Below are positions 1 through 64,000 of a stretch of 64,000 nucleotides of DNA, one piece after another. Source of the DNA: Eledone cirrhosa (Eukaryota); NCBI GenBank assembly GCA_964016885.1, contig CAXHJY010001229.1, positions 1-64,000 of the forward strand, read 5' to 3'. Both the position numbers and the translations under genes were made by a program. The notes below the pieces were generated by a model. The model ran no database searches. It was given only the letters and a program-made list of their open reading frames with translations, and was not told where the DNA came from. Position 1 is the first letter of the stretch. Each line of letters starts with the position of its first letter.

Positions 1-277
1 TAAACAACACGCAATACTCATTAACACCATATCACTATAGAGACCTGTTGTAAATAAACAACACGCAATACTAATTAACACCATATCACTATAGAGACCT
101 GTTGTAAATAAACAAACAAATTCACAGTATACACACATATATATATATATTAAGAAATCCATACAATTGCGTGTGTATCGTAACTTTCACTGTTAAAAAA
201 AAAAAAATAAAATTTAAAAAAATTCAGTTGTCAAAAAATTTACTTTCACTTTCCGGAACGGCCGTCTAACCTATGCC
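1..277. mobile_element. Terminal fragment of a Merlin-related DNA transposon with a ~52-bp tandem duplication
   Basis: Highly similar to 17097-17262 (cacgcaatactaattaacaccatatcactatagagacctgttgtaaataaac...tttcacttt...cctatgcc); ends with the same CCTATGCC terminus. Confidence 0.6.
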
Positions 278-643
278 TATATGTGTGTATATATAATAGT
301 ATATATGTTTATATATATGTATATATATATATATATATATAATATATATATGTATATATCTTATATATATATATATGTATATATAATATGTATGTATATA
401 TATATATCTTTATATATATATTTCGTTTCTGAATTTGTTTAGCAAGATTCTTTATCTGAAATCGTGTGTGTTGAAACCGATATTGTTATACTTTGGGAGG
501 GTCATGTTGCCAATAAGAAACACACGCACACCAGTTGCTTTCACTTCAATTTAATTTAATATATATTTATAAATTTACAAATTTATAAATTTCTGGTTGG
601 TTGGTTGGTTCCACAACCAGATAGTTGTTTATATATATATTAT

Positions 644-688
644 AGTCATAGTTCTTTCGTCACACACTCTGTGACCTCTTCAGTGACT
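644..688 (-). ncRNA. Minimal type-I hammerhead ribozyme (mirror copy)
   Basis: Exact reverse complement of 775-819 in the left palindrome arm. Confidence 0.8.
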
Positions 689-774
689 GGGGATTTCTTC
701 TATCCTACGCCATTTTTCAAAAATGGCGTAGGATAGAAGAAAGGAAAGGCACAGAAACGAAGAAAGAAATCCCC

Positions 775-819
775 AGTCACTGAAGAGGTCACAGAGTGTG
801 TGACGAAAGAACTATGACT
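775..819 (+). ncRNA. Minimal type-I hammerhead ribozyme
   Basis: AGTCA-CTGAAGA-G-GTCACA(GAGTG)TGTGAC-GAAA-GAAC-TA^-TGACT: stem I AGTCA/TGACT, 6-bp stem II, minimal stem III; predicted cleavage after A814. Confidence 0.8.
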
Positions 820-1079
820 ATATATATATAAACAACTATCTGGTTGTGGAACCAACCAACCAACCAGAAATTTATAAATTTGTAAATTTATAAATATATA
901 TTAAATTAAATTGAAGTGAAAGCAACTGGGTGCGTGTGTTTCTTATTGGCAACATGACCCTCCCAAAGTATAACAATATTTAATATATATATATATATAT
1001 ATAAGTATATATATAATATATATGTATAAGTATATATATATATGTATAAGTATATATATATAAGTATATATAATATATG

Positions 1080-1119
<40 letters not shown>

Positions 1120-1128
1120 ATATATGTT

Positions 1129-1163
<35 letters not shown>

Positions 1164-1324
1164 GTTTATATATATATATATATATATATATACATGGAAA
1201 GTTATATTTAAATTGTTGGGTTACAACTAGTAAATATTTATAACTGATATAAAAGCACTCAACAAGTATTTGGAGTATATTTACGATATTAAATAAATGG
1301 AAACTATATTTATAAAACCATATT

Positions 1325-1390
1325 TATTTCATTATATATATTTCAGGGATATCATATTAACAATATGCTATGCCTTCCTCAGACAAAATA
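1325..1390 (-). ncRNA. Type-I hammerhead ribozyme in the Penelope pLTR (same sense as the RT)
   Basis: TATTTTGT-CTGAGGA-AGGCATAGCATATT(GTT)AATATGATATCCCT-GAAA-TATATA-TA^-ATGAAATA; palindromic stem III ATATATAT. Confidence 0.8.
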
Positions 1391-2706
1391 CAATATAGAC
1401 AGTTTTATAGATAAATAGATTTGACATACCGTTCAACATCGACTTGTATTTGAAAAGTTGATTTGGCAGTGAAAAAATTGTAAGCAGAAAGAAAAAAGAG
1501 AGAAAGAAGGAAAGAAAGAAAAGAAAGAAAGAAAACGAAGAAAAAGAAGAAAAAGAAGAAATGCATGTAACAAAATAGAGAGATGGAAAGATAGATAAAG
1601 AGAAGAACTTCATGTAAAGAAACAGAGATAGATATATATAGAGAGAGGAAATAGATAGAGATAGATATATATAGAGAAAAGTGGGTAGTTGTACATCCGT
1701 TGAATAAACGTATCAATGATACATTTATTTATTTATTTATTTATTTAGCTCTAGTATTAATGTAAGGGAGATATATATAGAGAGAAAAAATATAGAGAGA
1801 GAAAAAAATTTAAATAACCAGATATAGGCGAGGCGTAAAAAAACCCTATGTTTTAATGTAGAAGTATTAGTATGTATAAAAACCAGGCACTATAATGCAA
1901 ATATCAGTATTCCTGAATGAGACACGTATCCATAATGTGTGAAAAGTAATGATCTTATGTCTAGTTTTAAAAATTCATATGTTTATATGATAACTACAAA
2001 CATCGATGTGAATTTACGTGAACAACTCTGCAAATCCTAATTTTCCATGGAGAACATTCTCATTGTGCTATAAAAATTTAAGTATACATATATGCGTATA
2101 TATATACACATATATATAGAGTCTATATTAATTTTAACAATACTATTCTTGTCTTTACTCCACATGATTATCAAGCAGAAATAGAGAACAGATTTCAATA
2201 TATTAATAAAAAATATCAGAAACAAAAAAAAAATAATAACAATAATAGTAATAAATAATAATAAAATAGAAAACTAAAAAATATTACGAAAAAATATTAC
2301 ATATTAAAAATAAAAATATTAGAAAATACTACAATAATAAAAATAAACCACAAAGATCAACCCTTCGAAATTAATTGACAATATATTGCCAAGTTCATTA
2401 TAAGCATCAGAGTCGAAAACAGATAAAGCTAAAAATTATTTATCAAATCGCGTCTAGCAAAAAAACATTTCAAAAAGTTTAGGATGCCCATTTGGTCTAC
2501 ATGTGTTCTTATATTTAATATAGAAGTTTATCTAGTGTAACGTTTATTCGAAATATTAGGAGCATCAATTTTTAGGGTAGTTTAATTTTTCATGAAGAAT
2601 GTTTAAATAAAAATAAAAATAAAAATAAAAATAAAAAGAATAAAAAGAAGAAATCGAAAGATTTATCGGCTAGTTTCCCAAATAATTATAAATCAAACTA
2701 AATATA

Positions 2707-4187
2707 CTACATTTTAAATTTAAATTTATATTTAAAAGTTGAGTTTAATCTATGTTTGCAGCAACTGAATAAATTTGTCCGTAGATTAAGGGAATTTTTA
2801 GATTTTAGTATAAAGAATGTCTCCTCTGCGCAGAGGTCACATGTCTCAGAGGATGAATTAAAAGGAATCCCTCTTGAGACTATATTCCAAGCCGTCGAAT
2901 ATCTAACGTTATCTAGCTTAAGTTGCCAGAGTACGCCTGATAGTGCTGTTGAAGATTTTTTGCTTGGATCTGTGAAAGAATTCTTGTGGTTATTATAGCG
3001 AAGTTTAAATTCCGTCGATGTGGAACCGACGTAGTTAAAAGAATTAGAGTCAGTTTTAACATTACAATTGTATACTATATTTTTAACTAAGCAGTTGTTA
3101 TTTAACGGACATTTAGATCTATCTCTACAGTTACATTTGTTATCTTGTACATTATTTATGCTATTACCACTAGGTTTTAAGTTCCTATTATTTATTCCAT
3201 TAATATTTTGTGCTAAATTTTTGGTGGATGAGTAGGTTAATTTTATAGTATGTCTATTGAAAATTGAGTGATACCTGTGTTCTAGGGAAGCGATTATCAA
3301 GAGCTTTAAAAAATAGTTTAGCGATGTGGGTTTTAATGTTTAGTGAGAGGGGGGGGGGGGGTGGGGGGGGCAAAACCAAATTATGTTCTTAGTTCTATTT
3401 CTTTTTTGGCTTTTGGAATTATTGTAATGCTTTCTATTATAGTTGTTAAGGTTGTTGCCGTAATTAAAATAGTTGTTATTTTGTTTAGTTTGTCTATCAT
3501 TATCTATGTACATAATCTTATCACTATATCCTGCTCTAGCTAACGCTTCATTGTAGTACTGGGCTTTCTCGTCGAAAATCTTTCTATTAGACGAGATTCT
3601 AGAGATACGTTTTTGAACAGAGTTTACTATAGTGTTTTTGACAGATCTGGGGTGGTTAGAGTTAAAGCTGACATAGTTTAAGTTTTCATTCAACTTGTGA
3701 AAAGGATAGTGAAGACATGTGTTGAGATTTAATGTTATATCTAGGAAATTGACTATTCTATGGTTGTTCTCAATTTCTATTTTAAGATTAAAGTAATTAA
3801 AAAATTGTGTAATTTGTTTACTTTTTCTATTTAGTTCAGAGTTATTATTATTAATAAGTAAAAGCATGTCATCTCTATATAAACCTCCGGTAGTACCAGG
3901 TATTTTCCTATGTAGCGAATTGATTAAAAATAAGCCCACAAGGTCAGTTACCTGAGCCGAGTCGGATGATCCCATAGTTATGTCAAAATTGCTATCTCTA
4001 TCTGCTCTGGTCCATAGTTGGTCATTAAATTCTATCAATGTTTTCCTAGCCGATAATATAATGTGCATTTCATTGCTAGTTAAGTCTGTATGTTTGAATG
4101 CGTAATTTAGTGCCTTATTTAGTAGATTAGGGGTAATAGAAGAATAATAGTTATCAAGTTGAATAAACTTATTATTCTGGTTTCTCT
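2707..4187 (-). pseudogene. Penelope-like RT + C-terminal GIY-YIG endonuclease ORF, disrupted
   Basis: RT motifs FIQLDNYYSSI, ITMGSSDSAQVTDLVG, YRDD, VNFLDITL, SNHP; linker IIWFCPP and CNCRDRSKC; nuclease NIVY..YVGST..RYNNH, CDLC, CKHR. Frameshifts at the poly-C tract (~3350-3370) and near 3285. Confidence 0.9.
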
Positions 4188-4710
4188 CCTAACCACATAT
4201 ATCTCCCTTACATTAATACTAGAGCTAAATAAATAAATAAATAAATGTATCATTGATACGTTTATTCAACGGATGTACAACTACCCACTTTTCTCTATAT
4301 ATATCTATCTCTATCTATTTCCTCTCTCTATATATATCTCTCTCTGTTTCTTTACATGAAGTTCTCTTTATCTATCTTTCCATCTCTCTATTTTGTTACA
4401 TGCATTTCTTCTTTTTCTTCGTTTTCTTTCTTTCTTTCCTTCTTTCTCTCTTTTTTCTTTCTGCTTACAATTTTTTCACTGCCAAATCAACTTTTCAAAT
4501 ACAAGTCGATGTTGAACGGTATGTCAAATCTATTTATCTATAAAACTGTCTATATTGTATTTTGTCTATATTGTATTTTGTCATAGCATATTGTTAATAT
4601 GATATCCCTGAAATATATATAATGAAATAAATATAGTTTCCATTTATTTAATATCGCATATATATATATATATATGTGTTTATATATATATATATATATA
4701 TATATGTGTT

Positions 4711-4743
<33 letters not shown>

Positions 4744-4842
4744 GTATATATGTCGTTTCTGAATTTATTTCAGATTCTTTATCTGAAAACGTGTGTTGAA
4801 ACCGATATTGTTATACTTTGGGAGGGTCATATATATATATAT

Positions 4843-5190
4843 ATCATCATCATCATCATCATCATCATTTTACGTCCACTTTTCCCTGCTTGCAAGGGTG
4901 GGACGGGAACTGATTCTGGCTTGATTTCTACAGCTGGATGCCCTTCCTAACACCAACCTCATTTACAGTGAGTGCTGGGTGCTTTTTTGCCGTGGCACCT
5001 ACACGACCACTTTGCAGTGGAATGATATGGACCCCAGTCTCTATCATCTCATTTCTACAGCTGAGTAAACTGGAGCAATGTGAAATAAAGTGTCTTGCTC
5101 AAGGAAACAACACATCACCTGGTCTGAGAATTGAACTCATAACCTTTCGATTGCAAGACCAATGCTCTAACCACTAAGCCATGTGCCTCC
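4843..5190 (-). mobile_element. tRNA-derived SINE family A (RTE-type 3' tail, (GAT)n end)
   Basis: A box TGGCTTAGTGG, B box GAGTTCAATTC, core ccttgagcaagacacttt, tail ggttggtgttaggaagggcatccagc...(gat)n. Confidence 0.85.
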
Positions 5191-5199
5191 ATATTTGTA

Positions 5200-5542
5200 T
5201 GTTTCTATATATATATATACATATATATATGTTTATATATATATATATACATATATATATGTTTATATATATATATATATATGTTTATATATATATATAT
5301 ACATATATATATGTTTATATATATATATATATATGTTTATATATATATATATATATATATGTTTATATATATATATATATATGTTTATATATATATATAT
5401 ACACATATATATATATATATACACATATATATGTTTATATATATATATATATACACATATATATATGTTTATATATATATATATATATACACATATATGT
5501 TTATATATATATATATGTTTATATATATATACATATATATAT

Positions 5543-5594
<52 letters not shown>

Positions 5595-5623
5595 GTTTAT
5601 ATATATATACACATATATATATG

Positions 5624-5667
<44 letters not shown>

Positions 5668-5850
5668 TATATGTTTATATATATATATATATATATATGT
5701 TTATATATATATACATAAATGTTTATATATATATATATATATGTTTATATATATATATATATGTTTATATATATATGTGTTTATATATATATACGTGTTT
5801 ATATATATATACATGTTTATATATATATACATGTTTATATATATATGTTT
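5200..5850. repeat. Compound (TA)n/TGTT/CA microsatellite (others at 280-420, 980-1190, 6280-6560, 7525-7590)
   Basis: Directly visible; generates spurious YI-repeat ORFs. Confidence 0.95.
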
Positions 5851-5852
5851 AT

Positions 5853-6275
5853 ATAAAATATTTAAAAAATAATGAATAAAACAATGAAACAGTTCCTTAT
5901 ATTAAACAAAAAAAGTTCATTATTTAACGATCGTTTCTAGGATATATATGTGTTAGAATTGGCATGCATATTCAACAGATCTATGTACAAAATTATACAA
6001 AATTATACAAACTATCAAAATTAAATATACATACCAAACACATATATATGCCGTCTTCAGAAATATATATGCCGTCTTCTTTTTTTGTTTAATATAAGGA
6101 ACTGTTTCATTGTTTTATTCATTATTTTTTTAATATTTTATCTTGACTCTGTATTCCGTTTATCTTTCACCGAAAGTGATTTTTCATTGCATCTCTTCTT
6201 TCCATGATATCCGGATTACATTGAGTTCTTCATACGGATTGGACACTACCGTAAACTCTTGGTAGATTTATCTAC
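5853..6275. mobile_element. Inverted pLTR-like pair (5853-5914 / 6080-6141) enclosing a hammerhead
   Basis: ~62-bp near-perfect inverted repeat; flanked by (TA)n. Confidence 0.65.
5921..6065 (-). ncRNA. Type-I hammerhead-like motif with long stem II/loop
   Basis: TATTT-CTGAAGA-CGGC-ATATATATGTGTT...AACACATATATAT-CCTA-GAAA-CGATCG-TT^-AAATA; palindromic stem III ACGATCGT; base of stem II imperfect. Confidence 0.6.
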
Positions 6276-6562
6276 ATATATGTTTATATATATATATATA
6301 TGTGTTTATATACATATATGTTTATATATATATATGCGTTTATATATATATACACATATGTTTATATATATGTTTATATATATATATATATATATATATG
6401 TGTTTATATATATATACATATGTTTATATATATATGTTTATATATATATATATATATGTTTATATATATGTGTTTATATATATATACATATGTTTATATA
6501 TATATGTTTATATATATATATATATATATATGTTTATATGGATATATATATATGTTTATAAT

Positions 6563-6901
6563 GGAGGCACATGGCTTAGTGGTTAGAGCATTGGCCTTGC
6601 AATCGAAAGGTTGTGAGTTCAATTCTCAGACCGAGTAATGTGTTGTTTCCTTGAGCAAGACACTTTATTTCACATTGCTCCAGTTTACTCAGCTGTAGAA
6701 ATGAGATGATAGGGACTGGGGTCCCTATCATTCCACTGCAAAGTGGTCGTGGAGGTGTCACGGTAAAAAAGCACCCAGCACTCACTGTAAATGAGGTTGG
6801 TGTTAGGAAGGTCCTCCAGCTGTAGAAATCAAGCCAGAATCAGTTCTCGTCCCACCCTTGCAAGCAGGGTAAAGCGGACGTAAAATGATGATGATGATGA
6901 T
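6563..6901 (+). mobile_element. SINE family A
   Basis: Near-identical inverted copy of 4843-5190. Confidence 0.85.
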
Positions 6902-7523
6902 ATATGTGTATATATGTATGTATGTGTATATACATACATATATATACCTATCAGGTCACCAGTTAGTGCTACTGGTAACATGTATCCCAGTACAACCCGT
7001 CTCATGGTCGGGTCGTTGGTGACTAAACTTACAACCCCACCAAGGTTTTTTGGTGAGGAGGGTGACTTTGGACATCCTGCAGGACTAAAAACAAAACCTG
7101 TCAAAGGAGCTCTTAAGAGTCAATGGCCATCCAAAATCACCAGGAGAGACGACCCCTTAGCCTTTGTCAAGGCAGAATTCTAGAAGGAAAACTCTGATAT
7201 AACACCTGCAACCCTGATGGTATCCAATGATGTTGACTTGTTCTTCTTTTTGGTAAAGAGAGTGGGACTGGCTTTGTGCAGTGTGCTCACTATAAAAGCG
7301 TCACGGCACAGGCATTGCTTTATATCTGGAGATCTCTCTGCACTTGTCACATGGTACCATGGGCCCAGCACTATGTGTCAATAATTGTCACAAGTCTAGT
7401 GTTTGTACCAGAGTTTTCAAGTCGCTGGCTGGACTAAAAAGTCACACAGGTTCAGCGCATCGGTAGGGGTTCTCCTACATGGATATAAAGTAGTGGCCGT
7501 ACTTGAAAACGAGTTGGCAGCCA

Positions 7524-7592
<69 letters not shown>

Positions 7593-7810
7593 CAGAGACA
7601 GACTATATTGCTGTCAAGCTATCCATGCAGAAAATGAAAATATATAGGTTAAAATAAAAAGCCATCTATCAAGGAAGTTATTTTACCAATTTTTGCCCAC
7701 ACTAAATATAACTTAGAGAAGGCACATGGCTTAGTAGTTATGCTATTCATCATAAAGTTGTAAAACCAGATAGGCAGCAAGTTGTGATATTATATTCCAC
7801 ATTGCTGTGA

Positions 7811-8181
7811 AGGCGCATGGCTTAGTGGTTAGAGCATTGGGCTTGCAATCGAAAGGTTGTGAGTTCAATTCTCGGACCGGGTGATATGTTGTTTCCTTGA
7901 GCAAGACACTTTATTTTACATTGCTCCAGTTTACTCAGCTGTAGAAATGAAATGGTAGGACTGGGGTCCCTATCATTCCACTGCAAAAAAGCACCCAGCA
8001 CTCACTGTAAAAATGAGATTGGTGTTAGGGAGAGAATTCAGCTGTAGAAATCAAGCCAGAATCAGTTCCCGTCTGAGCAAGACAAGGTCAGCCGACCGGA
8101 CACTGCCCACAACAGGACAACTCGTCTAACCCATGCTAGCGTGGAAGAACGGACGTAAAACGGTGATGATGATGATGATGA
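7811..8181 (+). mobile_element. SINE family A, inserted into an older SINE
   Basis: Same head, core and tail; the older copy starts ~7720 and resumes (attgctccagt) after 8181. Confidence 0.8.
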
Positions 8182-8762
8182 TTGCTCCAGTCCACTCAAG
8201 TGAAAAAATGAGTAGCAACAATACTAGTGCCAAACTGTATCGGCTTTGTCTTTCCCTTAGACATAAGTGGTGTGGAGAGGGGAGACTGATATGCAAGGGT
8301 GACTGCTAGTTTTCTACAAAAACATTCTGCCCAAGTAAATCCATGGTCAGTTGGCCATGATCAAACTATGTCCTTCCTTTCTTAATTATATCCCATATAT
8401 ATAACAAATAATTATATCTTAATTATATCCCATATATATAACAAATATGCTGTAATAGATGATATATACATTATAAAATACTTCAATAATATATCAAAAG
8501 TTACCTCAGAAAAAATAAACCAACAATAGAGAAAATAGCATGAAACTGAAACATAATGTGTGAGAGCGTGTATGTGAAGATCATGTTTTCAACATCGGGC
8601 AAAAGATAGCAAAAAGGAAGTTGACTAATAATATTCCAAAAGAAGTCCCTTAGACTTTACATCAAGACAGAAAAAAGAATCATAAGCAGCATAGCAGTAA
8701 TGAGCATGTGCATGCACTCACACACACTAGTCTCCAGTAATACAAACATGAAACTTCTCAAA

Positions 8763-8768
8763 TTTATT
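8763..8768 (-). terminator. Candidate polyadenylation signal of PRPS (AATAAA on the minus strand)
   Basis: tttatt at 8763-8768, near the end of a ~1.3-kb largely non-repetitive AT-rich stretch 3' of the stop; alternatives at 9006 and 9817. Confidence 0.3.
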
Positions 8769-9277
8769 GTTGCTTCAAATACAGAAAAGCATTGAAGGAC
8801 AACACCACTACCACCCCTACGCACACGCACAGGAAAAAAAAGTTAACATGAAAATATCCAAAACTTTTTAAATGCTCAAAATATTCTAAATATAGAATTT
8901 ACAAAAAGAAGATTTCGATTTTAAAAGTGAGAGAAACCATAGCAACAATAAATGCAGTGTGAAGTGTGAAGAGTAACGTAATGTCTTAATTCCAAAATAG
9001 CTTATTTTATTTTCATAAACGGAACACGGAAAAAGAAATAAAAGATCAAAAATGAAATTTTAAAAGCACAAAACCTACTTAATTCTTAATGCCCTGAACC
9101 ATACAAAACCACATTAGTAAGATATTCTTGAAAAATAAAAATACAAATCAGTATGACTCCCTCACATTAAAATTTTCACAACAATCTGAACATTTGAATT
9201 AACAAACCCATTTTGTAAATATTTTCTGTCTATCCTCATAGGATGTTAAAGAGTCATAAAATAATTGGAAAATTATA

Positions 9278-9376
9278 TAGTGAAGTTCTGTTATAACGGG
9301 AAAAAAAAAATTTTTTTTAATTTGTAATGAGTGTGGACAGGGACTGAAAAATTTGTTATAACGGAATTTTACCTGT
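9278..9376. mobile_element. Tigger/pogo-like MITE in the presumed PRPS 3' UTR
   Basis: Imperfect TIRs (gttctgttataacg / gttataacggaattttacctg) flanked by TA. Confidence 0.45.
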
Positions 9377-10080
9377 ATGTGTATATATATATATTACACA
9401 TATATTATATATATATATAACATATTTTATATATATATATATACACACACACACAATATTTCTAGCCAGAAATTAGATATTTTGGACATTAATAATATTT
9501 TATCTTAATATCCAATCAGAGAAAAAAGTGATTTCACTAAAAGAAATAATAGAAGACAACAACTGCAGTAGCTTTTAACAAAAATACACTAAAAGTAGGA
9601 AGATTCTAAAGAACAATAGCATGCACATGCTTCTGTCAAGAATGGAGAAGAAAACTTTTAATAAATCTTGTTAATGAAAATTTTTGAAACTAATCAGATT
9701 CAATAAAAAATATAACAATTTACTTTGATTTTGGCCAGAGACAGAGGAAACTATATCAAAATTGTGAGAGAAAAGATTAAAAAAAAAAAAAAAAAGCAAA
9801 ACCAATTTCTGTAAATTTTATTTTTTTTTTTTTTAAATCCCCACTCTACAAAAAAAATATCTTTAGCAGTTTTAATCTGAAATTATGAAGAAAAAGCTAA
9901 ATTTTTTAGCTAAAGCATCATTTTTAGTTAAGTGCATAAATTTCATTTTCACATGCAAATAATATATTTCAAACAAAATAAGCATGCATGTTTTTCTTTG
10001 AAGATATTCTTTGTTTCATTTTTTTTATAAGAACCTGCATTATAAAAGTAGTGTCAATCAACGGGGGGGCAACACAGCAT

Positions 10081-10173
10081 CTACATTGGCACGTTGGAAA
10101 ACAGGTAAGATACAGACTCTCCATTGTGAGTACGCCGTACAGCCTCGGCTAAAATCATCGATATATCAATACA
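10081..10173 (-). CDS. PRPS1: PRPS coding exon 7 (terminal, TAG stop)
   Basis: ttttcag|TGT; [30 protein letters not shown]; 93 nt. Exon phases are all compatible; total 957 nt from ATG 45287. Confidence 0.97.
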
Positions 10174-11335
10174 CTGAAAAAGGGAAAGAGAAAAGAGAAT
10201 CAAAGAACATTGTGTATTAGATGCTAACCACTTGTGGTGAGATTCATTTCAACAACAGCTCATTCATTCTGATGAATATCAAAATGGCCAGCCAATAAAA
10301 TGAACAGGAGAGTTTGTTTATCATCATCATTATTATTATTTATGAGGTTAACTTTGCCTTTCATCCTTACGGGGTCGATAAAATAAAGTACCAGTAATGC
10401 ACTGGGTAATTGCTGGCCTTGTGCCAAAAGTAGAAACAATTATTATTAACTTCTAGATATATAACGTTCCTTTTAAAAAAAAAATTAAAAATAGGATGGT
10501 GAGTTGGATATATCAATAATGGGGACAGATAAACAACAATGATTGAAGAGAAATTAGAGTGAAGATATATACAACTAAATAAAATACCCATATATATATT
10601 TGTATATAAAGTCACACCTCTGTTTTAGATCAACATTAGTGATTCATTTCAATTGAAGCTTAATGCAAGGATATACACCAAAAGCTCGAGAAAATGACTA
10701 CAGAATAAAATACATGCTTGAAGCATCTAATATAAACATATGATGTAGGATAGGATCATGTAGATGTTTAAGTTTAAGTGAAATTAAAACACTCTTATAG
10801 AATTTAAAATGACAATTGAAGAAAGGGTTAAATGAAAATTAAGTGACTAATGAAGTGTTTATGAAGTATAACAATAGAACTTTTCACACCCAATACATAG
10901 ATATGAAAACATAACATTTAACTGTACAGAAAAGAAATTCATATTGAAAAAGCAGAAGGCAAAATTCAGTTGAACAACAGATAGATTTATGATGCCTGTG
11001 TAAGAAGTTGATGTTAATGAGACATGGGGATTGAATGCAGAGGATATGCGAAAGAATGGAAAAGAAATGAATTGAGCATGCTGGTGAAGCTAAGATGAGC
11101 TGAGAGAAAAACTAGGTATCAGAGGAGCCAGACGTTGCATACAAAAAAGAAGATTGCACTGACATGGACATGAAATGTGTATGGATGATGATAAAGAAGC
11201 ATGGCAGAGGAAGTTCAAGGAAAACATTCATAGAAGTGGTGAAAGTTGATCTCAGGATATTGAAGACTCGTCTAACCCACGCAAGCATGGAAAAAAACAA
11301 TAATGGAGGTAAAAATGATAACATGTAGTTCCTAC

Positions 11336-11495
11336 CTGGATTTTTGGTGCTTGCTTCATTCTATCATCTTGTGGTATTGTATTAGTAACCACAACTGCCT
11401 CGAATTGAGAACTGTTAATTCTTGAAATGGCTGGGCCAGAGAAAATACCATGAGTGCAGATAGCATACACTTTGAGTGCTCCAGCTTCAAGTAAC
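11336..11495 (-). CDS. PRPS1: PRPS coding exon 6
   Basis: ttcag|G; [54 protein letters not shown]; donor CAG|GTAGG; 160 nt. Confidence 0.97.
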
Positions 11496-14055
11496 CTGAA
11501 AATAGAAACAGAATTTATATCAAACTTTCATAGTTACTCAATATACAAGTTCTTTTTTTTTACAATTCCTGCTTTTCTTCTATATAAGCTTTGCAATTTA
11601 CTTCACAAATCATTGTCAGAGCCCACCAATAACACACTGAAAAGTACACAACTAACCAAATACAAAATACATTATGAAAAACTTCCCCACTCTAGTTAAA
11701 TTAAATACCTTTCTCCAAGATATGTCCATTCTAATGCCAACCACTTTTTACAATGTAGCAGGTTCATTTTTTTTTTGTGTCACAAGCACAATCACTTTAC
11801 TTGTAAAATGCCTGTGATGAGTTAACCCAGTGTTCGTCCTCTAAAAGTAATGACAATATTCCATTAGGACACTTCACTCATGATTGACCATGGAAAATTC
11901 CCCAAAGAACAAGCCAGGGCAAGATGTTTCGTGAAAAAGCAGCAGTCGCCCACACATGCCAATTTTCTTTCTCCATGCCACAGCTTGGCACCAGTGCAGT
12001 CAGTTTTGGGAACATAAAATAAAATGCCTTGATCAAGGTCACATGCTGTTCTACCCAGAAATTAAATTCACACACAACTTTACAATCATATCATAAGCCC
12101 AACAACCTAACCACTAAGCCACATATGCCTTACAGAACAACTACTAAATCAGTCAAAAATTTAAAGTTTCAAGTACATAATGAGAAATCACACTAGCATT
12201 GTCAATGTAACTGGAAGTTCGAAATAGTTTATTATCTGATGTTAAAATGACTAAATTAACAGATATTACAAACTTGTTTAGTAGCACAGCATTAAATTGG
12301 CAGACTTATTAGTGTTGGATAGGATATCTCGCATTTGTTCCAGTTCCCTGCACTCAGTTTGAAACGTGCAAGAGTTTAACTTTGCATCTCATCCTATCGG
12401 AATCAATAAAATAATAAAGTACCAGTCCGTGACAGCGGAATGAGATGCTTTATGGCAACTATTTCACCTACATCCCCAAAATGGCCATAGCTAATCACTT
12501 GACCATAATTGATTATGAAAACAATAGGTAGAGAAGGAATGTAGTCATCTGTTACTACAGTAGAAGAAAGATGGCAACAGCAATGACTACTACAAGTATT
12601 ATAGTTGATCATTATCATCATCTTACATTCATTTTCCCTATGCTAGAATCAGTTGGGTCATAGTTTATAGAAGATTGTAAATGGGAGTGAGGCAAGTCAA
12701 CAAATCACTAATGACAGCTAAACAGAAAACAGCTTTCCTTTATTAAGGTGACCGAGCATTCCACTGTCACATGTACCCTTAACGTAATTCTCAGGAATAT
12801 TCTGCATAACAGTGTGCAACAAGGCTGGCCTTTTAAATTACAGATAGAACTAATTTTTCCAACCAAGTGAACTGGAGCCAAAAGAAATGGCAATGACGGG
12901 AATCGAATTTACAACTTTAGAATCATGAACTGATTACCTTAACCACAAAATCAAATGCCTTCACGATTTACACACAAAATAGAATATAACATAAGATACC
13001 AACTACAGCAATATATTTAAAACAGAGGAAGATGATGGTGACAGTGATTGATTTGCAAAGAGTTTATCAGTTATGTCTTAATATTTTGTATAATATCTTG
13101 TGTAAGTTGCTACCTTTTGCCAAGAAAATATGTCAAAAACCTCAATTCTAAAAAATATATGGTACTTTGTAAATGTAAGTAAAATAGGTGTTTAATTTAT
13201 ATATATAAATGTAAAGTGCTCATGTAGGACACAACAAAAAGCACCCAGTACACACTGTCAATGTGGTTGGCATTAAGGAAGGTCTCAGTTGTAGAAATCT
13301 AGCCAGAAACAGTTCTGTATGAGTAAGACAGGGCCACCTGACTCAAATGGAACAACCCATGCTAGAGGATGTTAAACGATGAGTGTAGTGTAATAAACTT
13401 TCCAATCCTGAGGAAGCTCCATAGAAATAGCTGACAACTTCTATTACCTAGGTGACTGAATTAGCAGTGGAGGTGGTTGCTCTAAAAGTTTAGTAGCTAC
13501 AATAAGAATTGGCTGGAAAAAGTTGAGAGATCTACTGCCTCTGTTAACAATGAATGGTTTCGCTCTTCAAACCAAAGGCCGGCGTATGAAGTATGATGTT
13601 GCGTGGAAGTGAAACATGGACAGTGAATACAGGATATATGATCACTGGAGAGAAATGAAGCAAGTATACTCTGACAGAAAAAAAAATTGGGTACAAGAGA
13701 AATCAAATGTGTGCAAAAGAGAAGACTGTGCTAGTATGGACATGTGATGCTTATGAATAATGATTGTTAGATGAAGAAGTGCCGGGAGTTCCCTGTAGAT
13801 GAAAGATTCAATAGAGGAGAACAAAGCAAGAGCTGGGTAGGTGTTGAGAGCTGATGTCAAAATTCTGAACCAGATAGAGATGATGAAGGAATACAATAGA
13901 TGGAAGGAAACTATGCTGGAAAACACCCATCCAACCCATGCAAGCATGGAAAAGTCTATGTAAATGGATGATGAGATTATATAGGTGTGCATGCACTCGT
14001 GTATAAGTTACATCTATCTCCACTAAAACACAATGTGGAAAACTTATCTACTAGG

Positions 14056-14211
14056 TCAGTGGTTCCCGCAAAGAAGTGTCTAGGGTTCCGTGAAAAAAGG
14101 TAGAGGAGTATATTTACATTATGACCATATAACAATATTAGACTTTGGGGTTCCCTCAAAAGTTTCTGAACCAAAATGGGTTTTACGTTTTAAAAGGTTT
14201 GGGAAACCCTG
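14056..14211. mobile_element. hAT-like MITE
   Basis: Ends CAGTGGTTCCC / GGGAAACCCTG with repeated internal GGGTTCC motifs. Confidence 0.55.
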
Positions 14212-14311
14212 TAGTTAACTTCAATTTGCAATATATGTAAAGTGGATGTGGGACATATCTTCATGTATAATAAATTATCACAAACACATGCCAAATCTTG
14301 AAAATACTTAC

Positions 14312-14485
14312 TTTCCAGCAGCATGGCAAACAGTGCCACATGTATCTGCCATGTCATCTACCAAAATAGCTATTTTGTCTTTGACATCTCCAACAAGAAC
14401 CATTGAAGCTACTTCATTAGCTTTTTTTCTTTCTTTATGAATCAGGGCAAAATCAACATTCAACCAATCAGCTATGGATGTAACA
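14312..14485 (-). CDS. PRPS1: PRPS coding exon 5
   Basis: accag|T; [57 protein letters not shown] with the PRPP-binding [10 protein letters not shown] motif; donor AA|GTAAGT; 174 nt. Confidence 0.97.
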
Positions 14486-14667
14486 CTGGTAGGAAGAAGA
14501 AACAAAATACAATGATAATCATTAAAAAAGATTTTTTTTAAATTGCATGCCAACACACATGAGAATACGAGTTTATTATTATTAATCACCTCTCGTTCTA
14601 CAATACTAAACTGTTTGTATTTATCTAAAAACCTTCCATCATAAGTTTATGAAAGAAACACCAACAT

Positions 14668-15169
14668 AATAATTGTTTCTACTTTCGGCACAAGGCCAGC
14701 AATTACCAGTACATTACTGGTACTTTATTTTATTGACCTCGTAAGGATGAAAGGCAAAGTTAACCTCGGCGGGATTTGAACTCAGATTGTAAAGGGACAT
14801 AACTATGCTGGAAAGCATGTCCAATATGCCAATCCACTGGTTTCTGATATAGGCACATGGCCAATAATTTTGGAGAGGAAAATTGATTAAATCGACCCCA
14901 GTGCGTTACTGCTACATTATTTTATCGAACACGTAAGGATGAAAGGCAAAGCTAACCGTGGCAGGATTTGAACTCAGAATGTAAAGAACCATAACTCTAT
15001 GCTGTAAAGTACGGTGTCCGACACTCTACTGATACTGCCAATCCACGCCAAAATAATAATTGTTTCTACTTTTGGCACACGCCAGCAATTATCCCAGTGT
15101 ATTACTGATACTTTATTTTATCTAATGCACTGGGATAATTGCTGGCCTTGTGCCAAAAGTAGAAACAAT
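14668..15169 (-). mobile_element. Tandem SINE family B copies plus a terminal fold-back (15059-15169)
   Basis: Core gcctttcatccttacggggtcgataaaataaagtaccagt (Deu/Nin-like domain); B box gagttcaaatcc. Confidence 0.75.
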
Positions 15170-15532
15170 GTTTTCTTAACTAAATCTCTCTAAATTTTGG
15201 ATTATTATTTTCAAATTTATTTGTCTTTTATTAAAAATGATAATAAAAGGGCTAATGCCCTTAGCTCAAGGCAAGTCACAGCTACAAAGCATATCTATAG
15301 AGAGCAGATAATTGATACCTATAAGGGGCAGCAGCAAAATAAGTGGGTTCACTTGACAAATAAGCAATTGTGAAACAACAGCAAGGTCTACCCAAGAATG
15401 TTGTGAATTGGTGGAGGAAGACACTTATTTTTTAAGAATTGTTGCAATGCCGTATGATGGGATCCTGACAAAAATGAGCACAGACTGCCTTCTAAATATG
15501 TCTGTCCCAAGTGGAAGAATCCATTCTAAATT

Positions 15533-15702
15533 AGACATCAACTGTTTGAACAAGGAATTGGGTACCCAACTCTTGTATGGTTGATGGACAACAATATCAA
15601 CTGTGAGCAAGGAATGGAGTACCCTATTCATGTATAACTGATGGACATCAGTTGTGAGCAAGGAATTGGGTACTCTATTTCTGTATAACTGATGGACCAC
15701 AA
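15533..15702. repeat. Minisatellite, 3 units of ~51-57 bp
   Basis: Unit atcaactgtgagcaaggaattgggtaccctatt..tgtataactgatggac. Confidence 0.8.
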
Positions 15703-16398
15703 CAGGGGGCCTGCATACGCCATGGGCTCAGTAGGGCAAGAGAAACCGTATTGCATATATACATTCTTGTAGCACTAAGGTTGTCATATCTTTGACATGG
15801 GTAGAGCCCTCTCAATCCTTTATATATATATTTATCTAAAAACCATTCATCATAATTTTATATAAGAACATGTTAAATTATACTCCAAACATCGCTTAAT
15901 AAAATTCTTGGTTACTTTCAAAGTGGCAGTGTTTCATATACGGTAACAAAAGGGCTAATGTTAACATCCTGTACAGTATGAAACCATATTAGCAAGACAT
16001 TGATGAGGGATCGATGGGAAATGACAAAAGGTGCTCTCAACAGGCATTTATATTATTCTTATACCTTACAGAATTTCTTCCGATGATGAACTGTTCTGGT
16101 AATGATGGCCATATCAATCTATTGGAATGGTCAGATTTAATTATTTAGTTCAGAAACTGTAATCAAATTAGTCAGGGATTTCTGTTCAGGCTTCCTATAT
16201 TTAGGTTGCTTGATTGTGAGTATATCCCCAGGGAAAGCTGCATGTGAAGTGTTCTTTTGAGTACTTTGCTGTGATCTACTCCTCAGTGATTTTGTATAAG
16301 ATACTCTCTCATACTCAGAGACGGAGACAATAAATAAATAAATAAAACAAAAATGGCATAGACATTACAATACAATACAATAGGCGGGAACATAATAG

Positions 16399-16442
16399 TA
16401 CCACTGATGATGTTGCAGATGTGCAACAAAAGAACTTTGATA
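16399..16442 (+). ncRNA. Decayed hammerhead motif (same architecture as 775-819)
   Basis: TACCA-CTGATGA-T-GTTGCA(GATG)TGCAAC-AAAA-GAAC-TT-TGATA; GAAA mutated to AAAA, so predicted inactive. Confidence 0.6.
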
Positions 16443-16456
16443 GACTAGACTATATA

Positions 16457-17262
16457 GGCATAGGTAAAATATAACGTCGGAGAAAGTGAAACTAATTTTT
16501 ATGACAAGTGAATGTGTTTGTTTTTTAGTATTGCGTGTGTGATTATTTTTTCTTTTTCTTTTTTTGTGTATTGTGTGTACGGAAAATTAGACGTACCTTA
16601 TCAACATCCTTATTAGACCGTATAAATAGCTGAAATACAGTTGATCATCTCGCCAAATTTGTTGGCACCAACTCTCTGCCGCCAAAGAAATTCAGCTAAA
16701 TACGAGGGGAATAAATCGTCGCTTGTCCCATGTTGTCGACGGAGCTTTTTCTTCGCACGGCTCCAAGTGTTCTCTATGAGTTGTGTGTGCACATTAGGGT
16801 CTTCAGGATCGACAAAGTTTCCCAGCCCTTCTGACGCCTATCTGCCCCCAAGCTGCCCCTCTGACCCAAATCCCTTATCATTCTCTGTCCTTCTTATGAC
16901 CCGGCCTTAATTTCTTTGGGGGACAGAAAGTTGGTGCCAACTTTGGCAAGATATTACAAAAACATCTAAACGATGATGATGACACAAACACATATATATA
17001 TATATATATATATATACAAACACACATATATATATATATATACATACATACAGACAGACACACATATATATACACACCCACACATATATATATGAGAAAA
17101 TAATCACACACGCAATACTAATTAACACCATATCACTATAGAGACCTGTTGTAAATAAACAAACTGTATCGTAACTTTCAATGTAAAAAAGAAAAAAACA
17201 AACACATTCACTTGTCATAAAAATTAGTTTCACTTTCTCAGACGTTATATTTTACCTATGCC
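16457..17262. mobile_element. Non-autonomous Merlin (IS1016/ISXO2-like) derivative made of two inverted 3' ends
   Basis: Termini GGCATAGGTAAAATATAACGTC / GACGTTATATTTTACCTATGCC; transposase C-terminus inside. Confidence 0.75.
16613..16819 (-). pseudogene. Merlin/ISXO2-type DDE transposase C-terminal fragment
   Basis: NFVDPEDPNVHTQLIENTWSRAKKKLRRQHGTSDDLFPSYLAEFLWRQRVGANKFGEMINCISAIYTV* matches the FVDP..HTQ.IE..W...K..YL.EF.WR signature; absent from the ORF track. Confidence 0.85.
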
Positions 17263-17311
17263 ATATATATATATCTATATATCTATATCTATATCTATAT
17301 ATATACGATGT

Positions 17312-17656
17312 AGGCACATGGCTTAGTGGTTAGAGCATTGGCCTTGCAATCGAAAGGTTGTGAGTTCAATTCTCAGACCGGGTGATGTGTTGTTTCCTTG
17401 AGCAAGACACTTTATTTCACATTGCTCCAGTTTACTCAGCTGTAGAAATGAGATGATAGGGACTGGGGTCCATATCATTCCACTGCAAAGTGGTCGTGGA
17501 GGTGCCATGGCAAAAAAGCACCCAGCACTCACTGTAAATGAGGTTGGTGTTAGGAAGGGCATCCAGCTGTAGAAATCAAGCCAGAATCAGTTCCCGTCCC
17601 ACCCTTGCAAGCAGGGAAAAAGCGGACGTAAAATGAAATGATGATGATGATGATGA

Positions 17657-17660
<4 letters not shown>
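17312..17660 (+). mobile_element. SINE family A
   Basis: Full head-core-tail copy. Confidence 0.85.
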
Positions 17661-17697
<37 letters not shown>

Positions 17698-18599
17698 CCT
17701 GTATTTTTAACCGTTGATCAATCAATGATAAACATTGATTGCCAAATAAATTAACTATGGAAATATAAAAGATACAGAAGCGAAAACCAACCAAATAGTG
17801 AGTGTGTTCTGTTATTATTTCTGACAATATTACAATATGACCCTCCCCAAGTATAACAATATATATATATATATAGGAAAACTCCTGATAGAGTTGTAGG
17901 GGTGCTGTTGTGACATACAGCATTTCTAGGGCAGTTTTTAAAAACCTTACAGAGCCCATCTCTCTCCAGGTCTGAACACATCCGATTTCTTCCAGAGAAG
18001 GAGGAGCAAGTAATAGAAGGGAAATGAGAAACCAGGAAAATAATAAAAGAAAATAAATACTAGAGTCAGCTTTCAAATTTGCTCATCAGATGAAAGTCAA
18101 CAATAATACTAAATGCCATTAAAATATAGACAGTGGAATGTTGGCATTTCTGCCTAAGTAGGACAATATAGGTTGAAGTTACTCAGTATATTAGGTTATA
18201 TTTTAGTATACCCTTTTGATACCAAACTGCCTGAAACCGGCCCTGGTTAAATGTTTATATTTATCTAAAAACGTTCCATCATAATTTTATGTAAGACCCT
18301 TATTAACATCCAGATGCAGCTTTATAGGAAAATAATAAATTCTTCCAAATTTTTACTTTCAAAATTAATTGAAAATCATAAGCTGTCTTTTATTAAAAAT
18401 AAAGAGTTAAAATCTTTATCTAATAAAGATTCTTACATAGTTATGATGGAAGGTTAAGTTATGTTCCAAAACCAGATTGATAAAGTAAGTTAATCTCCAA
18501 ATTCTTAATTATTTACAATTCAGTCTTTTATGAGAAACAGTGTTTTATATTTGTCTAAAAACTTTCCATCATAATTCTGTGTAAAAAGCTTTGGATCAA

Positions 18600-18780
18600 C
18601 CCTTTAGCATTTAAACCAGCCAGAATTCTCCCACCTCTTTCTCTTCAAACCAGTCATAACTAGCTACTCATACTGATGTTAAGGTATTGTTCTCAAAATC
18701 TCATAGATTCAATATAAATATAAATCCTTTACCACAAAAATACAATATAGTATATATAAAGTAATGTAAATTCTAAAGGG
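18600..18780. mobile_element. TTAA-flanked MITE with CCCTTT termini (piggyBac-like); relatives at 22162-22342, 26743-26996, ~34130-34298, 36047-36247
   Basis: ccctttagcatttaaacc...aaattctaaaggg|ttaa; internal sequence shared among copies. Confidence 0.7.
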
Positions 18781-18879
18781 TTAAATTAAGTTTCAGATAC
18801 CAGATTCTTCAATATTTTCAAAATAAGTACTGTAATTTTAACCATCACAAACATTGTTGGTTCTATTTACTACTACTTA

Positions 18880-19059
<180 letters not shown>

Positions 19060-21050
19060 TTAATACACAACCATTTCTCATTTAACCTCTTCAGTGCCAT
19101 AGAAGAGGTAACTCGTCCTAACATGTATGCATTCCAGTGGCACAGATGAGAAAACTTGTTTCCAACAGTACATAACTTCATTTTACTGAAGGGAGGGAAA
19201 CCCAGCAGTCAACAGGTTAACTCTCAACGTCCTGTACCACATGAAACCACACTAGCATGACATTCTTGAAAAGAACAAAAACAGTCCTATGACTGCATCA
19301 CATCAAAATTGAAGTTTTTACTTTAGTTAGCTGCAAATTTGTACATGTCCACTAGTAAATATGGATATACTATAGATATTTGAATTGACGAACCTGTTTT
19401 TAGATATTTTCTAAATCATTATAGATTATAAAGAGTAAATGACTACTTCGTTTAAAAGTCGTAATTTCTTTTATTTGTACACACATTTTGTTATGTACGT
19501 TTGAAATTTTTATGCAATTTGCAATTTTTTAAATATTATTTAGTTATTTTTATTGTAGTTAAATACTTTTCCAAAATAAAACAAATTTGCAGTTACTAAG
19601 ATAATGTTTCCACAGGACCTTTACAAATTTCTTTATTCAGATAATTCATTTAATATGAAACTGGTACTTGATAACTTTCATACCTGTCAGGATACACTAA
19701 AACAATATCTAAAGATATCTTACAACCAATTCAATGGAACAGAACCTGGTTGTTAAGTGAGGAGTAACTGTAAATGCCTCATTGCAGATCATACAAAATC
19801 ATCACCATCATTTAACGATTGCTTTCCCTGCTAGCAAGGGCTGGACAGTCTACATAGACCAAGTCAGTACTGAAGCGGGGTCACAGATGTCCCAGACAGG
19901 TTGAGGTCGTCTGTATCTCGCTTACAAACGGTTATTATCGAGTAGAGAAGTTGTGTATTTTGACACAAACTGTAGGATCCTCCTAACCCCTTGTTTGGCA
20001 AGCTTTCTACAGCTGGATGTCCTTCCTAACACTAACCACTTTACAGCATGTACTGGGTGTTTAGATCACCAGCACTAAAGAGGCTGTCAAGTCGTTGACA
20101 AAACTAAAGGCTCCTCTCAACCCATTGTTTAGCAAGTTTTCTACAGCTGGAAGCCCTTCCCATCACTAGAGACGTTGTGGTCATCAAAATCTTAGAGAAA
20201 AAAGTGTTTAGAAATTTTACAATGTAAAATAAACAAACATAAAACACTTTTTGACAGAGATGATTAAAAATCCATTATGGAACTATATGGTTCCCTGTTT
20301 GATTTCATGTCATGGCTCTTTGTGCAAGTGTTTTTTACCACCTGCAATTTTTAACTTAGATCACAGACCTCAGATTTGGAACTGCTCCTCTAAGAGGACT
20401 TCAGCCAACTTAGTCACTTGATAAAGTGAGTGCCAGACTGAAACAATTGCTCAACTGATATAATTGATCAAGCAACTCCTTACTGGAGCTGGTGTCCCAG
20501 CATGCCCATAGTCCAAAGATGGAAACCAGTAAAATTATAAAAGCTGCACTAAAAACTGCAGGCAATATTTTTTTTCTAAATGAAGTTGAAGAAAGAGAAT
20601 AAATAATATTCTCTAATTTAGGCACAAGGCGGCTAATTTAGTGTGTGTGCGTGTGTGTGTGTGTGTTGGGGGGGGGGGGGGGGGGGGTTTAGATCAAACA
20701 TATTTTTCTGCTATTTAATTGCATTGACTCCTGAAGGATGAAAGGCAAAATTGATTTTGGTGGGATTTGAACTCAGAAGGTAAAGAGCAAGAACAAATGA
20801 ACAAATACCATAATAGCATTTTATTCGATGCCTACCAACTGTTAATCCACTGCCAAGAAAGGAAGTAATAGTAAAAATAATAATGGTTTCTAATTTAGGT
20901 ACAAGGCCTGCAATTTTGGGGAGAAGAGGTACTTGGCTGGTGCTTTATTTTATTGACCATCCTGAAAAGATGCCTTCTCCATGATTTGAATCCAGAACTT
21001 CAGCTGAAATACTAATACTCTAACAATGACTGTCAAACTTTTATTATTAT

Positions 21051-21081
<31 letters not shown>

Positions 21082-21129
21082 TTGGCCACTAGGACCGAAA
21101 ACAGTATGGAACATGGGGGATAAAAAAAT

Positions 21130-21790
21130 TTGTAACGACTAACAATAAATAAACAATGAAAAATTCAAAACCAAAGAAATCCCCAACAGAGGTCATTTCA
21201 GAATCCTACCAATCCAAAACAAACCTCAACACCATGGAAAAGTGCCCTCTTTTCTCTGCATTCTTCAATCTACAGGTGTATGCTCTGGGTAGGCCCACTC
21301 ACTTGGACCATCTTGCCTACATTCACCCACTTTTTAACAAATGTACTAAGAGGCAGTACTTCTATCTCTCCACACTCACATTCCTTTCCAAGTGAAACTT
21401 GTAAGAAGTTGATGAAGGCTTAGCCAAAGAGGAATGTGTCTGTTTTCAGTTGTCAGTCACATCTACCAAACAACCTCTCACGTTACAGCCAGACAAAGTG
21501 AAACTGCCTGCCCTTCCTAGACAAAAGAAAGTAGTGAGATGATCTTAAACAATAGAATCATCCAATATCCTACAATAGCTATATCCAGATACTGGACGAG
21601 TGCATGAAAAACAGTTTTGTCACTCAATACACATCTCAGATAGGACCGTCTGGCAGCAATTCTGTGCTAATAGAGTTTGACTCAAAACTACCAGTACAAG
21701 AACATTACATTTACCCACCAGTCTAGTCCTCTATAGAACCTTAACATGGAATAGTATTAATAATATAAAGATCATCAGAAAGGTTTTGAG
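21130..21790 (-). mobile_element. Degenerate L1/Tx1-like LINE 3' fragment
   Basis: Frameshifted remnants resembling the C-terminal C..C...ETVFHAL zinc-knuckle region. Confidence 0.4.
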
Positions 21791-21804
21791 CACTTGAAAG
21801 CTTA

Positions 21805-22038
<234 letters not shown>

Positions 22039-22490
22039 TCACATGGTTTCAAAACAAGGTACAGGGGAAATTTTCTTTATTTAAAAAAAAAAAAATCATT
22101 AAAGTTTTAAATTCCTCACAGAGTATAAATTACACAAGAAAAGATAGACATTAAGAATTAACCTTTTAGTATTTAAACCGGCTGTTTCCAGCCAGAATTC
22201 TCTCACTTCTTTCTGTTCAAACTGGCCATAACTGGCCTCTCATACTTATGTTAAGGTATTGTTCTTAAAATGAATATCAAAATCTCATAAATTTAATGTG
22301 AAAATACATTAGTAAACATAGAGTAATGTAAATGCTAAAGAGTTAAGTAGTTAGAAAAAACTGATAATAAGACTAAAGTTTCTTCTGTTGAAGTAAATTT
22401 TTCCAGCTAAACATTTTGTACACCACATTGATAGCAGTGAGGAGAAAGATACAGCGAGGGATCATCTAAGCTAAAAGCTTTTTCTACCAT

Positions 22491-22560
22491 TTTGAAAATC
22501 ATTGACAGTGTCTTTCTTTCATTAAATATTTAATGAAAGACACTGTCAATGATTTTCAAA
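22491..22560. repeat. 70-bp near-perfect palindrome in PRPS intron 2
   Basis: TTTGAAAATCATTGACAGTGTCTTTC(TTTC)ATTAAAT|ATTTAATGAAAGACACTGTCAATGATTTTCAAA. Confidence 0.9.
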
Positions 22561-23889
22561 TAATCAAGTATTTGGAGAGATTTATTAAAATAACTAATAG
22601 TCATTATTAATTTGTGGTGACAGGAACATAATGGAAGGCTTTTAGATACAATATAAATACTTTAAAACAGTTTATCATAATACAAGGGGCAGTTTTGGGA
22701 TATTTAGAATCAGAAGGGTTAAAATATGCCAGCATGTCCTTCCTTATATTGCCAGTGAGGTAGGTAGACAGGAACAAGAATGATAATAATGGTGTGAATT
22801 CTTCAGCATGTTCATCTGCCTTAGTGGTTATGGTGTTCTGCACACAACCATAATGTCGTACATTTGATTCCTGGCAGCTCATTGTGTCCTTGTGCAAAAC
22901 ACTTTAGTTGATGTTGCTCAGTCAACACAACTAACAAAAATGAGGTGTATGTGTAATTTAAAAGGCCAACAAGGTTGTACACTGTGTCATACTGGATCTC
23001 CCCGAGCGTCTGTGGCAGACTCAGATACTTGTTGCATTTCACAAGTTCCATTGATAAAACAAATGGAACACTTAGTGTTCTTTAGAAAGACAGATCCTTT
23101 ACCATTCCTCAAGCAAATGAGAAGAATGGGAGACTGATGATAATCCATTCTACAAACCTGTGGTGGCAGTTAAAAGAAGTTCAGATTACATCAACAAGAA
23201 TATTGATATAGCAGCCAAATCTCCCCCACATACCAACAAGAACAAGCATTTTAACCCTTTAGTGTTTTCATCACTATATTTACTACTGTATTTTTGCAGT
23301 AAAGGCTTTACCACACATAATATCGAATTTATGAGGCATTGATATTTATTTTGAGAATAATACCTTAACATCAGTTTGAACAGAAAGATGCGAGAGAATT
23401 GTGATCGGATACAGCCAGTTTAAATGCTAACGGGTTAAAGCCACTTTCTTTACTAAATCGATTCTATTCCCATCACCCTCTGCAATGAATTATTTGTCTT
23501 CCTCTCTCTGAACGACACTCCACTCATTTCCATTCTTTTACTGCTCCCATTAATCACGACACTTCTTAAACACACAGCATATATACATTTTTGTTTCAGT
23601 AACTCTCCATTACATTATACCGTATTATTTAAAAAGGAAAGGACACATTGAATGTTTTCCTAGATACACTATACCAGATGTAAAACAAAAACAAACTCAA
23701 TTATGAATAAAATCCAAGAATTGATTCTAGATCAGCAAATACAAATATAAAGCTGGAACAGCCACAAGCCATATCAAATAATGATCAAGTTTTGATTGCT
23801 GTTACAAACATAATGCTAGGCCAATATGAAGAAAATCAGTTATCACTGTCATCATCATTTATACATCTTTTTCTGTTTGAACGTGTTAG

Positions 23890-24720
23890 ACAAAATCTGA
23901 GAGCTTTAGCAAAGTCAAGGTAAACAACATCCACCCATGAGCTGCCATCAGTGATCTGGGTGATGTCTTCAAGAAACTCAATAAGTTGATCACAGCAGCT
24001 GTAGTTAGGAATAAATCCACATTGCGAGGGCCGGATAAGAATGTGAGAGTTCCAGAAGTTTCAAAGCGTTTCTCTGACACAGGATTCCATCAGTTTGACA
24101 ATGCATGTAGAAAGACTGACTGGACGATAGTTGACAGGTGATGTGCAGTCACCCTTTTTGACAGAGGAATGACACTGGCAGTTTTCCACTGTTCTGGAGT
24201 AGCACCATTGTTCAGACAGAATTGGAAGAAGCGTGATAGCTGGTGTAGAAGGAAGTACCCACCACGTTTGAGAAGCAGGCACGTAACACCATAAGACCAG
24301 GAGAGGCATGGTTGCATTTATTTTTAAGGTGAAGTCGCAACATTGCAGGAGTAAATTCCATAGATGTAATAGAATCCAATGTCAGAGGTGGTGGAGACGG
24401 TACACTCTGGTCTTCAATGGTGAAAATGCCTACATAGCATTCAGCAATAAGCTCTGCGCATTCCTTGGGGGTCGTCAGTAACCTGGTATGTGTGGGGATT
24501 GTGAAGAGGACCAACTGGAGAGTGAGGCCTCTGCTTTGAGTGAACATACGTCCAGAACACCTTACTGTCAGGGCTGGTTGCTATGTGCTGCTCAAATTGA
24601 AGCACTGCCTTTTTTGTCACTCGTTTGAGATGGTTTTGATGATTTATTTCGCTTCTTCCTATTGATATCTGATTTATGCAGTTTATACTCACCTTCAGCA
24701 TTACGACGTTCTTTTCTGGC
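23890..24720 (-). mobile_element. CR1/L2-type LINE RT fragment
   Basis: Frameshifted motifs SKVFWTYV, ASPG, PEQWKTASVIPL, KKGD...NYRPVSL..CIVKLMES. Confidence 0.8.
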
Positions 24721-26147
24721 AAGAATATAATATCAATCTTTCATTAATTAATCCAAACACTGTGTATTTCATTAGAAATATAGTAACAAAAACGTTAATT
24801 CTTTTTGACTAGGTGCAAGGCGAAGTTTTGCAAGTTAGTAAGGGTTGTCTACTGCAATTGCAGGATGAAAGGCAAAATTGAAGTATGGATCTAATCATAG
24901 AATAATGAAGATTAATGAATTTATGACATTTATGGTAGGGTACCTGAAATGCAATAAACTAAGTTGAAAAACCTTGATCAAGTGAGAATATCCAAGCAAT
25001 CAGTAGACAAAAAATGTCTCAACAAGTGATTAACACTTTTGATACCAAACCAGTCACTGGCTTTATACACAGAGGTTTATATTTATTAAAAAAAACAAAA
25101 AAAACCTTCCATCAAAATTCTATAAAGTCATATTACTGAATCCTTTTAATTATGCTCCAGTTTGATCATGACAGTGTTATTTTATAAAATCTCTCCAAAT
25201 TATTTTTTTAATGATTTGAAAATAAGTATCTTTCATAAGAAATATGATAATGAAAGGGTTAAAGGCCATAAAAAACCAAGGGTGATAACTCCAATATAGT
25301 CATTTGATTGACATTTTTGGAAATAAACGATGTAGATTGAGAGTAGATCTGATTTTTAATTATGTCCACATTCTAAATGAAATATACTGTTTCAATTAAT
25401 TTTGAATAATAATTTGGAGGAATTTAATAACTTATTAATCTGATGTTTGGAGCATTATTTAACACAAAGGTCTTATATAAAATGAAGGAATAAGTATGAA
25501 ACATTTAAAAAGAGCAGTTTTCTTCTATAAAAACAGAACAAATGGGTTTAATGCCATCTGATAAAAGCAACGGGCGCGTTTTAGTTAGACCTCATCAAAG
25601 AATATTTTACTGAATTGGTATGCGATTATAGTCTCAGTTGACAGGTTTCCAACTCACTACATTACACAAGTGAGACTTTACCAAAGCTGTATTTAACATG
25701 CATAGCATTCCCCCGATGTATTATTTCACTTCTGTTGGCGCAATGCATTTAGTCAGTCACTACCATTTCAGCCAACTTGACTACCTACAAAACTCTAATA
25801 TGCTCAAGCGTGGCTGTGTTGTTAAAAAAATTTGTTTTACAACCATGTAGATTTGGGTTTTATCCCACTGCATTGGCACCTTACTATGGCCATTGGCTGA
25901 CCAATGCCCTGTGAATGAGAATGAATTTGATAGATAGGAACTGTAATGAAGCCCATTGTATGTACGTGTATATAGAGCAAGTAGGAAAAAAGACAAGACC
26001 AACAAGGAAATGGTTGTGCTTGATATGTAGAAAAGGAACACGTACTCAATATAAAATATTGATAAAAATGGTGTAATGAGATTGTCAGCAGGCTTAATAA
26101 TGAGAAAGTTAGTTATATTGCTAAATTCTTGAAAATTATAGGCAGTA

Positions 26148-26702
<555 letters not shown>

Positions 26703-28296
26703 TTACTAAAATTATAAATTATTTCATTACTAACTTAATTAACCCTTTAACAATATATACTATTGTATTTTTGTGGTAAAGGCTTTATCTTGCATAATTA
26801 TCTCACATAATATTGAATCTATGAGATTTTTATATTTATTTTGGGAACTATACTTAAATGGTAGTATGATGGGCTAGTTATGGTCATCGAATCTATGACA
26901 TTTGAATATTACCTTAACATAAGTATGAGTGGCCGGTTTGAACAGAAAGAAGTGAGAGAATTCTGGCTGGATACAGCCGGTTTAAATGCTAAAGGATTAC
27001 CATATGGTTCTTATATAGAATGATGCTGAAAAATGATAATTTAACCCTTTCAATACTGTAACGAGATACACTGACTTGAATTAATTAAAACTTTGGTGGT
27101 ATTTACTAAAATTATTAATTATTTCATTATTAAGATGGTACTTGTAACAACAAAAAGTTTTTATATCAAATTATGTTGCAAAAACATTTAACTACGAATG
27201 CTTTAAAATGGGTGGTTTTGTTTCAATCAGAACCAAAGAAAGTTTTGGCTGGGTTTACTATCAAAAGGTGCTTACATAAATTTTCGATAAATATAAAGAC
27301 TTTATAAGCAAACAGCTTTTTATTGATGCTAGAATTTTTTTCAACACGCTGAATCGTATGAGAATATAAATATAAACGCGCAAACACGCACTTACAAAAA
27401 TAAACACTCAGACACATTCACACCAACACAGCAAATGGAACGCCAGCTGCTGTTTGCTCTATTTGCTAGCCTTTTCACTACCCCTTACTTTCCTTTTACA
27501 CATACATACTTTAACACAAACACACACATTGTGTGACGGATGGAAGCCACTCAAACTTATATATAGATTGTAAAACCAGGGACAGTTTGGCATAAGAAAG
27601 TTTAACTATACAATTCCCTTAGCAAAGAACTATTGATTGAAGTGTGGATATAAAATAAAAAGTAGTCTGGCTGTTCATTATAAAGGAGAAGGAATTATAG
27701 CATGTGTTTACCATATGGTGAATACAAGAGATAATGCCTAGCTGCTGCAATAGATCAAGGACATGTGGCCAGAAAAGTGAAAAGAAAAAGCATATACTAA
27801 GCCAACACATGCCACATCAGAGGTCTCTCATTTAACCATATCAATAACTTTATAATTTTTCTTGTGATATGGACATGGGATGTATATAGAGGATGACAGT
27901 TGTATCAAAAAGGTGTAGAAATTAAGAAAGAGGAAGAAGACCTAGGAAAGATTGGGATGAAGTGATAAACACTGACCTTGCCCAATTAAACCTAACAAAG
28001 AAGATGATACATGATCAAGATCTTTGGAGTTATGCTGTGTTGCAAAAGACCTGCCTTCCCAAGTGGTCAGGTTGAATCAAACATAAATAAGACGCTAGTC
28101 TGCACCTATCTTCTCCCTAACCCTCTCCTATTCACACTCCCCAGTTTTAATACCCCAACACCTACTACTGTCCAACCCATTCATACAAGCATGGAAATCC
28201 ACATCTGATCCTACAGAATGGTGCTGTTACAACAAAAGTTCAAAGGTGGTCGTACCAGTGACAAGAGGCTTCCAGTCCATCCTCTGAGAGAAAAAG

Positions 28297-28328
<32 letters not shown>

Positions 28329-28387
28329 CCTACTCCACCCTCTAAGGATTACACGAAAAAGCACCAAGTCTATCCTGTTTGATGCTA

Positions 28388-28422
<35 letters not shown>

Positions 28423-28767
28423 AGTCCATTGTGGTTGGTGTTAGGAAGCGAATCCAGTCATAGAAACAAAGCCAAAATACAAATCTGTATGAGTAAAACA
28501 TGGTCTCTTGACCTAACTCGATTCAACATGACAAGTCCAAGCTTAGAAAAATAGACGTTAAACCATATATACACACACATATATGCGATAAAAAAAACAC
28601 ACCCAGTACACACTGTAAATGTGGTTGGCATTAGGAAGGGCATCCAGTCATAGAAACTAAGCCAGAAATAGTTCTGTATGAGCAAGACAGTCATCTGACC
28701 TGGCTTGACTCAATGAAAACTCGTCTAACCCATGCTAGCATAGAAAAATATATGTTAAATGGTGATA

Positions 28768-29219
28768 TCTATATATATAAAATCAAGTCTCTGTGTGTGT
28801 GTGTGTGTGTCTGTGTACAAATACTAGGCTCCTTTTAACTTTTGAAGTACTAGGCCGATTTGCTTCAAGGAATGATATTTCTATGTCCAGTGGATGGTCA
28901 ACGTGGTAGTGCCAGCACCATCTTACGCATAGGGTTTAGTCTACTGAAGGACATACGGTGCGTCTATTCCATCTTTATCCCCTTACTCATACCTACTACA
29001 GCAAGGCCGGACCTGAAATCATTCACGTCAATTAACTCAAGCTACCCCATGAATTGTTTTTATGTTGCCGTTTATTTCACTCAATCATGTCACTGTACAC
29101 CCATTTTGTTAAACTTTTTTTTACAATTACATTTCAATTCTTTGCTCAACCTTTGGCTCTCTTTATACAGACAAACAGGCTGTCATTCATTTCCCGAGCA
29201 ACGCCGGGTACATCTGCTA

Positions 29220-29220
<1 letters not shown>
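28768..29220 (+). mobile_element. Non-autonomous Helitron
   Basis: A|TC start, subterminal hairpin CCCG-AGCAACGC-CGGG, CTAG|T end, no TSD. Confidence 0.8.
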
Positions 29221-29264
<44 letters not shown>

Positions 29265-29555
29265 AAGACAGAACATCAAAAATGAGTCGATCTCTATAAA
29301 AATATGTTGTATTGCTTAAGAAATGTATTATATAATAAAAGTGGTACCTAAGTGGCTATCTGAAGTTATGTTATGGCAGCATTGCATAAATTAAAAATAA
29401 CACCACAGAAATAAGTATTACAGAAAATTATGCAATAAAATGAGTTATGTAAATTTAGCCTTCATTATTGTACATATACTATTATGTGCTACCACATCAG
29501 ATTGGAAGAATACATTTGACGTGAGTGCTTAACCCCAATTACACCATCAGTGAAC

Positions 29556-29805
29556 ATTTAATGATTAATAAAAATAATGATGATACGATTAAGGAAAATC
29601 CTATTTTTATTCTAAAAGATCGTGTAATTTGGATATTAATAATTTGATTAAGAATTATAATTAATGAATATTTTCTTGAAGGATAAATTCAAAGAGATGA
29701 ATTAATAAAAAAGAGAGATCAAATTGATAAAATTCAAGTTAGGGAATGGAGATATATGGTTGTTGAATTATGATCATCAAATGAAGAAAAAATATCTACT
29801 GTCAT
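29556..29805 (-). pseudogene. atp6: Nuclear copy of mitochondrial atp6 5' part
   Basis: MTVDIFSSFDDHNSTTMYLHSLTWILSIWSLFFINSSLWIYP...GFSLIVSSLFLLII. Confidence 0.9.
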
Positions 29806-29807
29806 TA

Positions 29808-29968
29808 TTATCAATTTTATATATATATATATATTTTATTTTTTTTTTATTGTTATTTGAGGAATAAATATTATTATTATTTCATCATATAATAAATGAG
29901 TTTAAGAATATAATTATTCAGAATATAGAAAATAAAAGGATTCAATTTAATGGTGATAATTGAGGCAT
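29808..29968 (-). pseudogene. atp8: Nuclear copy of mitochondrial atp8
   Basis: MPQLSPLNWILLFSMFWMIMFLNSFIMWWNNNN...; 3' part altered by A/TA runs. Confidence 0.9.
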
Positions 29969-29969
29969 G

Positions 29970-30039
29970 AAAAAAGTACTAGGTTTTATAATAATTTAAA
30001 TTTGACAAATTTATGTTATTTTAATTTAACTAACTTTTT
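29970..30039 (-). tRNA. trnD: Mitochondrial tRNA-Asp (GUC) copy within the NUMT, presumably non-functional
   Basis: Anticodon arm taaat-TTGTCAA-attta, located between cox2 and atp8. Confidence 0.8.
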
Positions 30040-30045
30040 AATTGA

Positions 30046-30174
30046 TTAATTAATTATATTATATAATCAGTTATTAAATGTATTTATATTTACAATTTCA
30101 AGGGTAATTGGTATAAAAGAGTGATTTGCTCCGCAGATTTCTGAGCATTGACCATAAAAAATTCCAGGACGACT
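30046..30174 (-). pseudogene. cox2: Nuclear copy of mitochondrial cox2 3' end
   Basis: [42 protein letters not shown] (CuA ligands); inverted copy [25 protein letters not shown] at 30161-30263 (+). Confidence 0.93.
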
Positions 30175-30263
30175 TAATCAAGTAAATTTATATTCAAGTC
30201 GTCCTGGAATTTTCTATGGTCAATGCTCAGAAATCTACGGACCAAATCACTCTTTTATACCAA

Positions 30264-32190
30264 GTCACACAGAATGGGGTTGTTCCGAAGGACTGGCATA
30301 GCAGCATCATCATTAACTGCTACAAGGGTAAAGGAGATGCCCTTGATAGGGGTAACTATAGAGGCATTAAATTAATGGACCAGGTCATGAAGGTCACAGA
30401 AAAAGTAATAGCGCAACTAATCAGAGAGCAAATTGATCTAGATGAAATGCAGTTCGGGTTTGTGTCAGGTAAAAGTACCACAGACGCTCTTTTCATTGTA
30501 CGATAACTACAGGAGAAGTACCTAGCTAAAAGTAAACCCCTATACTTAGCGCTTTTGTCGACTTGGAGAAAGACTTTGACAGAGTCCCCCGTTCCATTAT
30601 CTGGTGGGCTCTTAGAAAACTAGGTGTTGATGAATGGCTTGTGAGAGCTATACAAGCCATGTATAAAGAAACAGTCAGCAAGGTTAGAATTAACAACGAA
30701 TATAGTGAAGAGTTTAGCGTAAAAGTTGGTGTTCATCAGGGCTCTGTTCTTAGCCCCCTACTATTTATTATTGCCTTTCAGGCTATAACAGTGGAGTTCA
30801 AGACCGGCTGCCCATGGGAACTCTTATACGCAGATGATCTAACGCTCATAGATGAATCAATGGCCGAACTAGAGAAGAAATTCCAAACATGGAAGCATGG
30901 CCTAGAATCAAAAGGCCTTAAAATTAACCTGTCTAAGACTAAAGTTCTAGTTTGTAGGAAGGAAAATAGGGCACTGGTCCCATCTGGGAAATGGCCATGC
31001 TCAGTGTGTAGGAAAGTAGTAGGTAGAAACTCCATTTTATGTCCCAAATGCAAAGTATGGGTGCATAAAAGATGTAGTGGGATCACAGGTAAGCTAAGTA
31101 AGAACATAGATTTTACGTGGCCAGTGCTCTGGTGCAATAAGTAGCAGTAAGTGCCCACAGAATACTAGCTCATTCCATTGCACAGATGGTTCTATAGAAA
31201 TAGTGGACAGCTTCCGTTACCTGGGCGATAAAATCAGCAGTGGGGGAGGGTGCTCTGAAAGTACAGTAGCTAGAGTCAGAACTGGATGGAAAAAGTTCTG
31301 AGAGCTTATACCACTATTAGCCGCTAAGGGGTTCTCCCTAAAAATGAAAGGCAGGCTGTATGATGCCTGCATACGAACAGCAATCTTACATGGCAGTGAG
31401 ACCTGGGCATTGTGTACAGAGGATATACGCAGACTGGAGAGGAACGAAGCTTGCATGCTCCGCTGGATGTGTAATAGTAATATACGTGAACGGCAAAACA
31501 TAAACGAACTAAGGGAAAAATTAGAAATAAGAGGGATCAGATGTTGTTTACTCGAGAGAAGACTACGTTGGTACGGTCACGTGATGCGCATGAAAGACGA
31601 CAGCTGTATAAAAAAGTGCAGGGCAATAAAAATAGACGGTAGCCACGGAGTAGGCAGACCCAGAAAAACCCGGGACGACTTGATAAATTCCGACCTCACA
31701 CACTTACACCTCTCCAAGACAATGTCACTGGACCGAGACCTTTGGCGCTACACAGTAATACAGAAGACACGTCTTACCTAAGTACAAAGTGAAACCTACT
31801 ACAGTCAGTAGGCATCTCTAACAAAAATACACCCCCCTCCCACTACCCCCACCCCATCCACACCACCCCTTTCAATGTAAAGTTATGTTGGTACCACAAC
31901 ATCCAGTCCGAAACAAATGAGGTCGTGTAGGTGTCACACCAAAAAAACACACAGTCCACGCTGTAATGTGGCCGTGTAGGTAACACGGTAAAAACCTCCC
32001 AGTCCACACTAAACGTGGTTGGCGTTAGGAAGGGCATCCAGCCGTAGAAAACCCGCCAGACAGTTCTATACGAGCAAGACAACCACTTTTGCCTCGAAAA
32101 CTCCCGTCCAAACCCATGCAAGTGTGGAATATGGACGTTAAACGATGATGATGATGGATGATGGATGATGGATGATGATGATGATGATGA
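30264..32190 (+). mobile_element. 5'-truncated RTE-clade LINE (RT with Cys/His finger) including 3' UTR and (GAT)n tail
   Basis: PKDW..KGKGDALDRGNYRGI, QFGF, STTDA, FDRVPR, GVHQGSVLSPLLF, LYADDL, HGSETW, RRLRWYGHVMR; contains stops and frameshifts. Confidence 0.92.
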
Positions 32191-32488
32191 CATACATATA
32201 TGCATATATCTGTATATATAACATACCTGGACCGCCACTTGGAAATTACTGAATATCCAAGTGAGGTTTCTGTAAATCCGAAATCAACAAAATCCGCTTG
32301 TGGTGTATACAAGTTAGATTTCTGGAAGATCGAACAGAGGAATTTACTTTCTCAACAGGCTTTCGTTCTAACCCAAAACCCGGTGTGTAGCACGTTACTC
32401 CAAAGGGAGTTAACGCCGGTTTCTGGAGGTCAATTCAAAAATTATGGGCAATGGAAAAAATTCCATACACAATATATATATATATATA

Positions 32489-32825
32489 GCACATGGCTTA
32501 GTGGTTAGAGCATTGGCCTTGCAATTGAAAGGTTGTGAGTTCAATTCTCAGACCGGGTAATGTGTTGTTTCCTTGAGCAAGACACTTTATTTCACATTGC
32601 TCCAGTTTACTCAGCTGTAGAAATGAGATGATAGGGACTGGGGTCTCTATCATTCCACTGCAAAGTGGTCGTGGAGGTGTCACGGCAAAAAAGCACCCAC
32701 CACTCACTGTAAATGAAGTTGGTGTTAGGAAGGGCATCCAGCTGTAGAAATCAAGCCAGAATCAGTTCCCGTCCCACCCTTGCAAGCAGGGAAAAGCGGA
32801 CGTAAAATGAAATGATGATGATGAT
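32489..32825 (+). mobile_element. SINE family A
   Basis: Full copy. Confidence 0.85.
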
Positions 32826-32839
32826 ATATTTTGCAGGTA

Positions 32840-33470
32840 AAATTACTGAGAGATCCATGGACGAGTTCTCTCCAGCGGTCTCTGTCCATCATCGCTGTTA
32901 TGTCCTGTGTCTCCCAGAGACCAGTGTCTGTCTTTAGGCATCAACATGCCATCTTCAGTCTCCTTCTTCCAGTGTGTCCGTGTAGGGGCTCCCACAGGAC
33001 CAGTGAGTGCAGTGTCAATTCTGAATGTCAGTAAGCATGTCCAGCTAACCTCAGTCTCCTCCAAGTCACTTTCAAGCTGACTTCTGGGAGGCTCCCGTAC
33101 AGCTCTGAGTTCTTCATTCTCAGTGTATACTGATTAATGTTCAGAGCCTTCCTCAGCATTCTCGTGTAGCACCCATCCACCAACTGTGTGAGTCTCTTGG
33201 TCAGTGTCCAAGTCTCAGACCTGTACAGCAGCACAGACTCCACTGTAGTGACAAAGGGACAGATCTTCAGGTCTTTACGAAGGTCTGACTTCCACACTGA
33301 ACTCTTCCTCTTCACATCGTCCTGTGTTTTGAATCTTTGCTCCCAGATACAGGAAGTGCTTAAACAACTCTAGCGGCTTCCCGCCTACATTCATAATCTT
33401 CTCTGACTTCTTAATGTTCTTACCAGACAATTTGTCTTACTCTCATTCATTTTCAGCCCCACAATGTCTC
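32840..33470 (-). mobile_element. LINE (RTE/L2-like) 3' fragment
   Basis: LLYRSETWTLTK..LVDGCYTRMLRKALNI..RRLRLAGH. Confidence 0.75.
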
Positions 33471-33616
33471 CACCTCCTGCATCAATTCCTCTGCCTCCTT
33501 CACTAATTATTATAACATAAAATACATAACTAAAAATAATTTTAAGTTTTTGAGTAAGGGTTTTTTTTTTATACCCAAGTTTATGACAGTTTATGACAGA
33601 AAACATATTTGAAATA

Positions 33617-33935
33617 CAGTTGTCTCCTGGTATTTGTGGGGGTTAGGTTCCTAGAGCACCCACAAAGAGTGATAAACTGCAAATATTGGACGTGGTCCAT
33701 AAAAATGCCTATAAACATCAAAACATAACTTAAAATATAGGCTGGAAAATATGGTATATTGTTATTAATAATTTAGCATTAAAAAGCGTGAAAAAAAAAT
33801 ATATTGCCATGAAAAAAATTGTGGAAGATATTTACAATTCCATGAATATGCAATGGTTTCCACGAACAATTATTAGTTAGGTTCCGAGGAAAATTCTGCG
33901 TCTAACTGAGACCGCGAATGCCGGAGAGGGGGCTG
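33617..33935. mobile_element. Tigger-like MITE
   Basis: TA|CAGTTGTCTCCTGGTATTTGTGGGG and a complementary degenerate right end CCGCGAATGCCGGAGAGGGGGCTG. Confidence 0.5.
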
Positions 33936-35599
33936 CGCGCGGCACACCGTATATATTTATATTTTATTGCATGATAGTCATATTGCTGGTATGTTGACAT
34001 TCGTTTATAGTTAAATTTTTAAATACAAAAAAAAACGCTCGATTAGTTTCAGTCGATCTCGTTATAACGAATTTTTCATTACAACGGAGTGTAACTGTAT
34101 ATCTATATGCATACATACTTAAGCCAGCTGTCGGACAGAATACTCTCACCTGTTTCTGTTCAAACCGGTCTAAATTGCTACGCAATTAAGGTATTGTTCT
34201 CAAAATATATATCAAAATCTCAGATTTGATATTATGTAAGATAAAGCCTTTACCATGCAAATACAATAGTATGTATAGAGTAGTGTAAATGCTAAAGGGT
34301 TAAGGAAACAGTGTAGATGCGAGGTTAGTGAGTAAAAGAGGAGGTAGGAACTCTATAAAAATGTGTACTCAAGTTGTAGTGGGATTGTAGTCAGGTTATC
34401 ATAAAAGATTTTGCATGAGGCAAATGCACAGTATAATAAACCTTTTCCAATCACAGAAAGGACCCAATTGAAGTAGTCAATGATTTGTTAGGTGATCTAA
34501 TTAACAGTCAAGGAGATTGCTCTGAAAACATAGTAGCACTACTATAGGGACTACTATGTTGACAACAAAGGGAATTTCCATCTAGGTGAAAAGTAGATTG
34601 CATAATGCCTGCATGAGAAGTTCGATATTGCATGGTAGTAAGAAATAGGTGGTAATTGAAGTGATTGAAGAGAAATGAATCTAGCATGCTCTGCTTGGAT
34701 GTGTTATGCGAGTGCATGAAACGAGATATGGATGAACTAGGTACAAGAGGAAGGGAGAAGACTACACTAATTTGGAAATGTGATGTGTATGGATGATAAA
34801 TGCAGAGAGAAAAATTACCAGCAAATAACAGTGGAAGGAAGCTGCATTTCAAGAAGACCAAGGAAAACTTGCGCAGATGTGGTAAGAGCTAATCTCAATA
34901 AACTGAACCTCAGATAACAAAGGAATGCTACAAGTGATGTGTGACTGTGATGGAAAGGACTTGCCCAACCTATGCAAGCATGTTTAAGTAGTCGTAAAAT
35001 GATGAATGGAAAAATACATTGATATCAGTAAAGGAAAGATAAGATTCTAACTGGCTGCGCTCAAAGCGTCCTTGACCCAGTTGACTGTGGGTTTTTCCAT
35101 TTTTAGGATATCAATTACCAGTTAATGTCACAATTACCGGACACGCCTGCACACCTGCAGTCAGACTATAGTTATGCTGTCTGCAAGCTCATTCAAATGC
35201 ATTCACACTGGCTGTCTCAAAGACATACAAATATGGCTTATAAAACTTACTAAAGTAAAGAGCCTTCCAGCCTTAGTTCTTTCCAGTTATACAAAGTAAA
35301 AGTAAAATGCAATGCTGTGATTAGATTAGGTGAAACACCTTGCTTCAGCAACACTTAGTTGTAAATTAGATCAAGTAGGTAAGAGTGTCAAAGAAACCTC
35401 AAACATGAGTGGTAAGCATTTTAATTTACCATGGATCATTTTCAGTCTTTGCTAATAAGTTTCAATTACAAACCTGCTACATAAATTCTATTCTTACAAT
35501 ATTTCTAGTGAAAGAATTTAGAGGTATTTAGTAATATAAAGATTCTCACTAAGCTGATGTTTAGAATATAATTTACCTGAATAAAACGTTTTTAGGTAA

Positions 35600-35975
35600 A
35601 TATACACAACGTGACCTCTGGCGTCACGCAGTAATACAGAGTACCCGACCTCCCATGGGTACAAGCCGAAGCATATAGACAATATGCCCCCACCCCCTCC
35701 CACTGTAAAGTGGTCGTGGAGGTGCCATGACAAAAAAAGCACCCAGCCCACACTGTAAAGTGGACGTGTAGGTGCCACGGAAAAAAAAGCACCCAGCACT
35801 CACTGTAAATGAGGTTGGTGTTAGGAAGGGCATCCAGCTGCAGAAATCAAGCCAAAATCAGTTCCTGTATGATCAAGACAAGGTCAGCCGACCAGGCACT
35901 GCCCACAAAAGGACAACCTGTCTAACCCATGCTAGCGTGGAAGAACGGACCTAAAACGTTGATGATGATGATGAT
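35600..35975 (+). mobile_element. RTE 3' UTR/tail fragment (shared with SINE A)
   Basis: Matches the reverse complement of 50432-50790. Confidence 0.75.
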
Positions 35976-36561
35976 ACATTTTAAGACAAACTTTTATATC
36001 ATAAAAACAAGGGCAATTTTAGGTGATTTAGTATCAAATGAGTTAACCCTTTAACATTTACATTACTCTATATATACTATTGTATTTTCGCAGTAAATGC
36101 TTTCTCACATAATTATCTCAGTAATATTGAATCTGAGATTTTGAGAACAATATCTTAAAGTTGGTATGAGTGAACGGTTACGGCCAGTTTGAATAGTAAT
36201 GGGTGAGAGAATTCTGGCCGGATATAGTTGGTTTAAATGCTAAAGGGCGAAGTATTCAAGTATATTGTAAGAGACTTGACAACTTTACAGTGTAAGGGTG
36301 GTGTGATCAGATGTGGATGCATATTAGAAACATGGGAGGTGTATGGAAGGGGAGGATAGTGGTTAAGAGGTGTCTACTAGATGTATGTATGTTTCAGTCC
36401 ATGCGGATGGGAAGGCGGGTTTTCTGTATTACTGCATAATGCCAAATATCTCAATCCGGTGGCATTGTCTTTGAGAGGTGCAATTGTGCAAGGTCAGCTT
36501 TTATAACCTCCTGCTCCATAGCTTCCATCAACTTTGATCACCCTATGTGCGTGTGTATATA

Positions 36562-36607
<46 letters not shown>

Positions 36608-36664
36608 GCTTTTTGTCTAATTATTGATGGCACTGTCCACTAATATATATATATATATATTAAA

Positions 36665-38650
36665 TCATCATTTAACGTCTATCTTCCACGCAAGCATAGG
36701 TTAGACGGGTTTTGTCCCACTTGAGGAAAGATTGGTAGGGTGACCTAGTCTCGTTCATATAGGACTATCGGTTGGTTTTCTACAGCTGGATGCCGTTCCT
36801 AACACCAACCACATTTACAGTGTGGACTGGGAGACTTTTTACCGTGTTACCTACACAACCTCTTTAGTGTAGACTGGATATTTTGTAGTACCAACATAAC
36901 TTTACAGAGAAAGGATGGAGTAGGGGTAATTGGTTGGAGTGTATATTTGGTTTAAGAAGTGCCTACTGAGTGTAGGCAAAGCGGGTCTTCTGTATTACTG
37001 TGTAGCGCCAAAGGTCTCGATCCAGTGACATTGTCTTAGAGAGGTATAAAAGTGTGCAAGGTCAGATTTTATCAGATCGTTTCAGGTTTTTCTGGGTCTA
37101 CCTACTCCGTAGCTTCCATCAATTTTGATCACCCTGCACTTTTTTATACAGCGGTCGTCTTTCATGCGCATACCAGCGTAATCTCCTCAAGTAAACAGCA
37201 TCTGATCCCTCTTATTCCTAATTTCTCACTTAGTTCGTATATATTACTATTACACAACCAATGCTTCAAATCTGCGCAAGTCCTCTGCACACAATACCTA
37301 TGTCTAACTGCCATGTAACATTGCTGTTTGTATACAAACATCATACAATCTGCCTTTCATTTTTAGAGAGAAACCTTTTGTGGCCAACAGCAGTATTGGC
37401 TCTCTGAACTTTTTCCATCCCGTTCTAACTCTGGCTAGTGTACTTTCAGAGCCTCCACCACTGCTGATTTTGTCACCCAGGTAAAGAAAGAGAGCATCTG
37501 TGGTACTTTTAGCTGGCACAAACCCAAACTGCATTTCATCTATATCAATTCGGTCTCTAGTCAGTTGAGTAATAACTCTTTCTGTGACCTTCATGACCTG
37601 GTCAACTAACTGAATGCCTCTATAGTTTCCCCTATCTAGAGCATCTCCTTTACCATTGTAGCTGTTAACAATGATGCTGCTACGCCAGTCATTTGGTATG
37701 GCCCCCATTCTGTATTACTTGGTTTACTATCCAGGTGACCATAGTATGTCCCACCATTCCAGATGCTTTCAACATCTCAGCAACTATCACCGAAGGCCAA
37801 GCTGCCTTGCCTGTCTTCATATCTTTGCCTTATACGACCATTTACTTGCACACCCTTTACTGGATCGATTTGGGGCAGACTATCTTTATCTCATTTATTC
37901 TCCTCATTTAGTAGTCTCTTGAAGTGACACTTCCAAGCTACCTTCTTATCAGTATCAGTGAAGGCAAGTACACCATCATCATTACGGACATACTTCTCGA
38001 CAATATCAGTTTTCCTTGACACATTGTCTTGCAATCCTGAACACCTCACGTTTTTGGTCCTCGCATTGTAGAACATGCTCAAACTTTCTAGCCTCTGCTT
38101 CCCTTCTTGCAAAGTATACTTGTCACCTAGCTTCTCTCCTAGCCACCTGATAATGTTTTCTACTCCCCACATCCCGCCATTCTTTCCAAGCTTGTTCTTT
38201 GGCCTTGATTGTCTCCACCACCTTACTCTCCTGCCTAAACGTCCGCTCCCGACACAGATTTCTTCTGTTGAATTCAGCAGGTTAACTTTCAGGAATTCCC
38301 ACTGTTCCTCTATATTGTACGTCTTTAATTGCTCTTCCTTACTGTCAAGAGCATCAAGTTTATAGCATCATTTTTTACCCACAATGAATTTAGCAGACCC
38401 ACCCTACCACCTAGTCTCTTGTACACAACAAACATCAACTTCCTTACGTTCAAGCATCTCTACAACATCATTTGAGCGACTTTTCAATGTGTCTATGTTC
38501 ACGGTACCAACTCTGAAGTTTTGGGTTTGGTTGAGTCGGCGGAAGGGATGGGGGCGCAGTAAGGGGTGTGGGAGATGTAGATGTTGGTCTTCCATGTCTG
38601 AAATAAAGAGGAGTGTTTGCATTCTCGTCCGGCAGCAGCAGGTGAATTTA
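36665..38650 (-). mobile_element. Internally deleted RTE LINE (AP endonuclease start, RT pieces, tail)
   Basis: FRVGTVNIDTLK..VDVCCVQETRW; VAWKCHFKRLLNEEN; PNDWRSSII..QFGF; 3' tail at 36665-36900. Confidence 0.85.
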
Positions 38651-38795
38651 TCTATCTTCGTCATTGAGTGCTCAGACTCTCTAAAGTCCATTTAGCATAC
38701 TGAAAAACAACCAGGTCTAAACTTAAGGAGTAGTAGCCGAAGCTATATATATATATTTCTGGCAATATTATAACAATATGACCCTCTGCAAGTAT

Positions 38796-38834
<39 letters not shown>

Positions 38835-39169
38835 TGCAGGCATAGTTGTGTAGTTAATGATTTCAGGTTTAACCCTACTATACCCTCAGGCTAACCAATG
38901 TCTTGTGCACGTAATTTGGTAAACAGAAATTGTGTAGAAGTGTATATGTGTGTGTCTCATAATGAGACTTGGGCCATGAAGACACAAATGGCAAGAAATG
39001 GGACAAACATGCTTTAGATTTGTAATGTTAGTGTGCATGAATGGTGGAGTGCAAATAGGCTGCAAAAGAAAATGGGTGTAAGGGAAATCAAATGTAGTAT
39101 ACAAATGAGATGACTGTGATGGTATGGACATGTGATATGCATACAGGATGTTAATTGTAGTGTTGAACC

Positions 39170-40560
39170 CTTCTTCACCCACTTATTCCTGAGAGGGTCA
39201 TGAGAACAGAGTCTTCAAACACTTCTTTCAACAGATCCGGCCGTCTCCAACTGCTCCGGCTAGATCCCCAAGCAAGACCAACCATACTTATCATCATCAT
39301 TGTTTAACGTCTATCTTCCACGCTAGCATGGGTTAGACGGGATTGTCCCACTTGAGGCAAGATTGGTCAGGCGACCATGTCTCGCCCATATAGAACTGTA
39401 TCTGGCAGGTTATCTACAACTGGATGCCATTCCTAACACCAACCACATTTACAGTGTGGACTGGGAGCCTTTTTACCATGTCTCCTACATGGCCACTTTA
39501 CAGTGTGGACTGGGTGTTCTGTGGTACCAACATAACCTCAGAGAAGGGTTGGTGTGGGTGGAAGTGGGAGGATTGAATAGGGGTAGTGGAGTGGGGTGTA
39601 TATTTGGTTAAGAGGTACCTACTGACTGTAGGTTTTGAACTTCGAACGTGGGGGGGGGGGGGGGCCCTGGGTGTCCTGCCAGTTGGTTTTGCCAGCAATA
39701 TTTTCATGAGACATTCTAACCACATGCCCATACTATCGGAGCTGTGATCTCTCAATTTGGAGAAGTAGCGGCTCTACCTGGAGCGACTCACTGATCTCTG
39801 AGCTATGGACTCTATTCAGTCACGTCAGCACAAATACCCGTGTATCCGTGATCATATTCTTTCACTCATTACCCAAAGGGTTGGCACATATCCCGAATTG
39901 AAGAAGGCGAGTTTGGCTTTTTTTTTTTACCAAATGCTGAAGCTGGTGTATTACTGCATCAGGACCTACAATTCTTGCACTTAATTCACCCTCCTGTTTT
40001 CCATCACTCATGAACACAGCGCCGAGGTACTTCACCTGCTTCTGTGGAACTCAATTCACATGTAGAGCATATTGCGCAAAATTCCTTAAGAGTACGAGTG
40101 TCTCAGTTTTTACAGTACTGATTTTCATTCCAGCCATGCAGCACTCGGCATCAAACCTATCAAGTGCAAATTGGAAATCAAGTTAAGTAACACCATGTCG
40201 TCTGCAAAATCTAATCGACTGATCTTACACCTGCCACTCATGATACTACTTCAAACCAACTGCTCAAGTCAATCCTGTTCATGAAAGGCATATAAGCAAT
40301 GACAATCAGGAGTGATAAGCCCAATTTTCAAAAAGGTTAACAAGAGAGATTTTTCGAATTACAGAAGGATCTCCTTGTTAAGCCTTCCCGGTAAAGTCTA
40401 TGCTAAGTGTCTGGCAAAGAGATACAGAAAGATTGTCGTGTCCACGTTAACTGATGGAGACAGTGTGGTTTTGCCCTGGACACAGCACAGCAGACCAAAT
40501 ATTCACACTGCAGCAAGTCAAGAATGCATAGAAATATTGCCAAGGGGTGTATTCTTGTTT
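39170..40560. mobile_element. Second RTE family: minus-strand 3' part (interrupted by an RTE tail at 39290-39635) joined to a plus-strand upstream RT piece
   Basis: Plus strand 40300-40560 ISPIFKK..NYRRISLLSLPGKVYAK; minus strand FADD/VKYLG region; relative at 51190-51700 (+). Confidence 0.65.
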
Positions 40561-41049
40561 TGTGTTGAGCCTATAAAGTAGAAAATTATTGGAGCCCTCT
40601 AACCCTACCTCCTATGAAATACAACCTTGTAGGAAGCCAGTTAAATCTACATAGGTGTTACGTCATAATTTTTTTTTGCATTTTGAATGTAGAACAGAAA
40701 GACATGGGAACAAAGTAATGAAGACAGATTTCAACCTAATGTTGGAGACATAAGGATTAAGATGTATGCAGAAAATCCATTCATCATTTCAAGCAGGGTA
40801 CCCAACATGCTCCTAATAATACCCATTCCCACTGCCATTATTATACCACCACTCCTGGTGGACTATATATCACTCCCTTTCGATTTCGTAGGTAGAAAAC
40901 ATCCAAAATATTAAACACATGAGCAAGATGTGGTTATCCAACCTGTCTTGTCTAATCCATGCCATCATAGGAAAGAACATAAAATGACAAAGATGGAACT
41001 TAAGAATCAAGACGTAGAAAGCAAAACATCCATACTGTAATACTTATAG

Positions 41050-41605
41050 GGCGGTGGATTGGCAGTATCGGTAGAGGTTCGGACGCCATGCTTTCCAGCA
41101 TAGTTACGTCCCTTTACGATCTGAGTTCAAATCCCGCCGAGGTTGACTTTGCCTTTCATCCTTACGGGGTCGATAAAATAAAGTACCAGTAATACACTGA
41201 TATAATTGCTGGCCATGTGCCTCCTAAAGTAGAAACAATTATATACAGTATTTCCCGCCGCCGAAGACGCTTCGTCCCAGGACGCACCCTAATTTTGACA
41301 ACCAAAAATTTGAAAAAAAAATAAACCTACGGCCTCCAGGATGCATGGTAGATTTTTTTAGGAAAGAAGTAGCGTTTTCGACGCCGGGAATTAGAGCGAT
41401 GGATTGGCAGTATCGGTAGAGCCTTGGACATGCTTTATGGCACAGAATTACGTCTCTTTACGATCCGAGTTCAATTCGAGATTAGCTTAGCCTTTCATTC
41501 TTAGGGATCGATAAAATAAAGTACCAGTAATGCACTGGGGTCGATATAATTGATCCCCGCCCCCTCAAAAAATTGCTGGCCTTGCGCCTATAGTAGAAAC
41601 CATTA
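41050..41605 (+). mobile_element. Two SINE family B copies separated by a MITE
   Basis: ggcggtggattggcagtatcggtagag...gagttcaaatcccgccgagg...cctttcatcc...tagaaacaattat. Confidence 0.8.
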
Positions 41606-42604
41606 TAGTACATTAATGTTCTCTTTGTTGAGTGTCTTACTTTACTTTCCTCTATCTCTAGAAGAAAAAGTTATACATCTCACATCTATTCAGGTTTAGT
41701 TAGCCTCCTTACGAGGTTATTTTCATGGGTTTCTCTAGCGTTTTTAATTATAGGGACTCAAGTCAATATGAAAGGAAGCGTCTTGCTCAAGAACACAACG
41801 TGCCACCCAGTCCAGGAATTGAACACTTAACCACTAGGCCACGCGCCATCAGTCTCAGCTTTCATATCAAATTTAAAGACATTTTCGAAAACACTATCAG
41901 TGAATTGTTTTCAAATTCTTGTTTATAAGTATAATTTGGACACTTCATTTTTTAATGGATTCATGACAACATATAAGTACAACCGGCTCAGATCTATCAA
42001 TCCTATTATTTATTTATTTATTTCTCAGCCAATTTCATGTTTTTTTCCTACTTTGCCTTTAAATGTTCTCCAGAGATAGCGACCAGTTCCATTCATCAGA
42101 ACATCCCATTGTTTTTCATACATGCCCTTTCATCCCCCTTTTCACCACTGAGGAGATGAAGTAACGCGACGAGTGAAAGACGCTGTGCTGAAAAGGAACC
42201 ATCCAATTCATGCAAGTACGTAAAAACGATGATGACGATGTTCGATGAACGTAAATTTTATCTTCAATCAAATGCCTCGTCGATAACGAATACATATTAT
42301 CCATGACTACTGGAAAGTAATGTCATCTCTAGAGTCAGGCATTTCGTAAGGTGACGACAGTATGAGAAACGATCCAAACAGGATTTTTTTTTTATCCATA
42401 AATATACATTTGAATTTGAGATGAATTTTCAACTTTGCAAAAAATGTATACTGAACACTACATTTTAAAAGCATGTATATTACGAAAGAAACTGAGAAAA
42501 TGTAGCTGTATCCACGTTAAACTTATTCATTTCGTTAATTCAAGAGTCACATTTTTTTATACATACATCACTGTCGTGTGTGTATATGTATAGATATAAA
42601 TATA

Positions 42605-42678
42605 CACAGTGTCCCAAAAATGTATACAAACTTCAACAGCATTCTAGTATATGTGTATACATATTTGGGGACACCCTG
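42605..42678. mobile_element. 74-bp Tc1/mariner-type mini-MITE
   Basis: TA-flanked; TIRs GTGTCCCAAAAATGTATACA / TGTATACATATTTGGGGACACCCTG. Confidence 0.6.
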
Positions 42679-43186
42679 TATATACTATATATATACACAC
42701 ATAAATATATACATATACACACATATATATACATATACACACATATATATACATATACACACATATATATATATACATATACACACTAATCTTTTACTTG
42801 TTTCAGTTATTAAATTGCTATCACGCTGGGGCATCATCTTAAAAGCTATTTAGTTGATCCTAGTAATTATTTTTTCAAACCTAGAATGTATCGATCATAT
42901 ATGGTGAGCGTCTGGAGTTTTCGTCTACGAAATTTGAGTCACAAGGCATTGATCAACCAGAGGTTAAAGAAGATACTTGCCCAAGGTAGCGCCTAGTGGG
43001 GCTGAACACAAAACCACGTGGTTGCAAAGCGAACTCATCCGTCTACCAAATTCCACTTATTGGTGAATCCAAATATATATATAACCAAAGATTAGTATGG
43101 TTCGTTGATTACTCAACAGAAAAGTTTTCCTGGAGTTTTTAATATTATTCAAAATGTTAAATGAAAAATATTCTCATAATCAAAAT

Positions 43187-43255
43187 ATATACTTTATTAT
43201 ATATATTTCAAAGGTAGTGTAAATTTTTCAGTACGTCCTCATCAGACAAATATAT
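43187..43255 (-). ncRNA. Type-I hammerhead motif (mirror copy, sense to PRPS pre-mRNA)
   Basis: Same core; stem II has one extra mismatch (CACTAC vs CAGTAC). Confidence 0.55.
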
Positions 43256-43351
43256 CATTTGATATATAGGATACTGCTACGGTCTTGATTATTCAATTCC
43301 AGTATTGGAATTGAATTATCAAGACCGTAGCGGTATGTCATATATCAAATC

Positions 43352-43422
43352 ATATATTTGTCTGATGAGGACGTACTGAAAAAACAATACAGTACCTTTG
43401 AAATATATATAATAAAGTATAT
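43352..43422 (+). ncRNA. Type-I hammerhead ribozyme motif
   Basis: ATATATTTGT-CTGATGA-GGACGTACTG(loop)CAGTACCTTT-GAAA-TATATA-TA^-ATAAA. Confidence 0.65.
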
Positions 43423-44364
43423 ATTTTGATTGTGAGAATATTTTTCATTTGTTAACATTTTGAATAATATATGTTCATATAAATATATAGTAAATGACTT
43501 TTGCCCAAGGTGGCATGCAGTCAGATCGAACCCGAAACCACGTGGCTGCGAAGAGATTTTTTTAAAAAGAAAAAAAAATTTTTCAAATATTTTTATAAAC
43601 GAAAAAAAATAATAATCATCTCCAAACTGTCCTGTAATTCACCACATGCTACAATGTACCAATGTGACAAGGACGTCTACAATATATATAGTTCCATCTC
43701 ATCTGAAAACGCTGGTCGTATTTAGGCCAATAATGCAAAAATAAAATTTTATATAAATATTCTAATTCTGTGTTTATTACTTTTTCTTCTTTCGTTTGTA
43801 CGTGTGTATATATAAAATTGTGCACGTCTTCACTAGCCCCCACCCCACACCTAATTCATGTTTGTTTTGTAAGTATTCATTATATAAATATGAAATAAAT
43901 ATTACATTTTAATACATTCTTCTGGTTGTATAATATAAGTAGATAGTTATTATTATTATTATTGTAAACCAGGATGCATCACACGTTTGGTCATGGGGCG
44001 CGAGTACTGCGTGTGAAGAATATTTTAGCAGCGAGTACTGCGTGTGAAGAATATTTTAGCATAAGTCTTTGCGTAGGATGCAAGGTAAAAATAAAAATAT
44101 TCGGTAACGCAGCATGTGTTATAGCGTCAAAGGCACCGCCACTTCATCATCATAAAAAATACTAAAGATTATATCAGCGCGGATAGCATCAAGTTGCAAA
44201 CCTATTATCAAATTGAAATTATGATGGGAATGTGTAGAAATTGAAATATGATCTGAAAAGCTTGTGATAACCAACGAGACGAGAAGACGAACAGAACACA
44301 AAAATGAAAATATATTAATAAAACTAAGCACATGCGGGAATAAACAATACACACATACTATTAT

Positions 44365-44414
<50 letters not shown>

Positions 44415-45165
44415 GTTTGGATTTGATAACACGAGGTAAAAACCCCGAGTAGTAATATAATAAAAACACACATATATATCAGAGATATTAGATATTGTCA
44501 AAAAAAAAAATATCTAACAGTTAATAAATCGATTACGATTAAAGTAATCGCAAATCGATTTTTTTTTCACTAAACTGATAATATATACCAAATTTTCTTT
44601 TCTAGATCTTCATTTAAACGCAAATAGAAGATATATCCCAATCCATTATACAGTTAGCTGCACGTGCGTGCGTGTTAAAATACACGTGCGTGTATTTTAA
44701 ACATACATAATTAAATTTAGATTATATTTATACTATGCATAAACAAATTCAAATATATATTTATATATAGATACACGAGTAGCTCTTTGAAATACTGTGC
44801 ATAGAACGTTCAAACATTAACTGAATGAGCACTCAATACGTGTGAGGAGAGTACACAATTTATTATCTGAAAAAAAAGTGGCATTGACTTCCAAGTTTCA
44901 GCGATTCTTCTTCGGATATTTATAAGAGTTGTTGAAACTTCGAAGTCGCTGGCACCTTTTTCTTCGGATAACAAATTGCGTTTATATATATTAGTGAGAA
45001 ACAGGCGAAACTCCACAACAAGATTCACTATTTAACCTTAATAAAATAAATATATATATATAACATTGGTAATATTGCATCCACGTGTCGCTGAAAACAA
45101 AAAGCGAAAAAGATGATTATATATACACACACGCACATAAATATAACAAGATAACGATTACATAC

Positions 45166-45350
45166 CAGGTTTCTCCATTACTGAATTTCGTTGTGACAAC
45201 CTTTCCCTTATCAATACCCAGTCGGTCACAGACTTTTCTGGTAAGATCGGAATGGGAAGTTCCGCTGAAGACTTTGATATTTGGCATGTTGCGAATTTCG
45301 GAACCACTGCTGGATGATTTCCTGTCCTTTAGCTTAGACGTGCCCGGCAT
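45166..45350 (-). CDS. PRPS1: Ribose-phosphate pyrophosphokinase, coding exon 1 (upstream ATG 45350; conserved [12 protein letters not shown] at 45287)
   Basis: Translates [61 protein letters not shown]; ends TG|GTATGT (phase 2 donor); 122 nt from the second ATG. The symbol is a family label; PRPS1 vs PRPS2 orthology cannot be resolved for an invertebrate. Confidence 0.93.
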
Positions 45351-45548
45351 CTAATTACCGCCTCTTCTGAATGGGTTCGTAGTTTATCGGTTCCCCCCGA
45401 ACAAAACCGGTGTCTCCTGTATAAAGAGAACGGGTAAAGTAATACTAGTGTGTGTACGTATATGTGCGTAGCAGTATGTAATCATTCGCACACACGTACA
45501 CGGATATACATATGTATTTATGTGTGTTTAGTCATACGTACACACCAA

Positions 45549-45682
45549 GTGGTGGCGGGAGGCGCTTACACACACATCAAATGGTAGCGGGAGACGTACA
45601 TATTCACGCACAGATAAGTTCTCGTTCACACACACTTACCCCGATACATACATATACACACACATCCAGTGGTGGCGGGAAC
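45549..45682. promoter_or_regulatory. Three repeated TGGT(G/A)GCGGGA motifs (E2F-like TCCCGC on the minus strand) at the PRPS 5' end
   Basis: gtggtggcggga ~45549, atggtagcggga ~45581, gtggtggcggga ~45669. Confidence 0.35.
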
Positions 45683-45710
45683 TTAGAAGACTAGCTTCTT
45701 CACTGCGTCG
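45640..45710 (-). other. Putative non-coding 5' UTR exon of PRPS (intron 45417-45639)
   Basis: Minus-strand donor GG|GTAAGT at 45640/45639 and polypyrimidine acceptor tttacccgttctctttatacag|G at 45417/45416, upstream of the ATG; locally CpG-richer. The exon 5' end is a guess. Confidence 0.55.
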
Positions 45711-46829
45711 AAGAAATTTCATATACAAAAAAAAATAATAGCTATTGGGAAAATTAATTTATATATGATAATTCTTAGAATATTATATATATATATATAT
45801 ATACATCCCAAAACTGGTTTTCATCATCGCTAAAGATTGCACATTAATCTATCCCGCCGAGGTTAACTTTGCCTTTCATCATTACGGGGTCGATAAAATA
45901 AAGTACCAGTGGGATAATTGCTTGCTTTGTGCCAAAAGTAGAAACAATTAATCTATAAAAAAATTAAAATTTGTACAGCTGCATTGTTTACAAATTTCGT
46001 AGGGTAATATCGTATGATGATCCGATAAAGCAATTTGATCATTTGTAACTACTGTATTATGTGGTCAGTGATCAATATACTGACACTGCAAAGGGCTTTT
46101 AATAATTATTTATACAAATAGTAACAAAATATGGACTGAAAAAAGGCTCCAGACTTTTATTTTTATTTATTGCAGGATAAAAAGTATAAAAGAAGCGCTT
46201 TGTTCATTTCATTGTGTATTGGGTGTATTGACTATGGGCTCGAGAATAATTTACATGGATAAGTAGTGTATTTTTAGATATATTCTATTTTCATTTGGGA
46301 GTTTATTTTAGTCCTCACAATTTAAATATTGCATGATTGCTGCTTAGCTTATTGTATTCCTGTGGCAGCACGACGACCTCTTTCTGCATTATTGGTGTTT
46401 ATGTCTAAGGGTATCCTGCTACAATATCTCTATACATGTCTCTTTCCCATGTGTTAAGTTGTTGCTTCGCAACAATTAAGTCCCGGGTTCTGCGTGGCAC
46501 CTTTTGCAAGTGTCACTTACCATGTCCTCGGGTCTAACCAGACCTCGCGAATTGAAACTAGGTAGAGAAACTATACCTTTAGTTTATAAGGCCAGCCATA
46601 TCGTACTGAATCTCCCTGAGAATTACGCTAAAGGAACATGCATCGTCGAAACTGACGGAGCTCGATTATACATTCATACGTGAATGCATGCATGACCTGT
46701 TTACCGACTACGGAAGCAATTCTTTTCTTTTTCCTTTACCATTTTTGTGTCATTATACACGGTTTTGACATACACATGTATTTTGTTTGTGCTTTCGTTC
46801 TGTAGGCATTGTATTATTATATTTCTTTT

Positions 46830-47568
46830 GGTGGTATCGGTTGAGTCGGACGCCATGCTTTGCAGCTTAGAGTTACGGCCCTTTATGGTCTGAGTTCAAA
46901 TCCCGCCGATATTAACTTTCCCTTTCATCCATACGGGATTGATAAAATAAAGCACCAGTGACGTACTAGGATCGATTTAATCGACTTTCTCCTCCCCCAA
47001 AATTACTGGCCTTGTGCCTTAGAAATCATTATAGTTCTTTTGGCGGTGGATTGGCAGTATCGGTAGAGAGTCGGACGCCATGCTTTGACACATAGAGTTA
47101 GGGCCCTTGCCATTCTGAGTTCAAATCCCGCCGAGGTTTACTTTGCCTTTCATCCTTACGAGGTCAATAAAATAAAGTACCAGTAATGCACTGGATAATT
47201 TGCTGGCCTTGTGCCTAAAGTAGAAACAATTATTATATTTCTTTTGGCGGTGAATTGGCATTATCGGTAGAGGGTCGGACATGCTTTCCAGCATAGTTAC
47301 GTCCCTTTACGACCTGAGTTCAAATCCCGCCGAGGTTAACTTTGCCTTTCATCCTTACGGGGGTCGATAAAATAAAGTACCAGTAATGTCTGAGTAATTG
47401 TTGGCCTTGTGCTAAAAAGTAGAAACAATCATTATATTTCTTTTGGTGGTATCGGTAGAAGGGTCGGACGCCATGCTTTGCAGCTTAGGATTACGGTCTG
47501 AGTTCTAATCCTGCGAAGGTTAACTTTACCTTTCATCATTACGAGGTCGATGAAATAAAGCACCAGTA
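46830..47568 (+). repeat. Head-to-tail array of four SINE family B units (~200-212 bp period)
   Basis: Unit starts ~46830, 47042, 47246, 47444 with a conserved linker attata(t/g)ttctttt|gg. Confidence 0.85.
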
Positions 47569-48009
47569 AAAAAAACTTACTTCTGACACGAGCACTACAG
47601 AATTCATTGTCGAACGATCACATAAAGGTAGTAATTATCGAGACGGCGTGATCATACAAATGGGAGGCGGTGGGGGTCAACTCCATTATCTAATGTTATC
47701 CTTCATTTTTAAAAGTAGTGTGCGATTTGATAGAAAATTGGCTATTCTTTCTAGCAGATCAAATTACTACATTCATCAGAAGTGGGAATCAATTCATTTT
47801 AATACCAAGGGGCGACGTGTAAATCCATAGAAAATTGTAGTGGGAGGCGGCATTTGTGTTTGACAAAATAAGGAATATTTTATTAACTATTAAAATTGTT
47901 TTGGTTTGGGGACTTCGACTCTTTTTTGTTCGTTTTTGTTTCTTTTTTCCTTCTTTTATAAAGTTTTTAGTTTGTTAATGGGTGTTTTCGAATTCGAATG
48001 CAGGCCAAT

Positions 48010-50148
<2,139 letters not shown>

Positions 50149-50431
50149 TAGATATACACATGCTTAAAATGTTACATGAAAATTGTATGAAAAGTATTTT
50201 CTTTTTTTTTTCAACGACGAGACTAATTTAGCTTCAGGCCAGGTGAAAGAAACATTACAATCTATTGGGGGGAGCATGGAGAAGGTGGATTTCCATGACA
50301 ATTTTCATTTTTAATTTTTTTCTGTCTTTTTCCTTTCAATATTCATTATTTAAACTTTACTTGCTGAAGCAAGTGGAGAAGTTCAAGAATCTCAAAGCCA
50401 TTTTCACCAGTGATGGAAGACAGGAGGATGA

Positions 50432-51185
50432 ATTCATCATCATCACCGTTTTACGTCTGTTCTTCCACGCTAGCATGGGTTAGACGGGTTGTCCTGTTGT
50501 GGGCAGTGTCTGGTCGGCTGACCATGCCTTGCTCATACAGGAACTAATTTGGCTTGATTTCTACAGCTGGATGCCCTTCCTAACACCAACCTCATTTACA
50601 GTGAGTGCTGGTTGCTTTTTCGTGGTGCCTCCATGTCCACTTTACAGTGTGGGCTGGGTGCTTTTTTGCCGTGGCACCTCCACGACCACCTTGCGGTGGG
50701 GGGGGGGGGGGGCATATTGTCTATATGCTTCAGCTTGTACCCATGGGAGGTCGGGTACTCTGTATTACTGCGTGACGCCAGAGTTCACGGTCGTGTGTCA
50801 TCGCCTTTGAGAGGTGTAATTGGGTACGGTCGGCTTTTATCACCTCATCCCAGGTCATCTTCGGTCTCCCCACTCCGCGCTTTCCATCGACTTCTAGTGC
50901 TCTGCACCTTTTTATGCAGCTGTCATCCTTCATATGCATCACATGTCCATACCAGCGCAACCGCCTCTCCTGCACACAGCATTTGATTCCTCTTATGCTC
51001 AGTCTCTCTCTCAATTCATTTATGCTTTGTCGTTCGCGTATATTACTGTTACACATCCATCGGAGCATGCAGGCTTCGTTTCTCTCTAATCTACGTAAGT
51101 CTTCCACCTTCAGCGCCCAGGTCTCACTACCATGCAACATCGCTGTTCGGATACACGCATCATACAGTCTGCCTTTCATTTTGAG
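50432..51185 (-). mobile_element. RTE LINE 3' end with complete tail
   Basis: MKGRLYDACIRTAMLHGSETW...RRLRWYGHVM..GRPKMTW running into the tail shared with SINE A. Confidence 0.9.
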
Positions 51186-52199
51186 GGAATTAAGTGCAAA
51201 TATTGCAGAAGCTGATGCAGAAATGTGCCAGTTTCAGAAGTCTGTTATGAGAAGGGAGGTAGGTGTAAACGCCAAACTCTCTTCCTTCAATTCATGCCAA
51301 CCCTTCCCTATGGCAATGAATCTTGGGTAATGACCAAAAGAATATGATCGCGAATACTAGCAGCCAAAATGGAGTTCCTCCGAAGGGTCTTTGGAATAAC
51401 ATTACTCAATAGAGTGCGTAGCTCAGAAATCAGGGACTCATTCCGGGTATAGCTGTTACTTCTCTGAATTGAGAGATGATAGCTCTGAAGTTACGGGCAT
51501 GTGATCAAAACCAGCCGGCAGGAGACCCAAGGGTAGATCCCGAATAAGATGGTGAGATAATATGCATGATCTCTGCTTGGGAATCAAGTCAGATTAATTG
51601 GAGACAGTTGCTTCTGATAGGACCCGCTGGAAGGTGTGCTCGGGCACTCTTACCACATGATCCTCCCAGGAATAAGTGGTCAGAGAAGGAGAAGAAGAAG
51701 AGGTAGGAGGAGGAAAAAATTTCACAAGCATGCACCAAATGCCCTAACCAAGTCATGCGCCCTCGTCTAGTAGTAGTAGTAGTTGTTGTACCTGTAATTC
51801 AAAGGGCCAGTCTTGTCACAAACTGAATCAGCCACTTGCATGTTAATTTCACGAACAAACTGTTCTGATGTTCAAACACTCATCGTTGCAACCGACGGAG
51901 GTCCAGCACACTAAAATATTATTTTTTTTAAAAATGCTATTAAAAATATTAGCATTTTTATGATATCTAAGAATGCTAAAAATTAAAGATTTTTACATGC
52001 GGAAGTTTTAATATTTACAATAAATTAGATTTTTCAACAATAGTTTTAGTTTTAAATTAAAAAATTGGGAGATGCGGGGCAAGTGGGAAACTCGATTGTA
52101 GAATACACGAGGGAAATAAAGATTTTTTTATTGTCCATTGGAATCGAAACAGTATGGACAGAATTCTATATTTTAAATTGCGTTCACGTAATTCTTAAT

Positions 52200-52490
52200 G
52201 CTTCCTTCCCGCCGCGGTGAATGCGGGGGTCACTGCTTCCACTGCCGAACGGAATAAAATTCAGAAATACCAGGATTTATCAAATAATTATTTATTCCAG
52301 CCTGTGGTATTCAAGACGTTCAGTGGAATTGGGCCGCTGACAGTAAAGTTCTTGTCTTCACTGCCGGCTCACCTTACTGAGGTGGCAGGTGATGCCCGAG
52401 AGGGTGCCTGGTTATTTCAACACCTTAGCCTCGCCATCACCCGTGGTAATGCTGCAAGAGTGTTGGCTTGCCTGAAAGTGTGTAGATAAC
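52200..52490 (+). mobile_element. CRE-like non-LTR element, restriction-like endonuclease C-terminus
   Basis: AERNKIQKYQDL...FQPVVFKTFSGIGP...WLFQHLSLAITRGNA. Confidence 0.7.
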
Positions 52491-52571
52491 CCCTAAGATT
52501 GTCGTACTTGGTGGTGAATTGCCCCACCCCTTTTTTGTTTCCTTTATCATTATTGTTCAATCAATTATATT

Positions 52572-53141
52572 ATTAGGTAGTAATAAGTGCTTACACCGTA
52601 TTTGACTAGATAGAATTAGTTTGTTGGGATTTAAAAATGGAATAAAGAATGAGTATTGACGTACATGGGACATGAACACACATCTTTGGTTTGTCGGACC
52701 AATGTCTTACCATTACACCAACACACCATGCTTCCTTATATTCAATTAGAAGCTATATAACCATAACAGGTATATATATATAAATAGGGAGACACAAAAG
52801 GTTTGTTTAGAAACAGCTAGTGAATTTGAAAATTAGGTAGTACCATGTGGTCACACCGTATTTGACTAAATAGAATTAGTCTGTTGGTTGGGATTTAAAA
52901 AACCCCTCTGAATGGAAAAAAGGATGAATATTGACGTACATGGGACATGAACCTAGATCATTGGTTTGCCGGACCAATGTGTTACCATTACACCTTTTTT
53001 CCATTCAGAGGGTTTTTTAAATCCCAACCAATAGACTAATTCTATTTAGTTACATACGGCGTAAGCACATGTTACTACCTAATTTTCAAATTCGATAGCT
53101 GTTTCTCAACAATGCCTGCTTTGTGTCTCCCTATTTATATA
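52572..53141. repeat. Direct plus inverted repeat cluster containing tRNA-like units
   Basis: 52572-52719 resembles 52832-52994 (direct); 52778-52922 is inverted at 52993-53141; minus strand GGTGTAATGGTAA..CATTGGT-CCG(G/A)CAA-ACCAA..GTTCATGTCC. Confidence 0.7.
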
Positions 53142-54049
53142 CAATTATATTATTCATAAAATTTGAGTATTCTTAGTGCGGAAGGTAGCCGTTACCAGCA
53201 GTATACTATTTCCACAGTAAGATCTTGGTGGGGGGAGGGGGGGGGATATAACCACAAATCAAACGGAGATTGTGAGAGAGGGAGTGAGAGAAAGAGATAA
53301 GCAAAAGGGGGGAGGGGGGTGGGGGGGGGGGTAAAGGAAGAGAGAAGGGAGGAAGAGGCGAGGAGAAAAATGTGACTAGAGCGATAGAAAGATGGATAGA
53401 AAGATGGAGTGAAAGATTAACAAGAATAAGGTACTTGGCGTTATTAGGATTGTCAGCCCCCTATCAATAATCTGAGATATAATATCGCAACATAGTTTCT
53501 CACATGATGGGAGGAGAACTATGCCTAGACAGAGACCAGAATTATTAACCGCACTACAGGAATCAAATCTCTGTAGTCCAATGCTAAGAAAGAAGAATGT
53601 TTTTATACAACTTGATAAAATAAAATATAACCTGTTTCATAGTCGAGTGGGGGAGCAGGCTTAGAGAGTAAGTTTAAAAGACAAAAAAAATGTTTTCTCT
53701 TTCTTCTCGCTTCCTGTTTATTATTTGTTTTTTCAAATACTTTCGTTACGATCTTTCTGAGTGAATAGATGCAAATCCGACAGTTACTCGTGATAACTGT
53801 ACAACATAACATTTCGCATGCCTGGATAAGTCTTCCAGGTATAAGAACACATTTTATCTGCTCATAACCAACTTCCTCAATTTCTTAGTGAAGCATATTT
53901 TTAATGTAAATTTGCACATAAATACATTCGATTATATTGATGGAATTGAATTTTTTTTTTTTTTTTTTTCATGTTTGTTACTTAAAAACACAAATCTGAA
54001 ATAGTCGGTTAATGAACGCACTTTAGAAACTTTATTGGTTATTTATTTA

Positions 54050-54955
54050 TTGTTGATATAACTATAGATTGGTCAAACATACAAAAAAAGAAAACAGCAT
54101 TGGAAAAGACTTCAAGGACAAACTCAAACACCAGCTGGTCCAAGGCAATATTGATCACAGGGAATGGGAATACCTGGCAGAAGACAAAGTGAAATGGAGA
54201 CATGTATGTATGAACCCATAACTCTAATTGGTGTCGTTGGACCGTCGTTGCCTCATACAACGTTTCTTGGGGCATTTTTAAAATCTGGCGAAGCCTATTC
54301 CCGCTCTAGGTCTGAATACGGCCAACTTCTTCCAGAGAAACAGAGAGAGAATAGAGGCAATAGAGAAGAAGTGATAAAGAGACACAAACGAAGAATTTAG
54401 TCCAGCCCTAGACTGGTACTAGATTTATCAACATCGAAATGATGAAAGGCTGAGTTGACCTCGGCAGGATTTGAACTCAGAGAACAGATAATAAATACCA
54501 CAAAGCATTTTATCCAACATTTAAACAACTCCGTCAATTCACTGCCTTGATATTAGTATTACTTTCTCGTAATTCTATTTCCTTTCTATTCTTCACACAT
54601 CTTGAAATAACTAGAAAACAAATATCTAAATTATTGGAACAGCGTTCTGTCCTCCGTCTATTTATCAAGAGAAACCCTTTGAAGATAATTTTTGCCTTGA
54701 TTTTAATTATGTATGTTATTAGCATTTTCTTCAGATCAAAACAGCTGCAGCCAGTTTTGAGGAGGGCAGGAAGTTGACAGCTGAAGACAAACATCAAAGA
54801 AGAAAGCTGTCTGCCACCCAACCACCAACTGACCTAGTACACACTTGCCCCAACTGTACCAGAGCCTGCGAGACTAGGATTGGCCTCTACAGCCACCTCA
54901 GGGTGTGCCACCACATGGAACAGGACAACAATTCTTCCCACTGATCTTCGCAAGT
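54050..54955 (+). mobile_element. RTE-BovB-like 3' end, split by later insertions
   Basis: KDKLKHQL..IDHREWEYLAEDKVKWR (54110-54200) and C2H2-type CPNCTRACETRIGLYSHLRVC (~54845-54910). Confidence 0.65.
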
Positions 54956-55169
54956 GAATAATTCACCATTCATTGGAAAGGACTATAAATGCTAAAAATG
55001 AGAGGAAAAGGAGGGAATGAGCAAGGAAGAAAGAGATGTGGACAAAGGAAGAAAGAGATGTGGAGGGGGTTAACAGACTCAACATCTAGGTCAGAGTGGT
55101 GTTTTAGCTGTGTCATGCAGACAAAATGGCAAAGGCAATTCCGCGGACAATGGCCAGTGACACCAACTG

Positions 55170-56330
55170 CAACAGCCACCCCGCATTATAGAGCTTCTTC
55201 CTTGGGCTGCTATCATTCTGAATTTAGAGAGGAGCTGGGCTGTCCAGAGTCTGAGGACGCATAAGTTCTCAACAGCAACCAATGTAAAGTGGAAATGGCC
55301 GGACAAACCCTGGTATTTGTTTGTCTTCCTGCCCTCTGCATTGCAAGCAGCAGTACCAGAATTTGTGGCTAAGGCAACTAAGCTGGAGACGGAGAACATG
55401 TCACACCATGTTGTGTCCCAGATGAGGGATTTACTTTCTTCAAAAGTGAAGAGGGTAATTCTGGCAGGGCGCTTGCTGTCTCCACGGTCGAGTCCTACTG
55501 GCTCCAGATGTGATGGGAGCATCAAGGCTCCTTCTCATTATGTTGTTGAGAGTGACATGTCGGGGGAACCAGCCAGCGCTCTGGTGGCACGATAGCGGGT
55601 GCAGGCTGAACTCATTGACAACTGCTCCATATTTATGTGGCTCATTCACGTGGAGGCTGAGGTGTTACTAAAATGCAAGTGCACTTGTCATCAAGAAGAG
55701 TACCAGTTGATGATACATGCGCTGCAGTTTAGCTACAAGGTGGAACGGAGGCAGATGAAGCAGTGTTAGTCCAAAACAGACTCAATCAGCCTGAAGGTAA
55801 ACCTGCATTTGATGTTGTCCAAGTTACGTTAGACATTTCTATACTGGAGGATGGAGGGGCCTTCACTGGTCCAGTCGGCCAGAACCTGGTTCAATCGGCC
55901 AGAACCTGGTCCAGTTGGCCAGAGCCTGCTCGAGTTCTTCGGTCATGTGAGATTCAGCCATCTTGCTGAGGACCTCTCTGATAATCTAATGTGGATTGGA
56001 GGTGAAGGCTACTGAACCTCACAGGGAACTTTGCCTGTTTCCAGTTGATGCTGTCAAAACTGACATTGCAGATGAATTCCGCACAGTGTCGAATGATGGC
56101 ATCAAGTTCACTGAGGCAATTTGAGAGAGGGTGACAAGGCACTTCTCACAGCATCAACAAGAATTTAGGAAGGGTGAAGCAGTTCTTCAGGAGGAATAAT
56201 GTCAGGTGCGTGTCAATGAGACGCAACCTCTCTGTCATCCTCAACAGGTCTGTGTGCTTGGTCTCCAGGCATTCTTGTATGGCTTTCAAGAGAATTGGAG
56301 AGCTGAGAATGCAGGCAGCGTCTTTGAGCG
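55170..56330 (-). mobile_element. Degenerate CRE-like non-LTR retrotransposon (post-RT region, CCHC, restriction-like endonuclease)
   Basis: LFLLKNCFTLPK, HPLSC..FPRH..LN, EPVGLDRGDSKRP..LIWDTT, AEGRKTNKY..VAVE. Confidence 0.75.
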
Positions 56331-57271
56331 CAATTGTATACAAAATGATTAAATTATTAGTATTTATTTAAATTTCATCAACATCAAATTTCATTCACAC
56401 AGTGTCACGCTAAATCTCCCTAAGAGCTTTGTTAAAGGTAGACATGTCTGTGGAATGCTCAGCCACTTATGTGTTAATTTCACAAGTAGGTTATTGTAAT
56501 GTTCGAACTGGAACACTCATCATCAGAACCAATGGAAGTCCAGTACACATCACTCATGTGCTGAGAAAAGAATAATGAATCTTTTATTTTACAAAGAGAT
56601 ATGTAACTTATATTAAATAACTATTAATAGGCTTGAGTATTTTTCACATAGGTTTATGGAGGAGACTTTATCAGTATGCAATATTAATTTTGAATGTGAG
56701 CAGGATGGGCCCAATTTAGTGTCATAGAAACTATGTAATATGATGCCTGAAGCCAAATGATGTCCATGTTCTTATAATAGAAGAGCTGTGGTATGGTTTT
56801 GATGGACGAGTTTGAATTAGATTTAGGAATTTTGTAGTATGTGTATAGTGGGTAGGACTCATTGTACGATTGTTTGCTTGGGTTTGTGGACAGCATGGAT
56901 TTAGTTTAGATTTGTTTATATACTAGTTAAGGCAAGTTGTGGGCTCAGTTAAGGTAAATGACAGTGTTAGTTATATTATTATCGTTATCATCAACATCAT
57001 CATCTTCATCATCAATGTCCATTTTCCACACTCGCAGGGGTTAGGGGAGTTGTCATGTTATGAAACAAGTCAGGTCAGGTGACCACATCTTGTTCATATG
57101 GATATGTATTTTCATTTGTTTTCTACAGCTGGATGTTCTTCCTAATACCAACCAAGTTACAGTGTAAACTGGGTGCTCATAACTGTGACACCAATACAAC
57201 CACCTTACAGGGTGGACCAGATGTTATTTTTGTGTCACCAGCACAACCACCTTACAAGGTGGACTGGGCAC

Positions 57272-57450
57272 TTTATACTTTGGAAGGATCATATTCCCAA
57301 TAAAAAAACACACCAGTTGAGTTTCACTTCAGTTTATTACTAGTTAAGTAACTAATCCACTCATTGGTAGTTTAGTAACCAGTTGGTTGTTTAATTGTTA
57401 ATTGTCAAAGCTCTTTTGTCTCACATCCTGTGACCTTCTCGATGTCTATT
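57272..57450 (-). mobile_element. Old copy of the pLTR family at 480-979 with a degenerate hammerhead
   Basis: ttatactttggaaggatcat..ccagttg..tttcacttca matches 486-548; GTCACA-GGA-TGTGAGAC stem with a mutated core. Confidence 0.55.
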
Positions 57451-60400
57451 CTTGCTCATCTGTGTCTCCTCTTTGTTCTAACCTTGTTCTATCTACTCCA
57501 AGATGTAACAAAAGATCTTTTCTGTTTTTATTGGTAGCATAAATGATTCCAAAATATAACAATATCTGCTTCAACACATGATTTAACATCAAGAATCTTG
57601 AAAACAAATACAAAAATAAAGTGTGTTTATATATATATATATATTTAAAATTAAGAGAACCAAGGTTTTTAATATCTACAATTGTTTTTAAATAGGTGAT
57701 AATCATACATGCATATCTTAATAACAAGTCAATTGAAAACAGTTAATTAACAATTATTTACACAAGATACAATGCATAAACACCCGCATATCAAGAATTA
57801 TCAAAAGGGATTAAATTTAACCAAATACATATTTCAAGAATATAAGCAAAAATTCTAACAACGTTATCTCACATAATATGATTCTACAATTTGAACAATA
57901 AAAATGCACTTAAACCAAACAATTGTTTGCTATTCTATAAGACAATGACAAAAATTAGTAATGATTGTGATAATCACTAACCCACGAAAATTAGAGGTAA
58001 TGTAAAAAACAAATTATGGGAACAACAAGTGTATAAGAATTAATACATGGTTAAACCCATCATTTAGTAAACACATAGCCTTTAATATACCTAAACTATT
58101 TTTTAATATCCTAGCGAAAATCTTCTCTCTAATCCATTTGATTCTTATAGAAGAACTAGAGAAGAAATTATGTTTTTGAAAACAGAACTTGAAAACAGGG
58201 CTTGGAGTAAACTTGCATAAAACCAAAGTTTTGTTAAGCAGTAGAGAAAACAGGATCCTGATCCTTTCAAAAAAGTTGATCTGAGGCTATGGTAAATAAC
58301 ACATGTCCATGATGCAACACAGTGGGATTGAACCCATGATTTCCTAATTATGAGGCAAACTTCTTAACCATTCGGCTATATTTGTGTCTTATATTGTATA
58401 AAATGAAGTAAATAATCAATAAAAAGAGGGAGAAGATGGGAGGTGAAAGAGAGACAGGGATGGAGACAGAAAGAAATGGGAAGATAGGAGTAAAGAGATA
58501 GGGAGAGTGAGACAGGAGAGAGAAGTAGGTGGGGAAGAGAGAATAAAGAAAGAAGCAAAGCACTTCAAAAGGAAAATAAAGGTAATTTATGAATCAATTT
58601 TAATCCAATTTCCATCAATAAATTCAATTTCCATCAATAAATGTAACAATTTGATTGATATTGTAATGTTTTTCTGGAAGCAAAACACTGAGAACACTAA
58701 CCCCCCCACACACACACACACACAAACACACCACACTCACACACACCAACATCTCTGTAATCACCAATGCCACCTCCACCAACATCAACAATAAGAAAAA
58801 CAACAATAGTAATACCAACAACAACAGCACCAACATAAACAACAGTATTGTTTTTTCTGTCTAGTCTTTTGGCCGATTTTGTTGAGTGGCGCCATAACAT
58901 TATTCAACATAATTCTATAAAACAGAAGACTCAATGGGAAACAGCAGTTAAATCTCCTCAAATTAAAACCCCATCATGTTAAAAAGACAAGTAAATGAAA
59001 ATGTAGTCATAGCTAATTCTAAAAAGGATGTGATGGTCATGACTGGAATATCTTTGACCAGACGTCTGCTAGATCAGAGTTGACCTGTGACTAAACAACA
59101 ACAACAGCCATAAAGGACACATAGTCCTGAATACACTATTGGAATAAAAGAAAAGATAGTCACTGCTGGTATATATTTGATCATAGGTCTGTTGGATCAA
59201 CAGTACCTAGTGCTAAACAACAACTCTATCTACTAATACCAACTACTATAGACTGGCACTCTGTCGGTTACAACGATGAGTGTTCTGGTTGAGCTGATCA
59301 ATGGAACAGTCTGCTCATGAAATTAATGTGCAAGTGGCTGAGCATTCCTCAGACATGTGTATCGTTAATGTAGTTCTAAAGGAGATTCAGCATGACACAG
59401 GATATGACAAGGCTGACCCTTCGAATTACAGGTACAGCTCATTTTTGCCAGCTGGGTTGACAAAGTGTCTTGCTCAAGGACCCAACACGCCACCAGGAAT
59501 CGAACTCACGACCTTACGATTATGAGCCAAATACCTGAACCAGAAAGCCATGCACCTTCACTACTATACTACTATACTATACATTAAACAATGTAAACCT
59601 AGATACACTATGTCTGAATAAAGGTGGCATGGTCACAGCTATTACATTTGCTAGATCAGGGTAAAACCCGGGGCTAAACAATAACACCAACACCATCATC
59701 GTCAACAACAATAGGAACATTAAAAAAAAGCACACATTCAACAATATATTGTAGATATTTGAATAAAGATTGGACAACCTTTGATCAGAACTAAACTCTG
59801 ACTGAACAAACAACTCAAAGTAAATATTGCAACAACAATAATAAATATGAATCATTGAAACTTTGTGACTTTGTCTCATAAACTGTTTTTTTTAAAATAT
59901 ATTTTAATTTTTTTACATTCTGAAATTTGCACAAATATTTTAAATTTAGTTGATGTCTAAGTTTGTTTTCCCATGTTCATTAATTCAATTTTAATCTAAG
60001 TGTTTTATGGGGGGGGGGGGGCTGTGTGGGTGTACGCGTGCACCCATGAATGATAGCCACTAATCAACGAGGTTGATTATGTATTTATATGTGTATATAT
60101 ATGAAGTGTGTATGTTATATGTATAATATATGTATGTAAATTACATATATGGTTTATGTATATGCACACAAATATATATATATATATATATGTGTATCAT
60201 TATCATGATATGTGCATGTATATATATGTAAATATATAAATGTATATTATATTGGTACAAAAAAACATCCAGCCCATATTGTAAAGTGATCATGTAGGTG
60301 TCACGGCAAAAATCACCCATCCCACACTGTAAACTTGACATGTAAAAGACGAAACAAAAAGCACCCAGCACACACTATAAATGTAGTTGCTGTTAGGAAA

Positions 60401-60989
60401 GGCATCCAGCCATAGAAAACCAGCCAGATACTCTCATATATGTCACCCAACTCCAGAGTCTTCGGCCATTGAGATGGACTTTACTAGTTTCAACCCCTAC
60501 CAACAGTACTATTGATCCAACCGGAGTCACAGCATCTGACACAAGCCAAAACATGTCCATGGAGTAAGAGCTGATACAAAACAATAATTTATAACAGTTA
60601 AGCTGTAACATGTATACATAGAATTTTATGTGACATCAAGGAGAAGGTACTGTGATTTTATAGCACGAGAGACTCATGAAACAAAAAGCAAAAGGAAAGA
60701 AATATATATATATGTATTTGTTCGTTGTCTTCTCTTTGAAAATTGCAAGCTTTGGGTCGTTTCGATAGGCCTATAATTAGGCAGGGTCATTAGAACATTG
60801 GATTGAATGCTTTATGGTATTTGTTCTGGCTCTCTGCTCTCTGAGGTCAACTTTGCCTTTCATCCTTTTCAAGTCAATAAAAAAGTGCCATGGGGTTGAT
60901 TCTTCCTGTATATCTCTTTCTCATTTCCTCTCTCTCACTTTCTAGCCTTCTTTGGAAGAAATCTGCTGTATTCAGGCCTACAGAGTTGG

Positions 60990-62420
60990 GCTCCACCAGG
61001 CTTAAAAATGCTCAAGAATCGCTGTATGTCAATATGGCACCCCTACGACGCTATCAGGATTTACAGGACCATACTTAGTTAGGCCATCAAGCCCAGGAGC
61101 CTTGTCTGGTTTCATTGCCTTTAATGCACTGTCCATTTCTTCCATAGAGAATTCAGAGAGGCTAATTTCTGGATGGTCTTCAAATATTGGGTCAATTGTT
61201 CCATCTGGCTCACAATGAATGTCAGCTGATGGGGTTTGTGAAAGTTCTTTTACCAGTTTCCAAGATTCCCTGGGAGTGTTGTACTTACTATTCTCAAAAT
61301 CAGCCAGGGTTTGGTTGATTCTTTCATCCTACAGATGGTCGAATGTAAAGCACTGAATTTTTTAGTGATGCTGTACATCCGAAACTGTAGATTTGAGGGT
61401 GTCACTGTAGATTGAAGGTTTTCACTTTCTACAGTGGTGTGATACAATGGAGGTGTCCTTGTAGGATTTCCTCACCCACTTCATGGAGACAAATGAAGTA
61501 TAATTTTTTTTTCCAGCTGGGAAGGATTCAAATTTATCAGTAATTGAGTCATGAATTATTCTTGCAAGGTTAACATCTTCACTTAGCACCCTCCAGTAAA
61601 ACTGTTTCTTACTTGATTTCCTTTTTGAGAAAAGGCTGATGATGTTGTGATCTCCTTCTATGACTGCAGAGGAAGTATGTGCCTGACAATCATGAATGCT
61701 ATTTCTCCATCGTTTCCTATAAATGGTAAAATCAATTTGGGAAAGATGCCCAGCTGGAGTCTTGAAGTCTATAGATTCCGTTTTGGTTTCTGGAAAGTGG
61801 TATTTCTGGCTAGGTGATTATGTTGATGTAGAAATTCATCTAGAAATATGCCATTTCTGTTAGTGGGGGTATGAAAATCTGCCTATAATTTGTGCATTGA
61901 AGTCTCCTCCAATAGTTAGCATTGCATGTGGGAGGGTACTTCAGAGATAGTGTCACACAGTTGATGGTAAAACTGTCCTACTTCCTCTTTCGGCAGGTGA
62001 TTGTGGGGTGAATAGCAGTTTATAACAATAAGTATTGGGTTTCCTTTGAATACTGCTGTCATTGACCTTAGTACCTTTGTAAATAGAGCAAGGTGATCGT
62101 GTTTCTATGCTGTCATTGACGTTAGTACCTTTGTAAATAGAGGAAGGAGATCGTGTTTGTACTGTCAAACAAACTCCTCAATGATGTCATTTTTAAATGC
62201 TGATGCAGTACACTGAGTGCTTTTGCAGATGTTATTGGCAATTATGTCTTAGTCATTTTCTTTGTGGATAAATTAGTATTCTTGAACACATAGTCACAAT
62301 GTTATAGGTGTTGATATGCTTGTTTAGCTCCTCATGGGAAAAGTAGAATGTGACTGAGCAGCAGTTTAGAAAGGTGTATGGTCTCTTTAGTTGAGATAGT
62401 CCTCTCATGGTTCTGACATC
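60990..62420 (-). mobile_element. Highly degenerate LINE (AP endonuclease to RT start), with a 54-bp tandem duplication at ~62055-62167
   Basis: Remnants IGGDFNAQI, NRNG, KAPGLDG. Confidence 0.55.
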
Positions 62421-63224
62421 GGAGGATGTTTGTCCAGTAGGATTTAAAACATCATCTTCATAGAAAGAAGTTGAGCTTTCTTCAGGACCATGCAGGAACA
62501 GAATATCATGGGTTCTAACTGTGGAGCTGTTGGTTGTACCAGTTGTTATGAAATTCGTTTGAATTAACCAATCAGTTGTCACAATGTTAGTTGGTGCAGA
62601 CTACTTAGTTATGTGTGAATCTGGCAATACAAATTGTATGTGTCCATAATTTTGAATTGTCAATGAAGATTGGAATAAAGCCTTTGTGTTTTGTGGACCG
62701 GTCAAACCTAGATGAGATGCAGTTCGGATTTGTGCCAGGCAAAAGCACCATTGATGCTCTCTTCCTTGTGAGGCAGTTACAGGAGAACTACCAAGCTAAA
62801 ATTAAGCCGCTCTATCTGGCATTTGTCGATCTGGAAAAAGTATTTGACAGAGTGCCTCATGCCATAATATGGTGGGCTCTTAGAAAACTAGGTGTAGATG
62901 AGTGGTTTGTGAAGGCTGTATAAGCCATGTATATGGGAGCAGTCAGCAAAGGAATTTAACAAGTAGGTTGGCGTTCACCAGGGCTCTGTTCTTAGCCTTC
63001 TCCTGTTTATTATCATATTGCAGGTTATAACAAAGGAGTTTAACACTGGATACCCATGGGAACTTCTGTATTTGGATGATCTTACACTCATAGCTGAATC
63101 TATGGTAGAACTAGAGAAGAAATTCCAAACACGAAAGCAGAGCCTAGAAAGCAGAGGTCTTAAAGTCAACCTGACAAAGACTAAGGCCATAGTAAGTAGA
63201 ATAGAAAACATGTTCTGATATGTG

Positions 63225-63410
63225 TTCAGAGACAGTCATTAAAAAACTAAAAGACTTGTTTTGTCTGTCTGAGGTTCCCTCAGCTATACATTCAGACAGA
63301 GGAGCACAGTTTGAAAGTGAATCTCTCAGATGATTTCTTCTGGTGAATAACATTGTTAAGACTCATATAACACCCTATTGACTGCAAGGAAAGGGTCAGT
63401 GTGGAAAAAT
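63225..63410 (+). mobile_element. LTR-retrotransposon (Gypsy-like) integrase core fragment
   Basis: VIKKLKDLFCLSEVPSAIHSDRGAQFESE..FL..NNI..THITPY..QGKGQC. Confidence 0.75.
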
Positions 63411-63712
63411 TAAGGGGGTGCTCCTAAAAACATAAAACTCAGGAGTAAACTAAAGTCCTAGTATGTAGAAAGAAAAATAGAGCCCAGAGCCCCTCAGGGA
63501 AATGACCTTGCTCAGTGTGCAGAAATGGAGAAGGTAGAAAATCCATTATGTGTCCTAAATACAAACTATGGATACATAAAAGATGAAGTGGGATCACAGG
63601 CAGGTTATCAAAGAATATACGCTTTATATGCAGCCAATGCACAGGTGCAGTAAGTAGCAAGTGCCTACAGGATACCAGCTCCTTCAAATGCCCAAATGGT
63701 TCTGTAGAAATA

Positions 63713-63954
63713 CAGGGGGACCACAAAAATACTCCTTGATTTCAAATACTTATAATATGAAAACTTAAATGAATATTCTTACAATATTGGTGGCTACAGT
63801 TGTATAAACTAACAAAGTTTCATGTGGTATAGGTTGATATCATAGACACTCGATGTGTCCCCCTTTTGTTGTTTGGCAAACATCAATGTGATAATCAAGC
63901 TCTGTTTGATATTATAAGTATTTGAAATCAATGAGTGATTTTGTGGTCACCCTG
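63713..63954. mobile_element. Tc1/mariner-type MITE with TA TSD
   Basis: ~46-bp TIRs CAGGGGGACCACAAAAATACTCCTTGATTTCAAATACTTATAATAT; TA at 63711-63712 and 63955-63956; RTE sequence is continuous across it. Confidence 0.85.
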
Positions 63955-64000
63955 TAGTCGACAATTTCCATTACCTGAATGACCAAATCAGCGGTGGGGG

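Follow-up and report, generated by a model that had tools for sequence, protein, structure and literature searches.

A ribozyme-bearing palindrome in a PRPS intron of Eledone cirrhosa as a probable head-to-head insertion of a Penelope-like element

Introduction

The first intron of the PRPS gene in Eledone cirrhosa contains a palindrome in which each arm carries a hammerhead ribozyme core. The locus raises the question of how such a structure came to lie in an intron, and whether its ribozyme has significance for the host transcript. A first-pass annotation had suggested that the hairpin may mask self-cleavage of the PRPS pre-mRNA. The analysis presented here covers a 64,000 nt stretch of DNA, termed the window (positions 1–64,000 of contig CAXHJY010001229.1, assembly GCA_964016885.1), and the 3.0 Gb genome that was searched. 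The best explanation, which is held to be very probable, is that the palindrome consists of two pseudo-LTRs (pLTRs) in head-to-head arrangement, belonging to a Penelope-like element (PLE) of the Hydra clade and located in a TA run of the PRPS intron. It is likely the product of one insertion event and likely functionless for the host.

The PRPS gene and the palindrome

PRPS is encoded on the minus strand, where the Pfam domain Pribosyltran_N is matched on two exons. The first coding exon ends at position 45166 and the next exon begins at 26550. Therefore the palindrome is located 1.7 kb inside intron 1 and its antisense arm is transcribed ahead of the sense ribozyme, as the first-pass annotation had proposed. 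An in-frame ATG is found 21 codons upstream of the MPNIKVF start (45117–45350, minus strand) and may represent a short N-terminal extension of PRPS. A second PRPS allele was sought, however the assembly gave a single match to exon 1 and thus no empty site was found. The features of the locus are as follows.

45166..45350, minus strand: first coding exon of PRPS, matched by Pribosyltran_N (E 4.6e-7)
26551..45165, minus strand: PRPS intron of 18.6 kb that follows the first coding exon and contains the PLE insertion
43079..43472, no strand assigned: whole insertion, a head-to-head PLE pLTR pair in a short (TA)n run, with no discernible TSD; outer junctions covered by short-read contigs
43079..43141, minus strand: left-arm "tail", the long 3′ end, which is usually ~105 nt in length; 35 nt have been lost here between 6-nt direct repeats (about 43111–43116)
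43142..43301, minus strand: left arm, pLTR in sense orientation with the PRPS pre-mRNA; 16 columns differ from the family majority
43193..43250, minus strand: type I hammerhead, sense in the pre-mRNA; core 43245–43239, GAAA 43209–43206, stem III palindromic, cut predicted at 43198/43197, G>C change in stem II at 43217
43302..43308, no strand assigned: junction, a 4-nt loop plus 3-nt microhomology, 4–11 nt downstream from where the RNA is inferred to start; the identical 18-mer is found 30 times in the genome
43306..43470, plus strand: right arm, a pLTR that has the short 3′ end and departs from the family majority at 5 columns
43357..43416, plus strand: type I hammerhead, antisense in the pre-mRNA; core 43362–43368, GAAA 43400–43403, predicted cut 43411/43412

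The two arms (43142–43301 and 43306–43470) match at 150 of 165 aligned columns and are separated by a 4-nt loop at 43302–43305, in agreement with the ~160-bp arms, 4-nt loop and single core per arm described from the letters alone. Each arm displays the core CUGAUGA ... GAAA-UAUAUA-UA, with C3 at 43362 on the plus strand and at 43245 on the minus strand, and the ribozymes face outward from the centre as had been stated. Cleavage is predicted at 43411/43412 (plus) and 43198/43197 (minus); for the sense copy the recomputed position is the one given earlier. The weakened stem II of the sense copy was likewise found, and consists of the G>C change at 43217 together with a shortened loop. The extent had been put at 43141..43470. 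The palindrome stands, but the left boundary does not, as the left arm is ~60 nt longer and reaches to about 43079. The additional stretch is the tail of the element, shortened by a 35-nt deletion between short direct repeats.

The distance between the arms at the PRPS locus is 0.096, compared with a median of 0.048 in 64 pairs. Provided that the variants are genuine, this locus predates most others of the same type, which is what the divergence of the arms had been taken to mean, and the PRPS-intron copy appears from its sequence to be decaying. Private columns number 12 in the left arm vs 2 in the other, or about 7 vs 2 when counted as events. This lopsided divergence was considered as a mutational signature and dropped; it is largely composed of multi-base indels counted per column and shows no A-to-G excess. 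Across pairs, a bias in divergence was not clearly tied to the long arm (21 vs 10 pairs) or to strand (24 vs 17).

Family and clade membership

The arm is a dispersed repeat. There are 1,657 candidates genome-wide, the best of which are 96–98% identical, and an exact 20-mer of the core has 1,568 genomic copies (control, 0). In longer copies an open reading frame (ORF) lies upstream, beyond ~1 kb of AT-rich sequence. In copies that bear the PRPS-locus pLTR or the pLTR of a sister subfamily, the ORF displays the motifs RWR, SDKTN, YRDD, CxCx5C, VYKC..YIG, CxxC and CxH; the copy of the element in the window is itself without the ORF. These motifs match the definition of the Hydra clade (PMC8557442, section 11). 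The C-terminal EN+ PLEs of that clade, which include Hydra-1_Obim of Octopus bimaculoides and Penelope-13_HM, have the same RWK-like, DKT, CxCX5C, CxxC and CxH motifs, the last two lying around the conserved E and N (Craig et al. 2021, PMC8557442), and the counterparts found here are RVRW, SDKTN, a CNCRxxxxC linker, CNLCNLE and LFxxCHH. The VYKC..YIG motif follows the RT, which gives a C-terminal GIY-YIG. An alignment of 77 sequences shows a GIY-YIG core with no conserved cysteines between the motif halves, i.e. Hydra-type without CCHH. Most 3′ ends adjoin TA runs. The same (TA)n targets, and a type I hammerhead with a palindromic stem III near the 3′ end, are described for the Hydra clade (PMC8557442).

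In a sister family, whose pLTR is 78% alike over part of its length, a frame of 750 aa lies between pLTRs. A structural model of this ORF (pLDDT 83.6) was compared by VIA-align, covering mainly residues 80–452, and three telomerase RTs were top-ranked (Z 17.2, 16.6 and 15.3; rmsd 2.7–4.3 over 259–335 residues). Together with the RT motifs of the linked copies, the model indicates a single ORF with a telomerase-like RT. Atlas neighbour clusters carry GIY-YIG and RVT_1, with GIY-YIG in 26–50% of the members of five clusters. Pfam analysis of six translations (family fragments and the sister ORF) gave no RT or GIY-YIG match, an RVT_1 match was found in only one of ten homologues and was below the cut-off, and PDB sequence searches with the family proteins gave nothing relevant. 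The ORFs at loci L042, L050 and L111 have asparagine-rich, low-confidence inserts in the thumb and linker, as in rotifer Penelope elements.

The pLTR flanks the ORF on both sides at three loci (L111, L150 and L156), and among the regions fetched there was no intact full-length copy of the exact PRPS-locus subfamily. Within the pLTR the hammerhead core and its three helices are present; Rfam models gave no hammerhead at this locus at the gathering score, nor at E up to 10.

The palindrome is thus identified, by sequence comparison, as an inverted pair of pLTRs of a PLE. Membership in the PLEs is firm, and the Hydra-clade assignment is based on motifs. The insertion appears to be a truncated, two-armed representative of a kind that is already known, the family member being new. 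Inverted pLTRs, one-sided tails and opposite-strand hammerhead pairs have been described (PMC8557442, PMC3846280, PMC4209133); Penelope-13_HM in particular has an inverted 5′-truncated copy with a hammerhead on both strands, as here (PMC8557442 supplement), and in Schistosoma hammerhead pairs on opposite strands 100–700 bp apart were noted (PMC4209133). The present family differs from the Hydra-1_Obim entry in its hammerhead sequence, and from the Hydra clade as described (PMC8557442) in that the tail is about 105 nt rather than 30–40 and the AT-rich 3′ region is about 1 kb.

Other identities were considered. Animal non-LTR retrozymes likewise carry a type I hammerhead in short, non-coding repeats that are related to the pLTRs of PLEs, however they form tandem arrays, whereas the PRPS palindrome has two inverted units and tandem pairs are rare in the family (6 vs 75 head-to-head); a retrozyme was thus ruled out. 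A MITE or DNA transposon was also ruled out, as the arms are unequal, variably 5′-truncated, often single, and run into an RT ORF. A 935-aa frame at C28 was discarded, being a PLE fragment fused to another retroelement. At this locus (L110, G000:C28:42778500-42787500) a retroelement of another type is inserted in the (AAT)n stretch of the PLE ORF, which has created the fused frame.

Frequency and architecture of inverted pairs

Architecture was counted in 96 of the first 100 pattern matches, which represent 85 insertions; the sample is from one large contig, was retrieved with an exact pattern and is biased to younger subfamilies. Head-to-head pairs account for 41 of these 85 consecutive insertions; 19 of the pairs have two complete ribozymes, 15 have one and 7 lack any. 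The other 44 insertions are single, and a ribozyme is present in 36 of them. Two-armed copies with two ribozymes constitute 22% of insertions wherever these have landed. When 19/85 is scaled to 1,202 pattern matches, an extrapolation from one contig, the family is estimated to have at least 200 palindromes with two ribozymes, of which the PRPS locus is one. Pairs within 400 nt at all fetched loci number 75 head-to-head, 3 tail-to-tail and 6 tandem. The exact 18-nt junction of the PRPS locus has 30 genomic occurrences (control, 0).

The element has two 3′ ends that are about 105 nt apart, each ending in ATAT beside TA runs. One long and one short end are present in 53 of 58 resolvable pairs, and the window copy is of this type. 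The arrangement of pLTRs with a tail at one end is that of a PLE. In Adineta vaga, Penelope elements have the same head-to-head pLTRs, junction palindromes, one-sided tail and Inr-like TCACT (Arkhipova et al. 2013, PMC3846280).

Formation of the pair

The order of biochemical steps that we infer is as follows. The GIY-YIG endonuclease of the element would cut both strands of a (TA)n target, and each 3′ end would serve as the primer for a reverse transcription that starts at one or other of two sites within the RNA. The template would be capped, sense, uncut RNA that starts at an initiator-like pLTR motif. Both cDNAs would extend to near the cap and then join via 3-nt microhomology. The expected outcome is a pair with outward ribozymes and a 4-nt loop, in which one arm is long and the other short and the hammerhead would be the element's own dimer-type ribozyme.

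Several observations bear on the template. Of 96 arms, 40 begin at −19 to −5 relative to the arm's first base, at the initiator-like TCACT. TA-joined copies with one extra base before the start number 47, of which 25 have G, 15 have A, 4 have C and 3 have T; the element's own base at this position is C in 47 of 49 body-linked copies. At two control start sites G was found in 0/9 (Fisher p 0.003). Another 32 TA-joined copies are without an extra base, so that G represents 25/79 over both patterns. An untemplated G is an accepted mark of a reverse-transcribed cap in L1 and SVA (PMC4859970). The sequences indicate that the template was likely capped sense RNA. It would also have been uncut, because copies with the inferred start span the ribozyme site.

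The relation between arms bears on the number of cDNAs. In 44 long/short pairs, the short arm extends at least 10 nt further 5′ in 19, the opposite is the case in 12, and in 13 the ends are within 10 nt and thus uninformative; in a few rows of this count the alignment end may be misplaced where the junction is palindromic. With the short arm further 5′ and the tail only on the long arm, neither arm can have been copied from the other, and therefore two passes of reverse transcription would be needed. A two-pass picture with two internal starts agrees with in vitro results for PAc, the Poseidon element of Anolis (Frangieh et al. 2024, PMC11167929). PAc shows the same cutting and extension on two strands, two internal RT starts that define the tail, AT-rich targets and an uncut RNA template. 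It belongs to another clade, however, and inverted products or a cap signature are not reported in the parts of that paper covered. The picture is unlike the antisense self-priming inferred for A. vaga (PMC3846280); the data here favour two cDNAs and a capped sense RNA.

An alternative for the same PLE is that the second arm arose when one strand folded back and primed its own copying, or that the palindrome was formed later by repair. The junction forms a mini-hairpin whose stem is 3 nt long; it occurs 30 times, and at the PRPS locus it fits a single fold-back equally with two cDNAs. Rare variants are common to both arms in 29 of 64 pairs, compared with 7% of random pairs, and the PRPS-locus arms have two in common, each present in only 5/189 copies. 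Such sharing is compatible with a single template, a single master copy or gene conversion at a later time. Self-priming itself has been proposed, on an antisense template (Arkhipova et al. 2013, PMC3846280). These points are set against the 19 of 44 pairs in which neither arm contains the other, the identical junction seen with the long arm on either side (L083 and L098 vs L090 and L091), and the G at the 5′ end, which implies a sense, capped template. Fold-back or later repair is thus considered unlikely. The favoured reading, held with somewhat more than even confidence, is that PLE inverted ends are two separate cDNAs, one per target strand, each with its own internal start, that were reverse-transcribed from capped, sense RNA not cut by the ribozyme and then linked head to head. 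In the literature searched, which was mostly open-access, neither a cap signature nor a two-cDNA model was reported for PLEs.

The hammerhead ribozyme

Core columns are 96–99% constant in 189 arms, with the exception of U7 (90%). The closing pairs of stem II are 94–98% paired vs 77–88% in shuffled sequences (211 motifs, 0/500 shuffles; the counts ignore relatedness). These pairs alternate between G-C, G-U and A-U across eight sequence groups with stem I pairing retained, and in stem I two of five pairs are no better than shuffles. The hammerhead helices thus appear to be real at the family level. Minimal hammerheads of metazoan PLEs have the same long helix II, short helix I and palindromic helix III (Cervera and de la Pena 2014, PMC4209133), however they display a highly conserved G10.1-C11.1 and an extra nucleotide after A9, whereas the pair varies here. 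The largest subfamilies have G-U or A-U at 10.1–11.1, unlike the G-C of the Hydra clade (PMC8557442).

Stem III is an 8-nt palindrome with no space for a loop, i.e. of the dimer type. A single PLE minimal hammerhead of the dimer type gave no cleavage, and dimers were cleaved poorly (PMC4209133); the PAc ribozyme of Anolis needed its protein (PMC11167929). For the isolated sense arm the active fold is predicted at −3.9 kcal/mol and the MFE at −17.0 kcal/mol, a gap of 13 kcal/mol. A typical family copy gives −16.6 vs −21.9 kcal/mol. The lone, mutated ribozyme of the PRPS intron is likely too weak to need masking; there would be little to mask because of the dimer-type stem III and the predicted misfolding of the lone arm. 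In the family, 5′ ends showed no excess at the cut site (4/32 observed, 2.6 expected, p 0.26).

A second alternative is that an active ribozyme cuts the PRPS pre-mRNA and is masked by the antisense arm, which would allow two-armed intronic copies to persist, with A-to-I editing as a dial. The antisense arm is indeed transcribed first, and the full hairpin (−212.6 kcal/mol) is predicted to pair the entire core, with an unpaired probability of at most 0.001. The pairing of the helices maintained across sister families, with G-C, G-U or A-U at stem II, suggests that the ribozyme matters to the element, and tandem retrozymes are depleted from Xenopus introns (bioRxiv 10.64898/2026.07.22.740005). 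Burial of the core is thus the part of the masking claim that holds as a prediction. Its role in tolerance is not supported, as the lone copy is predicted to misfold and single, unmasked copies with a ribozyme outnumber two-ribozyme palindromes 36 to 19. Two-armed copies make up the same 22% irrespective of landing site, and the PRPS copy is decaying. The proposal that editing could modulate cleavage is not supported either. With simulated editing of 10, 30 and 50% of paired adenosines, a rough simulation that reads inosine as G, the core was intact in 22, 5 and 1 of 30 cases, respectively, and it was released in 0/90. This second alternative is accordingly regarded as very improbable. The insertion likely lacks a host function and, on this analysis, is most likely neutral.

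Least probable of all, and barely credible, is that misassembly of a small contig produced the palindrome or the divergence of its arms: the window does start at base 1 of its contig (C1256), and the private variants of both arms are absent from short-read contigs, which often drop such variants in repeats, however short-read contigs (probably from the same sample) span both outer junctions with zero differences and the same structure is found on many large contigs.

Other PLE loci and repeats in the window

A second palindrome in the window serves for comparison.

420..979, no strand assigned: head-to-head pLTR pair of an unrelated PLE family, with the long end on the left and the short end on the right

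This pair is young, its arms being 98% alike, and has 56 genomic candidates. The linked ORF of its family contains a GIY-YIG domain with a cysteine-rich linker and is Neptune- or Nematis-like by motif. The first-pass annotation had remarked that the unrelated palindrome at 480–979 has the same architecture, which is correct; the two are alike because each is a PLE inserted in the manner of PLEs. That two unrelated palindromes with ribozymes occur in one window is thereby no longer puzzling.

Additional elements were observed. A single sister-family pLTR with a hammerhead (48217–48365, plus strand, core at 48254) lies about 2.9 kb upstream of the PRPS start and has a TA-run end. Another single pLTR (1190–1435, minus strand, hammerhead core at 1382) has a long tail and belongs to another sister family, which has head-to-head copies in fetched loci such as L145, L100 and L128. 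A hammerhead-like core at 42148–42191 (plus strand) is unmatched in other fetched loci and is probably due to chance. Inverted repeats of 341 bp (4852–5192 and 6561–6901) are 96% complementary and 1,368 nt apart around a TA microsatellite; a tRNA-like match at 5124–5181 is within the repeat, which is possibly an inverted SINE pair. A further tRNA-like match at 52657–52727 (minus strand; Rfam 34.7 bits) is probably a SINE head.

Significance

As a single locus the PRPS palindrome is ordinary and matters little. Intronic hammerheads of cephalopods are not reported in the literature searched, which was mostly open-access. Hairpins of this kind are ready-made long intronic dsRNA and so are plausible ADAR substrates. 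The evidence for two cDNAs bears on a question left open for A. vaga (PMC3846280), i.e. whether the template is sense or antisense and how head-to-head repeats originate, and the untemplated-G and arm-containment tests are cheap to repeat in any genome. If the two-cDNA route is true, it would replace the proposal of antisense self-priming and would provide a genomic sign that the hammerhead does not process the template.
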